In this document: in pieces, positions 1 through 64,000 of the stretch
Layout of the letters: the number at the start of each line of letters is the position of its first letter
Position numbering within the stretch: the stretch's first letter is position 1
Assembly: GCA_023515725.1 (NCBI GenBank)
Contig: JALDTO010000158.1
Location: forward strand, 1-64,000
Reading direction: 5' to 3'
DNA length: 64,000 bases
From: Amoeboaphelidium protococcarum X5
Taxonomy: Eukaryota; Fungi; Aphelidiomycota
Notes under the pieces: generated by a model
The model's input: the letters and a program-made list of their open reading frames with translations, nothing else
Databases searched by the model: none
Told to the model about the DNA's origin: nothing
Translations under genes and position numbers: made by a program

Positions 1-1
1 T

Positions 2-937
2 CGTCAATTAAGAAGGCTGAACCTCTTTAGCAATCAAAGAGCAGTTGATATATAAAGAGTGTGTTAAATGGCCACCTCAGCTTTAGGATCACAGTTCAAA
101 ATTATGGTAGACTTCAATGGTACATTCTATCGCCATCTGCGCAGGATTTACAATCGCAGCAAGAATCCTCTCGAGGCTAGCATCCATCTCGTAAAGACAG
201 CGCTTCCTCTTAATTAAATGGTGATGGTTTAAGGTGAGGCTAGGCCAATAAAAGACATTGTCACATTGGTGTTTGAAGGAGAGCAGACTTGCGAGAAATC
301 TCAGACTTCTCTCAAACGCGTCAATGCCAGACTGAAACAAATTCTGAAACTGCGTAATTGTTTGGAAAATCTGCCGGTTGATAAGAAAGTGAGTAAAGCA
401 AAGTGGTGCATGATTGGAAAGCTTGAGCGCTCTACTTGGCATTTTAAGACTGATGACGCGTCAAATTTGTAGTAGGAGCTGATAATAGCAGGCTACAATG
501 TCGAAGTAGCGTGTGGAGAGGCAGATGTTCACATTGCCAAGTGTAAAGATCCAGTCGTCGCAGTTAGCTTTGATTCTGATCTGTTCATGCATAAGAATGT
601 CTTGGTAGCTGCAAAGCCAACATTTGACTGCGGATTATTGAAATTTTTTGTACTGGATAGGAAAGTGGTCTGCGATAAATTGAATCTGACAAATTCTGCC
701 TGGGTTGCGCTCGCAGTAGTATCAGGTAACGATTACTCTGACAATGTAAAAGGATTCGGTTTTGGGCGCAATTTGAAAATCATTCGTAAGCTGATGGAAG
801 CGGGTCATTCAGATGTTAAGAGTATCGTTAGTTAGTATCAGAGTGTAATGGAAGTTGGTCCCATATTCTGTCAGGCCTTGCGTGTGTTCGACTCTAATCA
901 AGAGAGTCTCATTGTTCAGTCCCTAGAGGGGGGGGGG
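2..937 (+). CDS. XPG/FEN1/Exo1-family 5' nuclease domain (PIN-like + H3TH), 5'-truncated by the window edge; N-terminal part of a probable PIN-Fanzor fusion
   Basis: Frame 2 has no TGA from 2 to 1051 with TAR=Gln. Motifs in order: IMVDFNG, LVFEG, EKSQTSLKR, ACGEADVHIA, VSFDSDLF, VSGNDYSDNVKGFG. These match the acidic active-site motifs and helix-3-turn-helix of FEN1/XPG nucleases. Confidence 0.85.
928..937 (+). repeat. G10 homopolymer at the PIN/Fanzor frame junction
   Basis: CTAGA-G10-ATCCG. G11 or G8 would fuse frames 2 and 1 (...SLEGGGDPNYK...). Confidence 0.9.
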
Positions 938-3432
938 ATCCGAACTATAAAAAGAATTCACTTGATAATCTGTTCAAGCCTGTGGAGGATGAAGTTTTCG
1001 TCTCTATGGGTACATTGGAATGGATTCGACGTGAAATATCTGCTAGCTCATTGACAGCTGCTCATCGTCAGTATCACGAAGTTTATGCCTTACTGAATCT
1101 TTATTCCAAGTGGCATGAAAGCGTCCTTTAGCTGAAATCTGTAAAATTGGATGCTTACTAAGAGTGGAAAATCTAAAGCCGTCAAGTTGGAAAGTCTCGT
1201 GAAGAGGTGTCTTATTTATCTCTTCAAGAAAGGTGGAAAGGCTACAATAGATTTCTGCCTCTTTATAAGAAGGAGTTTGTTGATGATCGATAAAGTGGTA
1301 CGTCTGTATAAAGCGGTGGGCGATATATGTTCCAGGAGGTTGAATGGAATCGCAAGTCTAAATCGGAAATACCTCAGCCAAAGAAGTAGACACCAAAGTT
1401 CATCCGTGATATTGAAAGTCATGAAGAACGCTAGGAGGAGAGTGATGATACTACTTAATCTGACGATATCGAGGTAGCTCCGCGTAAAAAGAGACGTGTT
1501 TAGTCCTCCCAGACAGCGAGACGTGGCAACTATCGTGCTAGCAGCTCTGTAACTCGCGATAAATGTGATGCGCGTTCAAGTGGTTAGAAGAGAATTAATA
1601 CTGAAGAGACCTTGCTAATGAAAAAGCTGAAAAGTGCTCATTCTATGTCTACTCTGGAGGTTGGATCGTTGAGAAAATGCCTTAGCAAGGGGTCTTTGTC
1701 GTAGTAGTTGTAAAAGTAATTGGCCGCTACAATTCAGACAGTGGTGAGAGACATTAATCTTCTAAAAAGAATGGCTTAATTAGGTGTGCAATGGTTTATT
1801 GGCATTATTTTGGAGTAATATCCTGATGAAATATCCTTATTAGATGATATCTGCTACTCTGACACTCCGGGATAGGGAGGTAGGAAGTTTTGGTAAGGCG
1901 TGATTAGATTTTTACGTAATGGCAGATCTAATGCAAGCCAAAAAGGTGCCGCTGTTCTCAAATTTGGGCAATTGCTTGGATAGTAGATGAATATCATGAA
2001 TGGTTTGGAGAGAAAATTTGATCGCACTTTAAACATTACGTAAATTGTGGACTAGCTTGCTATTTAGTTAGATTCTGAGTTTGCGTCTCAAGTAATTGGC
2101 AGAGTCGAACTGTTGGCTGCACAAGTACTGGAGCATGATCCTGAGTTACGCAGTAGAATTGAGGAAATTGACAAGATGCCATCTGTGTTTTAAAAGTTTT
2201 AGTCTTTGAACGACCTGCTTCCCAAGGAACGTCAATATGGGTATCCTTTGTCATCTCCGCAAGATTGTTATGTTACGTTTACCGAAAATTCAATGATGAT
2301 GCTACTTTAGAGTTCAATTATTAATAATCCATAGATGGAGTAAGAGCGCAAACAAGAGCTTCTTCGAGATCTGCAATGTTATTATAGTGAAGGTGGGTTG
2401 GTAAAGTAGAAAGGTCATACATTACGAGAATGCTATGGTATTAAATTGAAGAAGGGATTGCGACTGCTCAGTCAGTATATGCCAGAAGCATGTGATACTA
2501 CGCGTAAAATACTATCTAACACTTTCATAACTAACGGTAAAGTTTTAAAAGTTCACTTGATTGATATCAGACGTAAGTAGTAGGTGAGACGTCTTGCTGG
2601 AAGTTAAAGTGAAGGCTTGCTAGAGGCTGCTTAGAGAAAAAGACTGAGTAAAGTTACAATGCAGGTGTCTGACACTGTTAAAGTTTAGCCGGATAAACTC
2701 TCTGAATACTGGATTTGCTGTCTCGACATTGGCGAAAGATACACTGCTGGAGTTGTAGCTGTCAAAGGGCAAGGAGAATCGCGCATAATTAGAGCATTAG
2801 CTTTGAAATCTTCTGCAGTCAATGAGCCTGGACGTAAGTTTAGAAAGTATCACCAAGGTAGGCCATCTAATATTACTCAGTTAGAACGGTCTATGTATCG
2901 CGGAGAAGAAGAGTCAATGGAATGCTATTGGGAAAGGTACATTGATATCTATTAGCAGTTAAGGTCATATTATTCATCTGAAATACGGCAAAAGAGACAT
3001 TGGGACTTTAAAAAGGCATAAAGAGCAGAGTTTGATAGAGCTACCAATGCTATTCTAAAAATGGTTGATGCTAGCGTATTTTAGAAGTCAAACGGCCAAG
3101 TGGTGTTTGGTATTGGAAATGCTCAATTTGACAGTAAGCAGACTATTCATCTGTCATTTTAGCGCCACTTTGTACAGAAGGTGAAGTCTCTAGGCTATCC
3201 TGTTGTCTTTTTGAATGAGTACCTCACTTCTTAGAAGGCGCCATGTTGTGGCTGTGTTTGTGAGAGCTTTGGAATGAGAATCAAGTACTGTAGAAATTGC
3301 CACAAGTTTTATCATCGAGATATCATGGCAGCTGAAAATCTTACACAGGTCCTTATATGTCTGATATGCGATGAGCCTCGACCAAAATATCTGTGCAGCA
3401 AGAATCAAAGTCGATCTCAAGAATCAGAATGA
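937..3432 (+). CDS. Fanzor (eukaryotic TnpB/Cas12-like RNA-guided RuvC endonuclease); probably the C-terminal part of one ORF of at least 1140 aa with the upstream PIN domain
   Basis: Frame 1 is open for about 831 codons to TGA at 3430-3432. Motifs: TFITNGKVLKV, RuvC-I CCLDIGERY (D 2725-2727), VVFGIGNAQF (Gly at the canonical RuvC-II Glu position), shifted RuvC-II FLNEYLTSQK (E 3217-3219), Zn ribbon PCCGC...YCRNC, RuvC-III HRDIMAAENL (D 3319-3321), terminal RPKYL. Confidence 0.9.
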
Positions 3433-3590
3433 GCTCAAATGCTTGGTAGATTTTCAAATTATGCGGCTTGGCAAGCGCGCTCCAAAGTTACTTGGGATTT
3501 TGAATGATTTCATTTGACTCCTAGTATTAGTATTACATTACAGTTCATTTTTATGGACAGCTGCACGCGCAGTTATACTTGCTGTTTATC
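3431..3590 (+). ncRNA. Candidate Fanzor omegaRNA scaffold
   Basis: Immediately 3' of the Fanzor stop. Nested pairings: GAGCTCAAATG 3431-3441 with CATTTGACTC 3511-3520; TTCAAA 3453-3458 with TTTGAA 3499-3504; hairpins at 3463-3480, 3481-3497 and 3559-3574. Confidence 0.45.
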
Positions 3591-3639
3591 ATTACTTATA
3601 CTGTATTGCAATAATCAATTAATCCCATCTCACATGATT

Positions 3640-5448
3640 TCAACTTTAGGTTGACAATCTCGACATTGTTGTGGCAATCTTTTAAATATGAGTGTCTGGG
3701 AAGAACGTTCTAAGATCTTATCTATCCATAAGTTTAAGCCACGAGAATTCGTATTTCTTCATTTACCCAACACACAACTTGCCTTCAGAGGGGAGTCTAG
3801 ATGAGACAACAATATACTCAATAACGCCTGGGTAGTTACGAGGGGAAATCAACTGTTTCTGATCAGATATTCGAGCAGTACCTCCCATCCACTTTCCAAT
3901 TGAAGATAGTATTAACTCTACTCTACCTTAATTACTTAACAGGGGATATTTGGCTTTTGACACATCAACAGCAACTGTCACCTCGAAAAATAGCGTAAAA
4001 TCATTTCCACCAAAGAAGATGAAATCCAAGCGAGCTTCTCCATTAGCAGAGTGTGCGACCAAGGTACCCACAGGATAGTCTTTCCATGATTTCTTAGGCT
4101 GATCTGCGGGAATAGTTAGAAAATGACGGATTTGCATCACTCTCTGATCCCTGATCCCGGAGAGATCAGAATAATTTAGCGTAATAGGTCCGCGAAATTA
4201 TAGGAGATTGAGAGCATATAATTTTTCAAATGCCAACCCCACTTGACTGGCATTGTCGCTATCCAAATTTCTTAATTCATGAACTGTCTCATTACTCCAC
4301 GCGGCTCCGTCACCACTCAGAAAAAGCATCTTGAAGAAAACGTCAATTGCATTGGAGCTGAGGGGTAATACCCGGCCACCGCCATCGTACGCCAAGCCAA
4401 TATCAAAAAAGCGAAGGTCAATATCCCGTAAGCGAACATGTACTATAACAAAGAACTTTACAAGCGAGTCAAGTACAGGCTATATCAACTGAGGATACTT
4501 TGTCTAAAACTCTATGAATCTCCCTTCAAACTCAGCTTGCCGGCTGTCGGCAAAGTGTTCTAAAAGAGCAGATAAACTGATATCTCCTTTGCGTCTCTAT
4601 TCGTCACTTAACATCACCAATTCTCGGGGGATATCGCCAGTTAGGCTGCGGATCTCAGCTATATATTCTTCGGTGAAATCAGGTTGGTTGACAACGTTAG
4701 CAAATTACGGGGAATCAAACCATGATGCAACCTCAGCATCAGTAAGAGATCCTACATTCAGAACATAACGCTCGTGGCCAGCTCTCAGAGCGCGACGGAA
4801 AGGAGAGTCAGCCGTGGCTGTCACAAAGACACAGCCACGTTTAAAGTTTCTTGACCAGTCAATTAGCGAAAATGGAGGATCAATGAGCGGATTTACACCA
4901 TTGCCAAATAGAGCCTGGGTTTCATCAAAAGCTAAAATGACTTCAACATCCTTTTCTCTAAGTATATCGGACCGAAAATCAATAAATAAGTCTTGAAGAT
5001 ATTATAACGACAGCTTTTCCTTGCGGGTAGCTTCATCCCATGACGCGCGACTATTCGGGGGGAAACAGTATGCGTACTTCTTTCTAATATCAGGCCTGAC
5101 ATATTAAAGCCCAGCAAGCACAGCATCAAACAGATAAGCATACCAGAATGCAGGTGATGGGTGGCCAGATTTAAGCCAGTCATCGCACAGTGGAATGTAA
5201 ATGACAAACTATCCCTCCCCACGTGCTTTGTGCACAACATAGAACATGATTGCGCTTTTACCAATGCCCATGGGTCCAGCTAAATACACGCCGATGCGGC
5301 TCTGGTCTTTTACCGTGTCTTGCACGTATTTCCAAACGTCTTTAGCACATTACCTTTCAATAAACCCTTGATTGTCCCATGAGCTAAGTGCTTGTTTAGG
5401 AAGGAATTGTAAGTCTTCTGGAAGTGGAACGGTGATTCTTTCGCCCAT
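3640..5448 (-). CDS. P-loop NTPase + restriction-endonuclease-fold protein (Crinkler/RHS-type NTPase+REase architecture), 602 aa
   Basis: Intronless ORF with TAR=Gln. Walker A LAGPMGIGKS, Walker B VILAFDET, STAND-like TGDIPREL, then GLAFEK helix, ARLDFIFF and LFFEVTV (PD-(D/E)xK-like). Confidence 0.75.
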
Positions 5449-5662
5449 GCTTCTATATCGCGTGATGGGATAGTACAGTGATGACAATACGGCAAGGGCA
5501 GGTGGTGCGAGAAGATTGATTGATTGAGTCTGTTTTGATTCCACTAGAGAAAACTCGCAATCAAATAAACGAGCCACCTTCAAACGTTGTCCCTGTCTTC
5601 GTCGAGCAGTACGTTGAACTGTACATGAGAAAATAAAAATCAATTGGCACGAACCATCAATT

Positions 5663-7393
5663 ATGTCACGCTATTTCCGATAAGCGCCGAGTGCCCATGC
5701 GTCTCTAAACTTCCCAACTGAAGTATTCTAGACATGGTATAGTGGCGGCCAGGTGCTGATATATGAAATTTTTAAATACGGTAGATATAGCAGAAATGTG
5801 GCCTACTCTCACATGTTCAATCATCTGCACTATTGCCTCTTGAATAATTAGCTGGAAGATGCCAGGCGGATATTCTTGGAGCTGATCTTGCATCCGCCAA
5901 GGACTATCACGGAGCATATGATAAAAATTGGATTACAATTGGTAATGCAGGCGGGAATGCGCGATGCATCTCACTACGCCCTAAATGACAGTTTAAATGA
6001 TGATGATGATAACGATGATAACAATTAGCATGCAATAGAATTTAGCGAAGAGTCATAGAATGCTGTGCTTAGATATCTTTAGTGGTTGAGTACGTTGAGT
6101 CTCCGGCTGTTTCCGCGGGTGTCGCCAGCGCATGTCCTTCATGACCACTTTATTCTGGAGCGCGTCTTCTACCTACTCTTTTTCCATATGGACAAGGAAG
6201 CGTATGATTATATGGACTAGTGTTTGCATACTAGTCGCTGTGCATCTATACCGCTTCATAATACATATGGTGGAATGATTGCGTATTCGCTCAGTCGTGG
6301 AGATGTTGACAATGCCTACTTCCACAAAGCTAAGCAGTTGCTGGAGAAGAGTATCAATGAGTTGGGATTTTATGATTGCGCCACTGTATGCTGTTACATG
6401 GATCTTCTACTTGCTGAGAAGGATTATAAAGCACTTTGTGGATTTATCACAACTTTGTAATCGAAGAGTGAAGAGTCTATGTCATACTCTTCGTTAAAGT
6501 CTAGTGTAGTTAAATGGACATATGTGGAGATCTACAAAATCATTATGCTCATTTTGAATAGAATGGAAGACAACGCGTAATAGGAGGATAATTCTTATGA
6601 AATGGTTGCGATATCTAATGATGATACTCAGAATATTGATCTAGATTTATCGCTGGATGAAGCGAAAGCTTTATATGTTGGCGCGATGGTTGAGAGCATA
6701 AAAAGTGATCCTCAGGGTATAGACTGGATGGATTAGTTATAACCTTTCGTGAATGATTTTGTTGATACTGAGCATAGATCTGATGTTTTAGTATGTCTAT
6801 TGCATTACGTGGACTGTCTGCCTTTGGTGTGGTAATTATCTCCTGCTGATCTACAAATAAGATCACTTTCATAAAGACTAGAAGCTTAGTATCAAGTATG
6901 GTCTACTTTGTTCTTTTCCTATTTTTAATAAGCAGGAGAGGATTACATTTAATTTGTGGAAGAGATTGAGTAGCGACTTCGGTGGTGGACTAGAAAGTTT
7001 TTCAGATTAACATTATTGGATGAAGCTGAGCATTTGTAACGGTTAATGACGAAGTTGAGCGAGGGAAGCTCTTCCGCTGCCACTACTGATCCTGGTGTGG
7101 TTGTTGGTAATAATTTGGGTGATGATGATCTTATGGATTAGAGTGAACATATTGAACGCGCGTTACATCATTTGGTCAATATAACACTTGTCAAGTGTGG
7201 TATTCATTAACAACTACAACTGGCGTTCCCTGACCAAGTCAAAAAGTATCAACCACTACCATCAGAGTTGGAGTATATTGAGAATGATGAATAAAAGTCC
7301 ATGCAGTCGATGTTAGTTCAGAACCTTACATCAGAAGCTACCAGAGAACTTTGCACAATGCTGGATGTAGACATGAATTTGTATATAAGTTGA
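5663..7393 (+). CDS. Helical-repeat protein, probable RNA polymerase I core factor Rrn11/TAF1A-like, 576 aa
   Basis: ATG 5663 to TGA 7391-7393, open with TAR=Gln. LHYCLLNNQLEDARRIFLEL resembles the Rrn11 N-terminus and RLRWWTRKFF resembles the TAF1A C-terminal motif. Confidence 0.5.
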
Positions 7394-7509
7394 TCTGATT
7401 ATTAAAGTTTTTGTTTAGAAGCTGGTATTAGAGTAGTTATTAAAATATGATGATTTCTAACTGTAAAAGATGCGCAATTATCAAAGTTAATCGTTTTATA
7501 TAATTATAA

Positions 7510-8715
7510 TCACTTTCTCTATTGCAACTGACGCCAGTAATGAGTCTCCCCGAAAGTGGCAGGAGAATCGACAAATTCATCGCTTCTAAAGTGACGCACG
7601 AATCTGATCAAGAGAGCCTCTGTATTCTACGGTCTCAGACCAACATCCTGAAATTTACCTACAGAATACTCTTGGCCGCCAATCACAGTTGAAGCTTCGT
7701 GGATGGTATCAGAAATAGTTGCTCGATCAACATCGTGCTAATTGTAACGATTCAATGGATTGACGGCTGCAATCTGACCCATAATAGAGCGATACAGTTT
7801 GTGTGGGACATTCAGAGGGAAGTATGGACGGCGTGCATATTCGCAAAATAGTCTCACAAACTCACGATACACATAGCGATCAGGACCGTGGAATTCGTAC
7901 ACTTTATGAGGTTATTCCACATTCAGAATGTTGTAAATAGCGTGCGCAACATCTCCAACATACACAGGATTAAACTATCTTTCTCCGCCATGAACCATTG
8001 GAATATACCCACCAGTGGCCCATCTCTTGACAGGATGAGTAACCGTAGTGCCTAGGTACTGAGTCAATCTATCCTCCCAACCAAACATCTGCCCAGGACG
8101 TACGATAACAGCTCCCTCATGCTCCTTCAACACTGCCTCTTCACCGCGACCTTTGCTAGCATAAAACTAGGATGGGGACAAAGGATCGCTATTGAGAGCA
8201 GAGACATGAACAAATCTAGCCACGCCAGCTTCCCTGGCCACACGAGCGATATTACGCGCAGCATCAACGTGTACACCATCAAATGTGAAATTTCTAGTCT
8301 CATAATCACGACCCACCAGATTGAATACAGTATCAGAGTGTCTCATGCATTCCACCAGCGAGTCATCATCGCGACTATCAAATCGCAGAGGAACCACCTG
8401 GCCCAGATCTCCAGTCACCTTGAGATGACGAACATCTTCTGGGGATCCTCGGTACGCAACGACCACCTGCGATCCTCTCTTGGCCAACTGCTGAACCAGA
8501 TACCGACCAAGAAAGCCGGTACAGCCAAACACGGTAACTGTATGACCGCTATTAGACATTCTGCCACCACCGCCTTGCTTAATAAATTTACCCTTGAACA
8601 ACGAATCTCCAACAGTCAGTGCATTCGGAGCCACAGATTTTGATGATGCAGCCACCTAAGTTCCCTCTTGACTAGACACTTTAGTCGCCAACTATCTGCA
8701 CTATTTCAGAAACAT
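7510..8715 (-). CDS. NDUFA9: Complex I 39/40-kDa subunit (SDR family), 401 aa
   Basis: GGGGRMSNSGHTVTVFGCTGFLGRYLV, HLKVTGDLGQV, NLVGRDYETRNF; ATG 8715, TGA at 7510-7512. Confidence 0.95.
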
Positions 8716-9449
8716 TATTAAGGATAATCCTATGAATATATAATATTTTCCACTATGAAAACTCTCAAAAAGCAAAATAGTGCAGCTGCTCAGTTCTATC
8801 AAGAGGAAAGATTCAGAGAACTAGCAAACGGAAAGATGATCAAGCGAGCGAACGGACGGGCATTAATAAATAGCAACTCTCCCATCCTTATACGATGTTG
8901 GACGCGAACTAAGACCACAGTGTGAAGATGTAATGGGCGCGTTTCTGATGTAAAATTAGCGAAAACATTGTACAATGTATGCATTTAAAACATACAATAT
9001 ACGTAGATTTGCATATAATTAAGACAATACCAGTGATAATTCAGCTAAAAAAACAACATATTGACTGAGAACTACAATCTTATCATTATTATCTTGTCAC
9101 GGTAAATTAAATGAAAGATACTGAAAAGGTATTCACCCGAATGTCTGACTCTATGAGTGTTACGAAGAGAAGGAAGTGTATAGTCAGTTGAAATACCGTG
9201 CTATGATCTTTTGATACTGTACGTTCACAATCGGGAGAATTCTCAGACGTTTCAGATTACGAAACAGGTATATGTCTGTCCAACCTATCTTTGTCTGTTT
9301 GAGTGAGTGGGCTCGCGGGAAGAAGTGGCGTTTCAGATTCTCCATTTCTCTGTTCCTTTCCATTTCAGAGCACGTTCACGTTACCTCAACACTCTACTCT
9401 AGAGATTATTATAATTGCATCTAGCTCTTCCGTACGTTGATTTTCTGTA

Positions 9450-10568
9450 ATGAATTCTACTTCGGGCGCTGTGTTTGGTGGTTTTGCTGATCAATTACCG
9501 CCTAACTATGAGTAAGTATAATACTGTCAGTTTTTAATTCAACTTTGTGTGATTACGTAATGACAATGATGATAATAGTGTAGACTTACTTGGTTTGAAC
9601 AATTTTGGCTGGAATTGTACAAGGGACGTGATCCAATAGTGGTGACTACTATTCTATCCTTCACCATGCATGAGATTGCCTACTTCTGCAGATACTTGCC
9701 GTTCATGCTATGTGACTATATTCCTGCCTTGCGCAAGTACAAGATTCAAGACCGCGAGAATACACCAGCCTTGCTTTCAAAGTGTTTTCGCACCATCGTT
9801 ATTTAGCACTTGTTTGTGCAGTTGCCTATGCAAATTGGTTTTCATCCAACTGCCGAGGCTATGGGAATGAAAGTGACGCAAGTTCCTCTACCGTCCTGGT
9901 CCAGAATGATTATGGAGTCGTGTCTGTTTTTGGTGATTGAAGACTTTTATCACTATGTGTTTCATAGACTTTTGCACCATAAACTGATTTATAAGAAGAT
10001 TCACAAGGTTCATCATGAGTTCAGTGCCCCGTTTGGTATGACTGCCGAGTACGCTCACCCTGCCGAGACTCTGATTTTGGGTATAGGCACTATTTTGGGT
10101 CCTTTCATGTACGTGTTTGCCTTGAATCAACTTTGTCTGAGTGGAAAGGTCCCCGGTGATGGTTTACATATTCTGAGTGTTTTCTTCTGGGTGGTTGTTA
10201 GATTAGTTTAGGCAGTTGATGCTCACTCTGGTTACGATTTCCCATGGAGTTTACATAATTGGATGCCATTCTGGGCTGGTGCAGATTTTCACGATCATCA
10301 TCATATGGCGTTCTTGGGTAACTATGGCTCTAGTTTTAGAATCTGGGACTGGGCTTTCGGTACTGATAAGCGATATAAAGCATATAAAGCTGCGAAGAAG
10401 GCTGCGTCAATGAAGGGTGGTTATAAAGCAGTGGAAGTTACTGAGGATGAAGCGTACGGTTTTGTTTCAGCGGCGAAATCAGAGCCATCGGCCGCTGACG
10501 GTAAGAGCATTGGCGATGAATCTGACGTGAGTAATGTTGTCCTCTCTGGTCACGCAAAAGAAGAATGA
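9450..10568 (+). CDS. ERG25: C-4 methylsterol oxidase; intron 9512-9583
   Basis: His boxes HRLLH, HKVHH, HDHHH; RLV(TAG=Q)[12 protein letters not shown]; GTAAGT...TAG intron restores the frame. Confidence 0.95.
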
Positions 10569-10867
10569 TTAAGAAAGTGTGTCTGGTAGTAACTTATATC
10601 TTGTTGTTTTGCCTTTATAATTTTATCATCATCAAACGTAATGTACCTTTGAGCCTTAATAAAAGTTTCTTACAAGTACAGCTTTCGCATTGCAGTTACC
10701 AGCCTTTATTGGTTGCCATGATGTCAAAAATAGATCACCTTTAACTTGGATACCAGATGGGAACTATCAGTGGTATATTTTTATATATTTATTTATTGCT
10801 TGTACTAAGTATTTCAGCCAACAAAGATTAATAGTGACTTGCACAATATTAAAAGTGACTTTGAATA

Positions 10868-13800
10868 ATGGTAAACTGGCTGGCTATCACTACATTGATT
10901 GCCACCTTTGCGTGGCATATTAGTGCAGCATCAAATTATGACTTTACCAATTGCACTGGAGTTAATGACACTGTCAGGTCACAGATTCAAAATCAAACTG
11001 TTTTGGACACTTTATTCTATCAAAGTATAGATTCTTCTGCTTTTGTGAATGAATCCTATAGTTTGAAGCAGGCCAACTGCTAGGCCTCAAACTCAACTGG
11101 CGCGTGCTTCCAAGTGGACTATCGGTATAATTTGACCTCCTCCCCTCTGGATGTTGTCAACCAAGTACAAGATGGATATTGTGTGAGCTATACTGAATTG
11201 GGTGTAAATGCAACTAATACTGCTTAAACCACAACAACAACAACTATTACTACTACGTCACCAACTCCAACATTTACTGCAATGCCAAATTTTAATTTCA
11301 CCAAGGTGCTCAATCCGGGAATCAGTCCGGTTGATTAGATTGCCTAACAATTCCGATACTAATCTGTCCCTAGTATCTATACTCCGAATGGCGCACTTCC
11401 ATATGCTTATGATGGCCCTCTGAATTGGTTTGTAAGCATGGCGCGTCCATTTAGGGAGTCACTTATGCGTTCATATGTCGTGTAAATGTTTGATGCCAAC
11501 AACTTTTACGATATTGGTACTATTTTGAGTAACAGCACGGCGGCTATCATCGTTGTGGTGATTACCTTTCTGTTATCTCTGCTGTCTCTGCTCAGTGCTC
11601 CTTTCATGATTCATGGGTTCTACAGGTAGGTGCAGAAGGAGAAGATGCGGAAGAAGAAGGCATTGTAGGAAGAGAAAGAAGTTCAAGATGCTGAGGTGGC
11701 AGCTGCTAAGGGCCTCACTGCCAGAGATCTGGAGAAGGAGCGTGAGAGAAAGCTGCGTGAGAAGAAGAAGCAGAAAGCTCTGATGGGAGATGATGATGAC
11801 AAGAGTGAGAAGATTCGTATCTACTCCTTCGCCCAGCGTCTCAATGCTGTCTTCTTTCTACTGATAGTACTGGGCTTGCAATTGAGTTGTCTGATTATTA
11901 CTTCAGTTGCATCTGCTCAGGCGGACAACTCGTTTGACTCATTTACAAAGACTGCGTTTAAATCGCTTGGAATGCTGAAGAATACCACCACCACTCTTGA
12001 ATAATCGTTTGCCACCATGTATTCTAACCAGACAATGTCCAACTACGCTTACTCTATCACTACGCTGCCGTAAGCTAAATTTACTCAGAACATGTTTCCA
12101 CTGTTGTATCCGAATACATCAACCTTTTTGGCTAATATTACTGGATTATAGTAGAATTTGAGATAATTTATGGGGAACGTATCAGAGTTGTCGTCGAACG
12201 TTGATGAGTTGAAGTTGCTAGTTGAACAGTTGAACAATTATGTCACGAGTGCCTTGACTGATATGTAAAGTCCTTAGATTCCGGATTGTGTGATGAAGTC
12301 ATAATTTCTACCAACACTATATAGTGATACTGTTGCCAGTGTGGATTTCGATGGTTTATCTTCGTTTAGCGCTCAAGTGGCCAAGATCAATGACAGTTTG
12401 CCCTCAATTGATACCTAAAGTGGATTATATCAGAGCTATATTTAGTCCATGTACGATTCGGTAAATATTCCAATGATTAACAGATTGGCTCAGAATTTGT
12501 TCAATTTTGGAGTAACAGTTCAATCCAATAGCCGTGCTGGTATGTAGTTTGCTAACATAGCGTTATCAAATGCCACCAGAGACGCGTAATCGGCACTGAA
12601 TCAGGGAGCGTCCCTTATGGCCTTCAGATCTAATGGCGCATACGTTGCTATAATGTTCAGCTTTTTCGCTACTCTGGCTAGTGCCTTGTTATTGCTCTTT
12701 GGTCGATTTAGATTTGTAAGATTCATGAATGTTTGTCATGCTTTAATTTTAGCAACGTTCTGGGCTCTGTGTGGATTAACTCTGGTATTTGCCTATCTCA
12801 ATGTCAACATGTGCAATGCAGCCAACGAGAGGTTCTCCACATGGCAGTCTGGATTAAATGTTTTGGCGCCTGGTATGGATGTTCCAAAGTATATCAACCA
12901 GGCTTTTTTAAGTCGTTAGAACTGTCTGGCTAACAATTCGCGTGCTTATATCTAGATGACTGTTAACTATGTTGAGGATAGACTGGCTGCTCAGGATCGG
13001 GATTTGGGTGCATCTCTGTAGTCTAGCATTAATATCACAAGAATGGCTGTAGAGTTATCAGGATCGGCTGGAGGAGCTTATAATTTTGGTAGTTTTTAGG
13101 CGGCTGTCCGAGATGGATTGATTTATATTGTAAACAATTTACAAGGAGTGGATGATAAACTTAAAGAGATTGTAGGGACCTTGGTGTCAGCACCGACGAC
13201 TCAATACGTAAATGCGTTGAATTAGCCTATTCTAAGACGATCTGATTTGGTAGATAACTCTCGAAATCAACTTCTTGCTTATGTGAGTAATGTGAACGAG
13301 ACGTACTTTACCGCATCTGGGGTTTAAACACCTTCGCTTTGTTCAGACCAGTATAAAACAGTTGGCGTATCTCAGGTCAACGATGTGGTGGTGATCAAGA
13401 TATAAACTTTGCTCAATCAAATTCAAGCAGCGCAAAGTAAAGCCAAGAACAACCTGAATAATCTTTTAGATTTATATGTTGAGATATAGGCCAAAGCTGA
13501 TGGTATTTCAGCATATCGGAGCATATTTGGCGCTGTAGGATAGCGAATTTTGGATACGCTTGTATAATCAGAGCCATAAAATATATTTCCATCTCTAGTG
13601 TATCCAACTCTAGTCAGAATTGCAGCGGACATTATTGAGCCACTGGATAGGCTTGTTGATTGTTAACCTATTGCTCAAGAGTTGGCTCAAGTTGAAGGAC
13701 AGTGTTAAAGTTCCTTGGTGGGATTTGACGCCGCGTTCTGGGGATTTGGTGCTCTAGCGGTGCTCACTTTCCTATAGATTCGAGCACTGTTGATTTGCGC

Positions 13801-13993
13801 TGATAGACTGGCTGAAGATTCTAGATGGTTAATCATGGCTCTACTGTTGAGACAGACTAACAAGTAGGATTCTGCTACAGAAAAGCTGGTAAAGAAAACT
13901 AACAAAACTAACGCTACTGGCACCTCGTATCTGGTAGAATAGGATTTTGATGTCAGCTTCAATGACCCAACTCTAGCTCACACTCGTGTATGA
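10868..13993 (+). CDS. Prominin-like pentaspan membrane glycoprotein, 1041 aa
   Basis: Single ORF with TAR=Gln. Signal peptide, five hydrophobic segments in a 2+2+1 arrangement with two large N-glycosylation-rich loops, and C-terminal DCQPI..C..GFDAAFWGFG before TM5. Confidence 0.6.
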
Positions 13994-14239
13994 TGAAATG
14001 ATGAATGGTAGTGTATGATTCTGATTTAATAAACATAGATTTCATTGAATGTAAGTAGCAGACGTTAATCCACATTTTATCAAACCTTTACAGTGATGAG
14101 GTCCTCAAGTTGACAGCTCACAACAAATCAAATGATGACGCGACACTGTTACGCTATCCATTTGGTTATAACGTGAACTTATTAATCACTTGACATTAGT
14201 CTTTTTCATTCTTGTTATAGCGTACAAGTAAACATAAAG

Positions 14240-15577
14240 ATGAAGATTAACGCAGAACCAACTCCTGAAAAAAGAATCCTGTTCGTTTATGGATCTACCA
14301 CAAACTTGTGCAGTTACACCCTGCATGAGATAACTCAATCATATGCGATTCATGCTGCTCCTGTCGCATCTGGGAAACCGGTGCACTTTGATATGTACTG
14401 GGAATATGTCGTCGTCGGTGTTGATAGTTCAAAGTAATCTCAGGCTTCAGATAATTTGAAAGAAGTGTTCAGATCAGACAATATCATATTCAACACTTTT
14501 GATCCAAACAATAGTGATCAAGTGAGAGTAGCGTTGGCTGATGCAACACATTGCTTAATTATCCCAGATACTGACGACAATCGCTTCCAGCACTTCAATG
14601 TTCTTTGTGGTGAACTATTTAAATCGAAGTCGATGGAATACGTAATGCTGGTATCTAGTCAAGGCTCGCACCTGGGCAAATCTGAATGGTTGAAAGAGTA
14701 TGAAGCAATGGAGGAGCTGGTAAAATCGCTCGAGTGTAATTTTTGCATTATCAGGATGGGGATCCAAATGGAACTAATGCTAGCACTATCACAAGAAATC
14801 AAGAATGGTACACTTCCTCTTCCACTATCCAGTCATCGATTTGTACCGGTCAGTCTGGTTGACGTGGCAAGATTCATCGCCAGGACATTAATCAATTCAG
14901 AGGATAATCCGAACAAGACATTCGATCTGGTGGGAACTTAATCTGTCAATGGAGTACAATTGGCTAATATAGCATCAGCAGCTGTCATGCATGATGTTCA
15001 GTATAATCCAGTGACATTTGACGCGTTTTATCAACTGCTAAGACTTAAAGGATACACTCAGAAAATGTCGAACGGTATTGTGGAGTGTTTCGACCTGCTA
15101 TGTGCTGACAAACTCGTTCATGAAGAGTCAAACTTTCTGAGATATGAGCTGCGTGAGGAGATAACCACAATATATGAATTCTTCACCCGTCATATTGACC
15201 TCTATCGTGTGGTTGGCAAGGGCAAGTAGCGAAGAGGCGTGACAGTTGAGCAGGAGCAGCAATAACGTCATGGTGAGATTGACAGAGTCGAAAAGCTGCT
15301 ACGTCAATAATATGAAATGATCCCAGCCGAATATCATCACTTGGTATTGTAGATAGTTGAGCTACTGCTAGATGATATTGCTGATATTCATGGGCAGTTG
15401 ACTTAATGTAATCGCAGCGTCTCTAAGCTTCATGGTCATTTGAAACATTTTGTTCGCACCAGGCAGACAAAGTCGTCCTCTGCGCGTGAGAGTGGTCAAG
15501 TTGTGTCATCCAAGACTCAAGATGTGACTTAGCTCTAGTCCATCGCTGTGACTCCTACTTATGCAGAATCTCGCTGA
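14240..15577 (+). CDS. NmrA-like / atypical SDR Rossmann-fold protein with C-terminal coiled coil, 445 aa
   Basis: ORF-track fragments 14240, 14456 and 14960 share one frame; motifs FCIIRMG, VSLVDVARFIA, KTFDLVG; TGA 15575-15577. Confidence 0.65.
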
Positions 15578-16009
15578 AATACTAGATATTTACGCGTTGA
15601 AACTTAAAGGAAATGACTGAAGTTGGCATTTGATTTATGATTGAAAATACATCTTTTTGCACACTTATCATACAATCTGAATTGAAATGTTGCTCATGGC
15701 ATTACAGCTATTAAAACACCACATTATGTCTTCTTTATACTTTCATTCTGATACGTCGAATCAGATGATCATCCATTCAATACTTTTCAATGTAACACTC
15801 CACGCTTTGGGACGTTACATCTAAGCATGAGATGAAACATTGCTCACCTACGTTGATCCAATCATATCAAATCATGAGGTTACAGTAACATTGGATACTG
15901 CTCCGAATGACTTCAACATTCCCACGTACTCTCTTCTTTACCTTTAATATCATAAATAAATTTAAACTCTTATACAAGACAGATCCTCCTAAAGAAAATC
16001 ACCTCTAAA

Positions 16010-16423
16010 ATGAAATCCGTAATCTTAAATGCACTGATGGCCGTGATTGCAACTGTTTCTGCCGCTCCTTCAAAGCCGCAGCCGCAGCCGAGTGACGATG
16101 TAACTGTCATGTTCTACCGCTTTGCTAACAAGAATTGCTCTGGCATTCCATCAGGTCGTTATCAACCAACCATTGGTGTTGTCGGCCATTGCGTGTCTTA
16201 CAGCGACGGCTCGCTGAAGGTCACCCAGAAGGCCAATAGTCCTAACGAATACATTGCTGAGAGTTTCAGTAGAAATGGCTGCTTCTTGGACCCAGTTCCT
16301 AACTCCGGCTATCCCGTTGTGCCAGGCGTATACAACTCCAAGACTCCAGGTCAGTGTGTGAGCAATGGTCACTTCAGTTCCTAGATGATCTTTGTAAACT
16401 CCGCTGCCGATGTTCCAAAATGA
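16010..16423 (+). CDS. Small secreted Cys-containing protein, 137 aa; paralog of 29804-30205
   Basis: Signal peptide MKSVILNALMAVIATVSA, 4 Cys, clear alignment with the paralog. Confidence 0.85.
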
Positions 16424-16558
16424 AGAAGGTGCATTATGAATTGCGCGTTAGTTGAATTATAATGGAAGTAATAGGGACAAGTATATATAAAATATTTGCT
16501 TTTAATTAATTAAACTATCATTCGATAACCCGACATTTTTATTCGCCTGTACAATAGT

Positions 16559-19297
16559 TCACTAAATATCAATTGCACGGATCACCAGCCAGGAATTCTA
16601 ATTTCTCTTGCCAACTATTCTGACGCCAGTAATACTTTTGCCTTATAACTGCCCTTACGCTTGACCATCATGAAAATGGCCTACCGTTACCCAGGGAGAC
16701 TGTTTATCAAATTTCACTTGTAAATCGCCATCCCATAAGAAGTCGCGATGTCGTTCCATGGGAAGCCCGGTCACAACACTGATCTGATCAACGTTAGGTA
16801 GATGTGATTTAAAGATAACTTCAAAGGTATCGCCAGCCTGGACATTTTAATTCGACCAATAGTAAGTTGCGGCGTCTCCGTCAAGAGCAAATTCTTCAAA
16901 ATAATTCCCATGCCTGCCCATAGTTGATCCGACAATACAATTATAGCGCATCTTGGGCCTTACAGCTAAACCATCTCCAATACCGTCAACTCCCATAACT
17001 TTAACTCTCTACAAATGCACAGAGATCAGAAGCAAATGGAACTTAGGAAATGTGGGCTTAAATTGAGGACTCGTCCACATCACAAAAGCAAATGCTGATA
17101 ATCTTGGAAATATCTTTTACAAAACTAGATGTTCCGGCGCCCTCTCAGTCCACATGCAAGCTTCGGAGCCCAAAATGAGATGGTGATACTTCTAATCTAG
17201 TCCTTCCGGAATGGGTTGGAATGAGTAAACTTTTCTAATGTCAGTAACAGTCAGCGGATAATCAAAATAGACATGACTCGTTGGAGATATCAATGATTTA
17301 TGACCGCGCTGCAGTGCATGATGTAACTGATCGTATCCACGCCAACTTTACACAACAACGCTCTGAGGCAACTGATCTCCTTCCAAAATTTCATCCCAGC
17401 CAATTATAGTCTTATTGAACTTCTCAAGTCTATTCACCATCTAAGTGATGAACCAACTCTAAAGCTGTTCAAAATTTTGCAGATTGTTGTCCGTCACTCT
17501 CTTTTTGCATTTATCACATTAACGCCACTAAGACTTCGGACATTCATCTCCTCCGATATGCACATGAGATACGTAATCCCCAAACATTTCCAGAGCTTCT
17601 TCAAATACTTTAGTGAGAAAGTCCAATGTATCATCGTTGCCGGCGCAATAAACATGTTCAAATACTCCCCATGTATGAGGAACTTCAACTTTCGATCCAG
17701 AGCAAGAATATTGAGGATATGCAGCCAAGGCGGCCATACTGTGACCTGGCAATTCAATCTCGGGTACCACACGTATATGAAGATGTCTTGCTACTTGTAC
17801 AATATCAGCAACATCTTGCTTGGTATAATATCCTCCATAAATGCTCCCGTCTTCTTACTTTCTATATGATCCAATCTTATTCAAAAGAGGAAATTGCTAA
17901 GATTCTAATCTCCAGCCTTGATCATCAACTAAATGCCAATGAAATACATTCAACTTATGATAGGACATCAGATGGAGAACCTGGATGATCAGCTCTTTAC
18001 TCATAAAATGACGAGAGCAGTCAAGTAGCATCCCGCGCCACTCGTACTACGGATTATCATGAATTATACCACAAGGTACCTCAAAGTACTTCCATCCTAA
18101 ACTCATCTGCGTGATAATATCGAACACACTCCGGATACGTCCAACTAGAATCTGACTATGAACCATTTGAAAGATATTCAATTGCCTGCAAGATTATAAG
18201 ATTTAATGCAAAGACTACAATGCATGTATAAGTCCCTTTTAGTGTACAGCATTAATCTCGACTCTAGTCAGACTGATATCTAATGAGTATGCCTCTTCAC
18301 TGCTCAAAGAGATGTCCTATTGTCTATTACTAGTCATTTCGACTTGGATAAACTTATTTCTTTCCAAAACATCTACTATATTACACTAATAACAAGTCAA
18401 TACGTTTTCCAAATCAGAAAGAACACTGAGAGGAAAGTGAGCATAGCCGCCAATCAATAAGCTATCCTAAGGCTGTGGAATGATACCGAACGGATTAAGA
18501 GGATCACGTTCAAATTGATGATGATGAACAACAACTCTGCGCCATCCGCTAATTTGATTCATCGCAATACTAAACACCATCAACAGTGGCATAGCTAGGA
18601 ATAGCCACGTCTTCCATCTACTAGTCTTTAATTTATTTGAAAATATCTCGTCAATTCTATCATGCAAATCTTCAATAGAACCATCATTCATCACTACATG
18701 ATCAGCCAGATCCACCTTCTTCTTCATTGGCATTTAAGCTGTGATTCTATTCTGAGCATCTTCCCGTGTCAACTCTGGATTCCTCTTTATCAAACGCTCC
18801 AATTATACATCATCCTCTGCATAGATAAGCACATTACTGTGAGTGAATCTATTCAATCCACTTTCAAACAGAAGCGGAATATCAAGTACGACAATATCAT
18901 TCGCACGAACATAGTAATACAGAACCTATTTCAGGATCTCCCATCTAATTTTTGGATGTGTGATTGAATTCAGCTTGGACTTTAACGCAGTATTAGCAAA
19001 AATCAGCTTACCCAACTTCTCTCTATCCAACTGACCGCCATTATCTTCGCGTACAACCTCAGCACCAAAAGTCTTCACAATCTCTCTATAAGCAGGTTGT
19101 CCCACTCTGACGACATCTCTCGCAATAACATCTGCATCAATAACAGGGATCTTTAACGTCTTTTTGATATACTCTGACGCCTACATTCATTTCCCATTTC
19201 TCACAGAGAATATAAACTTAAAATTAAAGGCAACGAGAGTTGTATATACCGTTGACTTTCCTGAGGCAATACCTCCTGTCAATCCAACAATTAACAT
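16559..19297 (-). CDS. Fusion: dephospho-CoA kinase (CoaE/Cab5/DCAKD) - TM helix - GH20 beta-N-acetylhexosaminidase - F5/8C (CBM32-like); intron 19181-19249; 889 aa
   Basis: MLIVGLTGGIASGKST, IDADVIAR, LDIPLLFE, TM WLFLAMPLLMVFSIA, then in the same frame IIPQP, WRGMLLDCSRHF, FHWHLVDDQGWR, PEIELPGH, HIGGDE, GWDE, CMWTE, ALDGDAATYYWS. No TGA until 16559-16561. Confidence 0.85.
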
Positions 19298-19434
19298 GCT
19301 CTTTCTTAATTATTGATAGAAATACGTGAATAAAAACTTGAGCGTTAAAGCAATCAATATTATATTCAATTAAAGTGCTCACAAGCAAGGGAAATAAGTT
19401 CTGCAAACTTTATCTTTTAGGAATGAGATATGAA

Positions 19435-19534
19435 ACGCGCGTCGAAACAGATTTAGAAGATTTCGGTCTCGCCTATAAATTAATTATTACGCGGTCTATC
19501 ATCGAACCGCGTCTAGAGAGATAATAGTACGCGT
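19435..19534. promoter_or_regulatory. Cluster of CGCG-core (MCB-like) motifs in a divergent promoter
   Basis: ACGCGCGT 19435, ACGCGG 19489, CCGCGT 19507, ACGCGT 19529 in AT-rich DNA. Confidence 0.45.
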
Positions 19535-20008
19535 TTGATAGGAAACAAGCGTCTAAGAAGAACAGCCAGGAGATTAACTGAGTCTGAGCTCTTCTCACAT
19601 CAATTTCAGTCAACCACTCAATTATTAATACGATGAAGTTGACAATAAGACTCACTGCATTACTTCCGTATTCTCTTTCTGATACTCTGACATTTAGGGA
19701 ATTTCCTGCTGCCTAGCATTCAAGTGATGGCTTGAGCTCAATGCTTTTGGTAGACGCGACATTTCTTGCTGAGTATCATTGTAGTTGGTGTCTACCCTCC
19801 TCCTCTTTGTCCATTTCTTGGGTGAGTGATTGGCTGTTTCAAATGTAAAAAGCACGCGGATTGGCCACTTGCTATATTGATCTTTTCTGATTAGACAATA
19901 ACATACTTGGTCGTTTTAAAAGCCTTGAGATGATTTAAGAAATGACTTTCTATTAATAATATTGATAATAAGGGAGATACCGTTGCATTCTAACTGAAAT
20001 CGCAGTAC

Positions 20009-21586
20009 ATGAAGTGTGCCATGAGCAAATATAAAAAATACACCAAAAGATGGATACGCATATTCGTGTTGATCGGAGTTCTTGCTATCTTTGTATTCCA
20101 GTTAAAATTATCGACTGACATTGATTCACTGAAATTATTTGGCAAGCGTGACGGAGTTATTTAAACTGAGATACCCGATCACTTTCCATTCCTTTATATT
20201 CCAGTCAGCTCTAGATGGAGATATTTGCGCGATAATTTGGCTAGACTTATCAATGATATTGGTGTCCCGAGTAATCGTATTGTCATTGCTTTAAACACTG
20301 ATTCTGTAGATGCTTTACAGGCTGTGTAACATCTGTAATTGCGATACAACACCAGCTTATTACATTAAATTCCCACGGCTACCGATTCTATCACTGCAAA
20401 AATGACTAAAAATTTTTTCGCCATGTTTGAGGATGCGTTCACTGTAAGGAAGGCATCTTTTGCAATATTTCTGGAAGATGATCTTAGAGTGTCGCCAGAT
20501 TTTTACGAGTACTTTCGCGCTGCAGCTTTACTGATGCAGTCTGATGAATCCGTTTTCTGTGCAAGTGGCTGGCATGATAACGGCTTTCTTGGTCTTAGTT
20601 ATGACGAACACGTGTTTCTACGTGGTGAGCATTTCATGGGATTAGGATGGATGACGAGTAAAAAGATGTATGATACGTACTTTATTGATGCCATTCGTGA
20701 ACCTCAGTGGGACGTAATATGGGAGTACGTGCCGCGAAATATTATGGCTCTCAACAAGCATCTTGAATGCGTATTTCCAGAGGTTCCAAGAACTCATCAC
20801 ACGATGCCTAATGCTAGTTTAGCTTATAGCACAGGTTCCTCCCTATAGCATTCTAGGTTTGACATGATGCGCTTGGCTTAAAGGTGGCCCAACTAAGAAA
20901 ATGCATTTGATAGTGTTATGCCAAGTCTTAATTTGTCTCTCTTGCATGTTGATAATTATGATCAAAACTTGGCTCGGCTAATCAGGACCTCTTTGGATAT
21001 CCATGATCTAAAGGACATCACTCTGTTTGAAAATGCGTAATTAAGGTTCATGTGTTCTGAATGTGATAGTTCTCACTAGTTTACACTCGATTCTGGATGG
21101 CGAACAGTGCTGGAGGAGCATTTTGGTATGTATAGCTTTGGTGCGGTTGAGGCCATCATCCGGGGTGTGCACAAAGATGTTGTTAGTTTGCGCTATGGGA
21201 GTAATCGGGTATTTATTGTTGGTGCGAAAAGCATGTTCTATGAAGATCGAAAAATCACTGATATATATGGAGGATCCCAAGTGGACATAAGGAGAGACTA
21301 ACTAATCACGGCGGATTTGAATCAATCTTGCACGGAAGCTTGCGAAATAAAGTCGATGCGCTGCAATGAATAGTAACTGGCCAAGATCAATGACTGCTCT
21401 ACCCTCAAAAGAATTGTGTAATGTAAAAGTTGCATACGTGGAAGTGATGGTGATAAGCATGCACCGGCATTATTTTCAGTCGGTGATGATGAATCTTCTG
21501 ATGGCTCTTGTCTTTTGGCTATTCCTCGAATGCTCATGTGTGGCGGCAGAAGTCAATTCCACTAAAGGCTGTGTTATTGTGAATGA
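20009..21586 (+). CDS. GT13 beta-1,2-N-acetylglucosaminyltransferase (MGAT1/POMGNT1-like) with C-terminal Cys-rich domain, 525 aa
   Basis: Type II anchor; FLEDDLRVSPDFYEYF, CASGWHDNG, FMGLGWM, QWD, CVFPEVPRT; C-terminal QSCTEAC...RLCYC resembles the GnT-V/MGAT5 tail. Confidence 0.85.
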
Positions 21587-21858
21587 AGTACCAGCCTGAC
21601 ACAAGTTAAGTCTTTGTGATTTCGAATGCATGCATGTTGAATAAATTAAATAAAATGGTTTGTAGCTTGAGGCATTGGTTGTTGTTTTGAATATAGTTTT
21701 ACTGTAGCAAGCGCACTCAATTACGTCGATGAATAATTCAAACATAATTCAGTAACTTACTAATACGTGTTGAACTATGAAACTTGTATCAAAAAATATA
21801 TCGATGACATAAAATTACAAAGGACGCGGTGACGATATCTACAATGAATGATGCCAAG

Positions 21859-23172
21859 TCAACCATTTTATTATTGTAACAAATTCTATGATGTGATTCT
21901 CTGAGACAATTCTTCGTTTTACTTCCGAAGCTCGGCCATCTTGAGTGCATCCTGACGCCTGGCATTAACCAGTTCAGCAAACTTTTAATCACTAGAGCTT
22001 AATTGTCGCTGGAGACGTGAAATCTCAGCTCGCAGATGCTCAATATCATCGTTCTAAGTTGCTTACTTTCTTTAAAACTCCCTATTATCAGACTCTAAGC
22101 AGTGTACAGCCTTTAACAACTAGTCGCGCTCTTCAGTTATTTTCATAAGACGATACTTACAAGCTTTGAACTCCTCTTATTGAGATTATAATTCCCGAAA
22201 CTGCATATTATCAGCTTAGTACTGTTCCGCTTAAGATTTTAAAACTTTAACCTCTTTCCGATTGATGGTCAATTGACTATCGAGTTGTTGATTCTAATCT
22301 TTGAGACGGACTACTTCCTCAATAGCTTCATCTCGCTATCTCACTAGCTACTTGCATTCATCACTCTAAGCTGAATAATCTGACCGAAGTTTCTTCATCT
22401 TGGCATTGATGTCGTTCACATACTTGATATGCTTCTCTTTAACTAGCTCCAAATCTTTAGTCTCACGCGCAAGTTGCTATTACAATTAAGCAATATCATC
22501 TTTGAACTGTTTCCATTCATGATATAGTTGAGCCTGTGGCTCTTTCACGTTCCACTCTGCTTACTTACCACAAAGTAAAGATTGATAATCTTGCTTAGAA
22601 CGTGTAAGCTAAATTTACAGATCAAGATGGTCCAGATTTCGCATTAATCTATCATCATTATTCTCCTTATCATTACCAGAGTTTGAACTACAAGCACCTT
22701 TGATATCAAAATTCTAAGCGTATGGCAAAAGCTCTTTTTAAGTCAGAATCTAGACAAGTTACTTCCATTACGCGTAATTCTACCGTGCATGTGTGCCAAG
22801 TATGATTTAAATGATACTCTCGACTGCACCAGAAGCCTGATTGTAACTTTATTCCTTCTATGAGATCAAAATAGAAAAAACAATATCTTGCAAAATAAAT
22901 AGAGACTACTTGAAAGTACACAGCTAATATTTAGATTGACATAACCTTTGCAACACTAACAAAACGCGACATTATATTCGCATCACTGAGGACTAGAGAT
23001 TGGAGGTAGAAGTTGCATGGAGAGCACTTTGACAGTTTAAAAGCAAGTCATCAACATCATCGGGAGTGGAAATACACTATATTATCTCATCAAGTAATTA
23101 ATCAGAGGTAGTCAAGTCATCTTGTACCACAACAGTAAGGTACTATTCTAAAAGTTTAGCCGGATTGGACAT
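21859..23172 (-). CDS. Hypothetical helical/coiled-coil protein, about 437 aa
   Basis: Open with TAR=Gln from ATG 23172 to TGA 21859-21861; heptad-rich C-terminal half. Confidence 0.6.
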
Positions 23173-23342
23173 TCTCGTCTTTCTTTATGGTTTTAAGTGA
23201 ATTGTACGCGATTGGAATGAAACGGGAATTCGTCGACTAAAGTTGAACTTTAACACTTACACTCCCCCAACGCGTTAACAGAAGCGAGATTAAATATGGT
23301 CGACAAGAAGGTGCATTTGTAATAATAAAATAAAATTTAGTT

Positions 23343-24230
23343 TCAGTATAATTTAAGTTCACCAGTCACTTTATCAATTTCTTCAGATGGTGCTACAATG
23401 GCATGACAGTGAAAAAGCTCTAACGTTAAACAAAATCCAATACAAAAGCACTCTTACCTGGTCCAATGCAGAGAACTGTTCGCGTACCTGGATCCAGCTG
23501 AGTATGACCAGCATCACAGATACTCTCAGCAACCAAGCTAAGACTTTTAGCAATTGCCTCCAACTCAAGCCTACCATCACAATCATTTTACAACTTAAAA
23601 TTACCATAATTAAATCATAAACTTACATGTGCTCTTCAGACGTGCATTTCAGAGTAATCTTGGGTTGACCCTGTCGTTTCCAAGCTTGGACTGACTACAC
23701 GAGATATTTCGGCGTCGAAACAACATGAGTAATTAAATTTAATCTGTTTCACCATCCAAAATGCTCAAATCAACTTACAGAAGGAGATCGTTTCATGGAC
23801 TTTTCATACGCGGCTAAGCATGCGTGACAACACTACAATCTACTGATCACCGTACAGAGTAATCAGCATCAGAAAGTTTCGCCAACGGTCGCGATATCAT
23901 TCCTACCTGAGCAGCAGCCTTTCCTTTAGTCATCTAAATGTCAGTCCTTACAACAAGGACCATCTTGTGATCTTTCAACTGATCCCACATGGATGATCGC
24001 CGTTCATTGCCAGTATTTGGATCATCTTACCCAGTGCTCAGATCTTCCGCGGATGAAGACAATGAGGACGTTCGGCCAGTAATTTGACGTACTTTTGACC
24101 CTCTTTTCATAGCGCTAGCTGATCGAGACTTTAACTGCGTGGACAATACATTTATATGCCAATACCGATACAGGACCATGGTGAACAGTGATACAACAAT
24201 GATCGACGCGACTGGACCAAAATTTTCCAT
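23343..24230 (-). CDS. PTH2: Peptidyl-tRNA hydrolase 2 with N-terminal membrane anchor, several short introns
   Basis: KMVLVVRTDIQMTKGKAAAQ|CCHA, GQPKITLK, ICDAGHTQLDPGTRTVLCIGP, IDKVTGELKLY-TGA. Confidence 0.9.
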
Positions 24231-24331
24231 TATGCAATCTAATCGTTATAAAGCATTTGAAAAGAAGAAATCAGCAATGTCAAAAAATGGAAACTACCAT
24301 GAAAATCTGAAGATATCTTGTCACACTAGTA

Positions 24332-51161: not shown

Positions 51162-52802
51162 ATGAAAGTTCTGCCTGTTATCTTTATACTGGGTATAATA
51201 GTTCTCATTGCTGGAGCAATGGATTCACAGGCACGATGTGATAACGCGTACTGTAGTTAAGTAGAAAAGTTATAAAGTGCTCAATATCTGGATGATCTCA
51301 CTATCAGTGCTATAACCAGCAATTTTGGTCGCCCAATACCTAGATAGACTGAAAATAACGAACGATACTTGACACGTGTGAAGAAGTACTGTAAATATTT
51401 ATCCTACTTTTAGAGGGCTAGCAAGTAAATTAGACAGTCACTCATCAATCATGATGAAGTTGAATGGTGCAAAAACTTTAGGCATAAGGCTATACTTCTA
51501 GATAACCTACGTCCTGTTCTTAGGCTTGGGTACGATTTTTATCTTATGTTTGGATAGAAATTTGAATTTGTCGAATCGCATTTGCGGGATGATGCTCTGC
51601 TTCTTGAATACGTCCGTCTGTTGGATCAATACCATCATCAGAGCAACAACAATTTTGATTTGCAAGTAACTTATCACGGCGTTTGCCAGGACAATCGCAT
51701 CCAATTAAAAGCATTGATCTATTAACTCCCTTACGCGCCGATTGATGTCAGCTGCCTCGATTATATAGCTATCAGTGACAGGTTTTAGTTGATATATAGG
51801 CCAACAAGAGTCATCACTTAGTCTCCCAAGACATGGCAGAAGCTGTTGTTATAATTAAATCAACAGTATTCTTCGCGTCTGAATGAAATGCTTGAACAGG
51901 AATAAGATTTAGAGCGTGATTTTGGTCAGGGCAGACATCAAGTGTTTAATGTACGTCATCAAATTAAACTGGAGCTAGATTTGACCGATTCCAATCTATT
52001 CACGTAGAAGCGATTGAAATTTGAGCTGGACCGGTCCTTGTAATCTGTCGTATAGAATAGAGTGATTTACTTGAATATATTACTTCCTACTACAATCTCT
52101 ATTGAGTAGATGTAAGATATTGCTGAATTTGTCATATCCTGCAATTTGAAATAAGAGAGTGCTGTCAGGTTGGGTTTCAGTAACGTTAACGGAGGTGTTG
52201 GTCTGAGTTTGGATCAGATAAATCAGCTTTATTATGCCTTTTACGTTAAGATTCCCGCATTTATATTCCTATAACTGGCAGTGAACTGGCATATATCTTT
52301 ACCCAATGCTGCCGACTATTTCGCCCAACAGGAACTGACTTAAATGTTGTTTGCTTCAGTACAGGCGCCTGAAGTATGGACTCCTATCACCTCTCGCGTA
52401 GAATGTTTCAATTTTGCCGTGTTATTGAATAATCTCCCATAGCGTTTAACATAGTTTTCTGATACTTTTGCGCGGAACAAGCTGGATGCTCGGCGCGTCG
52501 ATTACATGTATGATCTTTCAATTGAGGTGGATGAAGATTCTCAAAATTACTACCCTGAATGCCTGGTATATAGTTTACTGCCTGCTTTGAAATCGGTTCC
52601 TATAAGGACAGTGAAGATCTTTTCTTATGATGCTCTAGAACGTTTGCCGGATTTGATTGAAATTAATCAGAAACTAAGTGAAATTGACAAAGCCAAGACT
52701 GTTGTAGAACTTTATGAAAGTTAAGTGTCCCGTGAAAAATCTTTGCGACGTGATTTCTCCTTGATTGCTGCCAATAATGAGAACGTGGGGAATCTGCTTT
52801 GA
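51162..52802 (+). CDS. Secreted tandem-family protein, copy B, 546 aa
   Basis: Signal peptide ending LIAGA|MD; same N- and C-terminal blocks; LLPALKSVPI. Confidence 0.8.
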
Positions 52803-53348
52803 TATTTAAAATTGCAAAAGTGGTTAAGTATGAAGTGAGTGTTGATTACATATTAAATTTGCCAAACCATTTTGTTCTGGTTGTTATCAAGCTCTAATCT
52901 ATGTCTTTGTTAGGTTGGACATTGAGCACACCAGTTATGACAATATAAAAATGGCGACCACAGTCCCTGTTGAGCGCAAATCTTGTGAATCTTAAGCGAC
53001 GATACCATTTGCATGGTTTTCTTCTCAGTGAACAATAAATACCCAGTTTTACGACATTACTGATTTATTCATAGTTTACATCAACAGTCCCAATATATAA
53101 CAGTTCCTGATGAAAGGCGAAACATTATTTCTAATGCGTGTTGATTACCGTTCTCATTTCAATGTAGAGGCGCGCTCACGTGATCACTCCTTGATTAACT
53201 CAACCTACCTTCGTTCGACAAATGCCATTCATTTGTATTGACACTCTCCAGGGGCCACTGAAATATGATCAAAATTTGTTTTCACCGCTATTGCATTCTA
53301 AATTGAAGCAGAGCTCATAACTTTCTGTTAATTATCAGTTGACGCGTC

Positions 53349-54971
53349 ATGATTTAGTGTATTGTACAAGGTTTGCTGTTTTGGCTTTCCGTGCTGGCCA
53401 TGGACCACGGTAATCAGGATTAAAAGATTGATGGCATGGAGGTTTCGGCTACCGGAAGTCTCGATAAGCACCCGATGCTGAATGGTCTCTAGGTGAATTT
53501 ACTGGCAGATAACATTGGTCGTCCTTAGCCGCGTTAAACTGAAGGTGTTGATCGTTATCTGGGAAGGGTTAAAGAGTATTGCATGAGTTTATCCTATCTG
53601 TAGATGGTCCATTCATCGATTCGTCAATCAATTAAGCATCATGCTGAAGTGAATTGGTGCAAAGATATGCGACACAAAGTCACTCTGCTTAAGCGTCTAC
53701 GGCCTGTGCTCACTTTTGGTCAAGACGCCGAAATCCTATTTAACAGTCGCTTCCATTTCAGGTAATTGCATTTGACTAATGTCTAGTTATAGTCTTACAT
53801 TGTGGGTCAACTATATCTATACTACAGAAATATTGGCGCCTTTGACTTGACAGTGTCCTACATCGATTTGTGTGGCTCTTTTCGCGAGAAATTGACATCT
53901 CTCAGTCAGGCCTTAACTTGGATACCGTTTTATATCCATTGTACGGACCATTAATCTTCTGTGGGCTAATTTCGGTTGAATCTCAGGAGTGTTAGTAATC
54001 AGCCGCGTAACCATAAAGCGTATTAGCTAGTGCTTGCTGATAATGAATTGCCAAGGCTTCAATTGGGGAAGACACAGGAAGAAGAGTTGGAAATTTAGGT
54101 AAATGGTGAGTAACGTCCGCATCCAGTTACTGTCAAATTCATGTTACAATTAGGATTGGATTTAAGTGCTGCAGATATGCACGAACGTCCGTTTACCGTC
54201 GCCTTTAGTTCAGAGTTACGCACCATTTTATAAAGTCGAATTGTAGCTCTTTCTATAGTACTTGCAGAACAAGTTAGTTTGGATTATACAAAGAGGCTGG
54301 CAGAGTTTGTAATTTCCTCAAAATTACCTGATGGTAGCAAAGTAAGTCTGACCATCAAAAACGGTGACGAGCACCTTCAACTGGCCTCTGACTAAATTTC
54401 AGATATTCTCCGTACTTTTTATAGCAAGCTTCCTCCTACGATTTAAGTGTCATTCGTAAGATATGACCACAGTATTTTATTACATAACAGCCGGTAGTAC
54501 GAGCAGTAGATACTCATGCAGTAATTATATGCTTAATCTCAACGACCTGGTATGCACATCTCTATCACTCATGAATAGCAATGCTAGGAGTTTTCTACTA
54601 TTTTGGACAATTTAGACAGGTTGCTGGTTTAGAACTCTCGTGATTTTATATATTACGGCGTAAAAGCGCAGAAAGTTGATTCTATCCTGGACTTTACATT
54701 GTCCCTGAATCAGGTGATGTAGCTTGGTGCTAAGGGATGTCTATTGGCACATCTGTTGCCTGCCTTGAAGTCGGTCCCAATAAAAAATGTGCAGATATAT
54801 ATAAAATAATACGGGTCTCTTCTGGAGACGATTAATGCGAAATTGGCTGCCATAGACCCATCGTAGACAAAAGTTGCAATATACGTACGTATAACCGACA
54901 GAAATTTAGATTTAATGCAGGACTATCAATTAGTGGCAGCAAACTACCCAATTCGTGGCCAATTGTTTTGA
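53349..54971 (+). CDS. Secreted tandem-family protein, copy C, 540 aa
   Basis: Signal peptide ending LSVLA|MD; same blocks; LLPALKSVPI. Confidence 0.8.
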
Positions 54972-55365
54972 AAATGGTATGTCTATAAATGGCATTGTCA
55001 ATGAGAATGAAGTTAATTTTGCTTTGAAATATATATCTGAAGATATAAATTGCTATATGTATCACTTTATGCTCTGCAGTTCTATTTTATTCATTCATTC
55101 ATCCATCCATCCCCGTATACTATATACGACTTGTTTTAAAATGGGCTACTGACTGTATGTTCTCGTCTTCCCAGTTTCACCATTTGACACGCGACCGCCA
55201 TATCTGACCATCAATCAAGCGATCAGTTCAAGCAATCACTCAGCCTTAACCGACGGAAAGAACGCGCGTCCACGAAAATTGCTCAAGCGGCTAGGATTCA
55301 CCCACGAGCTTTGAGTGTAAATGCTCGTCTTGAGGGACAATTTCTCTAACGATAATAATAATATT

Positions 55366-56698
55366 ATGACTATGGAAAATACAAACAAGTAAATTTATAC
55401 ATTTCAATAATAATTAATCAAAATTAAACAAATTTATTGTTTTTATGTGTGTAGCGATATTAAAAACGGACCTGAAGTGGTCGACTCTGTGAATGATGAG
55501 GTGGTGGACTCCTTTGAGGATCTTGGACTAAAGGAGGAATTGCTGCGTGGTATCTTCAACTATGGGTATGTCATTGGAATTTGAGCATTATATCATAATA
55601 TTTATGATTATCTTTCGAATTAATTGTAGTTTTGAGAAGCCATCTTCCATCTAATAGCGCGCTATTAAGCCAATTATTGCCGGTAAGGAGGTGATTGCAC
55701 AGGCTCAGTCTGGTACCGGTAAGACTGCCACCTTCAGTATTGGTGCTCTGTAGAATATTGATGCTAGTGTTCGCGCTTGCCAGGCTTTGATTCTGGCGCC
55801 TACTCGTGAGCTGGCATTGTAGATTCAAAAGGTTGTGCTGGCTCTGGGTGATTACATGAAGGTGGAGTGTTTTGCCTGCATCGGTGGTACCAGTGTTGGT
55901 GATGATATCCGCATGCTGGAGGCTGGTGTGCACATTGTTGTCGGTACTCCTGGCCGTGTCTTTCACATGGTGAGTGAGGGTCACTTGAAGGTGGATAAGC
56001 TGAAGATGTTCATCTTGGATGAGGCTGACGAGATGTTGGGCCAAGGATTTAAGGCTCAGATCTATGATGTATTCCAGCATTTGCCAACTACTACTCAGGT
56101 TGTGCTGCTGTCTGCTACCATGTCTGACCAAGTGCTTGAGGTGACTCGCAATTTCATGAAGAATCCTACTCATATTCTGGTGAAGCGCGATGAATTGACT
56201 CTGGAAGGTATTAGATAGTTTTACATCAATGTGGAGAAGGAGGAATACAAGCTGGACTGTCTGTGTGATCTCTACGAGACACTAACCGTTGCACAGGCCG
56301 TCTTTTTCTGTAACAGTAAGAATAAGGTGAACTGGTTGGCTGAACAGCTGAATGAGCGCGACTTTACCGTGTCTTTCATGCATGGTGATATGGATTAGAA
56401 GGAGAGAAATAAGATTATGAGCGAGTTCAGAACCGGATCCTCCCGTATCTTGATTACCACTGATCTGCTGGCTCGTGGTATTGATGTGCAGCAAGTGTCG
56501 CTGGTCATCAACTATGATCTGCCACTGGAGAAGGAGAACTACATTCACCGTATCGGTCGTAGTGGTCGTTTCGGTAGGAAGGGTGTGGCTATCAACTTTG
56601 TCACCACCAACGACATTGGCCAGATGCACGACATTGAGAGATTCTACCACACTCAGATTGAGGAGATGCCAAGTAACATTGGCGAGCTGCTGGCTTGA
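55366..56698 (+). CDS. eIF4A: Translation initiation factor 4A (DEAD-box); introns 55389-55454 and 55566-55629
   Basis: GFEKPSSI(TAA TAG=QQ)[43 protein letters not shown]. Confidence 0.97.
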
Positions 56699-56956
56699 TT
56701 GATCACGCTCACTTTACATACAATAATTGCCATTGCCGTCATCATCGTTGTAGTAGCTGAAAATTAAAAGAATTATTAACATTGGGTACCTTTTTATTGA
56801 TCCGACTACTCTCTTTTGCTTTAGTTTTATTGTTGATGTTGCGATTTTTATATTCAGCCGGTCAAAAATTGAAAAATCTTTTCAGAAGCATTTTATCTTT
56901 ATAAGTAGTACTTTATAAATACAACAATAACAAAGTCAAATTAACTTTTTACGAAA

Positions 56957-57481
56957 ATGCCTGCTCATCAATCGCTAGTCGGAGTCGTTACTCATGTGAA
57001 AGAGTCTGCTGTTATCGCTGCTCCATATGCCCGTGTATGGGAACAGGTGCGCCCATTGACCTTCAAGTGGCTGAGTGCTGTGAAGGAAGTCAAAGTGGTG
57101 GACGGTAACGAGAGCCAGGTTGGATCTTAGCGTAAGATCACGTATGTTGATGGAACTGTGCAGACTGTGCGCGTCCTCGAACTGAGTGATGTCGAGAACT
57201 TTGTCACGTACGAGGTGGTGTCTAGCGAGCCTGCAGTTCAGGTTAGCAGTGCCATCCACACCATCCGCTTGCGTCGTGTCACTGCTGATGACTCCACCTT
57301 TGTCGAGTGGGTGAGTGATTACTCAAGCGATGCATCGCAGGAGGTGATCTAGGATAGCAAGTATAAGAAGCATGAAGCTTTCACCGATTTGTCCAAGGCT
57401 GTGTCTAAAGTTGTCGATCAGGCTGGTGGTAAGAAGCGAACTGCTCCATCATCTCCTGAGAGAAAGCCTGCCAAGAAGTGA
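56957..57481 (+). CDS. Bet v1-like / SRPBCC (polyketide cyclase-like) protein, 174 aa
   Basis: ESAVIAAPYARVWEQVR, GSQRKITY, TIRLRRVT..STFVEWVSDY. Confidence 0.8.
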
Positions 57482-57594
57482 TTATTGAACCATTGTGTGA
57501 CTGCTTATCATTTATTTGGTGTTGAGCTATAAGCAGAAATTTAATATACTCACTTTTTAATGAATTAAATGCCATTGATAATATCAATATTTTA

Positions 57595-59145
57595 TCACTT
57601 TACATTCTTAGAGTTGGAGTTGAATATCTTGCGCAATTTCGAATTTATGCCCAATGATGGCGACTTATTCTATTCCAAACTGGCAGAGGAAGTTGTGGAA
57701 TTCGTGGGATATAACTTGCTACCATCACTAGACTTATAATCAGTATTACTTGGTTAATTCTATTTTTTAATCACCGGCTAAGATCTTCTAAACAATCCAA
57801 TAGAATTAGTAGACTTGGTAGAGACTTATTTCGCAGCAATATCCCTCTTTTATTACTATTGAAGACTTTAGCTTTTCATAGAATCACTTGAAGCCTTCTT
57901 TCTCAACTTGAATGGCGAATTAGAGCTAAGTGGCTATTGCTATTGCTATTGCTGCTATGCTGACATCAAACTATCATAGTTGGATAAAGTCTACTTTGTC
58001 ATTTATGCTCTCAAATTAGACATTGATCTCACCGGTAGCATACTCTTCTTCCTTACCAACGTTGTCTTTGTATTAACTAGTACTTGAGATGCATTAGACT
58101 AAGATGTAGAGGATTCTTAATGCTACTCTTATGTCACTACTATTTGACGCGTAGTCTCGGATCCTCCAGAAGTTATACTTCGATCACTCTTAGTAGGACT
58201 AGTTCTATGACTTTGTTATTATTAGTGCTATATCTACTAAACGGACCCCACAGATGAACGATCTAATACCTACTACTTTTAATTCATCAGCGATGCAAAC
58301 TAAATCTAACTAGATGACTTATGAGATGAAGAAGTTGCAGTAGAGTGAGATGATGACTTGCCAGCAACACTTCGCAACTCAGTATGCTAACCACCAGACA
58401 GAATGGTATCCATATCAGCTAAAAGATCATTCAAATTCATCAAACTTTACTACTGCTGAGGTCGCGATTATTAACTAAAATCTTTAGCTTTAGACTATAA
58501 AGTAGGAGCAACATCATTCGACCCTATTTTCGTCTTAACTTATGGAGATGATATCACCAGCTTATTCTATGATTGAGTTTACTCTTCATTAGCCTCTTCT
58601 ACTTGAACACGGTCCACCGCTGTGACACTTTCAGTCTTCTCCAATTCCAACTTTTATACGGATTTAATCAACTCATCATCCTGGTCAAATGATTTAAAAG
58701 CATTTTATTTAATGGTGGACTACGAATCGGATCTGAGTATAGATTTAGGTCTCGGAGTAGATAATGGAGACGTATTGGGGGAATCAATGATGAAATGCTA
58801 CAGCACTGAAGATTCAGTATCTACCAGCAGTGACTAATCCACAAGAGTGTTGTAATCTTGATCAGCAATATTCTTATCATTGCTGTTATTATTATCGCTT
58901 GAGAATATTTCATCAAGTAAAAGAATCGATGACTCTTGGATTCCAGTAATCTACCGCTTATTCACATTACTCACAGTTACAGTGTCAGAAGCAGTGGTGG
59001 AGGACACCAATGAAGAAGAGTCTGTGCTCACATCCATCTCAACATACTATGGCTGTTACAACTTGCCAAACAGATCCTCTTGCCAATCATCCAGATTCAA
59101 AATGTCATTTACAAAAGATTCATTTACACCATCACTTTTCTTCAT
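57595..59145 (-). CDS. Ser/Gln-rich low-complexity protein, about 516 aa
   Basis: No TGA in frame; poly-Gln written as TAG CAG CAA TAG CAA TAG CAA TAG near 57935-57958. Confidence 0.6.
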
Positions 59146-59435
59146 CTCTGTTATCTTTTTAACTTGATTAAAATATAAATTATTGCGCTAAGATGAGATA
59201 TGCACAACTATGAGCACTTTCTTTACAGGTGATAAGTCAGCAGATGTTTTATTTAACAGACAAGAAAGAAAGAAAAGCAATCGTTTCAGCCGAAAAGTTA
59301 CGCGTAACGAAAAATGAATGGGGGAAAGAGGGGATTATATATATTGTAGTGATTAGACTTCATTGCACAGACATCCACACACGGCTTCGGACTTTTATCC
59401 TGTTAAGATGGACATGATAGATACAGTTCATTGAT

Positions 59436-61775
59436 TCATTCATTGTCTGAGAACTGAATGAGATTGCTGTCAGCTCTCTTCTCTTTCTAATCAGCAGATT
59501 TTGAGTCGTCAGCAGACTACTGAAATTGACTCTACTACAACCTTTAATGTTATTCCACACCATCAGTGTTCAAAGATGCAGACTATGGCCTTGACTGTTC
59601 TTCTTCTTAAAGCGATAAACTAAGAGCCATAGCAATTTACATTTCATAATCTGTATTTTGTGGTACGTAATCTTTCAAAGCACTCGTGTCACCGAATGAC
59701 TGTTCGTCTAACAGAGATTAATCTTATGCAGCAGTAATAGCAGCCATCTATCCAGGATACGAAGGAGAATCAACAAACGGAGCAACGGCAGCATCGTATA
59801 AATTCTGTGTGAAAGAGGCCTTCTTACCTGAAGACGTCTGCCTAAGACTACCCATTGGCTTGAAATCAGCACGGCGATGCTATTATGCCTAAGGTGAATT
59901 TCTGGCACTTGACTAAGCGCTACTATCTTGTGATTGTTAATTGGCAGATTACATCTATTGCGATGATGATGATGACGGCGTAGTTTCAAAAATCTTGGAC
60001 AGCATACCACTAATTCCTCTGCTCAAAGTCTGCACTCTGTCAACCACAGGCTAAGAGTTAGTATTAGGAGTGATGAACGTGGTACTTTTGCTACCCTTAT
60101 TCAGGCTTGATGATGACAATTGTCCGGCAGAACTATTCGTAGTGAACGAGGCATTAGACATACTCTGTCGCAACTCTTTTCCACCACCATCAGAACTTTA
60201 AGTTGGCATCTTATACTGGCGAATATCCAATTTGAATGCCTTTTGCAAATCCAGATTCTCCCCTTTAACAATAAGCCTAGCCGCGTCCATCTCATTCTAT
60301 GACGGAATTAAACGTTCATCTTCAATCTCGACAAGAGACTGTGCCACCTTCTCATCATACTCCCCCTAAGTCTATGTCACATTTCCACCAGACCAAGTGA
60401 AAGAGCTATACGATATACCCACAATAAATCCTATGGCGGCATTCAAGCATGTCAAATAATAGCCAGCTTCACTTCTCAACTTGTCCTCTATTCTAAATCG
60501 ACTTATAAACATGACATGGCTATACAGATACCCAATAGACTATCCCTCTGTCATGTGATGACTCTTTATGATGGTATAAATCAAGAGAGGCATTAAATCA
60601 TCAGCCGATGCAACTGCTGAAGCGGTCATTGGAGAGGTTGGAGATGCTGGTTGACTTTACCCGCTCAAGGTAGAATTATTACCATGTTATTGTTATCGCG
60701 ATGGAGACTTGTTAATCTTTTCAAGAAATCCCAACAGGATCTTGCAACAATTCACAATACTAATCAACTTGTCCCGTGCAGACTTGTACTCTGTAATCTT
60801 TCGCAGTTCATCCAATGCCAACTTTATCGCGTTATTAACCTGCTACTCGACACTATTCCTAGCCAAATCTAATCGTTTACTTTATGTCGGAGCTTATGAA
60901 CCTTACTCTTAATCTGATAACAAGTCGGATGACTACAACTCTGACGACTATTATAACGTCTCATGCCACTTATAAACATGAGCTCTAAATGAAATATCAA
61001 AATGATCCAAGGTGATCCATTTAGAATGCAGTAAAATAACATAGTGCAAGCATTTGTCCACAAGAATGTCATGTGGGTCATTGAGGAGATAATCATACAA
61101 CTTTATACACACCAACTTCTCCAATCCCTCACTGAAATTATCCAGCAATTCCGGAGACTTATCTTTATCACTATTATACAGCTAGCACTCCAACACCTTG
61201 CCGCGATCTCTATCTGTCATAAATAGCATGAAGTCTCTCACGATCCTCTGCTTCTCGTCACTTGTCCACCTGCGCCTAGTAAATTCTCTTAGAAATGACT
61301 TGAAGTACCTGGTAAGAGCAAATGACTCTGGACTGCGCATAGTCTCTAAAAACTACTCAAAATTTAATTAAGGAAAATCTTGAGACGACGAATATTCCAC
61401 CTATTGCTACTGTTATTGTTACTATGTTCCGCCTGAGGTTAAAGACTCTTCATTGGGAACTACGCCGTCTTCCTATGATAGAATTTAAGTGGAACTCTGT
61501 GTATCAATCTGTGGAATGTGAGCCTTGTGCTTTTACTATTACTATACATCCAACTCTCCTTAATCAGAATCTTTGCGTGGTGGAAGTTGAGGTGGAAACT
61601 AATCCACATTATCTTCATCTAATTATTAACTACCAGGAACATTGACATTAATTGACACATTGTTAATTACATCCTGCTACTATGTGGGCGATATTGGAGA
61701 ATCGATAACACCATCATTATCCTACTACTATTACTACAGTTATTACTACTTTTAAAGACTGCCAAAATTATCCAT
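59436..61775 (-). CDS. VPS9: VPS9-domain Rab5 GEF, about 779 aa
   Basis: FNFEQFLETMR, YFKSFLREF, EGLEKLV, SADDLMPLLIYTII, EAGYYLTCL; N-terminal poly-Gln of TAR codons. Confidence 0.85.
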
Positions 61776-61958
61776 TTATTAGTTAATTATAGTAATGATT
61801 GTCAATTTCAGGTAAATAAGACTGATGATAAAGTAAAGAACAAGTTCCGACTTGAATTGAAAGAGAAAGAGAAATCTTTCGCCGCGCTGATCTTTGTACT
61901 TTTTTGGGTAGAAAGTGCTCACTTTGTAAAGTCTCCATACTTGTGATATAAAGTAGCA

Positions 61959-63713
61959 ATGTAGGGAAAAGTGTGGAGGGTGTGTATTGTTGGCAGTGGA
62001 CCGGCCGGATTTTATACCGCTAGTAGATTGCTCAAGTAGTCAGCGTCTTCGGCGGCGTTGAAGAGCAAGAATGTGCGTCTGGAGGTGGATATGCTCGAAG
62101 GTCTCCCCGTTCCGTATGGCCTTGTAAGGTACGGCATATCCCCGGATCATCCAGAGGTGAAGTCTGTCGTGAATAAATTTAATGAAATGGCCATATAAGA
62201 AGGAACTGGACCCGGTGGTAGCGGTCGCTTTGAATTTATGGGTAATGTTAGAATTAGAACGTCATCATCTACGTGGACATCATCATCGCCTGTACGCGAG
62301 ACACGTTAGTCTTTTTAGTCAGCTGATAGTTAATGGGCAAATACTGGTGTAAGAGTTCAGGATCTATTGAATCGATATCATTCTGTAGTGTTGGCATACG
62401 GATCATCTAAGGATAGGAGATTGAATATATAAAATGAAGATGCTGGTGGGGTTATTAGTGCGCGTCAATTTGTAGCCTGGTACAATGGATACCCATCACA
62501 GATTGCCACTGTGAAGAGCGATGAAGTTATTGACAAGAATAGTTAATCTTAATCATCTCCAGATGGTGCGAGTGATAGTAAATCGACAGATCCAATGCAG
62601 AGTAATAGGGAACATGTGATGATGTCTAATCTACTAAAGTAAAATTCTTCTGCTGTCATCATTGGATAAGGCAATGTTGCGCTGGATATTGCAAGAGTTC
62701 TCTTGATTCCTAATCCACGCGATTCTTTAGGCAAGACTGATATGCCAGATTATGCTGTGAATGCTCTTGTCGATAGCAAGGTTAGAGATGTGACCATAGT
62801 TGGTAGACGGGGTCCTTTGAATGTATCATTTACAGCGAAAGAATTGCGAGAACTCGATGTTATCTGTAAATAACACGGTATATAGTGCCGGGTATTAGAC
62901 GCGGATGTTAATGTGTAATTGGAGAAACTGAAGCGGTAATCATCCTCTACCAAGAGCAAGTAAGAGCGTGGTCGAATCAGAGTTTTAGAACTTTTGAATA
63001 GATTCTAGAATTCTGATAAAGATATTGATGGGAATGGTAAAGCTTCAGGTAGATCATTAACATTTAGATTCTTCAAGTCGCCTGCGGAGATAAATGTTTC
63101 CAAAGACTAGGATACTAATAAAGAAGTGATCAGTGAAGTCAAGTTTGCAACCACTCGGTATACTAATGAAGATGCATGCGATCAGGTGGAGATTGTACCA
63201 GATTGTCCAGCTGAAGGTGTCAAGACCAATTTCCTTATAAAATCTATTGGCTATCAGTCTGTCGGAGTTGATGGTCTACCATTCGACAGTAAGCGAGGTA
63301 GATTGCCGCATACATAAGGAAGAGTTTTATCCAGTGCAGAACCCGATAATGAATCTAATAGTAATGGTTATAATGTTATGAACGGTGTCTATGTGGCGGG
63401 TTGGCTCAAAACTGGACCTACCGGCGTGATTGCAAGTACTATGTACGATGCGTACCAGACTGCTGATTGTCTACTGCAAGACATTGAGAGTGACATTCAT
63501 CTACCGAATGATCAGGTTCCTGCTAGATAAGATACTATTCAATGGTTATAGAGCTAAATCGGCAGTCGACCTGTCACCTTTGAAGACTGGAAAGTTATTG
63601 AAGATGAAGAGATTAGACGTGGTAAACTATTGGGGAAACCGTATGAGAAGATTACTAAAACTGACGAGATTCTTCAGATACTACACAAACACCATAATTA
63701 AGTCAAAAATTGA
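61959..63713 (+). CDS. ARH1: NADPH:adrenodoxin (ferredoxin) oxidoreductase, 584 aa
   Basis: [31 protein letters not shown](TAA=Q)[26 protein letters not shown]. Confidence 0.93.
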
Positions 63714-63780
63714 TTTAAAAGATATAGAGTAATCATTTTGATAAAGTTTGTTATCTTTTAGAGTTGTCAATATGTGGAGA

Positions 63781-64000
63781 TCATTCAAGCGTAGTAGGAT
63801 CGTCTTCATCTCTTGGTCTTTTGTCACCGGCGACAACAGACTCTGACGGTTATTGACTCTCAATCTATAAGTAATTGTCCATTGTAGAACTGGGACAATC
63901 TTCGACCAATTCAACTTTAATACCACTCAATATGAACCCACCAGATGCATAAGTATTATTCTACGGATGCATCCTATCTGGATACACCTGATACTCGCGA
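63781..64000 (-). CDS. TRM6: tRNA m1A58 methyltransferase non-catalytic subunit, 3' end only
   Basis: REYQVYPDRMHP...GGFILSGIKV; TGA at 63781-63783. Confidence 0.75.

Follow-up and report, generated by a model that had tools for sequence, protein, structure and literature searches.

A FEN1/Exo1-family 5' nuclease fused to a Fanzor1 in mobile elements of Amoeboaphelidium protococcarum: a candidate cut-and-resect RNA-guided enzyme

The left end of a 64,000-nt stretch of DNA (the window) from Amoeboaphelidium protococcarum, a parasite of algae, read with TAA and TAG as Gln (TAR=Gln), had been described from its letters as encoding an XPG/FEN1 5' nuclease fused to a Fanzor RNA-guided nuclease and hidden by the genetic code. 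This raised the question of whether the two nucleases are indeed parts of one functional polypeptide and, if so, what a 5' nuclease would do at the front of a Fanzor.

Reading frame and genetic code

With TAR=Gln, frame 2 stays open over window positions 2-1051 and frame 1 over 742-3429, neither being open in the standard code, and all the PIN and Fanzor motifs named in the preliminary description were found in this translation where it had placed them. The features of the coding region are as follows.

2..927, + strand: FEN1/Exo1/XPG-family PIN 5' nuclease with H3TH, frame 2 (profile search, structure comparison, residue retention)
110, 275, 296, 317, 518, 524, 572, 578 and 731, + strand: acidic and basic residues of the PIN site (residue retention)
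928..937, + strand: run of ten G, five more than in the sister copies, shifting the frame
934..1632, + strand: linker of about 230 aa, a helical part and then a low-confidence charged region with basic clusters (model)
1633..3432, + strand: complete Fanzor1-type nuclease with WED/REC, RuvC and zinc ribbon (structure comparison; PF07282 above cut-off)
2725, 3115 and 3217, + strand: RuvC-I Asp, Gly at the canonical RuvC-II place and shifted Glu
3244-3300, 3319 and 3430-3432, + strand: C4 zinc ribbon, RuvC-III Asp and TGA stop

The start codon is on the overlapping contig C344 (protein start MGVKG), 20 nt ahead of the first base of the window. Because the PIN part (2-931) is read in frame 2 and the Fanzor part (934-3432) in frame 1, the window holds no single frame, and the break is the G10 run, the sole run of ten G within it. 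The sister copies on contigs C155 (99%), C179 (96%) and C162 carry G5 at this place, and with TAR=Gln the frame runs unbroken for 1,148 codons in the C179 copy and for at least 1,141 in the C155 copy (loci L016 and L026). Contigs from four public sequencing runs were likewise free of the extra five G (4/4), one of them covering exactly the window locus with its flank; a separate 1-nt loss at position 760 was found in that locus-spanning run and in one other. As three sister copies and four runs agree, the extra five G are probably an assembly homopolymer error, or they may be a private mutation, and the same G5 evidence ruled out both two separate overlapping genes and a programmed frameshift. 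The single polypeptide previously proposed therefore exists in the sister copies, whereas in the window it is split over two frames by the G10 run.

The reassigned code is supported by four columns in which homologs using the standard code have a conserved Gln and the A. protococcarum gene has TAA, and an intact A. protococcarum copy, P0156, is already annotated at NCBI with TAR=Gln. The Fanzor frame, which had been said to be wholly absent from the standard-code ORF track, is represented there by two small pieces, 2803-2955 and 3274-3432. As there are homologs in the standard code and database entries with the right translation, the statement that the fusion is hidden by the code was too strong: the architecture escaped notice through a PIN domain that scores below Pfam cut-offs, and Pfam searches with the stop-free pieces were nearly blank.

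Folds, active sites and distribution of the fusion

A structure model built for P0156 (pLDDT 77) retrieved Fanzor1 structures first and FEN1/Exo1 next in a structure search. In pairwise comparisons (VIA), residues 1-287 matched FEN1 and Exo1 with Z 17.9 each (rmsd 3.0), and the C-terminal 600 residues matched PpFz1 with Z 17.9 over 481 residues, followed by SpuFz1 (Z 16.7) and GtFz1 (Z 16.2), with Cas12 and TnpB lower. The structural check suggested with the preliminary description thus came out in favor of both halves. The linker between them has a pLDDT below 50 across much of model residues 371-507, and its basic clusters are possible nuclear localization signals.

The best profile match of the PIN domain was human Exo1 (E 4.5e-15), with all metal ligands in register, and human FEN1 followed with E 1e-10, the lead of Exo1 being narrow over archaeal FEN1 and Rad2. 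For its placement among the Exo1, FEN1, GEN1 and XPG subfamilies, the fold comparison gave Exo1 and FEN1 tied in Z. The domain shares with human Exo1, FEN1 and Rad2/XPG the PIN fold, the helical arch, the H3TH motif, the metal ligands and an N-terminal Met-Gly; its site comprises seven acidic ligands along with a Lys and an Arg, family A (the element family of the window) having Glu at the Asp78 position. The nine site residues are retained in 20-24 of 24 full-length homologs, and the Lys and Arg of the helical arch are invariant. It differs from those enzymes in its low identity (16-18%), in being mobile and fused to a predicted RNA-guided nuclease and, in the case of XPG, in that its N and I regions are not interrupted.

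The C-terminal part has the D-E-D triad with the Glu shifted beside the zinc finger, the C4 ribbon and the RD motif, the triad with shifted Glu belonging to the definition of Fanzor1 (PMC10711439), and it aligns with PpFz1 of Parasitella parasitica, SpuFz1 and GtFz1 over 451-487 residues of the same WED/REC/RuvC/TNB fold. Among the 24 homologs the RuvC-I Asp and the shifted Glu are each kept in 23 and the RuvC-III Asp in all. Fanzor1 has DPG at RuvC-I "near exclusively" (PMC10711439), whereas family A has DIG and the fusion clade mostly D-hydrophobic-G (DPG in 2/24), with the catalytic Asp retained, and the WED motif is TNG instead of TDG, T and G being invariant. We treated the non-DPG RuvC-I as a clade trait that does not appear to disqualify the protein as a Fanzor1. 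At about 1,150 aa, the fusion exceeds the usual 600-700 aa of Fanzor1 by an N-terminal FEN1/Exo1 domain of about 300 aa and the linker. Between two family A copies, dN/dS was about 0.19 for PIN, 0.5 for the linker, which evolves fastest, and 0.17 for RuvC, values indicating that both nuclease domains are under purifying selection. A dead PIN or a chance juxtaposition was ruled out by these ratios together with the homolog counts and the retained site residues.

Further copies were found in the genome, and full-length fusions in the standard code are common in soil fungi of the Mortierellaceae and in metagenomes, so that the proposed single-ORF homologs do exist: dozens of independent proteins with both active sites, along with the intact sister copies and the structure matches, bear out a FEN1/XPG-family nuclease fused to a Fanzor. 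Eleven proteins were retrieved with the PIN piece as sole query, each also matching the Fanzor end, and a search with the Fanzor end alone returned 80, mostly from Mortierellaceae, of which 52 carry PIN. PIN was present in 27/27 of the Fanzor-found homologs of at least 1,100 aa, a length filter that favors long proteins, and in 20/22 metagenome loci with room upstream, several of these being near-duplicates. A profile search for close kin without PIN returned fusions only, in a word-limited search that may pass over such kin. The PIN tree and the unrooted, quick-method RuvC tree have their main splits in common, and PIN and RuvC pairwise identities are correlated (rho 0.85). Near-complete retention of both sites in 24 proteins and congruent domain trees point to one old fusion event. 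No relatives were found in viral contigs, and Fanzors and XPG-like proteins occur in BFVD only as separate proteins. Neither the principal papers on Fanzors nor a review from 2026 mention a PIN-Fanzor, and within the literature covered, which took in few subscription papers and not Repbase, we found no paper describing this variant of Fanzor1; a 1,219-aa A. occidentale protein with, by eye, a PIN-like start is listed unremarked in a supplementary table of Saito 2023. Thirteen weak matches that cover just the zinc-ribbon end and contain hardly any or no TAR codons lie on contigs C200, C205, C13, C212, C244, C211, C154, C146, C264, C98 and C162, and probably represent a second TnpB/Fanzor-like family in the A. 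protococcarum genome.

Carrier elements and predicted omega RNA

The preliminary description was silent on the carrier element, with its right end at 3524, and on the RNA region at 3463-3526, to which the following features belong.

1..3524, + strand: right-hand 3.5 kb of a ~4.66-kb non-autonomous, probably Helitron-type element, family A (end of copy alignments; empty sites)
3463..3480, + strand: predicted omega-RNA stem-loop 1 (same sequence in both families, A and B; covarying across distant homologs)
3489..3526, + strand: predicted omega-RNA stem-loop 2 (folds; basal stem closed by the host TA just beyond the element end)
3527..3541, + strand: predicted guide in the host flank (differs between copies; one mismatch to the homeologous empty site)

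Family A, with about three full and several truncated copies, begins with 5'-TCC, found on C344, and ends with CTAG followed by host TA. Insertion took place before TA and left no target duplication, as seen from an empty homeologous site (L027, on C98) and from an empty allele in run X5; a second candidate empty site, L064, was discarded as its junction was too diverged. The right junctions are followed by T in 13/13 cases, a T assignable equally to the other end, and by TA in 12/13. Canonical Helitrons have an A before the 5' end and a GC-rich hairpin about 11 nt from the 3' end, whereas in family A the left flank is mostly T (A in 1/6), the 3' stem is AT-rich and a GC hairpin lies 45 nt upstream. 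Lacking the canonical A target and the terminal hairpin, family A is likely, but not proven, to be of Helitron type. Family B (about 45-50% protein identity to family A; four near-full copies, mostly frameshifted) agrees with an autonomous Helitron on C179 (L033) in the first ~100 nt and in the end, CTTG followed by TA, and none of four RepHel loci carries the family A left end. The Helitron-borne Fanzor1 elements CRe-1,2,3 (Bao and Jurka 2013, PMC3627910) are alike in being non-autonomous, in sharing ends with an autonomous Helitron, in their T-rich left flank and in their many truncated copies. They differ in being Helitron2 elements with asymmetric inverted repeats, which were not seen in family A, and no PIN was reported for them; family A also has no GC-rich hairpin immediately before its 3' end.

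A different carrier surrounds the Entomortierella homolog at L056, with inverted repeats of ~22 nt and a ~10-bp duplication in a MuDR-like arrangement (one locus); no TIRs were found at four other Mortierellaceae loci. The presence of the fusion in both Helitron-type and TIR-type carriers suggests that PIN goes with the Fanzor and not with a transposase, and capture by several transposon kinds is also known for Fanzor1.

Several other sequences were noted around these elements. Two ~490-bp non-coding elements (L051:1153-1641 and L053:1496-1982) have the first 330 nt of family A and a different right end followed by TA, and are possibly third-family ends or stand-alone RNA loci. The first ~30 nt of one family B copy (L022:4525-4560) are inverted relative to its sister copies. 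One family A copy on C98 is split into a left and a right piece separated by 16.5 kb (L018:5390-6410, L019:3891-6133, L038:2417-4434), with an integrase-like frame between them and a 2-kb duplication abutting the right piece. An insertion of ~230 bp close to the left terminus of the C179 copy (L016:8212-8446) recurs 1.3 kb downstream of the C155 copy, and window 50866-51123 is a short dispersed repeat common to L037, L047 and L048 (84-90%). The neighboring host gene (window 3643-5448, - strand; 602 aa, P-loop ATPase-like) matches L054:4223-4347, a segment that immediately follows the metagenomic homolog P0003, in opposite orientation and with 49% identity over 41 aa, a match that probably reflects a large gene family.

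Stem-loop 1, an 18-nt hairpin 30 nt past the stop, has ten occurrences in the genome and none in the control, and distant homologs have a recognizable form of it downstream of their stop codons. Over 17 sequences its outer stem is 94% paired, with one pair showing seven double changes, above all shuffles, in a set that is small, related and partly motif-picked. The fold of stem-loop 2 is clear in family A and L054 and is not the MFE in family B. Target bases within the RNA scaffold have also been reported for Fanzor1 RNAs (PMC10711439), which have comparable stems at the element right end, and the boundary and length of the guide were taken over from published Fanzor1s (PMC10711439, PMC13565253). 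On the grounds of covarying stems and Fanzor precedent, we infer that the right end encodes an omega RNA with a flank-derived guide; it would be contiguous with the frame end and overlap it in some homologs. An Rfam search returned nothing. A C-UUCG-G tetraloop hairpin follows stem-loop 1 at 14/45 loci (L065, L066, L075 and 11 more) and at none of the upstream controls, which supports an RNA function in the Mortierellaceae-like branch.

Role of the PIN domain

Fanzors cut DNA under the direction of a guide taken from the flank, and the prevailing model of what OMEGA nucleases do is restorative homing (PMC10432273, PMC13565253). Exo1-family enzymes resect 5' ends. Starting from the observed fusion, folds, intact sites, purifying selection, mobility, termini and conserved RNA stem, a Fanzor1 clade with an N-terminal FEN1/Exo1-family 5' nuclease, here the cargo of a non-autonomous Helitron-type element, might act as follows. 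RepHel would move the element in trans, as the shared ends suggest; the right end would yield the omega RNA with its guide extending into the flank; RuvC would cut the element-free copy of the site; and the tethered PIN would degrade the strands that end 5' at the break. The resulting 3' overhangs would direct repair away from end joining and into homologous recombination with the sister or allele that carries the element, so that the element would be restored or spread.

We lean slightly toward this RNA-guided cutting of the empty site followed by tethered 5' resection that favors homing, in view of the unbroken L016 and L026 frames, both folds, the retained sites, the low dN/dS, the PIN counts in long homologs and metagenome loci, the congruent trees, the association of PIN with the Fanzor across carriers and the restorative homing model (PMC13565253, PMC10432273). 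Against it, empty sites are still found beside filled ones (L027, run X5), a Helitron does not usually vacate its donor site (PMC13565253), ordinary Fanzor1s are maintained with no PIN domain, and the 5' flanks have no clear common TAM beyond TA. That the proteins form an old, undescribed clade of two-nuclease RNA-guided enzymes, whose tethered 5' exonuclease resects the break and commits it to homologous recombination, has in our estimate about even chances. If so, they would be self-contained homing machines and natural editors for HDR or long deletions. With a second, end-processing nuclease retained across aphelids, Mortierellaceae and kinds of carrier, two point mutants would allow a direct test of the homing model, and the standard-code, intronless members, which can be expressed as they are, are candidate natural cut-and-process editors. 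Engineered Cas/TnpB-exonuclease fusions combine a programmable cut with a tethered exonuclease; the present one is natural, apparently old, under selection and transposon-borne.

Because Exo1 and FEN1 are tied in Z, flap trimming fits the fold equally well, and PIN might be a structure-specific flap or junction endonuclease that, with no long resection, clips the overhang or the displaced strand of the R-loop to release the enzyme, or trims intermediates of recombination. The ends made by Fanzor cuts are staggered and the arch Lys and Arg are invariant, in agreement with such a role; as the profile nevertheless puts Exo1 first, if narrowly, we consider it unlikely, though the most serious of the alternatives. 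A role on RNA, either maturing the omega RNA 5' end from the mRNA or removing RNA from hybrids, would be in line with the contiguity of the predicted RNA and the frame end and with one vhs-like match in the BFVD comparison, and FEN-like PIN relatives include RNases. It is rather improbable, given that the best matches are DNA-processing FEN1/Exo1/Rad2 enzymes with the H3TH motif and that PIN-less Fanzors make their RNA without it.

Two further roles appear still more remote, the less probable by a little being destruction instead of homing, in which cutting and resection would kill or disable element-free chromosomes or invading DNA as addiction or defense. In its favor, extensive resection would be toxic without a template and many element copies are truncated, but the guides would be ordinary insertion flanks, no guide array was seen and the empty homeologs survive. 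The other, also very improbable, is an aid to transposition independent of the Fanzor, such as flap removal during Helitron integration. Family B, with both its termini common to an autonomous Helitron, would suit it; however, the frame of the autonomous Helitron contains no such domain, PIN is co-inherited with RuvC, and the same fusion occurs in the TIR element at L056 with its ~10-bp duplication.
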